Origin: an uncultured Nitrososphaerales archaeon
GTDB lineage: Archaea > Thermoproteota > Nitrososphaeria > Nitrososphaerales > Nitrososphaeraceae
Assembly (NCBI GenBank): GCA_963695855.1
Contig: CAVOHZ010000010.1
Location: 1,536,001-1,600,000, forward strand
Length of the DNA stretch: 64,000 nucleotides
Reading direction: 5' to 3'
Shown: positions 1-64,000 of the stretch, one piece after another
Numbering within the stretch: position 1 is the first letter of the stretch
Layout of the letters: each line of letters opens with the position of its first letter
The notes under the pieces: model-generated
Told to the model about the DNA's origin: nothing
The model's input: only the letters and a program-made list of their open reading frames with translations
Databases searched by the model: none
Position numbers and translations under genes: made by a program

Positions 1-857
1 TTTGGAGCGATTGAATCTATCTCGTCAACAAACATTATGGAGGGAGCCTTTTCTTTTGCTTCTTTGAATATTTCCCTAAGACGGGCTTCAGACTCTCCAT
101 AAAACTTGCTCATGATTTCTGGACCAGAAATGCTTATGAAATGAGAATTACTTTCATTGGCAACTGCTTTGGCAAGCAGAGTTTTACCTGTTCCAGGTGG
201 TCCATGTAAAAGAACACCTTTTGGAGCCTCTATTCCCAATTTCTCAAATATTTCTGGATGTCTTAATGGGAGTTCAATCATTTCTCGTACTTTTTGTATC
301 TCTTCTCGTAATCCACCTATATCTTCATATGTAACTTGTGGCACTCCACGTAGAGTCTCGCCTTTTTCTGCTATGTGGAATATGGTTTTCTGCGTTACAA
401 GTACAGCATCTGCATTGGCAGGTGTAACACCAATAACTTGAAATGTTAGACGTCCTCCAAAGTATGGAACCATGACGTTATCTCCCTTGATAATTGGGAC
501 ACTTTCCAGTGCATCTGCAAGATAACGTTCATCTATTGGAGGAATGGCTTCAAGAGGAGAAAGTAAAATTTTTTCTGCATTTATAGCATTAATTTTTCTA
601 ATAAAAACTGTATCACCTATCGCAATTCCAGAATTATTTCTTACAAGACCATCAATTCTGATGATACCTTTTCCTTCATCTGAAGGATAAAGTGGTAGAC
701 ATTTTGCAGTGGTTCTTCGCTTTCCTCTGATTTCTACAACATCACCAGTAGAAACAGCTAAAGAATCCATAGTGTCATAATCAATTCGAGCAATTCCGCG
801 ACCTACATCACGTGTGTATGCCTCTAGTACTTTAAGAGAAAGAGTATTCTTACTCAA
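1..857 (-). CDS. cdc48: CDC48/VCP-family AAA+ ATPase, N-terminal part (runs off window start)
   Basis: Manual translation from TTG at 857: [21 protein letters not shown]... later [17 protein letters not shown], Walker [28 protein letters not shown], Walker [11 protein letters not shown]. Confidence 0.95.
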
Positions 858-1087
858 TACACTTAAATTTTATCAATTAAAATCACATAATAATCTTTGG
901 TTGGTTTCATAATAATATATATAAAATAGAAATTCATAAGAATATTTTTTATTTAATATAATATAATATAAAAAATTTAATGTTACTTACTCGATGTAGA
1001 CATTATCAACATATTATTTATCCTTTTAATTTTATTAAAACACAAAAGTTAAAATCACCTAAATAGATCGATTCTTTTAGATTAACT

Positions 1088-1819
1088 TTGGGAAAACGAC
1101 CACTAGTACGTAGAAGAGGACGAGGAGGCAAACAATTTAGAGCAATTAAGGTAGGAAAGATTGCTGCAGCTAAATATCCAAATTTTAAATTAGATGAAAA
1201 ACACTCTGGTACTGTAGTTGATATAGTTCACGAAAGAGGAAGAGACGCTCCCTTAGCTAAGGTAAAATTTGATAAGGATATAATGTCTTTTATTCCAGCA
1301 GCTGAAGGTACAGCTGTGGGTAGTATTATACAAACTGGAGATGGTACTCCTGCAACTTCAAGAAATATTTTATCGTTAGAATCTATCCCAGATGGAACCA
1401 TAATTTGCAATATAGAAAGGAATGCAGGGGATGGAGGAAAATTAATTAAGGCTGCTGGTTCTTCGGCCGTTGTATTTTCACATTCTACTGAAGGTGTGAC
1501 AATAAAATTACCTTCAGGAAAATTCATGACGATTAATCAAAAGTGTCGTGCTATGATAGGAAATATAGCTGGTGCAGGAAGAACGGATAAGCCTTTCCTA
1601 AAAGCTGGAAACAAAGCAAAATACATGAAGGCACGTGGTAAATTATATCCAAAAGTCAGGGGAATTGCTCAAGCAGCAGTTTATCATCCTCATGGAGGTG
1701 GAAGACATCAACATATTGGTCGTCAATCCTCTGTCAGCAGAAATACACCACCAGGTAGAAAAGTGGGAATCATAGCTCCAAGGAAAACAGGGCGTGGCCG
1801 ATTAAAGGACCGTAAATGA
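1088..1819 (+). CDS. rpl2: 50S ribosomal protein uL2
   Basis: MGKRPLVRRRGRG start, HPHGGGRHQH and PPGRKVG motifs. Confidence 0.97.
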   Translation: MGKRPLVRRRGRGGKQFRAIKVGKIAAAKYPNFKLDEKHSGTVVDIVHERGRDAPLAKVKFDKDIMSFIPAAEGTAVGSIIQTGDGTPATSRNILSLESIPDGTIICNIERNAGDGGKLIKAAGSSAVVFSHSTEGVTIKLPSGKFMTINQKCRAMIGNIAGAGRTDKPFLKAGNKAKYMKARGKLYPKVRGIAQAAVYHPHGGGRHQHIGRQSSVSRNTPPGRKVGIIAPRKTGRGRLKDRK

Positions 1820-2115
1820 CCATTCTTTTCTTAATGGAAAATAATTTTTGGCTCATGATTTTTTACAAACAAACTTTTAGTAATTATTTTTGCAATATCA
1901 AATCTATTTTTCGTAGTTTAAAATTAAAAAAATTTAAAATGTAGATTATAACACTTTAAAGCTTGTCATACATATAAGAATGATCTTTAGTTGAATTTAT
2001 ACATTAGACCTTTTAACTAAATTTTATTTTTCCATAAATTTGAGATAGTTAAATGCATAGCTTTACAAATGAATTCGATCTTTAATTAAATTCAATTGGC
2101 AAAAAAAAATATAAT

Positions 2116-3057
2116 TTAAGAAGCTTTCATTAACATACACAACAATGCTTTTTGCACATGTATCCGATTTTCAGCTTCATCCCAAACAACAGATGATTTT
2201 CCATCTATTATTTCCGAGCTGACCTCTTGACCTCTTTTTGCAGGTAAACAATGCATAAAAATAACATCATTTTTTGCATACCTTAAAAGCTCTGAATTTA
2301 CTTGATATTTTGGAAGAAAAATTTGTTCTCTTTGGATTTTTTCATCATCCTTTCCAAGTGAAACAAAAGTGTCTGTTACAACAATATCAGCATCTTTCAC
2401 AGCATTAATTGGATCATTTACGACCGAAATTTGAGATCCGGTTTTTTTTCCTTCTTCTTTTGAAAGTCTTACTATCCAATTTAATGGTTCGTATCCTTTT
2501 GGACAGGCTGCCGTCATATTTATACCGGTTTTGGCACAACCTATAAGAAGATCGTTACAAATATTGAAACCATCTCCTATCCACGCAAGACTTAAGTCTT
2601 TTAATCTAGTTTTATGTTCTCTTATAGTTAAAAGATCTGCAAGTATTTGGCAAGGGTGAAAAAGATCTGACAGACCGTTTATAACTGGAATGGTTGAAAA
2701 AATTGATAATTTTTCAATATCACTGTGATCATATACTCGTGCCATAATGCAATCCAAATACAAGGACAAAGTTTTTGCAGTATCTTCTATAGTTTCTCCT
2801 TTTGCCAACTGTATATCATTTGAACCCAAAAATATTGCATGACCACCAAGTTGTAGCATACCTGTCTCAAAACTCACTCTTGTACGAGTAGAAGGTTTTT
2901 GAAAAATCATTCCCAATATTTTTCCTTTTAGTAATGGTCTTGATTTCCTTGATCTAAATTCTTTTTTAAGATCTGCTGCAAGATCTAATAGTATACTGAT
3001 CTCGTTTAAATCTAGGTCCTGTAAACTTAGTATATTTTTATTCCTTAAGTATTTCAT
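2116..3057 (-). CDS. argF: ornithine carbamoyltransferase
   Basis: PSTRTR, HPCQ, FMHCLP and AENR motifs. Confidence 0.96.
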   Translation of the reverse strand: MKYLRNKNILSLQDLDLNEISILLDLAADLKKEFRSRKSRPLLKGKILGMIFQKPSTRTRVSFETGMLQLGGHAIFLGSNDIQLAKGETIEDTAKTLSLYLDCIMARVYDHSDIEKLSIFSTIPVINGLSDLFHPCQILADLLTIREHKTRLKDLSLAWIGDGFNICNDLLIGCAKTGINMTAACPKGYEPLNWIVRLSKEEGKKTGSQISVVNDPINAVKDADIVVTDTFVSLGKDDEKIQREQIFLPKYQVNSELLRYAKNDVIFMHCLPAKRGQEVSSEIIDGKSSVVWDEAENRIHVQKALLCMLMKAS

Positions 3058-4600
3058 CTAAATCATCATCTGTAAGGTATACCACATCATTTTCTGTGTT
3101 TTCGTTTTTCTTATCATTTTTTTTATCTTTGTCATCCTTACCAAAATCATCATTTTTTCTTAAGATGGATTTGACTTCAGTTGTTTCGTTGTTACGTTGT
3201 ACTTTAGGAATTTCAGAACTTGCAGACTTACGTTTTCCAAATATAGATAAAAAACTTTTCTTTTTATTCTTCTTTTCTTCAAGCTGATCAGTTTTTTTAT
3301 CATATTCATTTATAGTTTTGGAAAATTCTTTTTCAGATATTTCGCCTAACTTCTTGTCACACGACTCATTCTTAACAGAATCAGAAATTTTATAGATATT
3401 ATTTTCTTGTTCTGTTTTTTTACCAGTTATTTCCTCATTGTTTTGAATTTGATGGTTGTGTGTTTGTTGTTCGGTAACAAATCCTTCAGATCTAGATGTA
3501 TATGAAGATTTATCAATAGATAAATCATTTTTTGAATTAGAACTATATATAATATTATTTTTAACAATTTCTTCTGAAAAAATCTTCTTGTCTAAAGTTT
3601 TTGTTGGTTTTTGATCCGATAACTCTTTTCTTATATCATGATCACTAGAATTTGTATTTATAGTAGTTTTTTTGGTTTCTGCAGAAAGTGTGGAACTAAA
3701 TAATGATTCGATAAATTGATCAAGATCGAAAGGAACTATATCATCATAATTCTGACCTATACCCAGATACATAATAGGTTTAGATGTTAAATATGAAATT
3801 GAGATTATTGAACCTCCTTTTGAATCTGCATCAGTCTTTGTTAATATAGCTCCATCAAATTTTGTATAAGAATAGAATTCTGTTGCTTGAAAAATAGCGT
3901 CATTTCCTGCGAGGGAATCACCTATAAATATTTTTAAATCTGGCTTGACAACTTGCACAATTTTACTAATCTCATCCATAAGATTCTTTGCGGTTTGCAT
4001 TCGCCCTGCTGTATCTATCAATATTGCATCAACCCTATGTTTTTTTCCATATTCAACTGCATCCCTTGCAACAGCTGAAGGATCTGCACCATAGCGTTGA
4101 TGTATCATTTTTAATGATAGTCTTTTGGCATGTTCATGTAATTGTTCTATTGCTCCCGCTCTATGAGTATCACTAGCAGCTAAAACAACAGAAATATCGT
4201 TTTTGCGAAGAAGATTCGCAATTTTTGCAACTGTAGTTGTTTTTCCTGTTCCATTAATGCCTAAAAATACTACAATATAAGGACCTTCTTGTCTTTCTTT
4301 TTTTGTTTTAATAATCTTTACTAGATCGACACTTCCTGATTTGGAAAGAATGTCATAAATAGATCTCTTAAGATTTAACTCAATGATTTCTTCTGCAGTT
4401 TGACCTTTTTCTAAAGTCAATCCTAATAATTTCGCTTTAAGGCTATTAGAAATATCAGCGATGACTTCCTGAGCAACGTCACTTTCTAATAATGCAATTT
4501 CTAGGTCAAATAAAGTATTTTCAAGATCCTTTTTTGTTATTTCTTTTTTACCTATATCCGAAATAGCATTGGAAAATGCTTTTTTTAATTTATCAAACAT
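3038..4600 (-). CDS. ftsY: SRP receptor FtsY with long low-complexity C-terminal extension
   Basis: GINGTGKTTT, DTHRAGA, DTAGR, TKTD motifs; about 210 extra K/N/E/S-rich residues after the NG domain. Confidence 0.95.
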   Translation of the reverse strand: MFDKLKKAFSNAISDIGKKEITKKDLENTLFDLEIALLESDVAQEVIADISNSLKAKLLGLTLEKGQTAEEIIELNLKRSIYDILSKSGSVDLVKIIKTKKERQEGPYIVVFLGINGTGKTTTVAKIANLLRKNDISVVLAASDTHRAGAIEQLHEHAKRLSLKMIHQRYGADPSAVARDAVEYGKKHRVDAILIDTAGRMQTAKNLMDEISKIVQVVKPDLKIFIGDSLAGNDAIFQATEFYSYTKFDGAILTKTDADSKGGSIISISYLTSKPIMYLGIGQNYDDIVPFDLDQFIESLFSSTLSAETKKTTINTNSSDHDIRKELSDQKPTKTLDKKIFSEEIVKNNIIYSSNSKNDLSIDKSSYTSRSEGFVTEQQTHNHQIQNNEEITGKKTEQENNIYKISDSVKNESCDKKLGEISEKEFSKTINEYDKKTDQLEEKKNKKKSFLSIFGKRKSASSEIPKVQRNNETTEVKSILRKNDDFGKDDKDKKNDKKNENTENDVVYLTDDDLDEILKE

Positions 4601-4651
4601 TTTGAATCAGTTTACTCAAATTACTATATTTTTTTAGGTATTTACTTTTAT

Positions 4652-5098
4652 TTAGGACGATGTTTGATGTAATATGGAGTTTACCTGAATTTGAATTTGT
4701 TCAAGTTGTGTAGTTATCTGTCTTTTTTGATTTGTTAATTGATTTATTGCTATCTCGAATTCTTTCATTCTAGATTCTATATAATTTAATGTATCTGCTC
4801 GTGTTTTTTCTAAAGTAACTCCTGCACCAACATTGACTAGTAAGGTGTCTAGAGAGTGAACATTGGCTTTTATAAAGACACCAATTCCAATTGGCACCAA
4901 GGTTTCATTTTCTTGTCCGGCTGGAATATTTTGAAGAGCATAAGATGCAAGACGAGCTTCTTCAATTAATTTTGTAACCGTAACTTCCCTTCCAATTATC
5001 TCATTAAGATATAGTTCCAAAGTCCTAGAATGTTGAGCTAGTTCGTTTATACGCTGTTCAATAGCTATTCTTTGGGAGTTGGGGTCTTCGCTCATCAT
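4652..5098 (-). CDS. pfdA: prefoldin subunit alpha (start moved to ATG at 5098/5095)
   Basis: Coiled coils flanking ETLVPIGIGVF and LLVNVGAGVTLEK hairpins; usual position upstream of ftsY. Confidence 0.9.
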   Translation of the reverse strand: MMSEDPNSQRIAIEQRINELAQHSRTLELYLNEIIGREVTVTKLIEEARLASYALQNIPAGQENETLVPIGIGVFIKANVHSLDTLLVNVGAGVTLEKTRADTLNYIESRMKEFEIAINQLTNQKRQITTQLEQIQIQVNSILHQTSS

Positions 5099-5188
5099 TA
5101 TTAAACTATTTTGAATCCACTTATAACTGTGACGAAAATATATAAAAGAGAAATAATATACAATTATTTTCAAAATACTAACAAATAA

Positions 5189-6220
5189 TCATACTTTTGA
5201 GACTTTCATCATATCTATTATTTTGACTTTCATTCCATAACGATCCTCGTTATTTTTCATATGATTATAAATACGTAGCAGATCGTAAGAATTCTTTACG
5301 AGATTAAAAGTTCCTCTTATCTTCATCATAATAAATTTGAAAACCAGAGAATAAATACTGAAATATTTCAAAACTTTTTTACGATATGATTCGAAATCGT
5401 TGTAGTTTTCTATAAAGAGATCTGCACATATTGTAGATGGTATTATCCCTTCTCCAAGCAATGGATATACGGTTCCTATTGATTCTCCAACTCCAATTGT
5501 CTTTATACCATCATTGAAGGGTTCTGAGTTTGAAGGAGGACTTATTCTAACTGGTCTCCCATTTTTCTTAATAATATGACATTTGTATTGTTTGAGAAAT
5601 TGTTCCAAAAAGAGGTTATGGTTTTTCCTAGTAAAATCTCCTGCTCCTATATGAGCATAGCCATTTCCTAAAGGAAAATACCAGAAATAACCTGACATTG
5701 AAGGAAAGCATTTAAGATAAAAATCATCAAATGGGAGATTGTTATTTTCATACTTGACTTTATATTGAACACAGGGGATCCACATCTCATAATCTAACCT
5801 TGGAAGATAATTTCTGTGAAAACCAGTCGAATCAATTATCAGATCGAATTCAGATTCTAATACTTCTTTTTTTGGAGCTTTACCGAAATGGATTTCACTT
5901 CCTTTTACCATATCTTGTATAAGTTTTAATTTATCGTAACTGATCATTCCTCTTAAACCTATATCAACATGAGTGTCTTCATTCAGGTCTACCCTCATAT
6001 TTTTTCCATCATGTAGGATATAATCATCAAAATTAAGACCACATTTTTTTGCATAATTTACCATGACATTTTTACATGTAGCCCATGCACAAACTGCATC
6101 ATGTTCTTCTTCTTTCATTCGTTCAAATCCAGTAATTTGAATGTCATGTATATCATTAAATTGATTCATTAGATAGGCTCCAGCAACTCCTATACCAATC
6201 ACAGCAATTTTCATTAACAT
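5189..6220 (-). CDS. FAD-dependent oxidoreductase, geranylgeranyl reductase family
   Basis: GIGVAG Rossmann motif, GYFWYFP, VGESIGTVYPLLGEGI. Confidence 0.8.
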   Translation of the reverse strand: MLMKIAVIGIGVAGAYLMNQFNDIHDIQITGFERMKEEEHDAVCAWATCKNVMVNYAKKCGLNFDDYILHDGKNMRVDLNEDTHVDIGLRGMISYDKLKLIQDMVKGSEIHFGKAPKKEVLESEFDLIIDSTGFHRNYLPRLDYEMWIPCVQYKVKYENNNLPFDDFYLKCFPSMSGYFWYFPLGNGYAHIGAGDFTRKNHNLFLEQFLKQYKCHIIKKNGRPVRISPPSNSEPFNDGIKTIGVGESIGTVYPLLGEGIIPSTICADLFIENYNDFESYRKKVLKYFSIYSLVFKFIMMKIRGTFNLVKNSYDLLRIYNHMKNNEDRYGMKVKIIDMMKVSKV

Positions 6221-6297
6221 AAAATCTAGAATAAATCAAAAATAAAAATATATTGAGAGAAATCGATATTCTAGCACTATTGAAAAATAAAATTGAG

Positions 6298-6486
6298 ATG
6301 TCTGGTTCTGCAAGAGCCGGAATTGGAATCTTAGTGATGGGTGCATTACTTCTTGGGATAGGGTATTATCAAGAGAGAGGAGCTCTTTCTCTATATGGAT
6401 TAATAATGACCATAAGTGGATTTAGTCTATATATGATATCATCCATATACACATCAATAAAAAATAAAAGATATGGATCTAAATAG
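6298..6486 (+). CDS. small two-helix membrane protein
   Basis: Two hydrophobic segments; ATG at 6298 preferred over TTG at 6253. Confidence 0.6.
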   Translation: MSGSARAGIGILVMGALLLGIGYYQERGALSLYGLIMTISGFSLYMISSIYTSIKNKRYGSK

Positions 6487-6489
6487 ATT

Positions 6490-9400
6490 TCAGTCCAAAT
6501 AGATCGCGGGTTTGTACGGTCTTGAAAATTTCGATCGTTGTTTTGGATCAAATCTTTGAGGATCGTTCTCTGAATAAACAATGATCTTGACAGGATTGTT
6601 TTTTGTTATTTCTGTAGATATTAACTCCTTACCATACTCAATAATAAAAGATTCATCTAATACCTTTATTTGTAATCTATTACTTCGCGACTCTGCAGAT
6701 GCTGATAGAATATCTTCAATCATCTTCTTTACTAAAGAAGGATCATGTTTAGCTTCAGAAGTTTCAGGATTATTAATAAGATTTTGCATGATATTTCCAA
6801 AATTTGTTTGGTTTTCTACTGTTATAGACGCTAGAATTTGATTGTATATTATTTGTTTTTTAATTGAAGAACAATAAATATAAACTGTACTTGGGATCTT
6901 TTTGGTTATCTTGATTATTTTGTTAATATCATCTATCAGATTCTTGATAAATTCTTCTGATTCTTCCACAAGAGGATCAATTTTTTCTTTGTAAACTATT
7001 GGCCACTTTGATAAATTAATAGATTTCTTATTACCAAATTTTTCCCAAATTTCCTCTGAAATAAAAGGAGCAAATGGAGAAAGCATCTTTATTCTTAAAG
7101 ATATAGAAAGTAAAAAAATAATATTGACATAATGGTTTTCCTTTCTTCCTTTTGAAAGTGACCATTTTTTATACCATTGAATATCCTGATCAAAAACATA
7201 TAACAAATGATGTAATGCTTCTCTCACTCTTAAAGCTTCCATAGATTCAGTAACATTATGAATGAACCTCTGTAACTTATTTATCATCCATTTATCTTCT
7301 AATTCAAGAAAATTTTCTTTTTCTTCAAGATAAGAATATAACAAATCTTCAAATTCATCGTTCCTGATAGATGATTGAAATTCCTGTAATTTCTGAATAA
7401 ATGTTTTATCTACAGAGCTTTTGTAGGACGAATCAAGAGCTTGATTATATAGGTCATATAGCTTAGACCTAATGGATTTCGCTATTTCAAATGAGAAATC
7501 GGCGTCTTGAAGAAGTTCAGCAGAAATAAGGATACATAATCTTATTGTGTCTGCTCCGTAGTTTTGGATGACTGTTCTAATTGGAATTATATTTCCTAGC
7601 GACTTGGACATTTTTTTACCTTCCATAAGTACAGAACCATTTATGACCATTTGTTTTGGCCAATATTTCTTCTCAAATATAGCTACATGATTAAAAATAA
7701 AAAAAGATAGGTGATTAGGTACTAAATCACGTCCCGAATGTCTACAATCAACGGGATAAAAATAGATAAATTCTTTTCGTAGTTTTTCTAGTAACGATTT
7801 ATCAATTTTACATCGTCTTTCAATATCATTGATATCTCCTTCACCAAATAAAATAAAATCAAAGAATGATTCATCTATTTCATCAATATATTGATTTATT
7901 GAATGGCTTTCACTATTAACAAACTTCGATATAGTATAATATGCCATATAGACTACCGAATCAGAGAGGCTTTCTATTATCCATTCGCGATCCCAAGGAA
8001 GTTTAGTACCTAATCCTGATTTTCTTGCACATGCTCGCTCTTTTAGCCAATCAACGACGTTATGAAATTCCTGTCTTAGTTCTTCAGGAATTATACTCAT
8101 AGAATCAATATAATTGTGAACTTTATTCTTCCATTCTGTATCTCCATAATTAATGAACCATTGGTCATTCAGTAGTTTTACAACACATTCACTCCCGCAT
8201 CTGCATGTGATAGGTTGATTTACAAATTCATAAAATATTTCTGCTTGGTTTTTAGCAAAAAGTAATATCTTTATTTTTTCCTTGGCATCTTTGACATCCA
8301 TTCCTGAATATATACCTGTATTAGGTAACATTATACCTTTATAATATTCAATACTATACAAATCGTTTGTTGCTTTTTCTAGAGCAGGATCCATTTGATT
8401 ATTTATACCATATTTTGAGATCACTGTTTCAACTGAAACTGTAGGAGATGATATCGAACTTTTGTTCTCGTATTCTGATCGATTTTTATTATTATCTTCA
8501 GTATGTACAGTCTTGAGTTCTATAATTTTGATTGGCTGTATTTCATTCAAGTTTAGCTCGTTTTTGTAGATATGTGGATCTTTCTTCAGATCTTTTATTG
8601 CTTGATAGTCAAATGGAGCATGACTAGGTACAGACATAACTATACCAGTACCGGTATCAGGTAAAACGAAATTTGCAGGAAAGATCTGGATATTCTTTTC
8701 ACAGATAGGACTAATGACATTTTTACCGATCAGATTTTTTCCACTTACAACATTTAAAATTTTAATATTATGATTAAGAAATTCTAACTTTTTTCTGGCT
8801 TCTCTGGTTACAATCCATCTTTCTTGGTCAATTTCTATCTCGATATAATCAATATCTGGATTTATCCATAAATTAGTAACCCCAAAAATTGTTTCTGGTC
8901 TTAATGTTACAACTGGAAGAAAAATTTCGCTATTCGATAATCTGAACTTTATCAAAATGTATTCATTAAATTCAGGTTCTACATCACCAACTGTATCATG
9001 TTGGCTGACGGGGTTATTATCTTTAGGACACCACCCTACAGGATGTGATCCTTGGACGATCAATCCTTTTTTTTGTAATATTTTAAATTGCCAGGTAATA
9101 AACTTGAAATATAACTTATCAATAGTTGTGAATTCCCTTCTCCAATCTATGGAATATCCCATATCTTGCATTCCTAGCTTAATTTCATTATGAAAATACC
9201 TAGCTATTTTTTCAGGATCTGAAAAAGTTTTGATAATTTCCTCTGGAACATTATAAATATTTTTAAAAGTTTGAATTAGATCTTTATCACCAGATATCAC
9301 TCTTTTTGACATGGCCAAAATGGGGGTCCCAGTATAATGAAAAGCCATTGGAAACAACACGTTGTTTCCTTTCATTCTCATATAACGAGCATGTACATCC

Positions 9401-9594
9401 GCTAGTGTGTATGTTCTGCCATGTCCTATATGCTGAGGAGAATTTGGGTAAGGAAAAGCAACGGTAATGAAATATTTTTTTATTTTGTTGTCATCGGGAT
9501 CTGTGTCAAAAAGTTTTTGCTCATTCCATTTGGACTTCCATTTTGTTTCTATTTGATTCCATTCTAACTTTGATTCAGATTCATTAAAATTCAT
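6490..9594 (-). CDS. leuS: leucine--tRNA ligase (archaeal type)
   Basis: FPYPN-HIGH, TLRPET, KMSKS, C-terminal PYKPAIYL. Confidence 0.96.
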   Translation of the reverse strand: MNFNESESKLEWNQIETKWKSKWNEQKLFDTDPDDNKIKKYFITVAFPYPNSPQHIGHGRTYTLADVHARYMRMKGNNVLFPMAFHYTGTPILAMSKRVISGDKDLIQTFKNIYNVPEEIIKTFSDPEKIARYFHNEIKLGMQDMGYSIDWRREFTTIDKLYFKFITWQFKILQKKGLIVQGSHPVGWCPKDNNPVSQHDTVGDVEPEFNEYILIKFRLSNSEIFLPVVTLRPETIFGVTNLWINPDIDYIEIEIDQERWIVTREARKKLEFLNHNIKILNVVSGKNLIGKNVISPICEKNIQIFPANFVLPDTGTGIVMSVPSHAPFDYQAIKDLKKDPHIYKNELNLNEIQPIKIIELKTVHTEDNNKNRSEYENKSSISSPTVSVETVISKYGINNQMDPALEKATNDLYSIEYYKGIMLPNTGIYSGMDVKDAKEKIKILLFAKNQAEIFYEFVNQPITCRCGSECVVKLLNDQWFINYGDTEWKNKVHNYIDSMSIIPEELRQEFHNVVDWLKERACARKSGLGTKLPWDREWIIESLSDSVVYMAYYTISKFVNSESHSINQYIDEIDESFFDFILFGEGDINDIERRCKIDKSLLEKLRKEFIYFYPVDCRHSGRDLVPNHLSFFIFNHVAIFEKKYWPKQMVINGSVLMEGKKMSKSLGNIIPIRTVIQNYGADTIRLCILISAELLQDADFSFEIAKSIRSKLYDLYNQALDSSYKSSVDKTFIQKLQEFQSSIRNDEFEDLLYSYLEEKENFLELEDKWMINKLQRFIHNVTESMEALRVREALHHLLYVFDQDIQWYKKWSLSKGRKENHYVNIIFLLSISLRIKMLSPFAPFISEEIWEKFGNKKSINLSKWPIVYKEKIDPLVEESEEFIKNLIDDINKIIKITKKIPSTVYIYCSSIKKQIIYNQILASITVENQTNFGNIMQNLINNPETSEAKHDPSLVKKMIEDILSASAESRSNRLQIKVLDESFIIEYGKELISTEITKNNPVKIIVYSENDPQRFDPKQRSKFSRPYKPAIYLD

Positions 9595-9601
9595 ATTTTT
9601 C

Positions 9602-12349
9602 TCAACCTATTTCAGTGGTGTTAACATATCTTTCTGCTAAATTAATTATCTCATCAATTTTATCTTTAAATTTGCCTCCTCCTTGTCCAAATTTAGAGTC
9701 TCCTCCACCAGAACCTCCTAACCTAACAGAAAAATCCTTGGCAATTTTGCCCGCATGATAACCATATCTTCTTGCTTCTTCACCTACGAACACTATTACC
9801 CGTATTCCATTTTCTTTAGATATCAGAGATGCATATAACAGAAGGGGATCCAATTCTATGGATTTTTCACCAATAACAATATGATATTCTTCATCTAATT
9901 CATCATCAAAAGTAGAATATAACTTTACACCTTGATCTGATATTTGCTTCCCATTATGAGACACATTTTGTGCAAGTACTGGAGCAATTTTTCTCATAAT
10001 GACTTTTAGCTTTGTTTTTAATTTTTCAGATTCATAGAAATATCGCTGAAAGGATTCTGTCAATCTTTCTTTACTAGATCCTAATGTGTGTGTGATAAGA
10101 GAAATGTTGCGATCTTGGTTTTTGATAAAATCTATTGCAGATTGACCTGCTACAAATTCCAATCTTACAACACCATCTTGAATTCTTTCTGATTTTAGGA
10201 TTTTTATTAATCCTATTTCACCAGTTTTACTAACGTGTGTACCTCCACAAGCTTCAATATCAAAATTACTTATATTCACTATTCTAACATTGTTAGATGG
10301 AACAACACCTCCTTGATATATCCTAAAAGAGAATTTTCGTTCACTTTCTCCTCTTTCATATTCTTTGATATTAACATCAAGGTTCTTCATGACTATATCA
10401 TTAGCAGTATTTTCAATCCTTTCTACCTGCTCTTTAGTTAGAGCAGAATGATGTGTTATATCAAGTCGCCCATAATTTACATCCTTAAACGCTGAATTTT
10501 GCCATACCCAAGATCCAAGATTAGATCTTGATGATGAATTTAATATGTGAGTCGCAGTATGATGTTTGGTGATGGAATCACGTCTTTTGGAATCGATCCT
10601 ACAATTTACAATCAAACCTTCTTTAATAGAAGATAATTTTTCTAATCTGTGAATAACAAGATCTCTATGTTTAACAACCTCTAATACTTTTGAGTCAGAT
10701 ATAATTCCGTTATCTGGTTCCTGACCCCCTCCCCTAGGATAAAATGCTGTTTTATCCAATATTACATAGTTTCCGTTAATAATTTTAACGACTTTGGCTG
10801 AAAAATCTCTTATAAGAGGATCTTCATAATATAGCAGTTTTGTTGGAGGTAATTGTTCATCAAATCCCTTTAAAGGGTCCAAAGTATTTGATTTTTGAGT
10901 ATAACTGTGGAGCTCCGCTAATTTGACATAAAAATTGGACGGTATTTCCGTTATGACTTTAACTTCCTTTAGAAAATCTGGTGTAATACCATCAGATTCA
11001 TACAACGTTATAAGTTCTTCTACAGTAAGTTGTTTTTGTGTCCTTTTTATATCATTAGCAATATCATTCATGCGATCTCTAGTACTACTATATCTTTCTG
11101 ATTCCAACTTGAGAATTGTATGAACTTCCTTCTGATATTCTTCTAATTCAGGATACATATTTTTTAGGTATCTTATATGTAGATCCATTAATTCTTCAAT
11201 TTTTATATCCCACGCAAATCTTTCAATTATTGAAAGGATTCTTCGCAAGAGAATTCTTAAATTATAACCACCTCCTACATTTGATGGTAGAGAACCATCA
11301 GAAATAGCAAATAGAAGTGTTCTACTGTGATCAGCTATAGTATAAATTGCCTCATATGGGGAAACAATTTTATCGAGCTGTTCGAATGAAATATTCATTT
11401 CTTTGGCAATTCTTTGTTTTAGAATTTTGATCTTATTGGATTGAGAATCAGCCATATCATTAAAGTTCTTTGAGACTAACTTGAAGTAATTTGAGAGTAA
11501 TTCTTTATCTTTATCCGCTCCCGTAAGATTCTCCATATATTGGATAACAGATCCGAAACAACAATCATAGCTTGTTGGCGTTCCCATAGTTATCCACGAA
11601 AATCTTTCTAGTCCTGCACCCATGTCAATAATTTTGTTCTTCATTATTCTGTAATTGTTTTCATCTCCTTCAAATTCAGTGAATACAGCGTTTCCAAGTT
11701 CTAAACCGCGAACAAAATATTCTAGAGAATATCCAAAAGCTCCAGCTCCCATCCAGACATCCTCTACAAAGGTTATCTCGTTTTGATTTATTCCCAAAAC
11801 TTTTGTAAGTAGATTAAAATCTAATTCAATACATCTATCTTTCCAATAACCTCCAGGAGTATTCGCATTACATGTTTGACCTATCATACAAAAACTAGTA
11901 TAATGTCTTCCACTTACCCCAACATTTTCAACGTCATTGAATCTCAAACACATTTGGGGTACAACTAGAGGATTTGATGGTAATTCAAAAATAACTTTAT
12001 CGCCAATTATTCTTTGAAAATCTACGATTGACGCGATCGTGAAATAGAGATCTTCACGCCATCTACAAACTACTGGATATCTTCTGACTATCGAGTGTTT
12101 TTGTGATCTGAAATATTTTTCTACCTCTTTCCAAGCATTAACATAATCAAACCTTTTAGTAGTAGGAGAATTTCCAATAAAATCATATTTTTCATGATCT
12201 GGACATACCTCTTTATCTAAGATAGACCAGAAGAATTTTCCACAGTTTACACAATTATGGCGTTTGAATCCTACTCTATCAAATAATGAAACCCTATAAT
12301 ATTTATCAGGATCGGATGAAAATAGAGTAGATATTTCTTTCTTGCCCAA
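9602..12349 (-). CDS. alaS: alanine--tRNA ligase
   Basis: IDMGAGLER, IADHSR, editing motifs HHTATH and CGGTH, C-terminal GGSGGG. Confidence 0.96.
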   Translation of the reverse strand: MGKKEISTLFSSDPDKYYRVSLFDRVGFKRHNCVNCGKFFWSILDKEVCPDHEKYDFIGNSPTTKRFDYVNAWKEVEKYFRSQKHSIVRRYPVVCRWREDLYFTIASIVDFQRIIGDKVIFELPSNPLVVPQMCLRFNDVENVGVSGRHYTSFCMIGQTCNANTPGGYWKDRCIELDFNLLTKVLGINQNEITFVEDVWMGAGAFGYSLEYFVRGLELGNAVFTEFEGDENNYRIMKNKIIDMGAGLERFSWITMGTPTSYDCCFGSVIQYMENLTGADKDKELLSNYFKLVSKNFNDMADSQSNKIKILKQRIAKEMNISFEQLDKIVSPYEAIYTIADHSRTLLFAISDGSLPSNVGGGYNLRILLRRILSIIERFAWDIKIEELMDLHIRYLKNMYPELEEYQKEVHTILKLESERYSSTRDRMNDIANDIKRTQKQLTVEELITLYESDGITPDFLKEVKVITEIPSNFYVKLAELHSYTQKSNTLDPLKGFDEQLPPTKLLYYEDPLIRDFSAKVVKIINGNYVILDKTAFYPRGGGQEPDNGIISDSKVLEVVKHRDLVIHRLEKLSSIKEGLIVNCRIDSKRRDSITKHHTATHILNSSSRSNLGSWVWQNSAFKDVNYGRLDITHHSALTKEQVERIENTANDIVMKNLDVNIKEYERGESERKFSFRIYQGGVVPSNNVRIVNISNFDIEACGGTHVSKTGEIGLIKILKSERIQDGVVRLEFVAGQSAIDFIKNQDRNISLITHTLGSSKERLTESFQRYFYESEKLKTKLKVIMRKIAPVLAQNVSHNGKQISDQGVKLYSTFDDELDEEYHIVIGEKSIELDPLLLYASLISKENGIRVIVFVGEEARRYGYHAGKIAKDFSVRLGGSGGGDSKFGQGGGKFKDKIDEIINLAERYVNTTEIG

Positions 12350-12441
12350 CTAATGCTACGGATATAATAGTCTATATTAATGCCTTTTTGAAAAATATTT
12401 TAAAAAAAATTAAGAAATGAATTGAAAGAAAATAAGAGTAG

Positions 12442-12783
12442 CTAGTTCTTTGCAAGCGATTCTTCAATAAATTTTTGATAAGCTTCTTTAGGCGCCGCAC
12501 CTACCGTTCTTGCAATCTCATTTCCATTTTTAAATAACAATAGCGAAGGGATGGAATGGATACCGTATTTTACAGCAATCTCTTGGTTTTCATCAACGTT
12601 GACCTTTGCAATTTTAACTTTTCCATCTAGAATTTTTGAAAGTTGTTCTACTGCTGGACCCACCATTCTACATGGACCACACCATTCTGCCCAAAAATCA
12701 ACAAAAACAGGTAATTGGGAATTTATCACTTCTGCTTCCCAAGAATCCTTATCTACATGAAGTAGATTCTCATAGTTCCCCAT
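12442..12783 (-). CDS. trxA: thioredoxin
   Basis: DFWAEWCGPC. Confidence 0.93.
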   Translation of the reverse strand: MGNYENLLHVDKDSWEAEVINSQLPVFVDFWAEWCGPCRMVGPAVEQLSKILDGKVKIAKVNVDENQEIAVKYGIHSIPSLLLFKNGNEIARTVGAAPKEAYQKFIEESLAKN

Positions 12784-13013
12784 AATCTGAAAATATGAAT
12801 AAGGATATTTGAACTATACTAATAAAAAAATATAATTTTAAAAATAGTCTGTGATTATAGATAGTTTTTTACTAATAATTTAACACGACTTTAAATTTAT
12901 CTTTTATTGAAAATAATTTTTGCCGGAAAAAGAAATTTGCTGGTGAATTTATGAATTGTATAATTAAATTCTTTGATAACTCCGTAAAGCACTATATAAA
13001 AAATAAATTAGTG

Positions 13014-13032
13014 TTGTATAAACCTTATACAA
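13014..13032. promoter_or_regulatory. perfect 8-3-8 palindrome at the probable aspS transcription start, candidate operator
   Basis: TTGTATAA-ACC-TTATACAA, downstream of TATA-like TATATAAA (12993-13000) and 10 nt before the aspS ORF. Confidence 0.4.
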
Positions 13033-13042
13033 TATCTAGGTT

Positions 13043-14410
13043 TTGAAATTGGATGAAATGTTAAAGGAAGAAGAATTGGGAAAATGGAGAAAAAATCAAT
13101 ATTCTTCTGACATTGACCATTCCTTTGAAGGAAAAATTGTTACTTTGATGGGATGGGTTTCAAGTGTTAGAGATCATGGAAATATTCAATTTATAATGTT
13201 AAGAGACAAGCAAGGAGATTTACAAGTTATAGCTAAAAAAGGACAATGTTCAGACGATATATATTATCAAATATCCAAAATAAGGGAACATACTTCTATG
13301 GCCATTCGTGGAAAGGTAATATCACAGAAAAAGGCTCCAAACGGTGTAGAGATAATGCCGCTTGAGCTTAAAATATTTTCTATTCCTATTAAAGCGCCTC
13401 CATTTATGATTCAACATAAGGATCCAGCTGGTATAGATACAAGATTAGATTTTAGAGCTATTGATCTCAGAAGAAAACATCTGCAAAATATTTTTATTAT
13501 TCGAGATTCTGTCCTAAAATTTACTAGAGAATTTTTAGCTAATGAAAGATTTATAGAAGTTAACACTCCAAAGATTATTGCCACAGCATCTGAAGGAGGT
13601 ACAGCATTATTTCCAATATTTTACTATGACAGAGAAGCATTTATGGCACAGAGTCCTCAGATATACAAAGAACAATTGACATTATCTTTTGAGAATGTTT
13701 TTGAAATAGGTCCTATCTTTAGGGCAGAACCCTCTCGTACAAATAGACACTTATCTGAAGCTACTTCTATAGATATCGAAAAAGCTTTTGTGGATTATAA
13801 TGATATCATGACAATGTTGGAAAAATTTATCAAATATGTAATAAAGTCATTAAAGGAAAATAACTCGAAAGAAATTGCCGAGCTTGAAATAGATTCACAT
13901 ATTATCAACAATTTAATGATTGATAATACTGGTACTGAATCTTTCCCCAGATACAAATATTCAGATATGATAGAAAGATTAAGAGAATCTGATGAGAGGA
14001 TTAGATGGGGAGATGATATCTCACCGCAGCTCATTAACAAACTTGAAGATGAGAAGTTAAATGGATTTTACTTTATAGTGGATTGGCCATCATCTACGAA
14101 ACCATTTTATGTTAAAGAAAAGTTATTAGATCCTAAAATTTGCGAGTCATTTGATTTAATGTATGGTTCTTTAGAAATATCTTCTGGAAGTACAAGAATT
14201 AGTAATAAAGATATTCTTGTAAACAGGATGAAAAAAAAAGGCCTCAATTTGAATTCCTTTGATTATCATTTGCGTATTTTTGATTATGGAGTACCTCCTC
14301 ATGCAGGATGTGGTATAGGTCTTGAAAGATTATTAATGACGATTACTAAGGTAGATAATATTAGAGATACTATATTATATCCAAGAGATATTGATAGATT
14401 ATCTCCTTAA
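13043..14410 (+). CDS. aspS: aspartate--tRNA(Asp/Asn) ligase, likely non-discriminating
   Basis: OB-fold N-terminus, AQSPQ, FRAE, PPHAGCGIGLER; directly upstream of gatCAB. Confidence 0.95.
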   Translation: MKLDEMLKEEELGKWRKNQYSSDIDHSFEGKIVTLMGWVSSVRDHGNIQFIMLRDKQGDLQVIAKKGQCSDDIYYQISKIREHTSMAIRGKVISQKKAPNGVEIMPLELKIFSIPIKAPPFMIQHKDPAGIDTRLDFRAIDLRRKHLQNIFIIRDSVLKFTREFLANERFIEVNTPKIIATASEGGTALFPIFYYDREAFMAQSPQIYKEQLTLSFENVFEIGPIFRAEPSRTNRHLSEATSIDIEKAFVDYNDIMTMLEKFIKYVIKSLKENNSKEIAELEIDSHIINNLMIDNTGTESFPRYKYSDMIERLRESDERIRWGDDISPQLINKLEDEKLNGFYFIVDWPSSTKPFYVKEKLLDPKICESFDLMYGSLEISSGSTRISNKDILVNRMKKKGLNLNSFDYHLRIFDYGVPPHAGCGIGLERLLMTITKVDNIRDTILYPRDIDRLSP

Positions 14411-14429
14411 TGAATAGGATCTTTAGAAT

Positions 14430-14702
14430 ATGATCACAAAAGACGAACTTAAGCATCTCAGTAAACTTTCCAAAATAGAACTATCTGAAGAAGAGTATGA
14501 AATATATGTAAAACAGATTGAAAAGATTGTTGGATATTTGGATAAATTAGATCAAATATCTTTAAATGAAATAGAGTCATATTCAATGATAAAGAAAATT
14601 TCAGATTTAAGAGATGATGAAGTTAATGAATTTGATAGAGACATACAGAAGGTCATAAAAAATAAAAAAGACAAATTTGTCAGAGGTCCACAGATGAATT
14701 AG
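14430..14702 (+). CDS. gatC: amidotransferase subunit C
   Basis: Size, HLSKLSKI and LRDD motifs, position before gatA. Confidence 0.9.
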   Translation: MITKDELKHLSKLSKIELSEEEYEIYVKQIEKIVGYLDKLDQISLNEIESYSMIKKISDLRDDEVNEFDRDIQKVIKNKKDKFVRGPQMN

Positions 14703-14703
14703 T

Positions 14704-16161
14704 ATGTCAAATCTGCCAAAATTAGATGTTCAGGGTGTAGTAGAGGGTATTAGAAATAGATATTTTACTGCTGAAGAATATGTTTCTTCGTTACTGGATA
14801 GAATAGAAAAGATAGACAAAAAGATTAATGCATTTATAACACTTAATAAGAATGCCTTAAACCAAGCAAAAGAGATCGATAAAAAGATAAAAAGGGGAGA
14901 TCCTGTTGGGTCTTTAGCTGGAATAGGTATAGGAATTAAAGATAATATAAGTACAATAAATCTAAAAACTACCTGTGCCTCTAAAATGTTATCAGAATAT
15001 GTTCCCCCATATAATGCCACCGTAGTAAAAAGACTGCTAGACAAGGATGCAATAATTATAGGAAAGGTAAACTTGGATGAATTTGCTATGGGATCAACTA
15101 CAGAATGGAGTTTTTTTGGTTTGACACGAAATCCATGGAAGACAGATTATGTTTGTGGAGGGTCTTCTGGGGGAAGTGCAGCAAGTGTTGCAGCACAAAT
15201 GTGTACTGTATCACTAGGTTCAGACACCGGGGGATCGATACGATGTCCATCCAGTTTTTGTTCTGTCGTAGGATTGAAACCTACATATGGTTTGGTTAGT
15301 AGATACGGCCTTATTTCATATTCTAATAGCTTGGAACAAATTGGTCCTATTGGTAAAAATGTTTCAGATGTCAGAGAAATATTTTCTATCATTTCTGGAA
15401 AAGACTTTAATGATAATACTACTTTAGACAACAACATATATAATCGTAATACAGTAAATAATAAATCATACAATAATAAGAAGATAAAAATAGGATTAAT
15501 AAAAGAATTAATTGACGGAGCTGATGTAGATGTTTCCAAGTGTGTTTATTCTTCAATGGACGTTTTTAAGAATCTAGACTTTGAGTGTGAAGAGACCTCA
15601 TTGAAATCTACAGAATATGCACTTGCCTCATATTACACTATAGCCACAGCCGAAGCTAGCAGTAACCTTGCAAGATATGATAACATACGATATGGTTTTG
15701 AATTAGATCCTGAGGAATATGAATGGAATGTTTATTTTTCAAAAGCAAGAGGAAATTTTGGAAATGAGGTTAAACGTAGAATAATAGTTGGTACATATGT
15801 ATTGTCTTCTGGATACTATGGAAAATATTACCTTAAAGCCCAGAAAGCTAGATCTATGATAAAGACGGAATTAAAGCAATTGTTCAAGAAATATGATTTA
15901 TTACTATCTTCAACTGTTCCTGTTCTTCCGTTTAAAATTGGAGAAAAGATAGATGATCCACTGATGATGTATCTGATAGATGTAAATACCGTTTTAGCCA
16001 ATTTATCTGGCATTCCCGCTATATCTATTCCTGCTGGACTCAAAGATGGTCTTCCGATAGGAATTCAAATAATGGCAGATGAATTGCAGGAAGATAAACT
16101 ATTTAATTCAAGTGAATTATTTGAAAAATCTATTAATATTAATTCATATCCAGATCTATAA
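14704..16161 (+). CDS. gatA: amidotransferase subunit A
   Basis: Amidase signature GGSSGGS, GSDTGGSIR, EASSNLARYD. Confidence 0.96.
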   Translation: MSNLPKLDVQGVVEGIRNRYFTAEEYVSSLLDRIEKIDKKINAFITLNKNALNQAKEIDKKIKRGDPVGSLAGIGIGIKDNISTINLKTTCASKMLSEYVPPYNATVVKRLLDKDAIIIGKVNLDEFAMGSTTEWSFFGLTRNPWKTDYVCGGSSGGSAASVAAQMCTVSLGSDTGGSIRCPSSFCSVVGLKPTYGLVSRYGLISYSNSLEQIGPIGKNVSDVREIFSIISGKDFNDNTTLDNNIYNRNTVNNKSYNNKKIKIGLIKELIDGADVDVSKCVYSSMDVFKNLDFECEETSLKSTEYALASYYTIATAEASSNLARYDNIRYGFELDPEEYEWNVYFSKARGNFGNEVKRRIIVGTYVLSSGYYGKYYLKAQKARSMIKTELKQLFKKYDLLLSSTVPVLPFKIGEKIDDPLMMYLIDVNTVLANLSGIPAISIPAGLKDGLPIGIQIMADELQEDKLFNSSELFEKSININSYPDL

Positions 16162-17585
16162 TGGTCCTTCCAGTTAAAATTGGTCTTGAGATACACTGCC
16201 AGCTAACAGAATTGAATAGTAAATTATTTTGTTCGTGCTATTCAAACTATCGAGGAAAAGACATCAACGAAAATATATGTCCAGTCTGTATAGGTTTACC
16301 AGGAAGTCTGCCTATTTTGAATAAAAAGGCATTAGAACATGCCATCATGATCTCGAAAGCCCTAAATTGTAAAGTACCAGAAATAACTATGTTTTCAAGG
16401 AAAAATTACTTTTATCCTGATCTGCCAAAAAATTTTCAGATTACACAATATGATTCCAATGAAACCGATACTAGTATTGGTAAAAATGGTATTGTATTCT
16501 ATGGAAATAACAAAAAGACAAGAATTAGAAGAATTCAATTAGAGGAGGACCCAGGTCGGCTTATTTTTGAAGAGGGTAGACAACAAGCATTAATTGATTA
16601 CAATAGATCTGGTGTTGCACTTGTAGAAATAGTAACTGAACCTGATTTTACTGACCCAAAAGATGTAAGATTATTTCTCAATAAAATGACTTCAATACTA
16701 GAACATTTAGGTGTATGTCATACAGACTTGGAAGGATCTGTTAGATGTGACGCCAATGTTTCTATTGGAGATGGAAAAAAAGTTGAAATAAAAAATGTTG
16801 GATCGTTCGGAGATGTAGAGAAAGCCCTTGCGTACGAGATAACAAGACAGCAAACAATGAATTTACATGAGATTGAGATAAAGGCAGAAACTCGTCATTG
16901 GGATGATAAAAGGAAGATAACAAAGCAATCAAGATCGAAAGAAGAAGAAGAAGATTATCGGTATTTTCTAGAACCGGATATACCAAAAATCATGGTGGAA
17001 GAAAAATACATTGCTTCTCTCCAGATTCCAGAACTTCCGGATGATAGAAAATCTAGATTTATTAATAACTTCGGATTATCAGAACATGTATCCCAAATAC
17101 TTATCGATAATAAGGAATTAGGAGACCTCTTTGAATCTGCTGTCAATATATATAATTCTCCGGTATCAATATCAAATTGGATAGTTAGTGATATTTTGGC
17201 TTTCGCGGATTATGATTCATCTGGGAAAAAGTCTCTAAAAAAGATGAAGATCAATGCTAACCATATCGCAGAAATTGCAAAATTGGTTGATAATAACAAA
17301 ATTAATAGAACAACTGCTAAAAATATTATTGGCAAAATTATTAAAACTGGAGAATTGCCTTCAAAGTTAATAAATGGAAAAGAGGTTACTATGATTACAG
17401 ATGAACAAATCCTCAATGAAACGATTAACAAAATATTTGAGGAGGGAAGAAATGTAGTAATTGATACAAAAAAAAATATCAATGCCATTAATTTTCTATT
17501 GGGAAAAGTGATGATGGCTACTCGCGGAAGAGCAGATCCTAAGATTACTATGAAGTTAATAAGAAAAAAATTAGAACAAATTTAG
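16161..17585 (+). CDS. gatB: amidotransferase subunit B
   Basis: IGLEIH, RKNYFYPDLPK, RCDANVS, DYRYF. Confidence 0.96.
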   Translation: MVLPVKIGLEIHCQLTELNSKLFCSCYSNYRGKDINENICPVCIGLPGSLPILNKKALEHAIMISKALNCKVPEITMFSRKNYFYPDLPKNFQITQYDSNETDTSIGKNGIVFYGNNKKTRIRRIQLEEDPGRLIFEEGRQQALIDYNRSGVALVEIVTEPDFTDPKDVRLFLNKMTSILEHLGVCHTDLEGSVRCDANVSIGDGKKVEIKNVGSFGDVEKALAYEITRQQTMNLHEIEIKAETRHWDDKRKITKQSRSKEEEEDYRYFLEPDIPKIMVEEKYIASLQIPELPDDRKSRFINNFGLSEHVSQILIDNKELGDLFESAVNIYNSPVSISNWIVSDILAFADYDSSGKKSLKKMKINANHIAEIAKLVDNNKINRTTAKNIIGKIIKTGELPSKLINGKEVTMITDEQILNETINKIFEEGRNVVIDTKKNINAINFLLGKVMMATRGRADPKITMKLIRKKLEQI

Positions 17586-17675
17586 AATTAAAATATCAAA
17601 TAAAAAAATAAATTAGCGTTACCAAAAAAATGTAATGGATCCAAGAACAATATTTCCTCGACTAAAGTACTACCT

Positions 17676-18905
17676 CTAAAAATCTTTTAAATGTTGCAGT
17701 ATCATTGGAAGAAATACACCCACATCAGTTACTATTCCAATAGCTTGAGTTGTACCTCTATCCAATAGTTTGGTGACAACAGATTGATTTATATCAACTG
17801 CAATGACTTTTACATACGAGGGTAACATATTTCCTACGGCGATTGAATGCAACATTGATGAAAGCATTATTACCATTTTTACATCCTTCAAAATTTCTTT
17901 ATATTTCCTTTGAGCCTCAACAATATCAGTAACAACATCTGGAATAGGACCATCGTCTCTTATAGATCCAGACAATACATATGGAATATTATTTTTAATA
18001 CATTCATACATAATTCCTTTCGTTAGAGATCCCTTTTCAACCATTTTCTTTATTGAACCGTATTTAAAAACTTCATTGATTGACTGCATGTGATTTCTGT
18101 GTCCTCGTACTGCTAAAGTTCCGTCATCGATATTCATTCCAAGAGAAGTACCCAATAATGCATTTTCAATATCATGAACTGCTAACGCATTTCCAGCAAG
18201 TAACCCGTCAATATAGCCCATACTTATTAATTTGGCTAAGGATTGTGAACCACCAGAGTGTACTATTACTGGTCCTCCTACGGCAACTATTTTACCTTTT
18301 TTTTGTTTTACATCATAAATATCGTTTGCTACTTTTTTGATAATATGTTGGGTTGGTCTCTCACTAGATGAGCTACTACTCATAAATTGAAATATATCGA
18401 CTCCCTGACGCGGTCTTTCTTCTGGGATAATTCTTATGCCTCTTTCCTTTACTACTACAGGATCTCCTTTTTTTATATCTCTTATCATTTTACATTCGGC
18501 AATATTTTTTTGTGTATCAACCACTATACACTTATCCATCATAATATTTTTGACATCGATCCATTTTCCACCATAATAAATCTGCGTTGGTTTATTAGTA
18601 GTACTATAAAACAAATCTGGCATAACCATATTCGCTGGAGATGGTTCCAACAAGACATCTTTTTTAGTGATTGGTTGAGCACCTTCTCTATAAACAGCTT
18701 CTAATATCTCATCTAGGTGTTTTTGGTCCTTGCCGTTTATTACTAGTCTGGCATAACTAGGAGATGTTTTCTTTCGACCGACGTTAAATTCAATAACTTT
18801 GAAATCACCTTTTAGATCCATGATCTTATCGAAAATATTAGTCAGGATCATTGAATCAATCAAATGGCCTTTAACTTCTATTTCCTGTTCTATTTTTTTC
18901 GCCAA
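17676..18905 (-). CDS. LOR/SDH-domain (TIGR00300-like) protein, probable ornithine cyclodeaminase
   Basis: GHLIDS, FYSTTN, LAGNALAVHDIE, GSIRDDGP, LHSIAVGN. Confidence 0.85.
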   Translation of the reverse strand: MAKKIEQEIEVKGHLIDSMILTNIFDKIMDLKGDFKVIEFNVGRKKTSPSYARLVINGKDQKHLDEILEAVYREGAQPITKKDVLLEPSPANMVMPDLFYSTTNKPTQIYYGGKWIDVKNIMMDKCIVVDTQKNIAECKMIRDIKKGDPVVVKERGIRIIPEERPRQGVDIFQFMSSSSSSERPTQHIIKKVANDIYDVKQKKGKIVAVGGPVIVHSGGSQSLAKLISMGYIDGLLAGNALAVHDIENALLGTSLGMNIDDGTLAVRGHRNHMQSINEVFKYGSIKKMVEKGSLTKGIMYECIKNNIPYVLSGSIRDDGPIPDVVTDIVEAQRKYKEILKDVKMVIMLSSMLHSIAVGNMLPSYVKVIAVDINQSVVTKLLDRGTTQAIGIVTDVGVFLPMILQHLKDF

Positions 18906-18945
18906 ATTACATTGTTAGATACAGTGTTGGGTACTTAAGGGTTAA

Positions 18946-19269
18946 TTATATAGGCAAAGATAATTTTCCAAAATACTCCTGTAACTTCTGCTCCTCTTTT
19001 ATTTTTAAAATAATATTATTCTTATCTTCTTCTGAAAACCATTGTGCAATAGTTTTTGCTATCCCATTACTATCACATAACACTATCATATATCCATTGG
19101 ATTCTTGAACCACTGCAACAAGATTTTCTTCTCCTACCGGAGACCAGTCATTTAATTTAGTATCTTTAAGGGCAAGAGCTGGCATTGCATTTCCCGTATA
19201 GAGTTCTAGAAGATCTCGTGCCTGTTTAACTCTTTTCTCTCCAAGTTTTAACGCCATAAAATATTGCAT
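18946..19269 (-). CDS. hypothetical protein
   Basis: 107-aa ORF in line with neighbours, normal composition. Confidence 0.7.
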   Translation of the reverse strand: MQYFMALKLGEKRVKQARDLLELYTGNAMPALALKDTKLNDWSPVGEENLVAVVQESNGYMIVLCDSNGIAKTIAQWFSEEDKNNIILKIKEEQKLQEYFGKLSLPI

Positions 19270-19279
19270 TTTATATACA

Positions 19280-19933
19280 TTATTTTTTATCTAAAGAGTA
19301 TTTTAAATTTTTCAAGATATTTGAAATACCTAAAATCCCATATAATGATGGATCATCTTCCTGATTACAATATTTTTCTATAGATTTGAAGAATTGTTCT
19401 AAATATCTGATTGGATAACCCTGAAGGAAATACTCTCTTGCTTGTAACAACATTTCTAACTTATCCATTTTATGAACTAATCGAGCTTCTTCTGATCCAT
19501 TTAACAAGAATTCTCTCCATATTCCAATGTAATCTATCCTGACGGAAACAGGAAGGGAAAACAATATGGATTTCATAACTTTATTTTCCTTCATCTTTTT
19601 TTCCTTCTCAGGAATTTCACCTGGCATAATATCACCCATTATTGATTCGGCCAGATCGTGTATTATACACATCTTCATTACTTTTCCAGTATCCAGACCT
19701 AAAATATCAGAAAAAACCATACAGAGTGCAGATAAGGAATAGCTGTGATCAGCAATAGATTCTCCATTAAGTATTTTTCCTTTCGCAAGCCATCCTGTTC
19801 TTTTTATTTTCTTTAATCTAAATATGGATTGAATAAAAGTGTCAATGTCTACATCATGGGATTCGTTGTTACTTACACTATTACTAATATCAATAATTTT
19901 ATTATCATCTTTAACATCATTTGGTGTATACAT
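19280..19933 (-). CDS. HD-domain hydrolase (5'-deoxynucleotidase-like)
   Basis: KRTGW, ESIADHS, IHDLAE, DKLE. Confidence 0.88.
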   Translation of the reverse strand: MYTPNDVKDDNKIIDISNSVSNNESHDVDIDTFIQSIFRLKKIKRTGWLAKGKILNGESIADHSYSLSALCMVFSDILGLDTGKVMKMCIIHDLAESIMGDIMPGEIPEKEKKMKENKVMKSILFSLPVSVRIDYIGIWREFLLNGSEEARLVHKMDKLEMLLQAREYFLQGYPIRYLEQFFKSIEKYCNQEDDPSLYGILGISNILKNLKYSLDKK

Positions 19934-19998
19934 ACAATATAAGAAAAAAACATGGGTTTTATCTTTTTATTCATTTAAGTGTAATATACCAAGATAAA

Positions 19999-20160
19999 TC
20001 ACGGCTGAATGATATAAGATATCATTATTAAATCTGATGAAAAGATAGACATAATCAACGGTTTTAGAAAGATGTCAAAAAGATGGGCTAGCAATATTGT
20101 AATAATTCCCATTATGACAGTAATTACTATGATTATAGCAACATTTCGTATTTGTCCCAT
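19999..20160 (-). CDS. 53-aa membrane microprotein (not in ORF track)
   Basis: ATG..TGA: MGQIRNVAIIIVITVIMGIITILLAHLFDIFLKPLIMSIFSSDLIMISYIIQP; fills the gap between co-oriented genes. Confidence 0.55.
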   Translation of the reverse strand: MGQIRNVAIIIVITVIMGIITILLAHLFDIFLKPLIMSIFSSDLIMISYIIQP

Positions 20161-20200
20161 TTAAAGACACTACTTTTTGATTGTAAATTTCTTAATTATA

Positions 20201-20770
20201 TTAAGATTTCCATGCAACATCGGATACACCTAATCTTTTATTTATCAATCTAGCTATGACAAACAACAAATCAGAGAATCTGTTTAAATAGACAAGTATC
20301 AAATTATTCACTGTTTCAGCTGAAGTAGAAAGTAATTTTGAAACGTTCGTTTCTGCTCTCCTAGTAATACTCCTAGCAATTTGAAGATGTGCTGATTCTA
20401 CAGAACCACCTGGCAATATAAAAAACGTTATAGGATCAAGTTCGCTTTCATACATGTCGATTTTATTTTCTAGATAATCTATCATCTCTTTTTTTACCCT
20501 AATAGAAGATGGTTTTTTCAAGTCAGGATCAGCGAGATCGGATCCCATAACAAAGAGATCATTCTGTAATGAGGTAAGTAATTCTATCAGATCTTGGAAA
20601 AAAAATGCGGAATTTTGTCTTTGTAGCAAAATTGAAATACATAATCCGACATAAGAATTAAGCTCATCAACGCTTCCATAACATATTATTCTTGCATCAT
20701 TCTTTGGTATTCTTTGGCCACCTATAAGACCAGTATATCCATTATCACCTGTCTTTGTATAAATCCTCAT
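20201..20770 (-). CDS. PduO-type ATP:cob(I)alamin adenosyltransferase
   Basis: IYTKTGD, YGSVDELNS, FILPGG, YLNRFSDLLF. Confidence 0.92.
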   Translation of the reverse strand: MRIYTKTGDNGYTGLIGGQRIPKNDARIICYGSVDELNSYVGLCISILLQRQNSAFFFQDLIELLTSLQNDLFVMGSDLADPDLKKPSSIRVKKEMIDYLENKIDMYESELDPITFFILPGGSVESAHLQIARSITRRAETNVSKLLSTSAETVNNLILVYLNRFSDLLFVIARLINKRLGVSDVAWKS

Positions 20771-20859
20771 ATATCATTAATAAAATCTTCTTATAGCAAT
20801 TAATATTATCGATACTCAATTATGGAATACAAGTATATTATAATGTTGATTATAAAGAC

Positions 20860-21030
20860 TTAGTATGAATGTACCTCTGCCTTGTGTTCTCGAAGGTATT
20901 TTTTTTTCTTGAACCTTTCATTGCATTTATCACATTTGAAAGGCATATCAAATTCCAGAAGAAATCTTTTTTTCCTTTCCTCTGCAGTTTCTACAACTTG
21001 ATTGGATTCAGGATTAACTGAATTATTCAT
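20860..21030 (-). CDS. 56-aa C2H2 zinc-finger microprotein (not in ORF track)
   Basis: MNNSVNPESNQVVETAEERKKRFLLEFDMPFKCDKCNERFKKKKYLREHKAEVHSY; F-x-C-x2-C-x3-F-x5-L-x2-H-x4-H. Confidence 0.85.
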   Translation of the reverse strand: MNNSVNPESNQVVETAEERKKRFLLEFDMPFKCDKCNERFKKKKYLREHKAEVHSY

Positions 21031-21246
21031 TTTGCTTATCTCCTAGCAAATTATTTTTAATCTTTATTTAGTTTTAGATATATAGTTATGTTAAAAAAGT
21101 TATTAATAAAATTACTTTTATTTTTATAGAAATATTATAAATTTGATTTTATATGAATATTCAACAATATAAATCTTATATAAAACAGAAAATTCGTGAA
21201 TCAAAATAGAATTATATATTGATGAAATTAATTTAGTTATTTAAAT

Positions 21247-21347
21247 GCCGTCGTAGCTCAGCCTGGGAGAGCACTCGACTCGTTATGGTAATCACGAGGG
21301 TGAAGCTGAAGACCGAGCTGTCGTGAGATCAAATCTCACCGACGGCA
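21247..21347 (+). tRNA. tRNA-Phe(GAA) with a 27-nt intron in the anticodon stem (about 21278-21304, position 30/31)
   Basis: Acceptor GCCGTCG/CGACGGC, D arm GCTC/GAGC, T arm GTGAG/CTCAC; removing the intron restores CTCGG-CTGAAGA-CCGAG. Confidence 0.9.
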
Positions 21348-21390
21348 TTAATTAATAATATATTATACTACTCACATTAGGATCGTATTA

Positions 21391-21555
21391 TTGAATGCTA
21401 TAATACAACTACTTAGAAGATTATTTTGTTCACATAGTGATTCATTCTCTTTCAGATTATACAATAATTTTGATTTCAGTGAATATTATAAGTGTGCAAA
21501 ATGCGGCAAAATCTTAGGTTATTTTAGCGGATTTGACGAGGATCTGAGAGGTTGA
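21391..21555 (+). CDS. 54-aa Cys/His microprotein, putative zinc binder (not in ORF track)
   Basis: TTG start: MNAIIQLLRRLFCSHSDSFSFRLYNNFDFSEYYKCAKCGKILGYFSGFDEDLRG; stop overlaps the next start (TTGA). Confidence 0.65.
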   Translation: MNAIIQLLRRLFCSHSDSFSFRLYNNFDFSEYYKCAKCGKILGYFSGFDEDLRG

Positions 21556-21764
21556 TAAAATTAGTTACTAAAATTAGTCTTCAATTGCTAATAGTAAGTT
21601 GGTGGATAGGAGCTTCGATAGCATTAGCTTCGTTTTTGATCCCGGTATATAACTATCATATTATTGTTGCATTTATTGGATGGTCAATTATTGTTGGAAG
21701 TACTATACTAATAATTTATGAAATAAAGAAAATAAAGGAAGAGGATAGAAAAACTAAGTCATAG
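21552..21764 (+). CDS. small two-helix membrane protein
   Basis: Two hydrophobic stretches and a charged tail. Confidence 0.65.
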   Translation: MIKLVTKISLQLLIVSWWIGASIALASFLIPVYNYHIIVAFIGWSIIVGSTILIIYEIKKIKEEDRKTKS

Positions 21765-21803
21765 AATAACTATGTAGAATTGCTAAATATAAATAAAATT
21801 AGA

Positions 21804-22058
21804 TTAAAGACTTTCTTTCCCACCTTGTTCCTCTATTACTACTAAAGTAACTGTTGAGGTAATACCAGGGATTTTCCTTATCTTGTTTGTGATCGTGTTA
21901 TTCATTGATTCAGTATCACTGGATCGAACTTTAACAAACACATCATGAACGCCATAGGTTCCTCTTACTTCCTTCACATCTGACAACGTTGTCAATTCGC
22001 TAATTATTTTTTCTTCCGAGCCTAAAGTACAATTAACCAAAATATATGCTGTGGGCAT
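21804..22058 (-). CDS. stand-alone Lrp/AsnC ligand-binding (RAM) domain protein
   Basis: AYILVN, GTYGVHD, IRKIPGITSTVTL. Confidence 0.88.
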   Translation of the reverse strand: MPTAYILVNCTLGSEEKIISELTTLSDVKEVRGTYGVHDVFVKVRSSDTESMNNTITNKIRKIPGITSTVTLVVIEEQGGKESL

Positions 22059-22213
22059 TGATTTATCTTGTTTTGATTAATATTTTAGTTTTATTTTTTT
22101 TTAACCAAAATATTGCCAAATAGATAAGATATTTATCAAAGCTATTGAGAATAGACACAGACTAAAAGTTTTTCAAAATCTATTTTAAAGTTAAATAATT
22201 ATAATTATCTAAA

Positions 22214-23077
22214 ATGCGGCTACCTTCAAAAGGAGACGATGAATTCGTTTCAAATATTAATAAAGAAGTAGATAGGATTAACTATGAATTTATAACATTT
22301 CTGAAACCCAAATTGATCATGCAAAAGGTTAATGTCATGTTAGGAGATGGAACTATTACCACTTCAGAAACATTCGATCCAAGAGAAATTCGGAATTTGT
22401 TTCAAAGCTTTTTGAAAGTATTAGACGGGTGGATTGTATCTGATATTTCTGAATCTAAGACTGATGATTTGCATCGTTTATTTTTTCAGATTTCAACTAC
22501 TATAGATAAATTTTATATTTATGGATATTTTGGGATACAATTTCATGCACTATCATTCTACAATGTTGATAAAAGAGTTATTGAAATACAAAAAGAATTA
22601 ATAAAACTCAATCAAGAACAATTTGAAAGTTTTTCTTTATTAACAGAAAAAGGAAATGAAACAATAAAAGAAGAATTGAAAAAAAGTGGAAAAGATATGC
22701 TAAACTTTGAAGAATTATTCACGATACTATTTGAGGATCCTCAACTAATGTCAAGATTGGAAAAAATTGCCTTACGACATGAAAAAGACTTTCCAGAAAT
22801 AACGATTTTGAACAGAAAGAGAGAGCGTTTAGTATCAGAGTTAAACGATATGGTTAGAGAGCTATACAGAATATCTACAATTGGAATAGATTACAACAGA
22901 TTGATGCAAGGAGAGGAAGGAATTATATCTTATTTCGAAATAGCAGGTATCAGTAATAAAAAGAGTGGTATAAGAGATCCCTATATAAATACAAAAATAA
23001 TTAAAAAAGCAACGACAGAAAGTATTCTTGAAAAATTAAATGAAATAGTTCGTATATTAAAACTAGTATCCAGTTAA
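22214..23077 (+). CDS. hypothetical protein
   Basis: 287-aa ORF with coiled-coil-like segments; family not recognised. Confidence 0.75.
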   Translation: MRLPSKGDDEFVSNINKEVDRINYEFITFLKPKLIMQKVNVMLGDGTITTSETFDPREIRNLFQSFLKVLDGWIVSDISESKTDDLHRLFFQISTTIDKFYIYGYFGIQFHALSFYNVDKRVIEIQKELIKLNQEQFESFSLLTEKGNETIKEELKKSGKDMLNFEELFTILFEDPQLMSRLEKIALRHEKDFPEITILNRKRERLVSELNDMVRELYRISTIGIDYNRLMQGEEGIISYFEIAGISNKKSGIRDPYINTKIIKKATTESILEKLNEIVRILKLVSS

Positions 23078-23138
23078 TCTTCTTATTTTAATAAAATAGC
23101 AAATTATAATTAGAAATGAAAATCTATTCTTTAATATA

Positions 23139-24380
23139 ATGAGCAGTGATTTAAATTTAGAAACAAAAAAATTTCCGGTCTATGAGGATATTATAAGAAG
23201 TAGAGAAGTATTAAAAAGCTTTGTTGGAAAAACTTCTCTCTATAAATCTAATACTTTTTCTAAAATTATAGGTACGAATGTTTTCTTAAAAAATGAGGCT
23301 TTGCAAAAAACAGGATCCTTTAAAGTAAGAGGAGCACTTTACAAGATCCAATCTTTATCTGAGGAAGAAATAAAATATGGAATCATAGCTGCATCAGCAG
23401 GTAATCATGCTCAAGGTGTAGCTTATGCGGCGGGTATAAGAAATGTTCCATGTACAATTGTAATGCCAATTAATGCATCTCCTGCAAAAATTGCTGCAAC
23501 AAGATCTTATAATGCACAAGTTATTCTAAGAGGTTCTGACTATGATGAGGCTTGGATAATGGCAAAGGAAATGGCAAGAAACGAGAACAAGACTATAATA
23601 CATGCCTTTGATGATCCCAAGGTAATAGCTGGACAAGGTTCTATAGGTTTAGAGTTAATGGAAGATCTACCTGACCTGGATGAGGTTTATCTTCCTGTAG
23701 GTGGAGGGGGTCTTGCTGCAGGGGTTGCTATAGCAATAAAAGAGAAAAAAAGAAATGTTAGAATTATTGGTGTTGAATCGAAGGCATTTCCTGCAATGAA
23801 AGAATCTTTAGAGAAAGGATCGATTCAGACAAAAAAAGGAGAATTTAGTATAGCTGATGGAATTGCAGTAAAATCGCCAGGAAATTTAACTTTTGAAATA
23901 GCAAAAAAATATCTCGACGATGTAGTATTAGTTGATGATAGTTCCATAGTAAAAACTATGTTTCTATTAATGGAAAGATTGAAGTTAGTCATCGAACCTG
24001 CTGGTGCAGCAAGTTTAGCTTATTTAATGACCAGTGGTCACAAAAATAAAAATAAAAAAATTGTATCAATTCTTTCAGGAGGCAATGTTGATATGTATCT
24101 ACTTGGACAGGTAGTGGCAAAAGGACTTATGCAAATGAACAGAATGTTAAAAATTTTTATACAATTACCAGACAAACCTGGAGCTTTGAAAACTGTTGTA
24201 GACGGTATTTCTGATCTAAGCGTAAATATTGTTGAGGTAGTACATGATAGACTCAGTTCAAATATCGCTGCAGGAACAGCAGGAGTTTATTTAAGCTTAG
24301 AATTGGAAAATGAGAAACATTCAGAACTTTTGATAGAGTTTCTAAAGAGAAAAGAAATAGATTTCAAAATAATTACATAA
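23139..24380 (+). CDS. ilvA: threonine ammonia-lyase with C-terminal ACT domain
   Basis: TGSFKVRGA (PLP lysine), SAGNHAQG, VGGGGL, LPDKPGAL. Confidence 0.92.
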   Translation: MSSDLNLETKKFPVYEDIIRSREVLKSFVGKTSLYKSNTFSKIIGTNVFLKNEALQKTGSFKVRGALYKIQSLSEEEIKYGIIAASAGNHAQGVAYAAGIRNVPCTIVMPINASPAKIAATRSYNAQVILRGSDYDEAWIMAKEMARNENKTIIHAFDDPKVIAGQGSIGLELMEDLPDLDEVYLPVGGGGLAAGVAIAIKEKKRNVRIIGVESKAFPAMKESLEKGSIQTKKGEFSIADGIAVKSPGNLTFEIAKKYLDDVVLVDDSSIVKTMFLLMERLKLVIEPAGAASLAYLMTSGHKNKNKKIVSILSGGNVDMYLLGQVVAKGLMQMNRMLKIFIQLPDKPGALKTVVDGISDLSVNIVEVVHDRLSSNIAAGTAGVYLSLELENEKHSELLIEFLKRKEIDFKIIT

Positions 24381-24698
24381 AGCCAGTTAATAATTACTTT
24401 TCTTTATATCTTATTTCATACCTCAATTTAAAGATACAATCAGTTTTATTTCACTGATATACTTTATCTATGTATTGGTAGCAATAACTTTTTGCCTTTT
24501 TATTGGATTGAGTAATTATTTTATTCTAGGAAACACTAGTGATTTGTTGTTGCAATTGTTTTTGATATGAATTTCTTAGACACATAAACATAACTCATTA
24601 TTTTCTTTCAACTTTGAAATGTCTGAAATCCGTTTTTCAAAAGTACAATTGAAGATATATCAAATAGTTTCCTTTAATAAATATCAAATTCTATATTT

Positions 24699-25961
24699 TT
24701 AAAATCCGCACTTAATTGGATCTTTAGGTTTTATTAATTCTCTTAACAAAGTCGTTGCATATGATCCCTTTGGTAGTTTAAAGGAAAGAATATTTGATCC
24801 TGAATGCATGAAATCAGTACAACATAGAGATGTCTGTCTAAATCCCGTCTGTAGACTTAGTTCCTGCAATTCTTTTACGTAGAAATTAATTGGCAATATT
24901 TCATCATCATGTAAAATTCTTCTAATTATATTATCAAATCTACTATCCTTTCCTGCCTGAAAGTTATACCCAACAAGGCGTATTGCTGGAATGATATTTT
25001 CATATGAATCAACTTTGCTAAATTTTTTTATTTTTCCAAAAATCAATGGTTTTTCTATTTCGAAACATAGATCTCCATTATTGGATACATGAATATCTTC
25101 ACCTTTAAGGATTGCTGTACTAAGGCACTTATTATAAACATAGGATTGATAGGCATGAACAAATAATCTTCTGATAGATATTGGGAGAGACCTTAATGCA
25201 AAAATCGGTCCTTTTCCATCAGCAAGAACAGACATTATTTTTCTTTCTAAATCCATGCCTTTTGGGATATTTTTGATCAGTATAGGATAATTTTTTGGAT
25301 CTCGACTCTTTTCCCTGATCTCTTTTGAGAATTTGGAATCATATATAGAAGTATAACAAAGTAAATATTCTATTGCTTTATCAAATTGTCTTTTTAAAAT
25401 AGCTTTTCCAACTAAATGTGTCACCATACGTTCGCTTCCAAATCGTTGCAATCCATAAAAATTAGCTATTTTGTTTATTTCTGATGAAAATAAACTCAGA
25501 TCATCTTTTAATACGTTGTGAATTCTTATCTCAAAATTGTTTCCAATGAGTATAGATTTCGACAAGGGTTTACTCAAAAATCCTAATAAAGATAGCCGAA
25601 TTTTTGAAGTTTGAATCTCTCTTGGAAAGTTCTTTGTATTTTCCGCACTTGCATATTGAACTGTTATGGCCTTTGCATCCTTGATACCTAATATTCTTAG
25701 ATTTAATCCTGTTTTCTTTTTGATCTCGATTAAAGCATGATTTGAATCCAAACCATTTTTTTGTAACAAAAAAAGAGGGAATTTATTAGTTTTATTTTGT
25801 TGAGAAGAGAAATAAGGAGATTTTAAAAAAGATTCATTTATCAATTCGGAAACATAGAAATCATTATTTTTTTCTTTTATTCTCCCATTTATGCCTGGGA
25901 ATTCTGTACAATAACAGTCTATACCGGCTTGACGATCGATATCTGGAACGATATTTGCCAC
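24699..25961 (-). CDS. truD: tRNA pseudouridine(13) synthase
   Basis: GIKDAKAIT, NFYGLQRFG, FKLPKGSYAT. Confidence 0.92.
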   Translation of the reverse strand: MANIVPDIDRQAGIDCYCTEFPGINGRIKEKNNDFYVSELINESFLKSPYFSSQQNKTNKFPLFLLQKNGLDSNHALIEIKKKTGLNLRILGIKDAKAITVQYASAENTKNFPREIQTSKIRLSLLGFLSKPLSKSILIGNNFEIRIHNVLKDDLSLFSSEINKIANFYGLQRFGSERMVTHLVGKAILKRQFDKAIEYLLCYTSIYDSKFSKEIREKSRDPKNYPILIKNIPKGMDLERKIMSVLADGKGPIFALRSLPISIRRLFVHAYQSYVYNKCLSTAILKGEDIHVSNNGDLCFEIEKPLIFGKIKKFSKVDSYENIIPAIRLVGYNFQAGKDSRFDNIIRRILHDDEILPINFYVKELQELSLQTGFRQTSLCCTDFMHSGSNILSFKLPKGSYATTLLRELIKPKDPIKCGF

Positions 25962-26063
25962 AAAATCAGGTCATTAAAGATAAATATAAACAATTCAATG
26001 ACATTCTATATCAAAGGGTAAAAATAAGGATTTATATTCAAACAAAGTATAAATTAATTAGAT

Positions 26064-26456
26064 ATGGGATTGGTGATGTACATGGCAAAAGAAGTAATGA
26101 AAGAAATTAATAACAAATCCAAGGAATTTTATGAATTTGTCCTTCCTCCTGTAGATATGCTAGATAATGGAAAAGATTTATTGATTATTATTGATTTACC
26201 TGGATTCGATAAAAAGGATATTGACCTTAGAATAACAAAGAATATACTTTCAATAAAAGCAAATAGAAAAGACAATAACGAGGATAGCACAAGTACAGTT
26301 TACTTTAAACATAGACCTACCAAGATAAATAAGAAAATAATTTTACCTTTCTCAGTTGAAGACGAAGAAATAACTGGAACTGCCAATTATTTAGATGGGA
26401 TAGTTACTTTACGTATTCCTCTTAAAAAGAGTGGTAGTGAGATACCAGTTACTTAA
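26064..26456 (+). CDS. small heat-shock protein (Hsp20 family)
   Basis: PPVD, DLPGF, YLDGIVTLRIP, C-terminal IPV. Confidence 0.9.
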   Translation: MGLVMYMAKEVMKEINNKSKEFYEFVLPPVDMLDNGKDLLIIIDLPGFDKKDIDLRITKNILSIKANRKDNNEDSTSTVYFKHRPTKINKKIILPFSVEDEEITGTANYLDGIVTLRIPLKKSGSEIPVT

Positions 26457-26624
26457 TTTACGATAAGTGATTAAAAATTACTTTTAATTAAGATTTGGTT
26501 AACTTGTTCGTCGATAGACTAAGCTTTTTACATGTTAAACTTTTCAGGAGTCAGGAAAAATAATGGATCTCTATAACATGATTGTAGGATAAAATCCATC
26601 CTCAATCAATTAAATCCTTAGATA

Positions 26625-27545
26625 TCATTCAGCTGATAAATCCCAATAATTTGCATCCTTAAATTCTATTTTTGGCTTACCTAATGCTTTCCAATCTTTA
26701 AATGATTTAGAATATAATTTCACATTTTTGACTCCAGCCAATTTTAATGCATAGTATGCTAGTCCGGATAACGTACCTACACTTCCACAGTAAGTAATCA
26801 CTTCAGAATCTGGTTCAATTCCCCTATTTTCAATAAAACGTTTCAGATCTTGCACTGGTCGCAAAATGTTGTCAACGGTTCCCAACATTGTATATGGAAT
26901 ATTTTTTGCGTTTGGAATATGTTCTGTTAAAAAGTTTAGTCGTTCTCTAGAATCTATTAAGATCTTGTTAGGATTATTTTGTGTAGATTCCACATAGTTC
27001 GCATCTGCATGAATAGATTGATTTAATTTTAGAGAATGGACTTTTCTAGGAAAAGTATTATTCTTTTTTTCTATTTCTAAACCAAGATTTTTCCAATTCG
27101 TAAAAGTCATTTCAAGCAACGAGGTATTATCATGTCCGACATATTGAAAGGTCCATGCTACTCTTGCAGCTAAAGCTCCAAAAGTATCATCATAAACAAC
27201 TAGTGGAGTTTCTTTTGATACTCCAATATCTTCCAATATTTTTATGATCTGCTCAGGAGTATCATTAGAAATTATTTTTGCAAGAGGTAATGAGACTGCA
27301 GTGGGAATATGTGCTTTCTTATAGTCTTCGGATCTACGAACATCTACAACTCTAACAGATTTTTTTCTGATTAATGTTCTTAATGTATCTACATCACAGA
27401 TTATTGGAAGTGGTGAATATGACTTTTTTAATTCCTGTCTTTTCGTAACAGAATCTTTTGGTGGTATTACATGTCTCTTATATCGGTTTTGTGTATTTTT
27501 TTTAATATTTTCTTTTATTGTAACACTTTTTTTCAAGCGGCGCAT
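26625..27545 (-). CDS. two-domain rhodanese/sulfurtransferase
   Basis: Two HIP motifs, ITYCGS active-site loop; overlaps the sulfite reductase stop. Confidence 0.88.
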   Translation of the reverse strand: MRRLKKSVTIKENIKKNTQNRYKRHVIPPKDSVTKRQELKKSYSPLPIICDVDTLRTLIRKKSVRVVDVRRSEDYKKAHIPTAVSLPLAKIISNDTPEQIIKILEDIGVSKETPLVVYDDTFGALAARVAWTFQYVGHDNTSLLEMTFTNWKNLGLEIEKKNNTFPRKVHSLKLNQSIHADANYVESTQNNPNKILIDSRERLNFLTEHIPNAKNIPYTMLGTVDNILRPVQDLKRFIENRGIEPDSEVITYCGSVGTLSGLAYYALKLAGVKNVKLYSKSFKDWKALGKPKIEFKDANYWDLSAE

Positions 27546-29374
27546 TCGCCCCTGGCAGTTTTTGCACTAAATTTAACATCGTTTCCGTAATCCTGATATA
27601 AATCAGGAGACTCTTCAGATGAAGTAAGTTGCACTACTGGAATCAGAGCAGTTTTAATATCTTCTATACTTTTTATAGTACCATTTGCATTACCAGCCAA
27701 AATATGATCTATCCACAAGCTCAATGGTTCATTAGATTTTTCTTGTTTATATAATTCCACTATTTTCTGAATAACTTCTATGACTCTTTTGGCAGGTACA
27801 CGCATAATGGCTTTCCCCAATTTAGATTCTTCCTCCGAGCTTCCTCCAAACAGCATGGTATATACTGGTGCCATTGTATCACCTATTCTTGCCGCACCTC
27901 CAAAAAATCCGATGGTTGCAATCTCATGTTGTCCACAGGAATTAGGACATCCACTTATTTTGATTGTCGAAGTACGGAGACTGTCATCAATATCAAAACC
28001 TAGCTCTAAAAGATTACGTTGCACTTCCTTTGCCAATCTGTGAGAATTGGTGATTGCCAGATTGCAAGATGTAGTACCCGAACAACCTACTGCTGACGTT
28101 ATTGTCAACGCACCGGGATTTCCCATTCCACTACTATTTAATCTTTTATAAACCTTGGACAAATCATTGTAATGAACATATCGTATTGCGAAATTTTGTT
28201 GGGGTGTATTTCTTGCAACACCTTCAATAGAAAAGTCGCGAATAAGTACGGCCAAAGATCTTAGTTGATTTGCAGTTATATCACCTGCTCCTAAGGTTAC
28301 AAATATTGTGAAGTATCCTTTTTGCTTCTGTGTTACAGTATTTGTGTGTAACCAGCGATCATATCCAGAACTATCTAAGGAAATGGATTCGCTGACAAGT
28401 GGCAATTTACTATTTAACTTCGGGGCTTTGGAAAGTGACATCTGAAAAGAATCATAGTTGAATTGTTGTATTGCAAAAAGATCACGTGTAGATTCAGAAA
28501 TTGTCATCTGCATTATTTTTCTTTCCTTCAAGATTAATTTTTGAAATTTCTCCCATCCTATTTCATTTACCAAATATCGCATTCTATTTCTAGCCATGTT
28601 TTCTCTATTTCCATGTCTGTCGAATATCCTGATAGTAGCCATACAAGTTGATAGAAGATGGTCTTCTGGAGTAAAATCTTCCAACAGATGACCTATAAAT
28701 GAAGCGGCTCCTAGACCGCCACCAAGATATATTCTAAATCCTTTTTTTCCATCTTTTATATCAGGAATCAAACCTATGTCTGCTATCCTAACAAGACCGT
28801 GTTTATCACAGCAACCAAAATTAATTTTGAACTTACGTGGTAAATTTTGAGATATAGGATTACGTAAAAAGAACTTTGCTAGTGCTTTGGAATAAGGAGT
28901 AGCATCAAACATTTCGCCAGAACAGACACCAGCAAAATGGCTACACATGATATTTCTTACAGTATTACCACAGGCTTCTCTAGTGGTCAAACCAACTTCA
29001 ACTAATCCCCTCATAACCTCACTTACATCTTCTAACTGTACCCAATGTAGCTGAATATTTTGTCTAGTTGAAACATGAGCAGATCCTATAGAAAAAGATT
29101 CTGATAATTGTGCGATCTTCTCAAGCTGGTTTGGAGTTATTTCACCACCAGGAACTTTGATACGTATCATACTGTAATCTGGACGCAACCTAGAACCATA
29201 TGCACCATGTTGAAGTCTATATCTTCTAAAATCATCATCAGATAATTTTTCTTGACGATATAATTTAACTTGATTAGCAAAAGTGTCAGTTTCCTTTTCT
29301 AAACCCCATTTTTCATCAGGTCTAGTAAAAGACTTTGGTTTTTGCTTAATTTTCATGAAATCTTTTGTCTTCAA
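27533..29374 (-). CDS. ferredoxin-dependent sirohaem sulfite/nitrite reductase
   Basis: STRQNIQLH, LPRKFKI, CSGTTSC and SGCPNSC cluster ligands. Confidence 0.92.
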   Translation of the reverse strand: MKTKDFMKIKQKPKSFTRPDEKWGLEKETDTFANQVKLYRQEKLSDDDFRRYRLQHGAYGSRLRPDYSMIRIKVPGGEITPNQLEKIAQLSESFSIGSAHVSTRQNIQLHWVQLEDVSEVMRGLVEVGLTTREACGNTVRNIMCSHFAGVCSGEMFDATPYSKALAKFFLRNPISQNLPRKFKINFGCCDKHGLVRIADIGLIPDIKDGKKGFRIYLGGGLGAASFIGHLLEDFTPEDHLLSTCMATIRIFDRHGNRENMARNRMRYLVNEIGWEKFQKLILKERKIMQMTISESTRDLFAIQQFNYDSFQMSLSKAPKLNSKLPLVSESISLDSSGYDRWLHTNTVTQKQKGYFTIFVTLGAGDITANQLRSLAVLIRDFSIEGVARNTPQQNFAIRYVHYNDLSKVYKRLNSSGMGNPGALTITSAVGCSGTTSCNLAITNSHRLAKEVQRNLLELGFDIDDSLRTSTIKISGCPNSCGQHEIATIGFFGGAARIGDTMAPVYTMLFGGSSEEESKLGKAIMRVPAKRVIEVIQKIVELYKQEKSNEPLSLWIDHILAGNANGTIKSIEDIKTALIPVVQLTSSEESPDLYQDYGNDVKFSAKTARGECAA

Positions 29375-29632
29375 TATATTATTGAGTTGTTTGAAACCTT
29401 ATATTTTTTGTGGAATGGTATTTTAAAACAATAGACTTGCAATTCTATGGCAAGTTATTGTATAAATATCATAGTTTATTAAATGGATAATTTTTTGGTT
29501 AAATAATAAAGAAAAGATTTGAAAATCAAAATTTTTTAGAAATAGAATTAATAGTTAGTACATGATACTATTGTTTTTAAAAAGAATTTTTACTTAGTAC
29601 ACTTAAAATCAATAAATATGGGGTTATGTATA

Positions 29633-30166
29633 CTAAATTTTCTCTATAGATTTTCCAGTTGATGAAGGTATTATCTTCATTTTTGCAGATTCAAAATCGA
29701 ATTTTAGTTGTTTTCCTTCAAATATTCTATCTAACGTTATCGCAAGAGCAGCTATTTCGGAATGTGGTTGATTCCCTACGGCAATATTATAATCGGATAT
29801 TCTATAAACTTCGCTTGGAACCTTTTCTGCTCCTATAACTATAAGAAATTGATCCGTATTCTTTTTTATTGCTGGAATAACATCGTCAATGTTTATTCCA
29901 TACATGGTAAGATGAAGAACTGTTCCGCCCTTTTCCTTCCATCTCTTTAGAATATTCTTCCAATTAGTAACTAGTTCAATTTCAAAATTGAACTTGTTAT
30001 ATCCCCATCTATTATTTACGTCAACTAAAGTCGATTTTATTGAATCGTCGATATCAGTCATGTAAAGCTTGCTGCAACCAAAAGCTCTTGCTACCAAGGC
30101 CACATGAGTTGTAGTACGATAATCTCTAACTAATCTATGTCCTAAGCGAAGTATAGCAATATTCAT
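29633..30166 (-). CDS. trm56: tRNA (cytidine(56)-2'-O)-methyltransferase
   Basis: LRLGHR, RTTTHVALVARAFG, HLTMYG, NQPHSE. Confidence 0.93.
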   Translation of the reverse strand: MNIAILRLGHRLVRDYRTTTHVALVARAFGCSKLYMTDIDDSIKSTLVDVNNRWGYNKFNFEIELVTNWKNILKRWKEKGGTVLHLTMYGINIDDVIPAIKKNTDQFLIVIGAEKVPSEVYRISDYNIAVGNQPHSEIAALAITLDRIFEGKQLKFDFESAKMKIIPSSTGKSIEKI

Positions 30167-31272
30167 TTGAAAAATTTCCTATTGTTTTTCGGAGTAATTT
30201 TATTTCCACATATGATGGTCTCAATTAAATCCTTTAATTTATTGATATTATGTCCATTAGTAGATGAAATTGGCAAAACTATATGTTCAGAATTAGATAA
30301 CCCTAAATCAATCGATTTATCATAAGCATCATTGAGATCAGTTAAATCAATTTTATTAAGTAAATAAATTATTTTACCTGTGGGAACTTGTAATTCATTC
30401 ATTATATTAAGAGAACTATTCAATTTAATTCTGATATCTTTTATTTTTTGACTAATATCTATTACCAATAATATAAGTTTTGAAAATAATAGTTCATGTA
30501 AAGTTGATTTAAAAGCATCGATCATATAAGTAGGTAACTTATTAACGAAACCAACCGTATCTGTTACCAATACTTTGCTTTCATTAAGATTCATAGCACG
30601 TGTAAATGTAGATAATGTAGTAAACATTCCCTGTCCAGTAATCTTGGATTCTCCGGTCAAAGTATTAAATAAAGTAGTCTTACCAGCTGAAGTATAACCT
30701 ACCAATGAAATTATAGGAATACCTATTTTGTTTCTTTGAATGCGGTATAAATTTCTCCTTTTCTCTTCTTTCTCTAATTTCTTCTTTAAAACAGACATAC
30801 GCGATTTGACATCTAACATATAAACATCTGCATCGTATTTGCCTAGACCAAAAAAACCGGGTTGTTCTCCCATTTTAGCTAGTCGAACTTTTTCACGGAT
30901 TCTTATCATTTCGTATCTTAATTGAGCTAATTTGATCTGAATACGAGATTCTGAGTTACTTGCCCTGCGTTCGAAAATCTCTAAAATGATACGCTCCCTA
31001 TCTATAACATCTTTCTTACATAAACTTGCTAAATTATATTGTTGACTAGGCTTTAAAACCTCATCAAAGATAATAACATTTATTTTTAGTTCTTTGAGCA
31101 TGTCATTAACTTCTTGAGCCTTACCTTTTCCTATCCCATATTTTGATTTTGTTATATGTTTCTGTTTAACTATTTTCTCAACCTTATAACCAGCTGCTTC
31201 AGCTAATGATAAAGCTTCGTTGATTGATTCTTCCGTCGGATACGTTATTAAAATTGCATTAGTAATATTCAA
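30163..31272 (-). CDS. hflX: ribosome-associated GTPase HflX
   Basis: GYTSAGKTT, FTTL, DTVGF, NKID. Confidence 0.93.
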   Translation of the reverse strand: MNITNAILITYPTEESINEALSLAEAAGYKVEKIVKQKHITKSKYGIGKGKAQEVNDMLKELKINVIIFDEVLKPSQQYNLASLCKKDVIDRERIILEIFERRASNSESRIQIKLAQLRYEMIRIREKVRLAKMGEQPGFFGLGKYDADVYMLDVKSRMSVLKKKLEKEEKRRNLYRIQRNKIGIPIISLVGYTSAGKTTLFNTLTGESKITGQGMFTTLSTFTRAMNLNESKVLVTDTVGFVNKLPTYMIDAFKSTLHELLFSKLILLVIDISQKIKDIRIKLNSSLNIMNELQVPTGKIIYLLNKIDLTDLNDAYDKSIDLGLSNSEHIVLPISSTNGHNINKLKDLIETIICGNKITPKNNRKFFK

Positions 31273-31719
31273 TCAAGTTTCATCTTCATCATCTTCTTCA
31301 ACTAGTCTTTGATACAACTGAATACCCAAAAAACGTTCTATTTTTTTACATAATAATTCATCTGGTTTAATTCCTCCGCTTTCTATTTTTTTAAATAAGA
31401 TGACTTTTTCGTTAATCTTGTTGGCAACATATTCTTGAGTGTAACCTTTTTTCATCCTAGCTTGATGTATAATTTTGGCAAAATCTGGTTTCAATACACT
31501 ATCATCAAAAATATCAATTTTATTAGACCTAATCATGGAAGGTTTTTTAAATGAAGGCTTATCTTGTGTTTGTTTTATAACAAGTTTTTTTGCAGTAGGT
31601 GGTTGATACGCCTTCCCTCGTTTGGAACAAGATAAACATACATTAAAAAGACTACTATCGATAATAACAGTTTTTAGACCTTGTATTGGATTACCACATA
31701 ATTCACAAAAAGATGACAT
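31273..31719 (-). CDS. mbf1: archaeal multiprotein bridging factor 1
   Basis: N-terminal CELCG...CLSC zinc ribbon plus C-terminal HTH; next to hflX. Confidence 0.9.
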   Translation of the reverse strand: MSSFCELCGNPIQGLKTVIIDSSLFNVCLSCSKRGKAYQPPTAKKLVIKQTQDKPSFKKPSMIRSNKIDIFDDSVLKPDFAKIIHQARMKKGYTQEYVANKINEKVILFKKIESGGIKPDELLCKKIERFLGIQLYQRLVEEDDEDET

Positions 31720-32164
31720 ATATCAACAATACACAGAGCAAGAAATAAAGTCTTTTTCTTTTTGAGATGTAAATATAGTTTAGTATTATTATCCTGCAAT
31801 CTTATTATTTTTCTATGTGTAAAAGAAGCTGGTTTGTATATAATGATCAAATATGAGATACTTAACTTACACTAATCACTAATTCTGGCAGTTGACACAA
31901 CTGGTCTTACCACATCTTAGTCAAGGTAAATATCAAAGATAGTAATATACTAACAAAAAATTTGGATATAATTGATGTACCAAAATCAGATATCATATAT
32001 GAAATATTCTATTTAACTTTAGAATATTAAATTTAGTTATTTCGTGTACTTTATCAATTTTTGTATATACTAAAATTTATCATCATGGAAAAAGTCATTT
32101 TCAATGCTTTATAAAAAAAAATAAGAAAGATAAATATTTTGTTAAATAAGTATATTCAAAATCA

Positions 32165-32650
32165 TTGAAACCATTACTATTAGATCCAAAAAGAAAATTA
32201 ACTGGTCATATAAAGCTCATTTTTGATACAGAGGTAAGGAATGAGCTTCCAGAAATTCAGTGTGAATTCTCTAAAAAAACAGGTAGAATAAAGAATTTTA
32301 GTATTGATTCTAAATTATTTGCCACATTGCGCAAAGATGGTCATTTAGCCTTAACAATATTTGGTGCTGAGAAGATGATGGAATATAAAGAATTTAAACA
32401 AAATTGTGTGATACCCAAAGAAGAAGCAATACCGTTCATCATTAAAGGAAAATCGTTATTTTGTAAACATGTAGAGTGGTGTGGAAACAATATCAATATT
32501 GGTTCTGAGGTCGTAGTGATTGATAGAGATAAAAAAGTATTAGCAGTTGGAAAGTCAATATGCTCACATTTATTTATGAACAAACTTCAGCACGGTGTAG
32601 CGATAAAGATTAGAGAAGGAATAAAAAGCAGAAATTCCCCAGATAAATGA
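32165..32650 (+). CDS. PUA-domain protein (archaeosine TGT C-terminus-like)
   Basis: SKKTGRIK, GKSLFCKHV, VLAVG, VAIKIREG. Confidence 0.85.
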   Translation: MKPLLLDPKRKLTGHIKLIFDTEVRNELPEIQCEFSKKTGRIKNFSIDSKLFATLRKDGHLALTIFGAEKMMEYKEFKQNCVIPKEEAIPFIIKGKSLFCKHVEWCGNNINIGSEVVVIDRDKKVLAVGKSICSHLFMNKLQHGVAIKIREGIKSRNSPDK

Positions 32651-32661
32651 GGTAATAAGAA

Positions 32662-33000
32662 ATGATGCGTGGTGGAAATAGGGAAATGCGTAGAATGCTG
32701 GGAAAAATGGGTCTAGAAATGAATGAAATGGACGGAATAGAAGAAGTAATAATTAAAACTGAAACAAAGGAATTATTTTTAATAAAACCACAGGTAATTG
32801 AAATGAAAGGAAAGGATAGTACAATTTTCCAAATAATAGCAACGGATATCGAAGAAAAACAGAGAGAGATACCATCATTTAAAGATGAAGATATAGTCTT
32901 AGTAATGCAGCAGGCAAATGTATCAAAGGAAAAGGCAATTCAAGCACTAACCGATTCAAAAGGAGATCTAGCACAAGCTATCTTAACCTTAACTACATAA
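32662..33000 (+). CDS. nac: nascent polypeptide-associated complex protein
   Basis: MRRMLGKMG, EEVII, C-terminal UBA-like GDLAQAIL. Confidence 0.92.
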   Translation: MMRGGNREMRRMLGKMGLEMNEMDGIEEVIIKTETKELFLIKPQVIEMKGKDSTIFQIIATDIEEKQREIPSFKDEDIVLVMQQANVSKEKAIQALTDSKGDLAQAILTLTT

Positions 33001-33070
33001 ACGATAAGATTAATTAAAGAGTAAGATTAGTTATGAAATGTTATAGGTTATTTTGGTCTTAATACAGATC

Positions 33071-33150
33071 CTATTTGAAGTCTATTTTAGATTGAACTTT
33101 TGAAAACAATAGCCTATCAAAAAAAGTTCAATTCTAAAAATTCTTCATAG
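33071..33150. repeat. long imperfect inverted repeat between convergent genes
   Basis: TTTTAGATTGAACTTTT versus AAAAGTTCAATTCTAAAA, extended by TGAAG/CTTCA. Confidence 0.55.
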
Positions 33151-33409
33151 TTGTTATAATTTGGTACGTTAGATTAAATTCTCTTGCTATAAGTAGTAAA
33201 CATGGCATAAAAATATCCTAGTTTTTTAGAACAAAAAGAATCTACATGAATATGAGAAATTATGTAACGGCAGTAAACGCTTTTATCTTAATTGATATAC
33301 TTTCAAAATTCTTGAATATCATCATAATAAATCCTATTAGAACGCCTAAAAGGATAGAAATGCTGAACACTAAATTTGTTCATCGAATGTTACCTAAGTT
33401 TACAAAGAA

Positions 33410-33979
33410 TCATCTTTGATTGTTATTTATTCTTCTTATTCTTTTATTAAATAATTCGATATATTCTTTATAAAGGAATAATGCAGCAACTGTCTTGCAA
33501 TCAACTATTTCACCTGTTACACATTTTTTAATGGCAGTTTGAAATGAATATTTTTTTAATTTAATATTTTCATCATCGTCCAAATATTGTTTATTATAGC
33601 TCTTTTTTAAATCAGTTACCAAGAAAATATACATCAATTCTGTGTCATATCCCGGTGCTAAATACCATTGAGTTAAAAAAGTAAATTTTCCTGAGTATCC
33701 TATTTCTTCTAATAATTCTCGTTTTGCAGCTTGTTCTTTGTTTTCTCTATTTTCAATTTTTCCCGCTGGAATTTCTAAGAGAACCTTTCCTGCAGCACGT
33801 CTATATTGAGTGATCAAGAAAATATCATTATTTGGGAGAATTGGAATAATACCAACAGAAGGAGAATGTTCAACAACTTCTTTTTGAATTCTTTTTCCTT
33901 CCAGCACAAATTCATCCATTCGAACAGATATTTTTCCTGAATAAACTTTCTTACTGCTTAATAATTTGATGTCTTTCAT
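33410..33979 (-). CDS. NUDIX hydrolase, ADP-ribose pyrophosphatase-like
   Basis: LEIPAG...AAKRELLEEIG Nudix box. Confidence 0.9.
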   Translation of the reverse strand: MKDIKLLSSKKVYSGKISVRMDEFVLEGKRIQKEVVEHSPSVGIIPILPNNDIFLITQYRRAAGKVLLEIPAGKIENRENKEQAAKRELLEEIGYSGKFTFLTQWYLAPGYDTELMYIFLVTDLKKSYNKQYLDDDENIKLKKYSFQTAIKKCVTGEIVDCKTVAALFLYKEYIELFNKRIRRINNNQR

Positions 33980-34103
33980 ATATTTTTCATCTCTACACGT
34001 AAAATATTCTTTCCTAGAATAATATTAATTCTCAATACTGAAGGCAATATTCATTATAGCTAAAAATAAGTTATTTATATGACATTTATGAAAAAGTATA
34101 TGG

Positions 34104-34538
34104 ATGAATTTCATTGACGGCGATAGGAATATTTTAGTTCCTAAATCTGTCAGGCCAATAATGGATTATGATAAAACAATTTTAGGTAGTAGAAAAAATG
34201 CAAAAAAACAATATAGATATGGAAATTTACATATCAGAGAATATAATGACTATTATAGTCTACACATGGATAGTGTAGATCCTAGAGAGGATCCTATCGG
34301 ACATTTAATAAAAGATGCTCCAGAAGAAATAATATGCTTAATTTTAGCATCATCTTTTGGTAGCAAAATAGGAAGATCGTATTATAATAAGAAAAAAAAT
34401 GGAAATGACAAAACCTCATCTGCAATCTCAAAGGCAGCAATAATGGGTACTTTGACAGGAATTACAACGTATTTTGTATCTAAATATATTTCTAACATCA
34501 TCAAAAAAAATAGCCGAATAAATATTGAAGACGAGTAG
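34104..34538 (+). CDS. conserved hypothetical protein with C-terminal hydrophobic segments
   Basis: QYRYGNLHIREY, HMDSVDP, GHLIKDAPE motifs. Confidence 0.75.
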   Translation: MNFIDGDRNILVPKSVRPIMDYDKTILGSRKNAKKQYRYGNLHIREYNDYYSLHMDSVDPREDPIGHLIKDAPEEIICLILASSFGSKIGRSYYNKKKNGNDKTSSAISKAAIMGTLTGITTYFVSKYISNIIKKNSRINIEDE

Positions 34539-36093
34539 CATGGGTAAAAAAAGTTCTAAAATACAGATCATAAGAATCATTATTAAATTATTTCCTATAA
34601 TAATCAATTTTAGAAGAGACAGAAGAGAATGGGTAAAAAAAGAAGGAAAAGATATTGATGAAAGAAAATATATATGCCATGCAAAAATGGCATTAAAAGT
34701 ATTCATTGAATTGGGACCTTCATATATAAAATTAGGCCAATGGTTATCTTCCCGTTCAGATATATTACCACAACCATATCTAGAAGTTCTTTCGACATTA
34801 CAAGACGACGTACCAGTTGAACCTTTTGAGAAAGTCAAAAAAACTATTGAAGAAGAATTGGGACAAATCGACTTAATTTTTGAATCATTTAATATCGAGG
34901 CTTTTTCTGGAGCAAGTCTTGGACAAGTATATCATGCAAAATACAGAGGAAAAGATGTTGTTGTAAAAGTGGCAAGACCGAATATAGAACAAATTGTTGG
35001 AAATGATATTTCAATTATGAAAAGACTTATTCCTATTGGAACAAGATTTATTGATCCTAACTTGCGCTTCTCGGTAGAGGGTATGTTTTCACAATTTATT
35101 GAGACAGTCTATGAGGAAATGGATTATTTAAAGGAAGCAAAAAATTTGTTAACTATTAAAAAAAATTTAAAAAATGAAAAAAATATTGTGATTCCTAATC
35201 TATTACCTGAAATGACTTCAAAACATATCATCACTACAGAATATGTACCGGGTATAAAAATTACAGATATAAAATCATTAGATAAAATGGGTATAGATAG
35301 ACAAAAATTAGTTATACTTCTACATCATATTTTTTTTAAAATGTTATTAAGAAATAGTATTTTTCATTCCGATCCTCATCCAGGAAATATAGCAGTCAAA
35401 GATGACGGATCTATTATTCTGTATGATTTTGGAATGGTTGGAAGACTGGATAATGAAACGAGACTTCTGTTAATAAGACTATATCTTGGTCTAATAGATA
35501 AGGACCCTATCAGAACTGTTGATGTACTTATCCAATTGGGAACTCTAGAACACACGGTAAATCGCAGTGTGGTAGAAAAAGCATTAGAATTGAGCATTAG
35601 ATCTTTGCATGGAAAAAAAGTTGACAGGATGGAAGTTAAATCATTGATGGATCTATCTAACAAGACATTAAGTAAATTTCCATTTAGATTACCCAAAAAC
35701 CTAGCTTTATACATGAGAATGACTTCAATTTTGGAAGGAATTTATAATCAACATAGAATTAAATTTCAATTTGCCAAGGTTTTATCAAATTTATTAGAAC
35801 AAGAAGGGCTTTTAAAAGAGGCGTATATTGAAGAACTAAAATTTTCGTTTCAAAAATTCTTAAAAAATATAGAAATCTCATCTAATTTGTCAGAAATGCT
35901 AAAAACATATTTAGAGAATCAAGATTCTAGAACTAAAACCGTTAACAAACATCATAGAATTATTGCAGTAAGCATCTTTTCTTCAGCTTTGTTTATAGGA
36001 TCAGCTATTTTATTTTCATACAACCAAATATTTTCTTATATGGGGTTAGTTGGCTCTGGTATTGTATTTTTATTAAATTTTGTTAAAAAGTAA
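34525..36093 (+). CDS. AarF/UbiB/ABC1 atypical kinase
   Basis: LGPSYIKLGQ, ASLGQVY, FHSDPHPGN, DFGMVG, two C-terminal TM helices. Confidence 0.92.
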   Translation: MKTSSMGKKSSKIQIIRIIIKLFPIIINFRRDRREWVKKEGKDIDERKYICHAKMALKVFIELGPSYIKLGQWLSSRSDILPQPYLEVLSTLQDDVPVEPFEKVKKTIEEELGQIDLIFESFNIEAFSGASLGQVYHAKYRGKDVVVKVARPNIEQIVGNDISIMKRLIPIGTRFIDPNLRFSVEGMFSQFIETVYEEMDYLKEAKNLLTIKKNLKNEKNIVIPNLLPEMTSKHIITTEYVPGIKITDIKSLDKMGIDRQKLVILLHHIFFKMLLRNSIFHSDPHPGNIAVKDDGSIILYDFGMVGRLDNETRLLLIRLYLGLIDKDPIRTVDVLIQLGTLEHTVNRSVVEKALELSIRSLHGKKVDRMEVKSLMDLSNKTLSKFPFRLPKNLALYMRMTSILEGIYNQHRIKFQFAKVLSNLLEQEGLLKEAYIEELKFSFQKFLKNIEISSNLSEMLKTYLENQDSRTKTVNKHHRIIAVSIFSSALFIGSAILFSYNQIFSYMGLVGSGIVFLLNFVKK

Positions 36094-36190
36094 GTTAAAG
36101 GTAACAATTAGAAATTATTAATACTAAAATTATTATCTAGGAATTTATCCTCTTAATTTTTATTTTAGATGTTTATATTTAATTTGGATC

Positions 36191-37462
36191 ATGGATATTT
36201 TTTTGCCCAGTGTTGTTTTTAATGCATTATCATTTACTAATTTAGGATCATCTGAATTCATCGTACAAGATTTTGCAGTTATTATGGTAATGGCAGCTGT
36301 TATGCTTTTCATAACACATAAATTAAAACAGTCAATGGTTGTCGGATATTTATTAGCTGGAATGATTATTGGTCCATATACACCCCCTTTTTCACTTATC
36401 CGAAATGTAGAAACGATAAATGTATTCGCAGAACTTGGAATAATCGTGCTTTTATTTGTTATAGGAATTGAATTCCCAATAGCTAAACTGAGACAAATAG
36501 GAAGAATTTCTATGGTAGTTGGATTGACTGAATCGATAGGAACAATGTTGATTACTTTTTTTGTTGCTCAAAATTTAGGTTTTACAGTTTTTGATTCAAT
36601 GTTTTTGGCCTTGGCCATGTCAATAACAAGTACAGTTGTTACAATAAAGATACTGGAAGAAATGGGAAAAATAAAGGAGCGATCATCAATATTGATTCTT
36701 GGTGTTTTGATCGTTGAAGACATTATAGCGGTTACAACTTTGGCCATACTTCAATCCATAGCAGCAGCCTCAGGTACAGACGATATTTCCATTATATCGA
36801 TCTCAATTTCGATCGCTATTGCAATAGTATTCATCGGTACTATTCTTATTCTCGGTTCAAGATTTTTACCAAACTTGATAGATAAAATTGGAAAAACTAA
36901 TGATTATGCTCTGCTTCTAATTGTAATCTTGGGACTTGCATTTGGATTATCTTTTATTGCAAATATTTTAGGTTTATCAGTAGTAATTGGGGCATTCTTA
37001 GCCGGAGTTCTAGTTGCCGAATCAAAAAGTGCTACAGTTGCAAAAGTTATTACTATACCTTTAAGAGATATATTTTCTGCTTTATTCTTTATATCCATAG
37101 GAGCTTTGGTCAATATTTCTGTTATACCGATGTTCATAATTCCAGCAATGATATTGATATTAACAGCATTTGCATCGAAACTGCTGCTGGTTTTAGCAGT
37201 ATTAGCAAAATCTAAATTTGACAACATAGATCGACTCAAGGCAGGATTAGGATTAGCCAGTGCAAAAGGAGAGATGTCTCTTGTCATTGCAAAAGGAGGA
37301 CAGGATGTTGGTGCTATTACCTCGTCAGTTCTTCCAATATTAAGCGTAGTAACAATCATAACGGCTTTTGCATCTCCATATATAATCAGATTTGCACATA
37401 ACATAAAATCCACAAAAACAGAATATAAAGGGGATGATGAAGTAAAAACGAATATAGATTAA
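36191..37462 (+). CDS. CPA2-family cation:proton antiporter
   Basis: Polytopic; GYLLAGMIIGP, LIVEDI, GAFLAG, FFISIG. Confidence 0.9.
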   Translation: MDIFLPSVVFNALSFTNLGSSEFIVQDFAVIMVMAAVMLFITHKLKQSMVVGYLLAGMIIGPYTPPFSLIRNVETINVFAELGIIVLLFVIGIEFPIAKLRQIGRISMVVGLTESIGTMLITFFVAQNLGFTVFDSMFLALAMSITSTVVTIKILEEMGKIKERSSILILGVLIVEDIIAVTTLAILQSIAAASGTDDISIISISISIAIAIVFIGTILILGSRFLPNLIDKIGKTNDYALLLIVILGLAFGLSFIANILGLSVVIGAFLAGVLVAESKSATVAKVITIPLRDIFSALFFISIGALVNISVIPMFIIPAMILILTAFASKLLLVLAVLAKSKFDNIDRLKAGLGLASAKGEMSLVIAKGGQDVGAITSSVLPILSVVTIITAFASPYIIRFAHNIKSTKTEYKGDDEVKTNID

Positions 37463-37542
37463 TACTCAAATAGAGATTTAAACGTTATTCAATTACAAGT
37501 AAAAAAAGGATTTAAATTACTATTTATCCAATATTAAATAGA

Positions 37543-38106
37543 GTGTCTTCTGGAATTAAAACTAATGAAAGTCCTCGCCATTTCATGGTTTTGGATGCAT
37601 TAGCTAGAGGAATTAAGGATCTCAATAAGATTTCAAAAATAACAAAACTGACTAGAGAGGAAGTTGAATTGATATCAAATGATTTAATATCCCAAAAACT
37701 GGTAATAAAAAAAGAGAAAAGGAGTTTTTTCGGTAACAAAAAAATAGAAATTTCAATAACAGAAACTGGCATTAGACTTTTAAATGCAAAGAAAGAAGAG
37801 TTGGAACAAAAATGGCGTAAAGCTCAACAGATTTACAACAATGGTCAAGGCAATAAAGCACAATTACAAACGTTTATGGAAGATAATAGATCGTGGATGC
37901 CATTAATGTTGTTTATGGGTATAACAGATATTCTATTTTTTATGACAATGATGTCATTTGTAGGTATGGCATTGACTCCTATGGAACATTCTATGGCTGG
38001 CGACTCTGGAACAGAAGCTGCAGGAGGAGATACAGGCTCTGAGATGGATAGTGGAGATACCGGAGATTTTGGGGGTTTCGATGGTGGTGGATTCGGAGAC
38101 TTTTAA
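37543..38106 (+). CDS. winged-helix-like protein with hydrophobic segment and Gly/Asp-rich tail
   Basis: wHTH-like N-terminus ending ITETG, Met/Phe-rich helix, tail GDFGGFDGGGFGDF. Confidence 0.7.
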   Translation: MSSGIKTNESPRHFMVLDALARGIKDLNKISKITKLTREEVELISNDLISQKLVIKKEKRSFFGNKKIEISITETGIRLLNAKKEELEQKWRKAQQIYNNGQGNKAQLQTFMEDNRSWMPLMLFMGITDILFFMTMMSFVGMALTPMEHSMAGDSGTEAAGGDTGSEMDSGDTGDFGGFDGGGFGDF

Positions 38107-38247
38107 AAATAATGCTAGCAAAAGATAATAAAATATAATAATAAATTCTATCCGCCTATTGAACAAAGATTATAAAAATTGATTCTATAGACATAAAAAA
38201 ATGATATAATTTACAACAAATTATATTGCATACAATCATCAGGAAAA

Positions 38248-38760
38248 TTAATTTTTAAGATCGTGAATGGTCTTATTGTCAATATTATACAAATTGTTAT
38301 AATGGGTTGTAGAGGAAAAACAATTTTGACTGTTATTACAAGATAAATCTTTTGAAGATGATATTGGAAGAGAATATACATATTCTCTAAGTCTTTTTGT
38401 TCTGAGTAATTTTCCTTTTGTACAATATCTCGATAAATATGTAGAAATTACACTCAACTTAATCGGCTCTTCATATCTTTCTTCGTACAATTGAGCAATA
38501 TCTGAAGAAGTAAAAGATATTCTACTAAATGATTGCTCTATTACAGTCCATATCTTTGAATCCACAGATAATATTTCTTTATCATTATCTGTAATAAAGC
38601 TCGTAATATTATTAGATGGTTTTCTACCAGATTGAACTATATCCATTAATTCCATTATATGTGCAATCTTCTCTTTTGAAAAATTTCCCTCTAACGAAAG
38701 GTTATATTTATCTCCTTCGCTATCTTCTAATTCTATCTTTATCCGTTTTTTCGAGCTCAA
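38248..38760 (-). CDS. conserved hypothetical protein, C-terminal wHTH-like domain
   Basis: KKRIKIEL, FTSSDI, LSVISTYLSR. Confidence 0.75.
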   Translation of the reverse strand: MSSKKRIKIELEDSEGDKYNLSLEGNFSKEKIAHIMELMDIVQSGRKPSNNITSFITDNDKEILSVDSKIWTVIEQSFSRISFTSSDIAQLYEERYEEPIKLSVISTYLSRYCTKGKLLRTKRLREYVYSLPISSSKDLSCNNSQNCFSSTTHYNNLYNIDNKTIHDLKN

Positions 38761-38902
38761 AATGAAAGATCTTTAATAACTTTAGAATTACCGGTTTTTA
38801 ACATCAATAGTAAAAAAAAATATAATCATAGCTCAGCTTTTTTTAACCACATCAGTATTTTACGTGTTTCAAATCAATTAGTAGTTTTTAGTTGTAGAAA
38901 TA

Positions 38903-39200
38903 TTATCCAAACTTTTTAGCAGAATATCTTATTTTCAATCTAATTAACACCAAATTTGTAATAACACCGACCGCATTTCCCCAAATAATTATCAGATCAT
39001 CTATGATAACTCCATAAATAACATATAAAAATAAGCCAACAGTTAAATAAAAAACTAGCCAAAACGAAACATCATCCATCTTTCTTGTCTTTAGTCCTTT
39101 AATTATTTGTGGAATACTACTGTATCTAGTGAGTATAGTAGCTGAGTCTTATAAGAAAAACTAAAAGAGTCGATTGAGATGAAATAGTAAATTCAATCAT
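38903..39200 (-). pseudogene. frameshifted SemiSWEET/PQ-loop transporter
   Basis: ATG at 39200 gives MIEFTISSQSTLLVFLI..; another frame continues SATILTRYSSIPQIIKGLKTRKMDDVSFWLVF...IYG...WGNAVG...LKIRY to TAA at 38903. Confidence 0.8.
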
Positions 39201-39430
39201 AAAGAAAGATAAAAAAAAGACGCTTTTATACTATATATTTTTCAGTTTCTATGTTTATTATTTTTCAATTATAATTTGGAATAAATTAGAATTTTGAACT
39301 AATAACATATAGGATATGATTTTAAGAAATGATCCCTTCAATTCAACACATAATTTTAAAGACATAAAAAACTAAATTGAATATGATAAAAAATTGTTTA
39401 AAAATAAAATAACATTTAGCAAGTTTAGAT

Positions 39431-40021
39431 TTATTCGATATTGATCTGGACTCCACTACTAATAATATTTTTCTTTTTAAATGTTATTTCTAATACTCCA
39501 TTCCTATACTGCGATCGTCCTGTTGTCGGTTCTACTGGCTCTGGAAAATCAATTTTTTTATGGTAACGTTGCTTAGATGACGTTGAAGATGAAATTGTTA
39601 GGGTGTTTTCATTAGCATTTAATCGTAAATCTTCTTTTTCAACTCCAGGCAATTCTGCAACAACTTTTATTTCTTCTTTGCCCATTATCACATCAATTAG
39701 AGGTTCCCTTTCATCTTGTATTTCTGTTGAGTCACTTGCAAGAGTATGAGAAAAAGCATCTATGTTTCCAAATTTTCTTATTATTGGTTTTCCATCTTCG
39801 CCAATCTTTACTGAATATCCGTATACTATAGGACCATATTCTTTTATAGTTGAACCATCATCTAATTTACGTTCTTTTATGAATTTTTTTGGAACTGGTT
39901 GTTCAAAATGTTGAAATGCTTCTCCCATCATTTTTTCCATTTCTCGCATCATAGTATCAATATCTGGAAACCAACTTCCAAGTCTTCTTTTTCTGAACCA
40001 TTCGTCAAATGGATATGTCAT
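39431..40021 (-). CDS. hsp20: archaeal small heat-shock protein Hsp20
   Basis: GPIVYGYS, REPLIDV, AELPGVEK, YRNGVLEI. Confidence 0.92.
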   Translation of the reverse strand: MTYPFDEWFRKRRLGSWFPDIDTMMREMEKMMGEAFQHFEQPVPKKFIKERKLDDGSTIKEYGPIVYGYSVKIGEDGKPIIRKFGNIDAFSHTLASDSTEIQDEREPLIDVIMGKEEIKVVAELPGVEKEDLRLNANENTLTISSSTSSKQRYHKKIDFPEPVEPTTGRSQYRNGVLEITFKKKNIISSGVQINIE

Positions 40022-40053
40022 AAAAATAAGAAATCTTATCAGATATTAATAAG

Positions 40054-41193
40054 TTATTCCTGTTGAAATTCTTTATCTAATTCCTTCAAAAGCCACTTCT
40101 GTTTATCTGTGAGTATATTTGGAATACGAACATGAATTCTGACCAGTTGATCGCCTTTTCCATAACTTCCATATCTTGGTAATCCCTTTCCTTTAAGTCT
40201 CAAGATGGTATCAACAGATGTTCCAGGTGGAATTTTTAATTTTTCATTTCCTTGTAGAGTCGGAACTTTTACTTCTGTTCCCAAAACTAGACTTGTATAA
40301 TCAAGATTCAAATCATGTAATATGTGTCCATCGTCTAACCTTTCAAATAATCGATGTGGAAGTACATGTACTCGGATCAATAGATCTCCTGGAGAACCAA
40401 CATCAGAGTATTCTCCCTCCCCACTTAATTGTAATGTCATCCCATCTTCGACACCAGAAGGAATACTAATTTTAAGTTTCTTTTTTACCTTAATTTTACC
40501 AGATCCTCTGCACATATTACATGGATTCTCAATAACTTCACCTTTTCCATTACAACTTTGGCATGTTTCCAACGAAATAAATGTTGAAAACCGATTTTGA
40601 TTATATACTCTACGTGTTTGCCCCCGTCCATTACACACACTACAGACTTTAGGTTTGCTTCCTTTTGATGCTCCTGTTCCATTACAATCACTACACTTGT
40701 CAAACTTTGGCACCTCGATTTCATCTTTTCTTCCCTTCAAAACATCTTCTAAAGAGAGTTCAACATCATACAAGATATCACGGCCTCGCCTTCTTTCACT
40801 TCCTCCTATATTAAAGCTAAAGCCAGCAAATGGATCTCCCGATGAAAATCCTCCTCTGCCACCAAACATTTGCTCAAATATCGTTTTTGCAAAGCCCCCA
40901 AAACCCATATCTTTGAATATTTCCTCAAAATTGGCTTCAGAGCCTCTAAACGCTTCATCAGTGCCAACGTGACCATATGTATCATACCGCTTTCTTTTAT
41001 CGTCATCAGATAGGACGGCATATGCTTCTGAAATTTCTTTAAATTTCTCTTCAGCATCTGAAGACTTATTTCTGTCAGGATGAAATTTTAAAGCAAGTTT
41101 GCGATAACTATTTTTAATTTCATCTTTAGTAGCAGTTTTTTGTACTCCTAAAACCTCATAATAATCTTTTTTACTTGTCATTAACCTACTCAC
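40054..41193 (-). CDS. dnaJ: chaperone DnaJ
   Basis: HPD, G/F region, four CxxCxGxG repeats. Confidence 0.97.
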
Positions 41194-41253
41194 TGAAAAA
41201 TAATAAAATTATAGTTGGGCCAAACATATGATATCTTGTTTGTTCTTATTAAA

Positions 41254-43242
41254 TTATGACCCGGCTGGTGATGTTTTTTCATCTGAATTGCCAGTATTTG
41301 ATTCTTGATTGGTTCCTTGACCTGTACTATTTTCTTGAGTTGTATCACTTGTTGTTCCTCCGCCTGTAGGTCCTCCGCCTGTAGGTCCTCCGCCTGTAGG
41401 TCCTCCGCCTGTAGGTCCTCCGCCTGTAGGTCCTCCGCCTGTAGGTCCTCCGCCTGTAGGTCCTCCGCCTGTTGATGCTCCAATATTTTTATAAATTTCT
41501 GTACTTATTTCTGATAACAGAGTTTTTGTATTTTGAATTTTGTTCTTTATATCTTCAAGATTGTTACTAGATAAAGCATCTTTTAAATCGTGTATCGATT
41601 TGTTAATTTTTTCAGTCTGTTCTGGTTTAATTTTATCTTTGAAATCCTCATTAATTAGTTTTTCAGCTGAATAAACAATATTATCTGCCTCATTTCTAAG
41701 TTCGGCCTCTTCTTTCTTTTTCTTGTCAGCTTCCGTATATTGTTCTGATTCTTTCTTTAATCTATCTATTTCTTCTTTAGATAATTTGGTACTTGCGGTA
41801 ATTGTGATTTTTGCTTCTTTGGATGTTCCCAAATCTTTTGCAGTGACATTCAATATACCATTTGCATCGATATCAAAAGTTACCTCAATTTGAGGGACTC
41901 CTCTGGGTGCAGGAGGTATTCCGGCCAAATTGAATGTGCCTAAAGAGACACAATCTGCAGCCATAGGCCTTTCTCCTTGAACCACGTGAATAGTAACGGC
42001 AGATTGATAATCAGCTGCAGTTGTAAAAACTTTGCTTTTCTTCGTTGGTATAGTAGTATTTCTTTCAATTAATGTTTCTTTTATACCTCCAAGTACTTCA
42101 AGACCTAATGTCAGCGGGGTAACATCCACTAGAAGAATATCTGTTGAAACATCTCCAGAAATTATAGCACCTTGTATTGCAGCGCCCATAGCTACTGCCT
42201 CCATAGGATCTACCCCTCTTTCGGGTTCTTTGCCCATTACTGTTTGAACGAATTGTCTTACTATTGGCATCCTTGTTGGTCCTCCTATCATAATAATTTT
42301 GTCTATGTCACTTGGAACATGTTTTGCGTCCTGGATTGCTTGCATCATAGGACCTTTACACTTTTCTACTATTGGTCTTAAAAGTTCCTCAAGTTTAGAT
42401 CTAGTTAAATTGATAATAAGATTTTTTGGACCAGTAGATGGATCATAAGAGAGAAATGGTAAGTTAATTTCTGTAGAAACAAGATTTGATAACTCGATCT
42501 TCGCTTTTTCTGCAGCTTCTCTTATCCTCATCATAGCTGCTTTATCATTTCTAGTATCTAAACCAGATTGCTGTTTAAACTCTTTCAAAATATGTTCTAT
42601 AATGGCGTTATCCATATCAGTTCCTCCAAGTTGTGTATCGCCAGAAGTACTTTTGACCTGAAAAACTCCTCCCCCCATTTCCATTATTGTTACATCTAAT
42701 GTCCCTCCTCCAAAATCAAAGACCATAATCTTTAGATCTTTTTGAATCTTATCCAAACCGTATGCGAGTGAAGCAGCGGTAGGTTCGTTAATAATTCTGA
42801 CGACTTGCAAACCAGCTATTTCACCAGCATCTTTTGTGGCTTGTCTTTGATTATCATTAAAATATGCGGGAACAGTAATAACAACTTTGTCTACAACATC
42901 ACCCAAAAATCCCTCTGAATCTTTTTTAATTTTCTGTAAAATGAAAGATGATATTTGTTGCGGAGAATAATTTTTCGCACCTACGTTAAATCTAAAATCT
43001 GTACCCATCTTTCTTTTTGCAGCCATGACAGTTCCCTCTGGATTCGATACCATCTGTCTTCTAGCGGGCTCTCCAACTAATAGATCACCTGTATTAGTGA
43101 AAGCTACCACAGATGGAAATGCTTTTCCTCCTATTGAAGTTCCTTCTGCGGCCTGAATTATTGTTGGTTTTCCACCAATCATAGCAGCTGCTGCAGAATT
43201 ACTAGTTCCTAAATCTATACCAATAATTTTTCCCATGATCAA
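41254..43242 (-). CDS. dnaK: chaperone DnaK (Hsp70)
   Basis: [35 protein letters not shown]. Confidence 0.98.
41356..41472 (-). repeat. perfect 15-bp tandem repeat, 7.8 copies, encoding PTGGG in the DnaK tail
   Basis: (TCCTCCGCCTGTAGG)x7 plus a 12-nt partial unit on the + strand. Confidence 0.97.
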
Positions 43243-43253
43243 TATTCACCTTA

Positions 43254-44132
43254 TTAATTTGAGTTACCTACTTCTTGTTGATTATATTTTTTTTTCGATA
43301 TTATTACTAGACTTGCTCTTAAGACTTTGTCATTCATCATATAACCAGTACGAATTTCGCCAGTTATTATATTTTCAGCTTTATTATCAGTATATGAAAA
43401 ACTCACTATATGATGTTTATTTGGATCGAATATTGTACCAATGGTTTCAATTTTTCTTACGCCTTCTGATAACAAGGCGCTATAAAAATTCTTAATAATT
43501 CCATCCAAGCCATCTATCAAAACTGGATCAATACCTTGATTCTTTTTTATTACATCTAATGCCCTTTCATAATCATCTAGAATATTCAAAAATTTAGCCA
43601 AAATATTTGCTTTGCTTGTCTCTATAGTCGAATTCATCTGTTTTTCGATTTGTTTTCTGTAATTATCGAAATCTGCCATCAAATATTTTAATTTATTAAG
43701 AGTAATTTCTGACTCTTCTTTTGTTTTCTGTAACTCAATTTGGGTTTTGTTTAGTTCTTTGTTTAAAGATTCATAATCATAGGCTTCCACTTGCGGTTCT
43801 TGGGGTTCTTGGGGTTCTTGGGGTTCTTGCGGTTCTTGGGGTTCTTGCGGTTCTTGGGGTTCTTGGGGTTCTTGGGGTTCTTGCGGTTCTTGGGGTTCTT
43901 GGGGTTCTTGGGGTTCTTGGGGTTCTTGGGGTTCTTGGGGTTCTTGGGGTTCTTGGGGTTCTTGGGGTTCTTGGGGTTCTTGGGGTTCTTGGGGTTCTTG
44001 GGGTTCTTGGGGTTCTTGGGGTTCTTGGGGTTCTTGGGGTTCTTGGGGTTCTTGGGGTTCTTGGGGTTCTTGGGGTTCTTGGGGTTCTTGGGGTTCTTGG
44101 GGTTCTATTATATTTTGATTATTATAGAGCAT
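43254..44132 (-). CDS. grpE: nucleotide exchange factor GrpE with N-terminal (EPQ)35
   Basis: [24 protein letters not shown]; first gene of the dnaK cluster. Confidence 0.95.
43791..44105 (-). repeat. 9-bp tandem repeat, 35 copies, encoding Glu-Pro-Gln
   Basis: 315 nt: 31 x GAACCCCAA plus 4 synonymous GAACCGCAA units (at 43791, 43827, 43845, 43881). Confidence 0.97.
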
Positions 44133-44247
44133 AATCTCATATTAAGAAAGCAAGCAAAATAATTAGATATCGTTATAAATCTAGATATAACTTACTCGCA
44201 AGATAAAACATAAGACAAATTAAGTCTAAATTAGCAAATAAAATAAT

Positions 44248-44667
44248 ATGGTTTCTTCAGATGATGAGATTGCGGCTATAATGAGGAAAAAAATGAATGA
44301 GTTACAAAAGAGGGCAACAATTATTACAAAATTAAAAAAAATTACTGAACCAATACCTTTAAATGATACAAATTTTGATAATGAAAAAAACAAATATCCG
44401 TTGATGTTAGTAGATTTTTGGGCATCTTGGTGTGGACCGTGCAAGATAATCTCACCCATAATCGAACAATTAGCAAAAGAATACTCAGGTAAAATTGTAT
44501 TTGCAAAAATCAATGTAGATGAAAATCCCCAGATATCTAATAGATTTGGGATTCAAAGTATTCCCACTATGATAATCTTCAAGTGCGGAGAAGTTGTCGA
44601 TAGAATTATTGGTGCATTACCCAAAGTACAAATTGAGAACAAATTGAAAATATATTTAGAAGGATAA
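44248..44667 (+). CDS. thioredoxin with N-terminal helical extension
   Basis: DFWASWCGPC, IQSIPT. Confidence 0.92.
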   Translation: MVSSDDEIAAIMRKKMNELQKRATIITKLKKITEPIPLNDTNFDNEKNKYPLMLVDFWASWCGPCKIISPIIEQLAKEYSGKIVFAKINVDENPQISNRFGIQSIPTMIIFKCGEVVDRIIGALPKVQIENKLKIYLEG

Positions 44668-44801
44668 TTGTGATTTTTATTATAAATATATAATTTTTTT
44701 CAAAATCCTCTCAAATATAATTGCATTTTTAATATTGGAAATGAAATTTAATAAATTAACATTCTGTATTCTATCTTGATTATAAACGGATTTGAAAATA
44801 A

Positions 44802-45233
44802 TTATGCATAATTACCCTTTATTGAAGATTTGGCTCCGCACGCTTCGCATAACAAAAACCCTAATTTCTTGTTTTTTTCCGTTCTGGTGTCATGACTACC
44901 GCAAACTGGACAGATAACATAATCTTTTACATATCTATCTATTAAAGCACCAAATGAAGAGCGTTCTTTACGACCAAGAAAGATTACTCTATCGCCAATA
45001 ATATATCCAGCAGATGCAAGCTCTTTATTTAGATAAAGTAATATTTTTTCTGGCTCCCGTCGTAATGCTTTTGGAAATTCCATAAAATTTCTAAAAATTG
45101 TTCTTTGGCCAACCCAAATTATCTGTGGTTGCGGTAATTCTAATCTCGAGATTTCTTTTTTTGAAGTTGTACCTAGTTTATTGTAAAGTCTATCTAGTAA
45201 TAATTCGTAATTTGCTTTAGTTTGGATCCCCAC
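44802..45233 (-). CDS. eif2b: translation initiation factor aIF2 subunit beta
   Basis: YELLLDR, TIFRNF, CPVC...CEACGA zinc ribbon. Confidence 0.93.
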   Translation of the reverse strand: MGIQTKANYELLLDRLYNKLGTTSKKEISRLELPQPQIIWVGQRTIFRNFMEFPKALRREPEKILLYLNKELASAGYIIGDRVIFLGRKERSSFGALIDRYVKDYVICPVCGSHDTRTEKNKKLGFLLCEACGAKSSIKGNYA

Positions 45234-45503
45234 ATATTATTAGAGATTTCTTCTGTTTAATGTACGTTATGATATTATAACCATGCAAAATTAAATCATG
45301 ATCAAAAATAATTTGAATAAAATGGTCCTTTCAAAATAATAACTCTTCTACAAAGATCAGACAACATCTATCAAATTTTAATACACTGACAAAATAAAAT
45401 ATCATCCGATCAGAGAATGATAAATTTTTAAATTTAAATTTTAATGCGGATCATATTATATAAACAATGAAATAAATTTAAATTTAAATTTTGTCTATAA
45501 TTT

Positions 45504-46109
45504 TTATAAATCGATCTTTTGCAGCCATTCAAAAAAAGGTTCAAATATATTTGCATATGGTAACTTTTGATGATCTGAGACATTATATCCAACCATCAAC
45601 ATTCTTCCTTCAAGTTTATCCACTAAATTAGATGGTATTACTGATTTTTCTAATGGATGATTGATTAAATGGAAAAAGTAGTCTTGTTTATAATAAACAA
45701 TATGCTGTTCAAAACAGCTTGACAGGATAGTAGGATCTCTTAAAATACGGATATCCATTTTTTGATAATTAAATTCTTTATTTTCGATTGATATCTGCAA
45801 TATTCTCTTTATATATTCTTCCCTAATAAAATCAGAATTAATTTTTGTTTGTTGGAAACTTCTAAAAATTTTAATATTTCTTAATGTTTGTTCCATTGTT
45901 TTTTTTGCAATACTATGAACTGATGATATGTCCAATGGTTCCCTAATTTTTTGATTTTTGCCGAACAAATAGTATGTTCCTATTATTTCGTCTTTTTCTA
46001 TAAATGGAAATTCCCGCTTTTTATTTATAAAATCGAAGAGTCTTGTATTTAAATCACTAGGCAAAAAAATTCCCATATATGAATCAGTAACTACAACCAA
46101 CACTAACAC
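45504..46109 (-). CDS. hypothetical protein
   Basis: About 200-aa ORF, start uncertain; family not recognised. Confidence 0.7.
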   Translation of the reverse strand: MLVLVVVTDSYMGIFLPSDLNTRLFDFINKKREFPFIEKDEIIGTYYLFGKNQKIREPLDISSVHSIAKKTMEQTLRNIKIFRSFQQTKINSDFIREEYIKRILQISIENKEFNYQKMDIRILRDPTILSSCFEQHIVYYKQDYFFHLINHPLEKSVIPSNLVDKLEGRMLMVGYNVSDHQKLPYANIFEPFFEWLQKIDL

Positions 46110-46276
46110 CTGAAAGTGATATACTTCTAAAAGAAGAACATATGTCTATTTAATTATTACGAGTTAATAATACTCAGACAATAGGTCACATTTGTTAAAA
46201 ATAAATTGTTCTGTTTATATAACGATAGTTTTAATCTATTCTAATTTATTATCTATGTCAAAATAAAAAAAAGAAT

Positions 46277-46813
46277 TTAGTGAGCGTGTGGTGGTGGAGC
46301 GCTTCCTTTTGAAAGTGATTCGTTGAAGGTTCCAGATGCCTTTTCATGGAATTCTAGAGAGGATTGATCTACTTTAATTGCTTGAGGAGGACATACTGAA
46401 ACACATGCCATACACCATATACAATCATGTTCTCTAATTGGATCTGCTTTATCAGTGTAATCCTTTCTCTCTTCTTTAACAGAAGAACCTGTTCCTTCCC
46501 AGGTTTGTTCATGAGCATCTTTTGCAGGAACATCATGCTCAGTTCTATACCATTGAAATACTTGAACCGGACAGGCCTCGATGCATGCACCATCTGCAAC
46601 ACATGAATCCCAATCAACGGCTACCATTGTACCACTTACACCCAATGGAACTTGTTCCTCTCCATGTGCAGTATACGCTGTCTTTACTTCTTCATTTTCT
46701 GCTGCTTCTGCCTGTTTACCTGGTCCCCATCTGAAGTGGAATTGTTCACCATCACCTAATTTGATCTTACCAATTACTTGGTAATTGTTTGGAAATTCTG
46801 GATCTATTGGCAT
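46277..46813 (-). CDS. dicluster (7Fe) ferredoxin, Zfx-like
   Basis: CVADGACIEACP and CIWCMACVSVCP; IDP start and KADP motif as in Sulfolobus Zfx. Confidence 0.9.
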   Translation of the reverse strand: MPIDPEFPNNYQVIGKIKLGDGEQFHFRWGPGKQAEAAENEEVKTAYTAHGEEQVPLGVSGTMVAVDWDSCVADGACIEACPVQVFQWYRTEHDVPAKDAHEQTWEGTGSSVKEERKDYTDKADPIREHDCIWCMACVSVCPPQAIKVDQSSLEFHEKASGTFNESLSKGSAPPPHAH

Positions 46814-46986
46814 TTATATCTGAATTTATCCATGATAGTATATTATATAAATCATATGTGAAAAAAATTTTGATATGAGTTAAAGAACCTAGAAATATAA
46901 ATAGTTCAAAATGAATCGAGAATAATTTTAGATTAAAAAATTAAATTATTGCAATATTATTTTTATAATGAAATAAAAAAAGAGGA

Positions 46987-48231
46987 TTAGTCGTTGAACG
47001 ACTTCTCTGCATGTTGTGTTATATCTAGGCCTGCTTCTTCTTCATCATCTGATACTCTTAGTGGGGTTATCTTATCTATTATCTTGAATATTGCAAACGT
47101 TACTCCGAATGCAAATGCTCCTACCACGAGGATACCAAATGCTTGTATACCCAGTTGAGCTGGATTTCCATATAGCCAGCCTATAGGTCCACCAGGATAT
47201 ATAGCTTGGGTACCAGCTATACCGATTGCTAGTGCTCCGAGTATACCTGTTACACCGTGAACTGAACTTACATCCAATGCATCATCTATCTTTAGTCTCT
47301 CTTTGAATAATACTATACCATAGTAAGATCCAAGACCAAGAACTATTCCTAGTACAAATGCTGCTTCTCCTGTTATGTATCCTGCCGCTGGAGTAATTCC
47401 AGCAAGTCCCGAGATTGCACCGTTGATAACAGCAGCTACAGATGGTTTTCCGGACCGCTTCCATGACAAGAACAGCCAAACTATCGTACACGTTGAAGCA
47501 CCAATTTGAGAGTTTAGAAGAGCTTGAGCTGCCACACCATTTGCCGCTAATGCGCTACCTCCATTAAATCCGAACCAACCAAGCCATAGCATTGTTGCTC
47601 CTATTACAGCTAAAGGCAGATTATGTGGTATCATTATTTGTGGACCAAAGTTCTTCCTTCTTCCAAGTACAAGTCCCGCCGCAAGACAAGCCATACCTGC
47701 AGTAGTATGTATAACTATACCCCCTGCAAAGTCCCATACTCCTAGTTGGAAAAGCCATCCTCCTCCCCAGATCCAGTGCGCCACTGGGAAGTAGACAAAC
47801 AAACTCCAAGCCACTGTAAAGATGAAAAATGCACTGTATCTCATTCTCTCTGCATATCCACCGGATATTAAAAGCGGAGTAATTACCGCGAACATCATCT
47901 GATAGGTAGCAAAGGTTACTCCTGGAATTGTTGGAGCAGCGCCAAATGCTTCATGAGTCCCGACGCCATGATAGAAGACATGATCTATACCTCCTATTAT
48001 GCCTCCTTGATCGGGTCCAAAGGTTAGCGTGAATCCAACGATAAACCAGAGAGTTGAGACAATTGCTAATCCAGAAAATGTGTGCATAATTGCCGAAAGA
48101 CCGTTTTTGAATCTTATTAAACCAGCTTCAAAGAATCCGAGCCCCGGTGTCATCATCATTACAAGACCTGTTGCAACAATCATCCATGCAGTATCACCAG
48201 TATCTAATGCCATTCCTGTTGCATAATCCAC
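46987..48231 (-). CDS. amt: ammonium transporter
   Basis: QMMFAVIT, DFAGGIVIH, GWFGFNGGS, DDALDVSSVHG (twin His). Confidence 0.97.
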   Translation of the reverse strand: MDYATGMALDTGDTAWMIVATGLVMMMTPGLGFFEAGLIRFKNGLSAIMHTFSGLAIVSTLWFIVGFTLTFGPDQGGIIGGIDHVFYHGVGTHEAFGAAPTIPGVTFATYQMMFAVITPLLISGGYAERMRYSAFFIFTVAWSLFVYFPVAHWIWGGGWLFQLGVWDFAGGIVIHTTAGMACLAAGLVLGRRKNFGPQIMIPHNLPLAVIGATMLWLGWFGFNGGSALAANGVAAQALLNSQIGASTCTIVWLFLSWKRSGKPSVAAVINGAISGLAGITPAAGYITGEAAFVLGIVLGLGSYYGIVLFKERLKIDDALDVSSVHGVTGILGALAIGIAGTQAIYPGGPIGWLYGNPAQLGIQAFGILVVGAFAFGVTFAIFKIIDKITPLRVSDDEEEAGLDITQHAEKSFND

Positions 48232-48318
48232 ATAGTATTATAAAAAAGTTTGTTCTTTCAAAATAAAGAATAATTTTTGGTTCTATATCAATTAGTAATT
48301 ATAAATTATTAAAAAAAA

Positions 48319-49452
48319 TTAAATAAAAATTGATAATTCTTCCTTTAATATATTTACCATATTTTCAACATCAGTTTCTGTAACATATGGATGTACAGGA
48401 AATGATAATACTGTTTTACTGGCTGATTCAGTATTGGGCAGAGTTCCTTGAAAACTAAATTGTTTATAATATGGAGTAAGATGAACTGAAGGATCGTAGT
48501 ATACTGAAACGCCTATTCCACGTTCAATCATCTTTTTCTTTATATGTTCCCTTAATTCAGAACTGTTTTTTCTGATGAAACCCAATGTATAAAGATACCA
48601 ATTAAATTTTTTGATATCATTTTCTTTAGGAATATTTAATACTTGAAAATTTGAAATTGATTTTTCAATGAAATTGGACAATAATTGAGAATTTCTTCTT
48701 CGAATTTCTAATATTTGGTTTATTTTCCTCATTTGTATCTTTGCAAGAGCAGCACTTAGTTCGGGAAGTCGATAGTTAAATCCAGGAATATGTGTATCAT
48801 ATCCTTCAACCATTCCATGATTTCTTATCATCTTTAATGTGTCTGCAATTTTATCATCGTTTGTTACAATTGCTCCTCCTTCTCCGGCTGTCAAGACCTT
48901 ACTAGCATAAAAACTGAAACATCCTAACTTACCAAAGGTTCCAGTTTGTTTATTTTTATAAGTAGAACCTAAAGATTGACAAGCATCTTCTATAATATCG
49001 AAAGAATTTTGTTTTGAAATTTCTGCCAGTTCATCTAAATCAGCTGGATGACCATATAAATGAACAGGAATCATGGCCTTTGTCTTCTTAGTAATTTTTT
49101 TCTTTAAGTCTGGAATATCAATTGTATAATCTTTTTTATTAATATCCACAAAAACTGGTTTTGCGCCTGCTGCAATAACAGAATTTGCGGTAGCTACAAA
49201 TGTAAATGATGGAAGTAACACTTCATCTCCAGAGTTAATACCTATAGCAAGTAAAGAGGCATGTAAAGCAGCTGTACCAGAATTTACAGAAATTACGTGC
49301 TTTACGTTCAAAAAACCTCGCAGAGATAATTCAAATTCTTGTACTCTCTTGCCACCTTCTCTAGATGCACTTGTAAGAATATTTTCATCAAGAACTCGCA
49401 TAACTTCTTGTTTCTCTTCATTATCAATCCACGGTTTATTAATTGGAATCAT
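48319..49452 (-). CDS. DegT/DnrJ/EryC1/StrS aminotransferase
   Basis: NSGTAALH, PVHLYG, EDACQ, SFYASK, GEGG. Confidence 0.92.
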   Translation of the reverse strand: MIPINKPWIDNEEKQEVMRVLDENILTSASREGGKRVQEFELSLRGFLNVKHVISVNSGTAALHASLLAIGINSGDEVLLPSFTFVATANSVIAAGAKPVFVDINKKDYTIDIPDLKKKITKKTKAMIPVHLYGHPADLDELAEISKQNSFDIIEDACQSLGSTYKNKQTGTFGKLGCFSFYASKVLTAGEGGAIVTNDDKIADTLKMIRNHGMVEGYDTHIPGFNYRLPELSAALAKIQMRKINQILEIRRRNSQLLSNFIEKSISNFQVLNIPKENDIKKFNWYLYTLGFIRKNSSELREHIKKKMIERGIGVSVYYDPSVHLTPYYKQFSFQGTLPNTESASKTVLSFPVHPYVTETDVENMVNILKEELSIFI

Positions 49453-49830
49453 TTTATATTTTAGCTGATTATTTAAAGTAATTAAGTTTTTGTAATGAAC
49501 ATCAATATATGTTTATTTACTTTGTTTCGAGTTGATATACACATTAGTAGATGTTAGTCGATGACCATAAATTAAAATTATAAATGATAGGCCAAAATTT
49601 GATAATCCTATGAATTACTATCTTATAGTTTTTAATTTAGAGACAACAATATACATTTATTTTGATTTTCAACATTTAAATTGAAAATGAAACAGTAGCT
49701 ATCAATAGTATTATTCTACTTTTTTAATATTCACAGTTTTTGAATATATTTGAAAAAAGATAAATATCAATCGACTTTGATAAAGTATATTATTAAAATA
49801 TAATAATAAGTAATTTAGCTTATTTGTTGT

Positions 49831-49954
49831 GCAGATGTGGCAGAGTGGTCTTCCATTAGGAACACAATAATGCGTCGGCCTTGAGTAATCTTCAAGGTTA
49901 AGAGCAAGCCGATTCGCCTTCGGGCGAGCAGGAGTTCAAATCTCCTCATCTGCG
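49831..49954 (+). tRNA. tRNA-Ser(TGA) with two introns (D-loop about 49850-49868; 37/38 about 49886-49906)
   Basis: Acceptor GCAGATG/CATCTGC plus G73, anticodon stem TCGGC/GCCGA, long variable arm TCGCC-TTC-GGGCGA, T arm AGGAG-TTCAAAT-CTCCT. Confidence 0.85.
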
Positions 49955-49997
49955 CTTTTTTTTAAAAAATGATTTGTGGATAGACGAATTATGATTT

Positions 49998-51161
49998 TTG
50001 AAAATGAAATTTATTATGCTTCAGATAACTTCTATATTAATCAGTATAAAAATGGATAAGAGATTATTTATTATAGCGATATTTGTGGCAATGGTTGGTA
50101 TTATAACAATTCTTATGACTCCATCTGACACTACTATTCCTCTGCCAGAACCAGAATCATTACTAAATAAAACTGGCTCCAATAAGGGAATAGAGATCAT
50201 TGCAGATAATCTAGACTCTCCTTGGGCCATTGATATATCTAAAGATAATAGGATTTTTTTTACCGAAAGAGATGGAAAAATAAGAACTATAGATACTAAT
50301 GGAAATATTCTTGACGAGCCAGTTGCATTCATAAGAGTAGAACAAAAGGGAGGTTCGGGGTTATTAGGAATTGTATTGCATCCTAATTTTACTGAGAATC
50401 ATCTAATGTATATTTATCATACTTATACCAATGGAAACGAGTTCTTTAACAAAGTGCTTCTTTTAAAAGAAAAAGATAATAAAATTATAGATTCAAAAAT
50501 AATAATTGATTCTATACCAGGATCTTTATATAATAACGGAGGAAGAATAAAGATTGGACCAGATAATAAATTATATATCCCAACAGGAGATGCTTCGAAG
50601 TCATACCTTGCACAAAATCTTTCTTCACTTGCCGGCAAGATATTACGTGTTAATTTAGACGGAACAATTCCAGAAGATAATCCATTCAGGAATTCGCCTG
50701 TATATTCAATGGGACATAGAAACATTCAAGGAATTGCATGGCATCCAGAAAACAAAAGTATGTATGTATCTGAACATGGTCCATCTGGTTTTGATGAAAT
50801 AAATTTAATAATAGCAGGAAAAAATTACGGATGGCCTAACGTGAAATGTGAAGGAACAAAGGATTTTGAAAAGGCTATTTTCTGCTTTAATCCGGCTATA
50901 GCACCTAGTGGAATAACTTTTGCATCATCCGATAAATTAGGATATAAAAATGATCTTATTATCACTACCTTAAAAGGATCTCATTTAAGACAAATAGACA
51001 TCGAATCACATGAACAGAATAACGTATTGGTAGGTTATGGAAGGCTAAGAGACGTAGTTGAGGGAAATGATGGTTCTTTATACATTTTAACAAGTAACAC
51101 GGATGGAAGAGGCATTCCTCAAGACAACGACGATAAGATTTTAAAAATACTCAAACCTTAG
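49998..51161 (+). CDS. PQQ-dependent glucose/sorbosone dehydrogenase family, N-terminal membrane anchor
   Basis: GLLGIVLHP, GGRIKIGPD, GHRNIQG, GKNYGWP, GRLRDV; real start probably the ATG of MDKR. Confidence 0.9.
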   Translation: MKMKFIMLQITSILISIKMDKRLFIIAIFVAMVGIITILMTPSDTTIPLPEPESLLNKTGSNKGIEIIADNLDSPWAIDISKDNRIFFTERDGKIRTIDTNGNILDEPVAFIRVEQKGGSGLLGIVLHPNFTENHLMYIYHTYTNGNEFFNKVLLLKEKDNKIIDSKIIIDSIPGSLYNNGGRIKIGPDNKLYIPTGDASKSYLAQNLSSLAGKILRVNLDGTIPEDNPFRNSPVYSMGHRNIQGIAWHPENKSMYVSEHGPSGFDEINLIIAGKNYGWPNVKCEGTKDFEKAIFCFNPAIAPSGITFASSDKLGYKNDLIITTLKGSHLRQIDIESHEQNNVLVGYGRLRDVVEGNDGSLYILTSNTDGRGIPQDNDDKILKILKP

Positions 51162-51168
51162 TTAATTT

Positions 51169-52494
51169 GTGAAAAAAGGTAAAATGCAGCGAAACGATAA
51201 CTCGTTAAAAAAATTTTATGAATTAGATCTAGATGAGAGACTAGATTATATTCAAAATGAAACTAAAATAAAAAAAAAGGATTTACAATTATTAAAAGAT
51301 TTGCCCAAAAATTTTTCTTTTAACAAAATTAACAATATGGTAGAGAATGCAATAGGAATAATACCTATTCCATTAGGAATTGCTACGAATTTTGTAATTA
51401 ATGGAAAAAAATATTTGATACCAGTTTCGATAGAAGAACCTTCAGTTATTGCAGCGGCAAGTAATGCGGCTAAGATCGCCAAGATGGGAGGAGGTTTCAT
51501 AGCTGAAGCTGATGAATCAATAATGATAGGACAAATTCAGCTAGTAGCAAGAAAGAGGAATCACAAAGATCTATTTGCAAGTAAGAAGGAGAGAGAACGG
51601 GTAAAAAAAATAATTACAGATAATAAAAAGGAACTTTTAAAGATTGCAAATTCGAGGAGTAGAACTGTATTAGCTAAAGATATTCAGGTTCGAGAGATAT
51701 TAGATGAGAGTATTAACAATATGGGTTATATGATAATAATAGAATTAATAGTTGATACAAAAGATGCGATGGGGGCTAATGTTATCAATACTATGTGTGA
51801 ATCTATTGCTCCGAAGATTGAAAAATTATCCAATGGAGAAGTAGTTCTCAAAATATTATCAAATTATTCTGTAAATCGATTGGCAAGATGTAAAGCAACT
51901 TTTCCCAAAGAGATGATAGGTGGATCTGAAGGAGTAAATAGGATTCTCTTAGCTTATGCTTTCGCATATTCTGATACGTTTCGAGCAGTTACTCATAATA
52001 AGGGGATAATGAATGGTATTGATGCTTTAGCAATAGCAACTGGACAAGATTTTCGAGCGCTTGAAGCATCTATACATGCATATGCTGCAAGAGATGGTAA
52101 GTATAGATCATTAACAAAATGGTATAAATCTAAAGATGGAGACTTGATTGGAGAAATAGAGGTACCTATGGCTATTGGAATTATTGGAGGAATAGTATCC
52201 GTACATCCCATAGTAAAAGTTGTATTAAACATTCTAGATATAAAAAATGTCAAGGAACTTGCATCGATTTTTGTTGCAATAGGTTTGGCTCAAAATTTTG
52301 CCGCTATCAGGGCATTGGCTAATGAAGGAATTCAGAAGGGTCATATGAAATTACATGCGAGAAATATAGCTCTTACAGCTGGAGCAGAAGAAAATCAAGT
52401 GTATTTTATAGCTGAAAGACTAATAAAAGAAAAAAATGTTAGTGTAAGTAAGGCTAAGGAGATAATTGAATTATTGAATTCAAATAGAATTTAA
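51169..52494 (+). CDS. class II HMG-CoA reductase
   Basis: ENAIG, EEPSVIAA, DAMGAN, THNKGIMNG, GIQKGHMKLH. Confidence 0.93.
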   Translation: MKKGKMQRNDNSLKKFYELDLDERLDYIQNETKIKKKDLQLLKDLPKNFSFNKINNMVENAIGIIPIPLGIATNFVINGKKYLIPVSIEEPSVIAAASNAAKIAKMGGGFIAEADESIMIGQIQLVARKRNHKDLFASKKERERVKKIITDNKKELLKIANSRSRTVLAKDIQVREILDESINNMGYMIIIELIVDTKDAMGANVINTMCESIAPKIEKLSNGEVVLKILSNYSVNRLARCKATFPKEMIGGSEGVNRILLAYAFAYSDTFRAVTHNKGIMNGIDALAIATGQDFRALEASIHAYAARDGKYRSLTKWYKSKDGDLIGEIEVPMAIGIIGGIVSVHPIVKVVLNILDIKNVKELASIFVAIGLAQNFAAIRALANEGIQKGHMKLHARNIALTAGAEENQVYFIAERLIKEKNVSVSKAKEIIELLNSNRI

Positions 52495-52546
52495 TACTCT
52501 TAACAATTAGATATATATCGGATAAACAATTTTTTCTTGTACATTT

Positions 52547-53530
52547 ATGCCTGCTGTAGTTAAATTCGCTGTACCAAAGGGAACTATTGAAGAGGCAACT
52601 TTTAAGATATTAGAAGAGGCTTGGCAAAAAGTCAGTGGAAAAGCAAGAACATATAGAATAAAACTGAGTGATCCTGAAATAGAGGTTAAACTTCTAAGAC
52701 CACAGGAAATTCCCACTTATGTACAAGAAGGACTATATGATATAGGTATCACTGGAAAGGACTGGATAAAGGAAGCAAGAGCGGATGTAAAAATATTGCT
52801 AGATTTAGAGTATGGCAAAGTTAAACAGGTGATTGCAATTCCTGAAAATTTTCAGTTTAACAATTTGGATGATATGATCGCTGAATATGCAAAAAATAAA
52901 AAACCCTTAAGAATATCTTCTGAATACCTTACAACAATAGCAGATCATATAAAATCTAATTCAGCCTATAAAAAATATTTTGGAGATAGTGATCCAATGA
53001 TAATTACACCATGGATAAGAATTGGAGAAAATAAGAATGTAGAAATTTTCCTTTCTTTTGGTGCAACGGAGGCTAAACCGCCTGAGGATGTTGATGCAAT
53101 ATGCGATATTACAGAAACTGGAACAACTTTGATCCAAAATAATCTAAAAATAATAGATAATATAATGGAATCAAGTTCTGTTGTTATAGCGAACAAACAG
53201 TCTATACAAGACGATAAAAAAAGAGAAAAAATTACAGATATGATCGCCTTGTTGAGAGGAGTTGTCGAAGCAAGAAAAAAACTTCATATTTTTGTAAATG
53301 TCAAGAAGGAGAATTTAGATGAGCTACTCGGTAGACTGCCCGCATTGAAACGTCCAACAATCAGTCCTTTGAGTGAGGAAGGGTGGTATGGAGTTAATAC
53401 AATAATCGATAAGAATGAATTCATAAAAATTGTTCCAGTTATGAGAAAAATTGCTCAAGGATTGGTAGTACTACAACCAACGCAGATATTGCCTTTTGAA
53501 GAAATAAAGATAGATAAAGAAGATGGTTAG
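52547..53530 (+). CDS. hisG: ATP phosphoribosyltransferase (long form)
   Basis: AVPKG, RPQEIP, GATE, DITETGTTL, C-terminal regulatory domain. Confidence 0.95.
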   Translation: MPAVVKFAVPKGTIEEATFKILEEAWQKVSGKARTYRIKLSDPEIEVKLLRPQEIPTYVQEGLYDIGITGKDWIKEARADVKILLDLEYGKVKQVIAIPENFQFNNLDDMIAEYAKNKKPLRISSEYLTTIADHIKSNSAYKKYFGDSDPMIITPWIRIGENKNVEIFLSFGATEAKPPEDVDAICDITETGTTLIQNNLKIIDNIMESSSVVIANKQSIQDDKKREKITDMIALLRGVVEARKKLHIFVNVKKENLDELLGRLPALKRPTISPLSEEGWYGVNTIIDKNEFIKIVPVMRKIAQGLVVLQPTQILPFEEIKIDKEDG

Positions 53531-54850
53531 TTGATTAAAAAAATAATTATCAAAAATCCTAAAGATGATGTAGAGAATATAAGATATAATACAATCGATA
53601 ATTTTTCTGAAGAGATTATCAAAAAGATAGGAGAAATAATAGGTAATGTAAGGAAGGATGGAGATCATGCTCTTAAAAAATACACAGAAGAATATGACAG
53701 AGTTATGATTGATTCAATAAGAGTAAATAAAGATGAAATAAAAGACGCTTACAAACAAGTCACAGATGAACAAGTTAAAACTATATACAAAATAAGAGAG
53801 ACTTTAATTGAAAACGATATCATTTTTCTAGAACATATTAAAAAAATATCCCATTTATATTCAAACAATAGAAGGATTAAACGATTTGTTCAACCAATTT
53901 CAAGTGTAGGTTGTTATATTCCAGGAGGTCTTGCAAGATATCCCAGTACATTGGTTATGTGTGCAACACCAGCAAAACTGGCTGGTGTAAAAAGACTTGT
54001 GGCTATTTCCCCTCCACAAAAGAACGGAAATGTAGATCCTTTAACATTGGTTGCAGCAGATATTTGTGGCATAAATGAATTTTACAAGGTAGGAGGAGCA
54101 CAAGGTATAGCAGCATTAGCTTTTGGTACACATAGTATCAAGAGTGTTGACAAAATAGTTGGACCAGGAGGAATTTTCGTTACAATGGCAAAATTATTGG
54201 TTTCAAACAAAGTATCGATAGATATGATGGCTGGTCCAACAGAATTGGTTATTTATGCGAGTTCAGAAACGAATCCTAGGTATGTTGCGTTAGATTTAGT
54301 TTCTCAGGCAGAACATAGCAAAGACACACTATGTGGTGTAGTTACGAATTCATTGGAATTTGCTGATAAAGTCCAAAATGAGGTCAATAAAATTCTGAAA
54401 AAAAATATATCACGTAAAGAATTTGTTTCAGAAAGTTTAAATAAAAATGGATTTATTGCCATAGCTGAAAATGATGATTTAGCGATAGATTTTGTTAATG
54501 AGATAGCTCCAGAACATTTACAAATTATGTCTATAAAAGAGTTAGATATATCAAGAAAAATTAACTCTGCAGGTCTAATACTAATTGGCGAAAATACTCC
54601 TTCTTCTGCAAGCGATTATTGTTTAGGTTCCAATCACGTTCTTCCTACCATGGGTTTTGGGAAATCACGTGCATCACTGTCTGTATTAGACTTTATTAGG
54701 TTTTCAACTATTATAAAATCTACCAAAAATGACCTAAAAAAAATAGAACCTTTTATCAAAACAATAACACAAGAAGAAGGACTTGTCAATCATTATGAAG
54801 CAGTTAAGGGAAGACTCATAGATATTTCACAAACAATAAAGAAAAAATGA
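53531..54850 (+). CDS. hisD: histidinol dehydrogenase
   Basis: YIPGG, GGAQGI, AGPTE, SQAEH, GSNHVLPT. Confidence 0.95.
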   Translation: MIKKIIIKNPKDDVENIRYNTIDNFSEEIIKKIGEIIGNVRKDGDHALKKYTEEYDRVMIDSIRVNKDEIKDAYKQVTDEQVKTIYKIRETLIENDIIFLEHIKKISHLYSNNRRIKRFVQPISSVGCYIPGGLARYPSTLVMCATPAKLAGVKRLVAISPPQKNGNVDPLTLVAADICGINEFYKVGGAQGIAALAFGTHSIKSVDKIVGPGGIFVTMAKLLVSNKVSIDMMAGPTELVIYASSETNPRYVALDLVSQAEHSKDTLCGVVTNSLEFADKVQNEVNKILKKNISRKEFVSESLNKNGFIAIAENDDLAIDFVNEIAPEHLQIMSIKELDISRKINSAGLILIGENTPSSASDYCLGSNHVLPTMGFGKSRASLSVLDFIRFSTIIKSTKNDLKKIEPFIKTITQEEGLVNHYEAVKGRLIDISQTIKKK

Positions 54851-54864
54851 GATGAAAATTAGTT

Positions 54865-55947
54865 ATGCAAAATTGGCTTGAAAAAAAAATTAATGAATTA
54901 GTAAAAATTGAAGCATATATCAAACCTAAAAAAAATGATGGAATAAAACTAGACTCTAATGAAAATCTTGTTTTAAAAAGTGACTTCATTAGAGATATTT
55001 CATTAAAAGTATCAAAAGAAGTTGATCTAAGAGAATACCCATTACAGCAGATTGAAGACTTCTACATGCGACTATCACAATACACAAAAATAAGTAAAAA
55101 GTATTTATCGATAGGCAATGGTTCTGATCAGATAATAGATCTGGTATTATCAATTTTTGGAAAAAAGAATCGAGTAACTACTTTCACTCCTACATTTACA
55201 TACTTTGTAGATAGATGTAAGCTTTATTCTGTTGTAGTAGATAAAGTACCCCTTCGAAAGGAAGATAACTCACTGGATAAACCAGAATTCATCAAAAGTG
55301 CAAAAAAATCTCAAATAATATATATTTGTTCACCAAATAATCCTACAGGAAATCAGATAGAAGAAGCACAATTATTAGAAATTATTAATCAGTTAGATGA
55401 TAAGCTAATAATAATAGATGAGGCATATGTAGAATTTGCTGATTATTCGATTGCTACGAAAATAATAAAAAAAGACAATGTTATAGTTTTGAGGACATTA
55501 TCAAAAGCAGTTGGTTTGGCAGGGGCAAGATTGGGTTATTGTATTTCCAATGAGAAATTTACAAATATTTTCAAATCAGTTATACAATCCCCTTATCCTA
55601 TTAATACCTTATCGCTATGTATAGGCACTGAAATTCTGAAAAATTCTGACTATATTAAAGATGTTGTAAAAGTAATTAAAAAGGAAAGAGAACGTATATA
55701 TGACTATTTGAAATCCACAAAAAGTCGAATCCGAGTTTTTAAAAGCGATGCTAATTTTATTTTCATCCAGATCATAGATATCCATAAATATATCACAATT
55801 CTAGAAACACTAGAAAAGGAAAAAATCAGGGTAAAAGCATTAGGAAAAATTGAAGGCAGAGAAGGAAGATATATTAGAGTAACAATTGGAACGAAAGAAA
55901 TGAATGATAGGTTTTTGAAAGTATTACAGAAAGTATATAATGTATAA
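54865..55947 (+). CDS. hisC: histidinol-phosphate aminotransferase
   Basis: SPNNPTG, DEAY, RTLSKAVGLAGAR. Confidence 0.93.
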   Translation: MQNWLEKKINELVKIEAYIKPKKNDGIKLDSNENLVLKSDFIRDISLKVSKEVDLREYPLQQIEDFYMRLSQYTKISKKYLSIGNGSDQIIDLVLSIFGKKNRVTTFTPTFTYFVDRCKLYSVVVDKVPLRKEDNSLDKPEFIKSAKKSQIIYICSPNNPTGNQIEEAQLLEIINQLDDKLIIIDEAYVEFADYSIATKIIKKDNVIVLRTLSKAVGLAGARLGYCISNEKFTNIFKSVIQSPYPINTLSLCIGTEILKNSDYIKDVVKVIKKERERIYDYLKSTKSRIRVFKSDANFIFIQIIDIHKYITILETLEKEKIRVKALGKIEGREGRYIRVTIGTKEMNDRFLKVLQKVYNV

Positions 55948-56986
55948 AAAAATAACAGAAACAGATTTCATTTCCTCAAATGCAAAATATAACAACATTG
56001 GAGTAACTTCTATTATTGTTGATATTGATGGAGTATTGATAGATGTCAGAAAATCTTATAACGAAGCGATAAAAAAAACAACACAATTTATAACAAATTA
56101 TTTGAAAAAATATCGTTCTAAAAATATTGTTTCAGACAATATAATTTCGAGATTTAGACAGTCAGGAGGATTTAACAACGATACAGATACAAGTTATGCT
56201 ATTACTCTTACTTTGTTATTAAATTGTAATTTTCAAAATGATGATTTGAAAGGAGTTCTTTTTAGAACAGCAGAGAATTTGGATGAAAGTGGAATAATCT
56301 CCGTCGAAAAATTTTTGAAAAAATCATTAAATCACTCTAAAAAAGTGTCAGAGAAAGATGATTTAGATTTTGATAAAATTAGAAAAGACTTGAATTATCC
56401 TGGACCAGTTGGAAAGAGCATAGTTTCTACGGTATTTGATGAATTTTTTTATGGACAAAAATTATTTAGAATGAAGTATGGATTTGATACAAATTATTAT
56501 TTTGGTAAACCATTAATAGAAAATGACAAGATAATAATTACTAACAAAACTATTAGAGCTTTGTCGAAAAAATTCAATGGCAAGATTGCAATGGTTTCTG
56601 GAAGGAGTAAGATAGCTGCTAAGTTTTCATTAGATAGAAAATTCATATTGTTAAATGGTAATAAGAGCATATTTCTTGAAGATGAGAAAAGAAGATATGC
56701 CAAACCAAATCCGCATGGTTTGATAAGAGTAATAAAATGTATGGATTCTAATCATGATATAATATATTGTGGAGATTCGATTGAGGATTCAATAATGGCT
56801 AAAAGAGCCGAAAGAGAGATAAATTTAACAAAGAGGAAAAAAAATGAAAGAACAAAAGTATTTTTTTGTGGAGTATATGGCTGTAGCACTAATCAACGAG
56901 AATTAATTAAAAAATTTAAAGATAAAAATGCAGATTTTATTATTAAAAGCATTAACAATTTACCAAATGTATTAAATAAAGTATGA
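55940..56986 (+). CDS. HAD-superfamily hydrolase, candidate histidinol-phosphate phosphatase
   Basis: DIDGVL, SGR, KPNP, GDSIED; lies between hisC and hisB. Confidence 0.8.
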   Translation: MYKKITETDFISSNAKYNNIGVTSIIVDIDGVLIDVRKSYNEAIKKTTQFITNYLKKYRSKNIVSDNIISRFRQSGGFNNDTDTSYAITLTLLLNCNFQNDDLKGVLFRTAENLDESGIISVEKFLKKSLNHSKKVSEKDDLDFDKIRKDLNYPGPVGKSIVSTVFDEFFYGQKLFRMKYGFDTNYYFGKPLIENDKIIITNKTIRALSKKFNGKIAMVSGRSKIAAKFSLDRKFILLNGNKSIFLEDEKRRYAKPNPHGLIRVIKCMDSNHDIIYCGDSIEDSIMAKRAEREINLTKRKKNERTKVFFCGVYGCSTNQRELIKKFKDKNADFIIKSINNLPNVLNKV

Positions 56987-57001
56987 TAAAAATATACTTA
57001 G

Positions 57002-57619
57002 TTGAATTCTGATTCTCCTGATACCAATGTATCTTACATGAGGCATATGAAGAAGGAAAGGAATACCAAAGAGACGAATATTAAAGTAGAAGTTAATATC
57101 GATGGAATAGGATTAGTTAACATTAGAACAGGATATCCGTTTATTGATCACCTCGTATCAACATTTGGTAAACATAGTATGACAGATATCAACTTGGAAG
57201 CAAAATCAAACGACAAAATATCTCATCACTTAATAGAAGATGTAGCAATAACTATTGGTCAAGCAATAAATAATGCTCTATCAGATAGGACAAAAATTAG
57301 TAGATTTGGATATGCTACTATTCCTATGGATGAATCATTGGCTGTTTCATCGATTGATCTTGTTAAAAGGCAATATTCTAAATTGAATTTAGGACTTGCA
57401 AGAAAAGAAGTTGAAGGAGTATCTAAGGAAGATTTGGAACATTTCATTAAGAGTTTGTTACAAAATATAAATGGATGTATTCACGTGTATGTTCAATATG
57501 GAGAGAACGATCATCACAAGATTGAAGCTGCTATGAAGGCTTTTGCAGTAGCATTTCGAATGGCTGCTAAGATAGATTCCAAACAAACCGACATCCCAAG
57601 TACAAAAGGTGTAATGTAG
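57002..57619 (+). CDS. hisB: imidazoleglycerol-phosphate dehydratase
   Basis: HHLIED, PMDE, NDHHKIEA, PSTKG. Confidence 0.95.
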   Translation: MNSDSPDTNVSYMRHMKKERNTKETNIKVEVNIDGIGLVNIRTGYPFIDHLVSTFGKHSMTDINLEAKSNDKISHHLIEDVAITIGQAINNALSDRTKISRFGYATIPMDESLAVSSIDLVKRQYSKLNLGLARKEVEGVSKEDLEHFIKSLLQNINGCIHVYVQYGENDHHKIEAAMKAFAVAFRMAAKIDSKQTDIPSTKGVM

Positions 57620-57622
57620 ATA

Positions 57623-58243
57623 GTGAGTAAAATAGCAATTTTTGATTATGGTGCTGGCAATCTATATAGTCTGAAATGTGCGTTAGAAAGAAATGGAGCT
57701 AAACAGGTTTCAATTATTAAAACCTTAAAAAATGTTAATAGATATAATGGATTGATTCTTCCTGGAGTTGGAAATTTTGATCCTGCAATAAGATCAATTG
57801 AACCATATAGAGAAAATTTTTGTGATCTCGTAGACAGGAAAATTCCCGTACTTGGAATTTGCCTAGGAATGGAAATGTTATTTAAAAATAGTGAAGAAGG
57901 AGAATTAGAAGGATTGAGAATTTTTGATGGTAATGTGATTATCCTACCTAAAAAGAAAGTTAAAGTTCCACATATGGGTTGGAACAATCTTGATATAACT
58001 AATAAAGATAGCAAAATTTTACGTGGAATAGAAAATGAGGCATGGGTATATTTTGTTCATTCATATTATATCGGTCATGTGAATAAAGATATAATAGTTG
58101 CCAAATCTATTTATGGAAAAGATATACCCGTTGTTATCGAAAAAGACAATATATTTGGAACACAATTTCATCCTGAAAAATCTGGTAGTAACGGTAAAAA
58201 AATAATTAAAAATTTTTTGAATGTGTGTGATAATAAAAAATGA
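57623..58243 (+). CDS. hisH: IGP synthase glutaminase subunit
   Basis: LGICLGM, VPHMGWN, QFHPEKS. Confidence 0.95.
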   Translation: MSKIAIFDYGAGNLYSLKCALERNGAKQVSIIKTLKNVNRYNGLILPGVGNFDPAIRSIEPYRENFCDLVDRKIPVLGICLGMEMLFKNSEEGELEGLRIFDGNVIILPKKKVKVPHMGWNNLDITNKDSKILRGIENEAWVYFVHSYYIGHVNKDIIVAKSIYGKDIPVVIEKDNIFGTQFHPEKSGSNGKKIIKNFLNVCDNKK

Positions 58244-58962
58244 AAATAATACCTGCTATTGATATTCTTGAGGGAAAAGTTGTAAGATTGATTAAGGGAG
58301 ATCCGCAAAACAAAATTGTTTATAGTGATGATCCTATTGAAATTGCAAAAAATTTTGAAAGTTACGAAGTTGACAGAATACATGTTGTAGATCTGGATGC
58401 TACGTTAAGAACAGGATGGAATGACAACAAAAACAACAAAGATATAGTATTGAAAATTATAGAATCAGTAAAAATTCCTGTTCAAGTGGCAGGCGGAATA
58501 AGATCAATTGAAGCTATTAATGAGATGTTGTATGGAAATGCAGAAAAAATTGTGATCGGAACATTGGCATATAAACAGCCAAATGTCTTTCAACAAGTTC
58601 CAAAAGAAAAATTGGAGAAGATAATTGTTTCAATAGATCAAAATAAGGGAATAGTAATGATTGATGGATGGAGACAGCCCTCTGGATTTAAAGTAATTGA
58701 AGCAGTAAAGATCTTTATGGCAAAAGGAATCAAAGAATTTTTGTTAACTACAGTAGAAAGGGATGGTACATTAAATGGACCCGATATAAACATGCTATCT
58801 TACGCATCAAATATTTTCGGTTCAAAAATAATTGCTAGTGGAGGAATTTCAAGTGTTGAAGATATTATAAGAGTAAAAAATATTGGTTGTTCGGCAGTTA
58901 TCCTTGGAAAGTCCATTTATGATAGAAAAATAGATGTAAAAAAAGCAAGAGCGGTTGTCTGA
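58240..58962 (+). CDS. hisA: ProFAR isomerase
   Basis: IIPAID, HVVDLD, GGIR, RDGTL, ASGGI. Confidence 0.95.
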   Translation: MKIIPAIDILEGKVVRLIKGDPQNKIVYSDDPIEIAKNFESYEVDRIHVVDLDATLRTGWNDNKNNKDIVLKIIESVKIPVQVAGGIRSIEAINEMLYGNAEKIVIGTLAYKQPNVFQQVPKEKLEKIIVSIDQNKGIVMIDGWRQPSGFKVIEAVKIFMAKGIKEFLLTTVERDGTLNGPDINMLSYASNIFGSKIIASGGISSVEDIIRVKNIGCSAVILGKSIYDRKIDVKKARAVV

Positions 58963-58965
58963 ATT

Positions 58966-59793
58966 ATGACATTAGCAAAGAGAATCATACCTTGTTTGGA
59001 TGTAGATAATGGAAGAGTAGTTAAGGGAATAAAGTTTAAAGAAGTAAAGGATGCTGGCGATCCGGTAGAATTTGCGAATAGATATACACAACAAGGAGCA
59101 GATGAACTGGTCTTCTTGGATATTACAGCCTCACAACAGAGACGCGAGATAATAAAGAAAGTAGTACAAAATGTAGCAAGGGTAATAGATATTCCATTTA
59201 CAGTAGGTGGCGGAATCAAGAGACTTGAGGATGCGAGAGATATATTATTAAGCGGAGCAGATAAAGTCTCTATCAATACGTCTGCAGTGAAGAATCCTGA
59301 ATTAATTACAGAGCTGATGTCTATTTTTGGAAGACAATGTATAGTTGTTGCGATCGACGTTAAAAAAAAATATAATGATTTAGATACCAAAAAAAAGAAT
59401 ATAATAAAAGAATATGACAAGAACAATAATCTGATTAAAAAATACTGGTTTGAGGTAAGAATTTACGGTGGAAAAGAGGGTACTGGTATAGATGCTATAG
59501 AATGGGCACGAGAAGTAGAAAAATTAGGTGCCGGTGAACTTCTTTTGACAAGCATTGATGCAGATGGAACAGAAGAAGGGTATGATTTGAAATTGAATGA
59601 TGTAATTTGTAAGACAGTAAGTATTCCGGTCATAGCTTCTGGTGGCTGTGGTAAAGCTATGCATATGTTAGAAGTCTTTAAAAAAACGAATGTAGATGCA
59701 GCATTAGCTGCCTCGATATTCCATTATGAAAAATCAACCATAAATAAAGTAAAAAGATTCTTAAAAAGAAATAATATTCATGTGAGAATATAA
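58966..59793 (+). CDS. hisF: IGP synthase cyclase subunit
   Basis: [30 protein letters not shown]. Confidence 0.96.
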
Positions 59794-59871
59794 AAGACAA
59801 AGCGTTATTGGTTAAAGATCAAATTGCAATAAATTTGGAGAAGCAATCGATAAAAATAGTTACAATAATAT

Positions 59872-60183
59872 CTATTTATTCAACCCTTGTAGATGACCCT
59901 CTTGTTCTAATTTGTCAGCGTGGGCGGCAATATACCTCCAGACAATATCAGCTTTATCTGATTGAAAATCCCATGGAGCAAGAAGAACTAGATCATTTTC
60001 TCTGATCCACATTCGTCTTTTAATTTTTCCACGAATACGACATGTACGAATTTTTCCATCAGTACACTTTACAATAACGTTATCTCCTCCTACTAGTTTG
60101 ATAACTCGTCCAAACATTTCTCCTTCATGCGGCATCACAAGCTCCTTAAGCTCAGCCTCATTCAAAACTTTTCTTTTACCTAA
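59872..60183 (-). CDS. eif1a: translation initiation factor aIF1A; probable true start is TTA at 60183 (first standard start is TTG at 60165)
   Basis: RIRGKIKRRMWIR, PWDFQ, IVWRY; frame extends upstream as TTA GGT AAA AGA AAA GTT TTG AAT (xGKRKVLN). Confidence 0.93.
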   Translation of the reverse strand, partial: LGKRKVLNEAELKELVMPHEGEMFGRVIKLVGGDNVIVKCTDGKIRTCRIRGKIKRRMWIRENDLVLLAPWDFQSDKADIVWRYIAAHADKLEQEGHLQGLNK

Positions 60184-60906
60184 ATCTGATCATTCCTTAA
60201 TTAATTTAGATATAGAGTAATTTAAAAATGTATTGGCAGCTGAGAAAGCGCAGTAATATACAAAAATATTAGTTACACCCAATTAAAATTTTGTTGAAGG
60301 ATATCGTTTATACGTGACTGTTCAATCATAATGATGCATGGGATGTATACATATATTTTTTGCAATTATATTAAAAAGGATGTAAAATAATATTTATTAC
60401 AAATCGAATTTATATAAATTCTGATATTATATTTTTTATCTTTTTAATTATGTCCAAATTTAAAGATATTATAAAGTTCTTATTTATAATATCAAGAGAT
60501 TTCTTTAATGAAAAAATGGATAATATACTACTAAATGATTTCGTTAACTTAATTGATAAAAATATGATGTTTCAAAGTTCTATAATGAATTTTATATAAA
60601 TCTATAACTAAATTGATACAACACTTTATTGTATGACAAAGTAGATTTATTTAAGTTGATTGGTACAAAACTGGCAAGAAAGTATCTATTATTTGATGCT
60701 TTCCTTTATAAAGGTACTCTGGATTACAGATATTTTTGGATTTTATTGTAGACTGCTAAAAGAACATAAACTGGAAAGAGTAGTATCAACATCCGTTGTA
60801 GTAAACAAGATAACATATATTGGTTTTTGGGGTATTCTTGTAATATTTATCTATAAATATATTTAATTTCGAATTCCTTTGGTTCTTATACTCTTTATTT
60901 TATAAT

Positions 60907-62130
60907 TTGTTTATAATGGTTGTTGGTATTGAGGTCGGACAGTTCATCCAAGATTTTTCAGTTATTATGATTATTGCATCTGTCATGGCGTTCATCTCAT
61001 TTAAATTTAAACAACCGCTAGTTATTGGTTATATCCTTGCAGGAATGATCATCGGTCCACATACTCCACCATTTAGTTTAATATTAAATCCAGATATTTT
61101 GAATTTGTTTGCAGAAATGGGTATAATTCTTTTGTTATTTGTTGTTGGTATGGAATTTCCTATAGACAAACTACGCAAAATTGGAAAGAAAGCATTAATG
61201 ATAGCAACATCAGAAGCATTTGGAACATTTGTGATAGGTTTTTCTGTAAGTTTCTTTCTACTAAATTTTTCATTTTTCGATTCAGCATTTGTTGCACTTG
61301 CAATTTCAGTTACTAGTACCATCATCATTATGAAGGTATTAGAAGAGCTAGATATAATCAAGGAAGAGGCATCCTATATAGTTCTGGGAGTAGCGGTAAT
61401 GGAAGACATCTTAATTATCTCAATGTTGGCAGTATTACAATCTGTTAGTTCGTCATCAGGGGATCTGTCAATTGTTGATATTTTAATATCTATTAGTATA
61501 ACAATTGCATTTATTTTTGGAGTCTTGTTTTTAGGATCAAAAACTATACCAAAATTTATCAATTTTATTGGCAAATTCAATCAACATGAGGTTCTGATAC
61601 TAGTGGTTCTAGGAGTGGCATTTGGGTTATCCTATATATCTTATCAAATAGGAATCTCAGTAGCAACAGGTGCATTCTTTGCTGGTGTACTGATAGCAGA
61701 ATCAAAAGTTCATGCAGTTACAAGAATTTTAGCAACTCCAATTAGAGATATGTTTGGAGCAATATTTTTTGTATCTGTTGGTGCACTAATGGACATGTCG
61801 TTATTAGTGGTATTTATTATTCCAGCTTCAATCTTGGTGATAGTTTCAATTTCTGCCAAATTTCTTACGGTATTTCTCTCATCAAAATCGCAACGATTTA
61901 GTTCAGCAACTTCTATGAAGGCAGCTTTTGGTCTATCTTCATCAGGAGGAGAACTAGCACTTGTTGTAGCAAAAGGTGGAGCAGATACAGGTCTTACAAG
62001 TGCATTTCTTCTTCCAATGATAGGAGCAATGACCATAATTACAACATTTATCTCGCCTTATATGATTAAACTAGGTTGGAAACTACCAGATAAGATACTA
62101 TCATCTAAAAATGAAGAAAAAGATAGATAA
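60907..62130 (+). CDS. CPA2-family cation:proton antiporter (paralogue of 36191-37462)
   Basis: GYILAGMIIGPHTPPF, VMEDI, GAFFAG, FFVSVG. Confidence 0.9.
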   Translation: MFIMVVGIEVGQFIQDFSVIMIIASVMAFISFKFKQPLVIGYILAGMIIGPHTPPFSLILNPDILNLFAEMGIILLLFVVGMEFPIDKLRKIGKKALMIATSEAFGTFVIGFSVSFFLLNFSFFDSAFVALAISVTSTIIIMKVLEELDIIKEEASYIVLGVAVMEDILIISMLAVLQSVSSSSGDLSIVDILISISITIAFIFGVLFLGSKTIPKFINFIGKFNQHEVLILVVLGVAFGLSYISYQIGISVATGAFFAGVLIAESKVHAVTRILATPIRDMFGAIFFVSVGALMDMSLLVVFIIPASILVIVSISAKFLTVFLSSKSQRFSSATSMKAAFGLSSSGGELALVVAKGGADTGLTSAFLLPMIGAMTIITTFISPYMIKLGWKLPDKILSSKNEEKDR

Positions 62131-62171
62131 ATAAAAAATTAATATTAAATCATATGTCAGTATTAATTATC

Positions 62172-62543
62172 TTAGTCCTTTAGTAAATCTAGAATACTTT
62201 CATGTTCACCTATCAGAATTCCTTTTCTTTCAAATAATTGCACTACACATACTGTAAATCCTACATGTGCACAACTATCGTCTTTACAATATGTACAGAA
62301 TGGAACACCATCATTGATGGATATTATCACGTCAGAATGTAGAGTATTATCATTTATAATAGATTCTTTATCTTTTTCATATCTTTTAAGTATCATATGA
62401 TTAACAGGAGAGTTTTTATTTTCTGAATTTAACCATTCCACAAAAGCAAATTCTCCATAATCCAAATTAGAAATATGAATTTTGTTTGCTTGCTTCTCTG
62501 ATGTTATTGCGTTTTTCAAATTTTTATCGATATCTTCGAACAT
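62172..62543 (-). CDS. hypothetical protein with C-terminal Cys/His cluster
   Basis: FCTYCKDDSCAHVGF motif. Confidence 0.65.
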   Translation of the reverse strand: MFEDIDKNLKNAITSEKQANKIHISNLDYGEFAFVEWLNSENKNSPVNHMILKRYEKDKESIINDNTLHSDVIISINDGVPFCTYCKDDSCAHVGFTVCVVQLFERKGILIGEHESILDLLKD

Positions 62544-62718
62544 TTTATGATCTTTTTTTATTACTCCTACTGCTTTGAATAGGCCTCATTTATAGTAATT
62601 CTCACTATCAACTAAATAAAATATAAAGATTTGGGATATATTCTATACGGCTCTGTAGGTGAAATGTTCGACAGAGCTAACATTCAAGAAGAAAGCCACT
62701 ACCAATACTCTTGCAAAT

Positions 62719-63747
62719 ATGTATGCGGCATTAGATTTAGGACAGAAAAACATTCAGGCAGTATTGAAAAATAAAGATGGTAAGATTATAAAGGAAAATA
62801 AAATACAGCGTAATACCAAAACAATACTAGAATTTCTTGATAATAGTAACAAGAATCATAATAATATTGATATTGTAATGGAGTCTGGTTACAACTATCA
62901 ATATCTATATGATCTTTTACAAGATGAAGGTTATAATGTAAAAGTAGCACATCCACTAATGGTCAAGGCAATAGCATATGCTAAAGTCAAGACAGATAAA
63001 GTAGATGCTAGAATATTAGCAGATCTACTAAGAATGGATATGATACCAGAATGTTATATACCTAATAAAGATATAAGAAATTTACGAGATCTAGTTAGAC
63101 GCAGATACTATTTTGTCAGTATTCGAACAATGTTCAAAAACAAAGCACATGTTGAGATGAGTAAAAGATGGTTAGATGCTAATGTGACTAATAATATAAC
63201 AACAACAATGATTAAAAATGATCCATTTTCTAAAAAAGGAAAATGTCATTTACGTTCACTGGGAATACATGCATTAGATGATTGCCTTGATACCATAGAT
63301 TTTCTAGATAGAAAAATAAAAGAGTTGGATACAGAAATAAAGAAATTGGCAATAGAAGATAAATACTCTAAACATCTTATGACAATTCCAGGTATATCTT
63401 ACTATGCAGCTCTTCTAATATCAAGCGAGATAGCAGATATTAACAGGTTTCCAGACTATGAACATCTGTGTTCTTATGCTAGATTAGTACCTGGTACATA
63501 TCAATCTGGAAATACATCATTCTCAAAAACAGACAAAAAACAAGGGAGCAAAATGCTAAACTGGATTATGGTACAGTGTACTCATACACATGTACGTTAT
63601 TGCCAATCATCGATAACAGTACATTACAACAAGATAAAGAATAGAAAGAGAAATAACAAAATTGCTATAATTGCAGCAGCAAGAAAATTAATGCGTGTGA
63701 TATATGTTATGCTAAAGGAAGATCGTCCCTTTAGACTGGATGAATAA
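62719..63747 (+). CDS. IS110-family transposase/recombinase (start moved to the ATG of MYAALDLG)
   Basis: RuvC-like DEDD residues (ALDLG, VMESG, KTDKVDA), TIPGI, catalytic serine in YQSG, AARKL. Confidence 0.95.
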   Translation: MYAALDLGQKNIQAVLKNKDGKIIKENKIQRNTKTILEFLDNSNKNHNNIDIVMESGYNYQYLYDLLQDEGYNVKVAHPLMVKAIAYAKVKTDKVDARILADLLRMDMIPECYIPNKDIRNLRDLVRRRYYFVSIRTMFKNKAHVEMSKRWLDANVTNNITTTMIKNDPFSKKGKCHLRSLGIHALDDCLDTIDFLDRKIKELDTEIKKLAIEDKYSKHLMTIPGISYYAALLISSEIADINRFPDYEHLCSYARLVPGTYQSGNTSFSKTDKKQGSKMLNWIMVQCTHTHVRYCQSSITVHYNKIKNRKRNNKIAIIAAARKLMRVIYVMLKEDRPFRLDE

Positions 63748-63759
63748 TAATATAGTATA

Positions 63760-63949
63760 GGACCTCTTGGTTTCTTGCATCGTCATATTGTTATTATTAT
63801 ATGATAAGTATGATGGATGCCATCTGTAGGTTAGGTCTGGCTACTACTAGCGCAAAGCCACGGTGCACTATTGGTGCGTATGGGAGAATGCTATTATTCA
63901 TCAGTTAATCATATTAGGAACGAGTATTATATGAACATGGGAGAAACCA
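63760..63949 (+). ncRNA. putative bridge/seek RNA of the IS110 element
   Basis: Stem GACCT/AGGTC enclosing an 11x12 internal loop and a GCATC...GATGC hairpin; further hairpins TGGCT/AGCCA, GCACT/GGTGC, TTCAT/ATGAA. Confidence 0.7.
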
Positions 63950-64000
63950 TCATAGCTAGCATCATTCTACCATTAATTATTGAATAAACAACAATCAAAA

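What the first reader, a model, noticed from the sequence alone, without database searches (positions are those of the whole stretch)
60160..60225. aIF1A has TTA at its expected start codon, overlapped by a 5-codon uORF
Seen (minus strand): AAGGA ATG ATC AGA TTT AGG TAA overlaps the main frame TGA TCA GAT TTA GGT AAA AGA AAA GTT TTG AAT. The segment GKRKVLN looks like the basic N-tail I recall for thaumarchaeal aIF1A (MGKR...), yet the codon at the Met position is TTA (60183-81) and an in-frame stop lies three codons upstream. The only nearby ATG (60193) opens MIRFR-stop, one base out of frame. Established: start-selection factors autoregulate through poor start signals (bacterial infC ATT start, eukaryotic eIF1 weak context, eIF5 uORFs). 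Inference: possible archaeal autoregulation by near-cognate initiation, uORF control, or a +1 frameshift at TTT-AGG-TAA. A TTG>TTA error or simple use of TTG 60165 are the dull alternatives.
Basis: partly seen in the sequence, partly recalled or inferred. Interest (0 to 1): 0.7.

Follow-up and report, generated by a model that had tools for sequence, protein, structure and literature searches.

The report
aIF1A gene starts at UUA codon
In a whole family of soil ammonia-oxidising archaea, the gene for translation start factor aIF1A begins at UUA or AUA where relatives have AUG, GUG or UUG, and selection appears to keep it so, which recalls the self-regulating odd start codon of bacterial IF3.

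Summary
On the minus strand the aIF1A frame reads TGA TCA GAT TTA GGT AAA AGA AAA GTT TTG, and ATG 60193 opens MIRFR-stop.

The TTA is not an error. The codon before GKRKV is TTA in 22 of 22 loci of the same genus. It is TTA (63) or ATA (30) in 93 of 93 distinct loci from 18 genera of the family. In 73 of 76 loci from other families of the class it is ATG, GTG or TTG.

Codon-periodic conservation starts at the Gly codon directly after it. In-frame stops lie four codons or fewer upstream in 39 of 93 loci. The third base A never varies, while the first base switched between A and T several times. The downstream TTG is an ordinary Leu codon.

The uORF occurs in only 3 of 22 genus loci, so uORF control and +1 frameshifting are not general.

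Best reading: real initiation at UUA/AUA on a short leader with Shine-Dalgarno-like pairing, kept non-canonical by selection. Feedback like infC is inferred, not shown.

At least two other gene families in this genome also seem to start at ATA.

The parts
59872..60183 (-). aIF1A coding sequence as proposed here: TTA start codon, 102 sense codons (GKRKVLNEAELK...GLNK), TAG stop
   Evidence: The start position is set by comparison with 169 distinct loci.
60181..60183 (-). TTA at the position of the start codon
   Evidence: TTA in 22 of 22 genus loci. TTA 63 and ATA 30 in 93 family loci. ATG, GTG or TTG at the same place in 73 of 76 loci of other families. Bases 2 and 3 are invariant.
60166..60180 (-). 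Codons for the basic N-terminal tail GKRKV
   Evidence: First and second codon positions are invariant in 93 loci and third positions vary, including AGA/CGN Arg switches. Mean entropy for codons 2-16 is 0.48/0.20/1.31 bits by codon position, against 1.5/1.5/1.6 upstream.
60190..60192 (-). In-frame TGA three codons upstream of the TTA
   Evidence: Present in L001-L003 only within the genus; the other 19 read GGA.
60176..60193 (-). Five-codon uORF ATG ATC AGA TTT AGG TAA, out of frame with and overlapping the start
   Evidence: Found in 3 of 22 genus loci. Similar NTG-started uORFs occur in genera g18 and g22, but 45 of 93 family loci have none.
60187..60198 (-). AAGGAATGATCA, complementary to the 16S rRNA 3' tail GGAUCACCUCCU (Shine-Dalgarno-like)
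   Evidence: The 16S 3' end was read. Duplex energy is -9.2 kcal/mol here and -7.2 for the genus-majority form. Family loci have a median of -7.1 against a shuffled mean of -4.2. Loci with canonical starts show no enrichment.
60217..60235 (-). CAATACATTTTTAAATTAC, a genus-conserved BRE/TATA-like box; by its distance it predicts a transcript start near 60198
   Evidence: Conserved in the alignment. The distance rule comes from the passages (TATA box 23-24 nt before leaderless ATGs) and. This is inference; the A+T-rich stretch 60204-60215 is a second possible box.
60188..60189 (-). Place where a metatranscriptome contig ends and runs into sequencing-adapter letters; a hint of an RNA 5' end
   Evidence: run X3 record 9: 60152-60189 with 0 differences, depth 9.7, then adapter letters. 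One contig from one run, so this is weak.
60163..60165 (-). TTG that gene callers take as the start (97-aa MNEAELK form); read here as Leu codon 7
   Evidence: The public 97-aa annotation is P0014. The codon is TTG, TTA, CTA, CTC, CTG or CTT in other genera.
59935..60123 (-). OB-fold core of aIF1A (Pfam eIF-1a match)
   Evidence: residues 23-85 of the read-through that starts at 60189.

Best explanation
The aIF1A protein of this archaeon starts at the TTA codon 60183-60181. This is the place where other Nitrososphaeria have ATG, GTG or TTG. The whole family (Nitrososphaeraceae, by the names on near-identical public proteins) has replaced the canonical start by AUA or UUA and has kept it. The basic GKRKV tail is still made. 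Shown by comparison: the position of the start, that the tail is translated, and that the third base A is held constant and never becomes G, although one A-to-G change would give AUG or UUG. Inferred: the initiator tRNA (its anticodon loop is normal) reads this poor codon on a short leader of roughly 5-15 bases, helped by pairing of the leader with the 16S rRNA 3' tail and by a purine at -3 and G at +4. Also inferred: the poor codon makes aIF1A output depend on how strictly the initiation machinery (aIF1, aIF1A, aIF2) rejects non-canonical starts. That would be a feedback or balance loop of the kind known for bacterial infC (AUU/AUC start) and eukaryotic eIF1 (poor context). The 5-codon uORF of this genome is most likely a side product of two substitutions (GGA>TGA, TTA>TCA) that improve pairing with the rRNA tail.
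For: Position: the codon before GKRKV is TTA in 22 of 22 genus loci, and TTA 63 / ATA 30 in 93 of 93 distinct family loci from 18 genera. It is ATG 45, TTG 15, GTG 13 in 73 of 76 loci of other families.
No room upstream: the nearest in-frame stop lies 1-4 codons upstream in 39 of 93 loci. It is directly adjacent in one locus (L085, TAA ATA GGC) and two codons up in nine. 84 of 93 loci have no in-frame canonical start within 30 bases.
Translation of the tail: three-base periodicity starts exactly at +4.
Selection on the codon: +2 and +3 are polymorphic within 0 of 13 genera, neighbouring third positions within 4-7 of 13, and +1 within 4 of 13. On a quick tree the family is one clade (support 97), with 8-9 changes of the ATA/TTA labels by parsimony (at least 4 forced by well-supported branches) and no canonical start among its 93 loci.
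Context: A at -2 in 90 of 93 and a purine at -3 in 91 of 93.
Leader: 52% of family loci pair with the rRNA tail at -7 kcal/mol or better, against 12% of shuffles. For canonical-start loci the figures are 19% against 14%.
Promoter: TATA-like heptamers start at -27 to -30 in 34 of 42 loci of family f13, which fits leaderless mRNA. They start at -35 to -43 in 69 of 93 family loci (the pattern list is ad hoc).
RNA: metatranscriptome contigs carry the unchanged UUA and reach 60189.
tRNA: the only initiator-type anticodon stem-loop found has a normal CAU loop.
Analogy: infC AUU/AUC autoregulation (passages of PMC5499595) and eIF1 poor-context autoregulation (passages of PMC6237735).
Against: No protein N-terminus, mapped transcript start or ribosome footprint was seen; all of this is comparative.
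UUA differs from AUG at two positions, and I found no precedent for it as a regular start.
If a weak codon were all that is needed, AUU, AUC, CUG or GUA should also occur. Only AUA and UUA do, so something more specific may be read. With the following GG these codons always give UAG in the +1 frame.
The feedback idea is analogy only. aIF1, not aIF1A, is the factor reported to reject non-canonical starts in archaea (passage).
Other genes of this genome also seem to start at ATA, which weakens a reading special to aIF1A.
Some family loci pair poorly with the rRNA tail (-2.7 to -3.8 kcal/mol). By the promoter distance the pairing bases may lie at or before the transcript start in some genera.
The loci are related, so counts across them overstate independence.
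Confidence: 0.6

Rival explanations
1. AUA and UUA are a general class of start codon in this family. aIF1A is only its most conserved user and has no feedback of its own. The lineage's initiation machinery tolerates A at the third position.
For: IS481-like transposase: at least 13 full-length copies in two subfamilies. Its HTH domains lie at residues 15-108, but the first ATG/GTG/TTG is codon 73. The frame opens TAA/TAC AAA ATA GAA (A/T)TA.
Winged-helix/CBS gene: the domain starts near residue 15 and the first canonical start is codon 50. Its ATA aligns with the ATG of a congener, and the same 18 bases occur in three species of two genera.
pstC: TTA here where 11 congeners have TTG, and ATA against ATG in two close relatives (the alignment is uncertain).
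An earlier scan note, e1-5818233, reports TTA/ATA starts in capsid-like genes of ammonia oxidisers (unchecked).
Some public records already begin MGK(R/K)KV, so pipelines took ATA as the start.
Against: If NUA worked as well as NUG, ATG and TTG should drift in among the 93 aIF1A loci. None is seen, while silent sites nearby turn over freely.
The genome-wide screen was crude. Many candidates proved to be homopolymer frameshifts, so the number of NUA starts is unknown.
This rival is compatible with the best explanation: a general codon class whose use by aIF1A is itself regulatory.
Confidence: 0.25
2. The codon is a restart site. Ribosomes translate a tiny upstream frame, possibly leaderless, terminate at a stop that overlaps or abuts the AUA/UUA, and start again there without needing a canonical codon.
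For: [A/T]TA GG gives TAG in the +1 frame in 93 of 93 loci.
39 of 93 loci have an out-of-frame uORF with a canonical start within 30 bases that reaches the start. Several of these end exactly on that TAG, for example genus g19 with ATG GTG TTT GAG ACT TAG.
This genome has ATG...TAA ending 2 bases past the start codon.
The transposase has GTG TAT A(A/C)A AAA TAG ending on ATAG.
The winged-helix/CBS gene has ATG AAA TAA ending on ATAA.
Termination-reinitiation coupling is established in archaea and bacteria (PMC6728339; listing and start of abstract only).
Against: 45 of 93 loci have no such uORF within 30 bases, and 19 of 22 in this genus have none.
The uORFs that exist differ in frame, length and stop position.
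The TAG follows automatically from the A plus the Gly codon.
Upstream positions show no three-base periodicity.
The one RNA end seen (60188/60189) lies downstream of the ATG, although RNA-seq ends can fall a few bases short.
Confidence: 0.12
3. Programmed +1 frameshift from the ATG-started uORF (at TTT A GG) gives MIRFGKRKV...
For: The ATG 60193 frame runs over the start, and TTT-AGG-T loosely recalls known +1 sites (the resemblance is recalled, not tested).
Against: The ATG is absent from 19 of 22 genus loci and from most genera. The would-be slippery codon differs between genera (TTT here, AAT in g18). 45 of 93 loci have no upstream start at all. The residues MIRF are not conserved.
Confidence: 0.02
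4. Translation starts at the downstream TTG 60165, so the protein has lost its basic tail (the 97-aa form of public annotation).
For: TTG is the first canonical start. It is invariant in the 22 genus loci. Public records carry this 97-aa form (P0014).
Against: The GKRKV codons keep a strict protein-coding pattern in 93 loci. The Leu codon is not a start codon in most other genera, and no downstream canonical start is conserved in position.
Confidence: 0.03
5. The third-position A is edited to inosine in the RNA, so that AUA reads as AUG and UUA as UUG.
For: It would explain why only A is allowed at the third position and why A or T is allowed at the first.
Against: The RNA-derived contig covering 60152-60189 shows no difference from the DNA. 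Contigs do drop minor variants, so partial editing is not excluded. I know of no archaeal mRNA editing of this kind (recalled).
Confidence: 0.02

Closest known systems
Bacterial infC (IF3) with an AUU/AUC start codon, autoregulated by IF3
   Same: A core initiation-factor gene carries a phylogenetically conserved non-canonical start codon where AUG would be one mutation away. For infC the conservation is explained by feedback through start-codon discrimination (PMC5499595, abstract and passages).
   Different: The factor here is aIF1A, the homologue of bacterial IF1, not the discriminating factor. The codons are AUA and UUA, and UUA is not a one-mismatch near-cognate. No feedback has been shown. 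The case is limited to one archaeal family plus three related families, each sampled once.
Eukaryotic eIF1 (AUG in poor context) and eIF5 (uORFs) autoregulation through start-selection stringency
   Same: These factors of the same eukaryote/archaea-type machinery tune their own synthesis through suboptimal start signals (PMC6237735 passages; PMC3326321 listing and start of abstract). A purine at -3 and G at +4 are conserved here too.
   Different: Here the codon itself is non-canonical while its context looks good. The uORF is not conserved. eIF1A itself is not known to me to be regulated this way (recalled).
Translational coupling by termination-reinitiation at overlapping stop/start (ATGA, TGATG) in archaea and bacteria
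   Same: A stop codon in another frame overlaps the start (TTAG, ATAG, ATAA), and tiny upstream frames exist in some loci (PMC6728339 listing and start of abstract).
   Different: The upstream frames are tiny, differ between genera and are absent from about half of the loci. The restart codon would be non-canonical.
Rare annotated non-ATG/GTG/TTG starts of genetic code table 11 (ATA, ATT, ATC, CTG)
   Same: Public pipelines already accept ATA as a start for some of these genes (MGK... records).
   Different: TTA is not among the start codons I recall for table 11 (recalled). TTA-type genes are annotated with wrong upstream or downstream starts: lengths run from 89 to 162 aa in the 120 records listed, and the N-termini of 16 of them were read.

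Membership tests
aIF1A / eIF1A (Pfam PF01176) | OB-fold eIF-1a domain | tested here: met
   E 3.6e-22, 78.2 bits against a cut-off of 30.2, profile positions 1-64 of 64.
aIF1A / eIF1A (Pfam PF01176) | Single orthologous locus with a conserved N-terminal basic tail across the class | tested here: met
   one match in the genome; matches in 38 of 41, 140 of 151 and 200 of 201 genomes. The GK(R/K)(K/Q/R)V tail is present in 179 of the 181 aIF1A loci examined (182 loci held, one of them the 16S locus).
Initiation-factor genes autoregulated through a suboptimal start (infC / eIF1 type) | Phylogenetically conserved non-canonical or poor start signal | tested here: met
   93 of 93 family loci carry TTA or ATA; the third base is invariant; no canonical start occurs among them.
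Initiation-factor genes autoregulated through a suboptimal start (infC / eIF1 type) | The encoded factor changes the use of such start signals | not testable with these tools
   Only aIF1 is reported to discriminate against non-canonical starts in archaea (PMC6237735 passage). The role of aIF1A here is inferred from eukaryotic eIF1A (recalled).
Initiation-factor genes autoregulated through a suboptimal start (infC / eIF1 type) | Feedback lost when the start is made canonical | not testable with these tools
   Needs reporters or in vitro initiation assays.
uORF-controlled or termination-reinitiation genes | A conserved upstream reading frame with its own start, ending at a fixed place relative to the main start | tested here: not met
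   3 of 22 in the genus. 45 of 93 family loci have none within 30 bases. The frames and end points of the others differ.
Programmed +1 frameshift genes (prfB type) | Conserved upstream frame with a canonical start, plus a conserved slippery site | tested here: not met
   the ATG and the TTT-AGG site are lineage-specific.
Leaderless archaeal mRNA | TATA box about 23-28 bases before the start codon | tested here: inconclusive
   Met in family f13 (TATA-like heptamer at -27 to -30 in 34 of 42 loci). In this family the heptamer lies at -35 to -43 in 69 of 93 loci, which suggests a short leader (ad hoc patterns). This window has two candidate boxes, and one RNA contig ends at 60188/60189.

The most novel reading that the evidence does not exclude
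Nitrososphaeraceae have a second, regulated class of start codon, NUA (AUA and UUA). It is read on short leaders in a fixed context (purine at -3, A at -2, a purine at +4 that creates an overlapping UAG/UAA). It is used by aIF1A in every member, and also by transposases, regulators and virus-like capsid genes. aIF1A, whose basic tail lies next to the codon-anticodon pair in the eukaryotic homologue (recalled), sits in a feedback loop that sets how readily NUA starts are accepted. The factor would thus control a whole regulon of NUA-started genes, its own gene included.
Probability: 0.2. Interest if true: 0.9.

Novelty: new variant of a known kind. Interest (0 to 1): 0.75.

Why it matters
A conserved odd start codon on an initiation-factor gene is the hallmark of the classic IF3 feedback loop in bacteria. 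I found no report of an archaeal counterpart in five full-text searches.

Here a core factor of the eukaryote-like archaeal initiation machinery has carried AUA or UUA across 18 genera, through gene duplications, and has never reverted to AUG, GUG or UUG. UUA is two mismatches from AUG and is not, as far as I recall, an accepted start in any standard table.

If confirmed, three things follow:
- It gives a natural system for asking how the aIF1/aIF1A/aIF2 complex judges start codons.
- It shows that gene callers mis-annotate this gene and probably others in an abundant group of soil nitrifiers. The 120 best public homologues listed are annotated at lengths from 89 to 162 residues.
- It suggests that start-codon choice is a regulatory layer in these organisms.

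Tried and rejected
Sequencing or assembly error at 60181: rejected by 22 of 22 and 93 of 93 loci from many assemblies.

Known RNA element: no Rfam match at E up to 1 in 59700-60500.

Conserved RNA structure around the start: RNAalifold on 85 distinct family sequences (-25 to +45) gave no structure. The single-sequence fold was -8.6 kcal/mol against shuffles of -6.5 +/- 2.3.

Odd initiator tRNA: aragorn missed the initiator and found two other CAU tRNAs. A pattern search found one GGGCTCATAACCC stem-loop with a normal anticodon loop.

aIF1 gene: it has an ordinary ATG start, so not all start-selection factors here carry odd starts.

RNA evidence: only metatranscriptome contigs were on offer, no raw reads of a culture. 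There was no cover at 60190-60500, which says nothing either way. The adapter junction at 60188/60189 is a single contig.

Genome-wide screen: I screened for coding signal upstream of the first canonical start. The shuffle control was uninformative, and many top hits are frameshifts, several at A-runs. The screen therefore gave examples, not a count.

pstC as a third example: the alignment at the N-terminus is uncertain, and a conserved block upstream changes frame between species. I treat it as suggestive only.

Careful maximum-likelihood tree: it did not finish in 300 s, so the quick tree was used. 79 of 148 inner forks are unresolved and there are only 102 columns.

Earlier-notes look-ups by place gave nothing on this locus.
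Full report
**What is there.**
On the minus strand the window reads ...TTAAGGA ATG ATC AGA TTT AGG TAA AAG.... In the frame of the long ORF the codons are TGA (60192-60190), TCA, GAT, TTA (60183-60181), GGT AAA AGA AAA GTT, TTG (60165-60163), AAT GAG. One search translates this as IKE*SDLGKRKVLNEAELK.... The ATG at 60193 opens MIRFR-stop in another frame. ORF listing puts the first canonical start at TTG 60165, which gives a 97-residue protein. The protein is aIF1A (Pfam eIF-1a, E 3.6e-22), and it is the only copy found in the genome.

**Is the TTA real, and is it the start?**
I fetched the homologous locus from relatives and lined them up on the GKRKV codons.

- Same genus: all 22 loci have TTA directly before GGN AAA AGA AAA.
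- Family-wide: 151 genomes searched, 140 with a match, 18 of 18 genera. I fetched 60 further regions. Of the 70 loci L031-L100 (10, 60), 69 showed the tail, and every one had TTA or ATA before it. The 70th is a variant paralogue, described below.
- Class-wide: 201 genomes searched, 200 with a match, and 60 more regions fetched. Outside the family the same position holds ATG, GTG or TTG.
- After removing duplicates there are 169 distinct loci. The family has 93 (TTA 63, ATA 30). The other families have 76 (ATG 45, TTG 15, GTG 13). The three exceptions are L024 TTA, L025 ATA and L028 ATA, from three families that the quick tree places near this one.

This position is therefore the start codon of the gene throughout the class, and one clade has exchanged it for ATA/TTA. 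None of the loci in these tables comes from the genomes flagged as unpublished (G073, G111, G130, G274). Those genomes count only in the search tallies.

**The tail is translated, and nothing upstream is.**
- Within the 93 family loci, positions +4 to +39 show the signature of a protein. Mean entropy by codon position is 0.48, 0.20 and 1.31 bits, against 1.51, 1.50 and 1.60 upstream. Arg is written AGA, AGG, CGT, CGC or CGA.
- The nearest in-frame stop lies one to four codons upstream in 39 of 93 loci. In L085 it touches the start (TAA ATA GGC).
- 84 of 93 loci have no in-frame ATG/GTG/TTG within 30 bases.
- The first canonical start downstream sits at codon 6, 7, 12, 15, 16, 17, 27, 38 or 58 depending on the locus. 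No conserved alternative start exists.
- The TTG at 60165 is a Leu codon. It is written TTG, TTA, CTA, CTC, CTG or CTT elsewhere.

**Selection keeps the codon non-canonical.**
- Bases +2 (T) and +3 (A) are the same in 93 of 93 loci.
- Within genera, +3 is polymorphic in 0 of 13 genera that have two or more loci. The third positions of the next five codons are polymorphic in 4 to 7 of 13, and +1 in 4 of 13.
- On a quick and poorly resolved tree the family forms one clade (support 97). The ATA and TTA labels change 8-9 times by parsimony, with at least 4 changes forced by well-supported branches. No locus in the clade has ATG, GTG or TTG.
- A single A-to-G change would give a canonical start, so its complete absence argues that G is selected against.
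- Only A and T occur at +1. GTA, CTA, ATT and ATC never do. The requirement is thus narrower than "any weak codon", and I cannot explain that.

**Context and leader.**
- A at -2 (90 of 93) and a purine at -3 (91 of 93) are conserved.
- The genome's 16S rRNA ends ...GGATCACCTCCT.
- The 18 bases upstream of the start pair with this tail better than shuffles do in the family: median -7.1 kcal/mol, and 52% at -7 or better against 12% of shuffles. Loci with canonical starts show no such excess (median -3.3; 19% against 14%).
- In this window AAGGAATGATCA gives -9.2 kcal/mol. That value is reached by 3.7% of the genome's gene starts and 1.2% of control windows. The genus-majority form AAGGAAGGATTAG gives -7.2.
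- The two substitutions that set G000, G019 and G014 apart (GGA>TGA, TTA>TCA) create both the better pairing (UGAUCA) and the ATG of the uORF. This is why I read the uORF as a by-product.
- In family f13, TATA-like heptamers start 27-30 bases before the start codon in 34 of 42 loci. This fits leaderless mRNA and the 23-24-base rule described for amo genes of these archaea (PMC3379541, passages).
- In this family the heptamers start at -35 to -43 in 69 of 93 loci (my pattern list is ad hoc). That suggests a leader of some 7-15 bases.
- Caveats: some family loci pair poorly with the tail (-2.7 to -3.8). In some genera the pairing bases may lie at the very 5' end of the transcript. I assumed the same rRNA tail for all genomes.

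**RNA.**
Only metatranscriptome contigs were available. They cover the ORF. One contig (run X3, 59 letters, depth 9.7) matches 60152-60189 without a difference and then runs into adapter letters. This shows two things:
- The RNA carries UUA, so no dominant editing occurs.
- There is a hint of an RNA 5' end at 60188/60189, five or six bases before the TTA and downstream of the uORF's ATG.

This is one contig from one run, and RNA-seq ends can fall short of the true 5' end, so it is not decisive.

**uORF and frameshift.**
- The uORF is present in 3 of 22 genus loci.
- Across the family, 45 of 93 loci have no ATG/GTG/TTG within 30 bases that opens a frame running into or over the start. 39 have an out-of-frame uORF in one frame or the other, with differing lengths and ends. 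9 have an in-frame start, mostly TTG at -12.
- Genus g18 has NTG ATy AGA AAT AGG TAA in 10 of its 11 loci, and genus g19 has ATG GTG TTT GAG ACT TAG ending on the overlapping TAG.
- Such frames may matter locally, but they cannot be the general mechanism.
- A +1 frameshift at TTT-AGG has no conserved start and no conserved slippery site.

**Not unique to aIF1A.**
A note from this scan on other DNA (e1-5818233) reported TTA/ATA starts in capsid-like genes of ammonia oxidisers, so I looked for other cases in this genome. A crude screen for coding signal upstream of the first canonical start mostly found frameshifts at A-runs, which looks like assembly noise. It also found the following.

1. An IS481-like transposase with at least 13 full-length copies in two subfamilies. 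Its HTH domains lie at residues 15-108, but its first canonical start is codon 73. The frame opens TAA/TAC AAA ATA GAA (A/T)TA, preceded by AGGAAGTG.
2. A winged-helix/CBS gene. Its domain begins near residue 15 and its first canonical start is codon 50. It reads ATG CAG TGA TAT GAA ATA ATC, and the ATA aligns with the ATG of a congener. The same 18 bases are kept in three species of two genera.
3. pstC, less surely: TTA here where 11 congeners have TTG, and ATA against ATG in two close relatives.

In the first two cases a tiny frame ends on a stop overlapping the ATA (ATAG, ATAA). So AUA, and perhaps UUA, seems to be a working start codon in this lineage more widely. This weakens a reading special to aIF1A, but it does not explain why aIF1A never carries NUG.

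**What is known.**
- Full-text searches for aIF1A with non-canonical starts, AUA or UUA starts in archaea, and start codons or leaderless transcripts in these organisms found no report. Passages of two reviews and papers on archaeal initiation mention only eIF1's poor-context feedback and aIF1's discrimination against non-canonical codons.
- The best-known parallel is infC. Its AUU/AUC start is conserved in bacteria and is the target of feedback by IF3 (PMC5499595). The same paper found AUA to work about as well as AUG on an infA (IF1) mRNA in E. coli extracts, so AUA need not be weak.
- Public annotation is inconsistent. The 120 best homologues listed range from 89 to 162 residues. Of the 16 whose sequences I read, six start MGK(R/K)KV at 101-103 residues, which implies that a pipeline accepted ATA. 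The TTA-type genes among them start upstream or at the downstream TTG. I did not see the DNA behind those records.

**Verdict.**
- The start of aIF1A at UUA/AUA is a conserved, selected feature of a whole archaeal family. I rate this at about 0.9 for the position of the N-terminus and about 0.6 for direct reading by the initiator tRNA.
- The uORF and the frameshift are lineage-specific side issues.
- Feedback of the infC type is plausible (about 0.35) but untested.
- The narrow choice of AUA/UUA, always giving an overlapping UAG, is unexplained.

Noticed in passing
G000 contig C10:759800-760130 (locus L183:1400-1445), outside the window: The aIF1 (SUI1) gene starts with an ordinary ATG. It is preceded by a six-codon frame ATG AAA AGA ATA GGT AAA TAA that ends 3 bases before it. 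A TATA-like box lies about 24 bases before that small frame, so the frame may be a leaderless uORF.
   Followed up: partly
G000, for example C3:299225-300169 (L184:126-1067), C5:28648-29589 (L185), and at least 11 more copies: An IS481-like transposase family whose HTH domains lie upstream of the first ATG/GTG/TTG (codon 73). The frame opens AAA ATA GAA (A/T)TA after a stop. The small frame GTG TAT A(A/C)A AAA TAG ends on ATAG, and AGGAAGTG lies just upstream.
   Followed up: partly
G000 C10:355908-357017 minus strand (L186:62-1168): A winged-helix plus four-CBS-domain gene with no canonical start before codon 50. It reads ATG CAG TGA TAT GAA ATA ATC. The ATA aligns with the ATG of a congener, and the same 18 bases are kept in G019 and in G061, which belongs to another genus.
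   Followed up: partly
G000 C10:1657689-1658987 minus strand (L188): An Mre11-like phosphoesterase. Its domain starts at residue 14 but its first canonical start is codon 109. An ATG-started frame of 14 codons ends at GGG TGA just where the main frame continues. This could be a +1 frameshift site, an ATA start directly after a TGA, or an assembly error.
   Followed up: no
G000 C8:335454-335981, C4:96992-98239, C3:284042-284674: An OsmC-like gene, a membrane-protein gene and an amidase gene each continue from an ATG-started frame after a one-base shift, two of them at A-runs (A7, A5). This looks like homopolymer errors of the assembly, or real frameshifts. It is a warning for any single-genome reading in G000.
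   Followed up: partly
L096 (G088 contig C12:146803-147328): A second aIF1A copy in one genome has TTAAGC instead of TTAGGC and one extra A further on. This brings an ATG inside the former Asn-Glu codons into frame, so this paralogue starts MKAALKEM... with a canonical ATG and lacks the GKRKV tail.
   Followed up: no
Family loci of genera g28, g29, g30, g33, g34: Several genomes carry two to five aIF1A matches. ATA-type and TTA-type paralogues occur side by side in the same genome, for example G053, G112 and G065.
   Followed up: partly
G000 C2 near 28145-28260: The only initiator-type anticodon stem-loop (GGGCTCATAACCC) lies in a stretch that aragorn does not call as a tRNA, presumably because the gene carries introns. 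aragorn found only 37 tRNA genes even with intron search on.
   Followed up: no
pstC loci L219-L239: A block (A/C)GAGGCGTAACATTCAACACGAAT is conserved upstream of pstC in the genus, often directly after a stop. It sits in a different frame in G000 and G019, so it is probably a non-coding regulatory element.
   Followed up: no
window 58966-59793 (+) and 60907-62130 (+): The neighbours of aIF1A are hisF (convergent; its end lies 79 bases from the aIF1A stop) and a 407-residue multi-pass membrane protein on the other side.
   Followed up: no

What the first reader, a model, noticed from the sequence alone, without database searches (positions are those of the whole stretch)
62641..63962. Archaeal IS110 element with a directly readable bridge-RNA donor-binding loop
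Seen: after the transposase stop, GACCT(63761-65)/AGGTC(63833-37) and GCATC(63777-81)/GATGC(63816-20) enclose an internal loop CTTGGTTTCTT / CATCTGTAGGTT. The 5' side (TGGTTTCT) is the reverse complement of AGAAACCA at 63942-49. The 3' side contains TCTGTAGGT, identical to 62652-60 upstream of the transposase. Both sites abut a TC dinucleotide (62652-53, 63950-51). Joining them gives AGAAACCA-TC-TGTAGGT, of which 12 nt (CCATCTGTAGGT) match 63820-31 exactly. Established: IS110/IS1111 recombinases excise as circles and use a non-coding-end RNA whose internal loops pair with both strands of donor and target around a 2-nt core; IS1111-type elements carry it in the right end. Inference: this is the donor-binding loop, the element spans 62652-63951 with core TC, and the empty site is TTCTATACGGC-TC-ATAGCTAGCATC. 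The DEDD and Ser residues are intact, so this is a candidate programmable recombinase from an ammonia-oxidising archaeon.
Basis: partly seen in the sequence, partly recalled or inferred. Interest (0 to 1): 0.88.

Follow-up and report, generated by a model that had tools for sequence, protein, structure and literature searches.

The report
Archaeal RNA-guided IS inside another IS

Summary

**What holds.** It is an intact IS110-family, IS1111-like element with a guide-RNA loop in its right end.

**What does not hold.**
- The true ends are 62659-63943 (1285 bp). The 2-bp core is AG at 62657-58 and 63942-43, not TC.
- The sequences the loop matches are the flanks, so this is the target-binding loop, not the donor loop.
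- The true empty site is GGCTCTGT-AG-AAACCATCATAGC, the left terminal inverted repeat of an IS5-family element. It occurs uninterrupted in three other copies.

**Supporting evidence.**
- The three inserts are 1285/1285 identical, while their host IS copies are only 85-88 % identical. These are independent, recent insertions.
- All 5 perfect 13-mer sites in the genome are such repeats, and 3 are occupied. None of 18 one-mismatch sites is occupied.
- A second loop (63848-63893) carries the right end plus core and is a candidate donor loop.
- The same two-loop register recurs, with different guides, in three other archaeal relatives.

**Unexplained.** The 5' side of loop 2 equals left-end positions 34-41.

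**Verdict.** New member of a known kind. RNA expression and the circle junction are untested.

The parts
62640..62648 (.). ATTCTATAC: left copy of the 9-bp target-site duplication made by the host IS5-family element. The right copy lies beyond the window at equivalent 64876-64884.
   Evidence: junction print; a contig in run X5 joins window 62639 to 64876 with 9 ambiguous bases, which is the empty site of the whole host IS.
62649..62658 (+). Outer 10 bp of the host IS left terminal inverted repeat (GGCTCTGTAG), cut off from the rest of the host IS by the insertion. Its last 2 bp (62657-58, AG) are the left copy of the core.
   Evidence: solo copies read GGCTCTGTAGAAACCATCA without interruption. 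(inverted copy of this end at equivalent 64857-64875).
62659..63943 (+). IS110-family (IS1111-like) element, 1285 bp counted with one core copy. It can equally be written 62657-63941.
   Evidence: three copies are 1285/1285 identical, and identity falls to 85-88 % outside.
62664..62669 (+). Left subterminal inverted repeat ATGTTC, 5 nt from the core.
   Evidence: GAACAT 63933-38 is its reverse complement. The same 5-nt/3-nt offsets are seen in P1, R1 and N1.
62692..62699 (+). AAAGCCAC, left-end positions 34-41. It is a same-sense copy of the 5' side of loop 2. Function unexplained.
   Evidence: 24 of 5000 shuffles reach 8 nt. R1 has a 9-nt match starting at the same left-end position.
62719..63747 (+). 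Transposase gene, 342 aa from ATG 62719 (the open frame starts at 62659). Catalytic residues D6, E55, D93, D96, S263.
   Evidence: (NCBIfam NF033542, 218 bits against cut-off 140, alignment from residue 2).
63760..63838 (+). Loop-1 module, the target-binding loop. Outer stem 63760-65/63833-38, 5' side 63766-76, inner stem from 63777-81/63816-20, 3' side 63821-32.
63768..63775 (+). TGGTTTCT: guide complementary to the top strand of core plus right target (AG-AAACCA).
63823..63831 (+). TCTGT-AG-GT: identical to left target plus core (pairs with the bottom strand), followed by GT, the first two bases of the element's left end (handshake-type dinucleotide).
63848..63893 (+). Loop-2 module, the candidate donor-binding loop. 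Outer stem 63848-52/63889-93, 5' side containing AAAGCCAC (63854-61), hairpin 63864-78, 3' side containing ATGGG-AG-AA (63880-88).
63933..63938 (+). Right subterminal inverted repeat GAACAT, 3 nt (GGG) from the core.
63942..63943 (+). Right copy of the AG core.
63944..64000 (+). Remainder of the host IS5-family element. It continues to equivalent 64875 outside the window, and its transposase ORF starts near 63975.
   Evidence: Pfam DDE_Tnp_1, 3.3e-11; NF033579 IS5 family, 154 bits against cut-off 140.

Best explanation
Window 62659-63943 is a 1285-bp, apparently active IS110-family insertion sequence of the IS1111 type. It has a short left end, a transposase gene and a 194-nt non-coding right end. 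It sits 10 bp inside the left terminal inverted repeat of an IS5-family element, at GGCTCTGT-AG-AAACCATC, with the dinucleotide AG present at both junctions. Read on the other strand AG is CT, the core of IS621. The right end encodes a guide RNA of the bridge/seekRNA kind with two stem, internal-loop, stem modules. [quoted passage not shown] The next two bases, GT, can pair only after strand exchange, with the incoming element end. Loop 2 (63848-63893) is the probable donor-binding loop. Its 3' side ATGGGAG equals the element's right end plus core, and the next two bases AA equal the first two bases of the right target. Shown: the boundaries, the empty site, three independent insertions, site selectivity, the sequence matches and their register across relatives. 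Inferred: that the RNA is made, that it binds the transposase, that the element excises as a circle joined ...ACATGGG-AG-GTGAAATG..., and that loop 2 acts on the donor.
For: Boundaries and empty site: three uninterrupted host-IS copies read GGC(T/C)CTGT-AG-AAACCATCATAGC. Three occupied copies read GGCTCTGT-AG-GTGAAATG...ACATGGG-AG-AAACCATCATAGC. Independence: the insert is 1285/1285 identical in all three pairs, while the host parts are 829/938, 801/938 and 805/941 identical. All 6 host-IS copies examined have their own 8-9-bp flanking duplications. A metagenomic contig shows the site without the whole host IS. Guides: both target matches contain the core, reproduced together in 2/2000 shuffles. 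Selectivity: 5 perfect 13-mer sites, all host-IS left repeats, 3 occupied. Of 18 one-mismatch sites, 0 are occupied, including 6 right-hand repeats and 1 left repeat of the same IS family. By hand, C(5,3)/C(23,3) = 0.006. Family: Pfam, NCBIfam 'IS110 family RNA-guided transposase' 218 bits against cut-off 140, alignment to IS621 and ISCro4 with the catalytic motifs conserved. Orientation: the top-strand match lies 5' of the bottom-strand match and the non-coding region is downstream, as described for IS1111-type seekRNAs (PMC11187229 abstract and section 9; PMC11208160 passages). [quoted passage not shown] Loop 1 matches are 5/5, 4/5, 5/5 and 2-4/5. Loop 2 matches are 5/5 in all four. The two bases after the core in loop 1 equal the element's first two bases in 4 of 4 elements. 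The P1 and N1 loop-2 5' sides covary with their left ends (TGTAT with AATACA, TGTGT with AACACA). Subterminal repeats lie 5 nt and 3 nt from the cores in all four. Folds with only the guide bases held open give the two modules in focal, R1 and P1.
Against: No RNA evidence. Rfam has no matching family (3 matches at E 6.7-8.9, all far below gathering scores). The single-sequence fold is no better than shuffles. The only RNA-library data are assembled contigs, which cannot show transcription or RNA ends. No circle junction was seen, but only contigs were available. Loop 2 is weaker. Its 7-nt match alone is reached by 118/2000 shuffles. Its 5' side is not complementary to core plus left end, with a longest run of 3 nt in the focal element and 2 nt in R1. 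The post-core dinucleotide of loop 2 matches the right target only in the focal element, 1 of 4 elements. For ISEc11 a short seekRNA with target matches alone sufficed (PMC11187229 section 10), so a donor loop may not be needed in this type. The subterminal repeat is only 6 bp, below the 7-17 bp quoted for IS1111. Close relatives (L060 at 94 % DNA identity, the C3 fragment) carry identical guides, so there is no within-lineage covariation. In N1, three of four natural left flanks match loop 1 poorly (2/5).
Confidence: 0.82

Rival explanations
1. One reading: the loop is the donor-binding loop, the element spans 62652-63951 with core TC, it excises as a circle joined AGAAACCA-TC-TGTAGGT, and the empty site is TTCTATACGGC-TC-ATAGCTAGCATC.
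For: The literal matches exist. A 12-nt identity to the hypothetical joint exists at 63820-31.
Against: Three uninterrupted copies contain TCTGT-AG-AAACCATCATAGC contiguously, so TCTGT and AAACCA are flank, not element. ATTCTATAC is the host IS target-site duplication. Identity among copies stays at 100 % only within 62649-63960 and continues at 85-88 % to 64875. The 5-nt/3-nt offsets of the subterminal repeats fit the AG core and recur in three relatives.
Confidence: 0.02
2. The IS5-family element and the IS110-type insert move together as one composite unit under the IS5 transposase. On this view the three copies reflect one insertion followed by spread of the composite, and say nothing about IS110 target choice.
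For: All three inserts are in the same position and orientation within the host IS. Each composite has its own 8-9-bp duplication.
Against: The insert is 1285/1285 identical, while the surrounding host IS is 85-88 % identical among the same three copies. A unit that spread together would have diverged together. A metagenomic relative (94 %) and an RNA-library contig (~95 %) sit in the same repeat in other flanks.
Confidence: 0.04
3. Site choice is made by the protein alone. The loop-to-flank matches are by-products, for example sequence picked up from the site, and no guide RNA acts.
For: No RNA has been shown here. The non-coding region is AT-rich, so short matches are common (one search shows how noisy 8-mers are).
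Against: The family is experimentally RNA-guided (PMC11208160 and PMC11187229). Four diverged archaeal elements with four different target sites carry matches to their own sites in the same loop register. Both-strand matches containing the core occur in 2/2000 shuffles.
Confidence: 0.05
4. Loop 2 is not a donor-binding loop. It is a structural or protein-binding module, or a regulatory mimic of the left end (positions 34-41), and the ends are recognised by the protein through the subterminal repeats.
For: The 5' side is not complementary to the left end in the focal element or R1. The short seekRNA suffices for ISEc11. The 5' side instead equals left-end positions 34-41/42 in both elements.
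Against: The 3' side equals right end plus core 5/5 with the core at positions 8-9 in 4 of 4 elements. There is a compensatory change between the P1 and N1 5' sides and their left ends.
Confidence: 0.3

Closest known systems
IS1111-type elements with a right-end seekRNA (ISEc11, ISPa11, ISKpn4; Siddiquee et al. 2024, PMC11187229)
   Same: DEDD transposase of about 340 aa. Long non-coding region downstream of the gene. Subterminal inverted repeats with short terminal extensions. Guide with the top-strand match 5' of the bottom-strand match, overlapping at the insertion point. Strict site specificity for a repeated sequence.
   Different: Archaeal host. Only 6-bp subterminal repeats. Protein only distantly related to solved or named bacterial members (E about 4e-13 to IS621 and ISCro4; no IS1111-type member was compared directly). 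The target is the terminal repeat of an IS5-family element. A second loop with a right-end match is readable. The 5' side of that loop copies left-end positions 34-41.
IS621 bridge RNA (Durrant et al. 2024, PMC11208160; handshake guides, PMC13626964)
   Same: Two internal loops in the order target then donor. Each guide includes the 2-nt core. Read on the opposite strand the core is CT, as in IS621. The dinucleotide next to the core-pairing end of the 3' guide pairs with the other substrate only after strand exchange (focal: 4 of 4 bases after exchange, 0 of 4 before).
   Different: The RNA lies in the right end, not the left. Strand order is reversed relative to the RNA. The 5' side of the donor loop does not pair with the donor junction as it does in IS621.
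[quoted passage not shown]
   Same: An IS110/IS1111-family element that inserts at one fixed position in the terminal inverted repeat of another transposable element.
   Different: Bacterial, with a Tn3-family host element. Details of that system were not read here.

Membership tests
IS110 family (DEDD, RNA-guided transposase) | Pfam DEDD_Tnp_IS110 plus Transposase_20 domains | tested here: met
   4.9e-24 (85.3 bits against cut-off 29) and 2.8e-18 (66.5 bits against cut-off 21.3).
IS110 family (DEDD, RNA-guided transposase) | NCBIfam equivalog NF033542 above its curated cut-off | tested here: met
   218.3 bits against cut-off 140, covering residues 2-336 of 342.
IS110 family (DEDD, RNA-guided transposase) | Catalytic D-E-D-D and the Ser of the SG motif | tested here: met
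   D6, E55, D93, D96 and S263 lie in motifs aligned to IS621 and ISCro4 (LDLG, MES, KTDKVDA, YQSGN). Which IS621 residues are catalytic is recalled, not taken from a call.
IS110 family (DEDD, RNA-guided transposase) | No terminal inverted repeats, with the same 2-bp core at both junctions and once in the empty site | tested here: met
   AG at both junctions of 3 of 3 copies and once in 3 of 3 empty sites.
IS110 family (DEDD, RNA-guided transposase) | Excised circular intermediate | not testable with these tools
   only assembled contigs were on hand, and no joint between the right and left ends was reported.
IS1111 subgroup | Long non-coding region downstream of the transposase gene | tested here: met
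   194 nt downstream (63748-63941) against 60 nt upstream (62659-62718).
IS1111 subgroup | Subterminal inverted repeats of 7-17 bp (as quoted in PMC11208160) | tested here: inconclusive
   a perfect repeat of only 6 bp (ATGTTC/GAACAT). The 5-nt/3-nt terminal extensions match relatives with 7-, 11- and 14-bp repeats.
IS1111 subgroup | Top-strand target match 5' of bottom-strand match in the guide RNA (PMC11187229 section 9) | tested here: met
   TGGTTTCT (63768-75, complementary to the top strand) precedes TCTGTAG (63823-29, identical to the top strand).
IS1111 subgroup | Transposase of 330-350 aa with a GL-P----S(t)G motif (PMC11187229 section 6) | tested here: inconclusive
   342 aa. The motif reads RLVPGTYQSG in the translation: L, P and SG are present, but R stands in place of G.
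IS1111 subgroup | Phylogenetic placement among IS1111-type transposases | not tested
   No ISfinder set was on hand and no tree was built.
Bridge RNA of the IS621 two-loop kind | Target-binding internal loop pairing with both strands around the core | tested here: met
   (sequence level only).
Bridge RNA of the IS621 two-loop kind | Donor-binding internal loop pairing with both strands of the joined ends | tested here: inconclusive
   The 3' side is met (ATGGG-AG, 5/5 plus core). The 5' side is not met, with a longest complementary run of 3 nt.
Bridge RNA of the IS621 two-loop kind | Handshake dinucleotides that pair better after strand exchange (PMC13626964) | tested here: met
   in the focal element loop 1 GT and loop 2 AA match the other substrate 2/2 and 2/2, and their own substrate 0/2 and 0/2.
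Bridge RNA of the IS621 two-loop kind | RNA is transcribed and bound by the recombinase | not testable with these tools
   One search gives only contigs from one RNA library.
IS5 family (host element) | DDE transposase over the family cut-off, terminal inverted repeats, flanking duplication | tested here: met
   NF033579, 154.4 bits against cut-off 140; DDE_Tnp_1; inverted ends; 8-9-bp duplications in 6 of 6 copies.

The most novel reading that the evidence does not exclude
In this archaeal IS1111-like clade the second RNA loop may use a donor-recognition mode that the IS621 model does not describe. Its 5' side is not complementary to the joined ends. Instead it is a same-sense copy of a site starting exactly 34 nt inside the element's own left end: AAAGCCAC in the focal element and AGACGGTAA in a 42 %-identical relative. 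The sequences differ but the position is the same, and in both elements the site lies upstream of the transposase start codon. This would be a third guide-like contact. It could tether the left end in the synaptic complex by pairing with its bottom strand, or it could let the ribonucleoprotein sit on the transposase promoter region and regulate its own expression.
Probability: 0.3. Interest if true: 0.72.

Novelty: new member of a known kind. Interest (0 to 1): 0.55.

Why it matters
**A natural specificity experiment.** Five perfect sites and 18 one-mismatch sites sit in one genome, with occupancy only at perfect sites.

**A ready-made test system.** The system comes from a mesophilic archaeon, and target, donor ends, core and guides can all be read directly. 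The 100 % identity of the three copies argues for recent activity. That makes the transposase plus the 63752-63905 RNA a reasonable candidate for a recombination assay.

**IS-in-IS targeting may be common here.** Two other IS110-family lineages do the same to other repeats: one in this genome and one in a genome of the same genus. Each such insertion splits the end of its host IS, so these elements may restrain, or ride on, IS5-type expansions already reported in this group (PMC6563490 passages).

**A practical caution.** An RNA loop that matches both junctions of an insertion reports the target, not the donor, unless the empty site has been checked.

Tried and rejected
- **Rfam.** Only 3 matches at E 6.7-8.9 (rli28, snR13, mir-3118), all far below gathering scores. 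No bridge or seekRNA family matched.
- **Single-sequence fold of 63745-63945.** z = -0.07, uninformative.
- **Within-lineage covariation.**
  - The C3 fragment (93 %) and L060 (94 %) carry identical guides.
  - The only stem change seen (C63820 to T in the C3 fragment) keeps a G-U pair.
  - L050 has a different left flank (GGCTTTTTAG) but is truncated before the non-coding region.
- **Wider searches.**
  - The metagenome scan gave 1 relative from 67 pattern matches.
  - The genome-contig scan gave 10 from 39.
- **Paralogue P2 (359 aa).** Flanks are heterogeneous and no clean empty site was found. Dropped.
- **Blind test of 8-mers shared between the upstream and downstream regions, on 10 loci.** Too noisy in AT-rich DNA to use alone.
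- **L025 from G056.** It is a single copy. Its right flank is a repeat but its left flank is unrelated, so the ends stay unresolved. Dropped. L023 was not resolved either.
- **G010 copies of R1.** The left-end site is invariant in 5 of 5. One copy (L062) has an A-to-G change in the loop-2 5' side that is not mirrored in its left end. This gives no support, and slight evidence against strict coupling, if that copy is functional.
- **Complementary partner for the loop-2 5' side.** I searched inside each element and found none at up to 1 mismatch.
- **Public runs.** All 20 listed are kept as contigs. In the 4 I laid (X1, X3, X5, X15) no joint between the element's right and left ends was reported. 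This says nothing about circles. The X15 contigs come from an RNA library and cover the element and its right junction, but they do not show transcription.
- **The search of earlier findings.** It answered that it is closed.
- **Supplementary files of papers were closed.** The supplementary tables and data of PMC11208160 and PMC11187229 may already list archaeal IS110/IS1111 guide RNAs or targets, and I could not see them. My statement that I found nothing in print on guide RNAs of these archaeal elements rests only on searches and on passages read.
- **Errors of mine, corrected.**
  - An off-by-one for the P1 right core and a wrong non-coding side, redone.
  - Wrong N1 right-end slices, redone.
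  - One search printed far more rows than needed. I used only its 0- and 1-mismatch rows and the junction lists.
Full report
**Observation.**
- the stems GACCT/AGGTC and GCATC/GATGC;
- the loop sides CTTGGTTTCTT and CATCTGTAGGTT;
- AGAAACCA at 63942-49 and TCTGTAGGT at 62652-60;
- the two TC dinucleotides;
- the 12-nt CCATCTGTAGGT at 63820-31.

The ORF 62659-63747 carries Pfam DEDD_Tnp_IS110 and Transposase_20. It passes NCBIfam's "IS110 family RNA-guided transposase" model at 218 bits against a cut-off of 140. It aligns to the solved IS621 and ISCro4 recombinases across the catalytic motifs. In the 342-aa form that starts at ATG 62719 these motifs give D6, E55, D93, D96 and S263. The genome encodes archaeal AmoA. 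The nearest relatives are in Nitrososphaeraceae and Nitrososphaerales MAGs.

**Where the element really ends.** The window is G000:C10:1536001-1600000.
- The genome holds three full copies. Their homology does not stop at 63951 but runs on to window-equivalent 64875.
- The stretch from 63942 onward also occurs alone. Three such solo copies read GGC(T/C)CTGT-AG-AAACCATCATAGCTAGC without interruption.
- The three full copies read GGCTCTGT-AG-GTGAAATG ... ACATGGG-AG-AAACCATCATAGC.
- The inserted element is therefore 1285 bp: 62659-63943, or equally 62657-63941. The dinucleotide AG is present at both junctions and once in the empty site.

What surrounds the insert is another insertion sequence:
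- It is about 942 bp long.
- It has terminal inverted repeats: GGCTCTGTAGAAACCATCA at one end and the reverse complement of GGCTGTGTAGAAACCATCA at the other.
- It encodes an IS5-family DDE transposase.
- It has 8-9-bp flanking duplications in 6 of 6 copies examined.

For the window copy that duplication is ATTCTATAC. A metagenomic contig joins window 62639 directly to 64876 with 9 ambiguous bases, which is the site before the IS5-type element arrived. The proposed empty site does not exist.

**Independent insertions and selectivity.**
- Among the three copies the insert is 1285/1285 identical. The host IS around it is 829/938, 801/938 and 805/941 identical. The inserts are therefore recent and arrived separately in three already diverged host copies.
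- A census of the genome finds five sites with the perfect 13-mer TCTGT-AG-AAACCA, counting the three occupied ones as reconstituted from their flanks. All five are left terminal repeats of this IS5-type family, and three are occupied.
- None of the 18 sites with one mismatch is occupied. These include six right-hand repeats of the same host family (TGTGT... in three, ...AATCCA in three) and one left repeat (CCTGT...).
- By hand, the chance that all three insertions fall among the five perfect sites out of 23 is 10/1771, about 0.006.
- A metagenomic relative with 94 % DNA identity (L060) sits in the same repeat with the same junctions.
- A roughly 95 % relative in an RNA-library contig starts at the same host tip in a different flank.

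**What the loop is.** With the true site in hand, the loop's two sides match the two halves of the target.
- TGGTTTCT (63768-75) is complementary to the top strand of core plus right target (AG-AAACCA).
- TCTGTAG (63823-29) is identical to left target plus core, so it pairs with the bottom strand.
- Both matches contain the core, and 2 of 2000 shuffles of the non-coding region reproduce both.
- It is therefore the target-binding loop.

The order, top-strand match 5' of bottom-strand match, and the position downstream of the gene are those reported for IS1111-type seekRNAs (PMC11187229 abstract and section 9). [quoted passage not shown] Read on the strand opposite the RNA, the site is TGGTTT-CT-ACAGA. 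That gives a CT core as in IS621, with the 5' side acting as left guide and the 3' side as right guide.

The two bases after the core in the 3' side, GT, equal the first two bases of the element's left end. It corresponds to the handshake dinucleotides of IS621, which pair with the other substrate only after strand exchange (PMC13626964 passages).

**A second loop.** Downstream lies a second stem, internal-loop, stem module (63848-63893).
- Its 3' side, GTATGGGAGAAT, has ATGGG (the right end) at loop positions 3-7.
- It has AG (the core) at positions 8-9. This is the same register as loop 1.
- It has AA at positions 10-11, which equals the first two bases of the right target.
- Both handshake-type dinucleotides thus match the other substrate (4 of 4 bases) and not their own (0 of 4).

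This is what a donor-binding loop should look like on that side. The 5' side does not fit: its longest run complementary to core plus left end is 3 nt. The 7-nt match alone is reached by 118 of 2000 shuffles. For ISEc11 a short seekRNA with target matches only was sufficient (PMC11187229 section 10). I therefore call loop 2 a candidate donor loop.

**Comparative support.** Three other archaeal IS110-family lineages have ends I could define empirically.

| Element | Identity to focal | Where | Core | Site | Subterminal repeats | Long non-coding region |
|---|---|---|---|---|---|---|
| P1 | 37 % | same genome | TG | both terminal repeats of a different ~1-kb IS; uninterrupted form GCCTTGT-TG-CACAACT in about 7-10 copies | ATGTAAAAGTC / GACTTTTACAT | upstream |
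| R1 | 42 % | genome G010, same genus | TA | one fixed site of a repeat with about 40 uninterrupted copies; GTTAGC-TA-TGGTCAG | ATGTGAA / TTCACAT | downstream |
| N1 | 25 % | a Nitrosopumilaceae chromosome, four copies | TG | natural flanks match loop 1 only partly | 14 bp | upstream |

- In all four elements the subterminal repeats lie 5 nt from the left core and 3 nt from the right core. This independently supports the AG core here.
- Loop 1 matches its left target 5/5 (focal), 4/5 (R1), 5/5 (P1) and 2-4/5 (N1).
- Loop 2 matches the right end 5/5 in all four.
- The dinucleotide after the core in loop 1 equals the element's first two bases in 4 of 4 elements. In loop 2 it equals the right target only in the focal element.
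- The loop-1 5' sides are complementary to each element's own right target over 8 nt (focal), 8 nt (R1) and 7 nt (P1). For N1 the comparable figure is 4-5 of 10 in-register identities.
- P1 and N1 have homologous loop-2 modules whose 5' sides differ by one base, TGTAT against TGTGT. Their left ends differ at the pairing position, AATACA against AACACA. This is a compensatory change.
- Folding with only the guide bases held open gives the two modules in focal, R1 and P1. The unconstrained folds of focal and P1 already contain the same stems.

**Unexplained feature.** In the two elements whose non-coding region is downstream, the 5' side of loop 2 is a same-sense copy of the element's own left end starting at position 34.
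- In the focal element it is AAAGCCAC (63854-61 equals 62692-99). 24 of 5000 shuffles reach that length.
- In R1 it is AGACGGTAA. 12 of 5000 shuffles reach that length.
- The sequences differ between the two elements and the position is the same. In both elements the site lies upstream of the transposase start codon.
- No complementary partner exists in either element.
- The diverged R1 copies give no covariation. One of them has an unmirrored change.

**Novelty.**
- IS110-family transposases were noted in soil ammonia-oxidiser fosmids in 2012, at annotation level (PMC3379541 passages).
- IS5 expansion is known in a Nitrosocosmicus genome (PMC6563490 passages).
- RNA guidance of IS110 and IS1111 elements is established.
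- IS1111 members that target terminal repeats of other transposons are known. I saw this only as a reference title.
- My searches found nothing on guides or targets of these archaeal elements. Supplements were closed.

This is a new, cleanly resolved member of a known kind, with one feature that may be new.

**Limits.** No RNA, no circle junction and no activity has been shown. The only public data were assembled contigs.

Noticed in passing
G000:C10:287360-291298 (outside the window): One copy of a ~1-kb IS has both of its terminal inverted repeats occupied by the P1 IS110-family element, in inverted orientation. The two P1 copies are 99.8 % identical over 1482 bp, with about 1 kb of host IS between them.
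   Followed up: partly
G000:C2:54946-55285 and C2:55563-56111: A degraded relative of the focal element (79-81 % DNA identity, fragments only) lies about 280 bp from the genome's amoA gene (Pfam Archaeal_AmoA, 390.9 bits).
   Followed up: no
window 63926-63935: A TATA-like stretch (TATTATATGA) lies 8-17 nt before the right core, pointing outward. In the linear copy it faces the host IS5 transposase gene. After circularisation it would face the element's own left end and transposase gene, in the manner of the junction promoters described for bacterial IS1111 and IS110 elements. This is inference only. No archaeal promoter scan was available.
   Followed up: no
G000:C3:39402-39742 and G000:C4:102972: There are right-end remnants of the focal element. 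The C3 fragment (93.5 % identity, from window-equivalent 63615) keeps both loops and ends at AG-AAACCTTCCTAC, a diverged version of the target. A second possible right-end remnant on C4 was seen only as a 2-mismatch hit.
   Followed up: partly
L063 (G010:C300): One R1 copy has a deletion that fuses the inner hairpin of loop 1 to that of loop 2. Both hairpins are GAGGG-AAGCCTC. The deletion removes the loop-1 3' side and the loop-2 5' side, which looks like recombination between the two repeated hairpins.
   Followed up: no
window 63809-63816: TATGATGG, in the 3' strand of the loop-1 inner stem region, is complementary to right-target positions 5-12 (CCATCATA). It overlaps the end of the main guide match. 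It could be an extended target contact or chance, since a single 8-mer is not significant on its own.
   Followed up: no
G000 genome-wide: The genome is dense in repeats. Other IS110-family paralogues (P2, with 5 or more copies at 86-99 %; the P4/P7 fragments) also abut multi-copy repeats. A same-genus genome (G010) holds about 40 copies of the repeat that R1 targets.
   Followed up: partly
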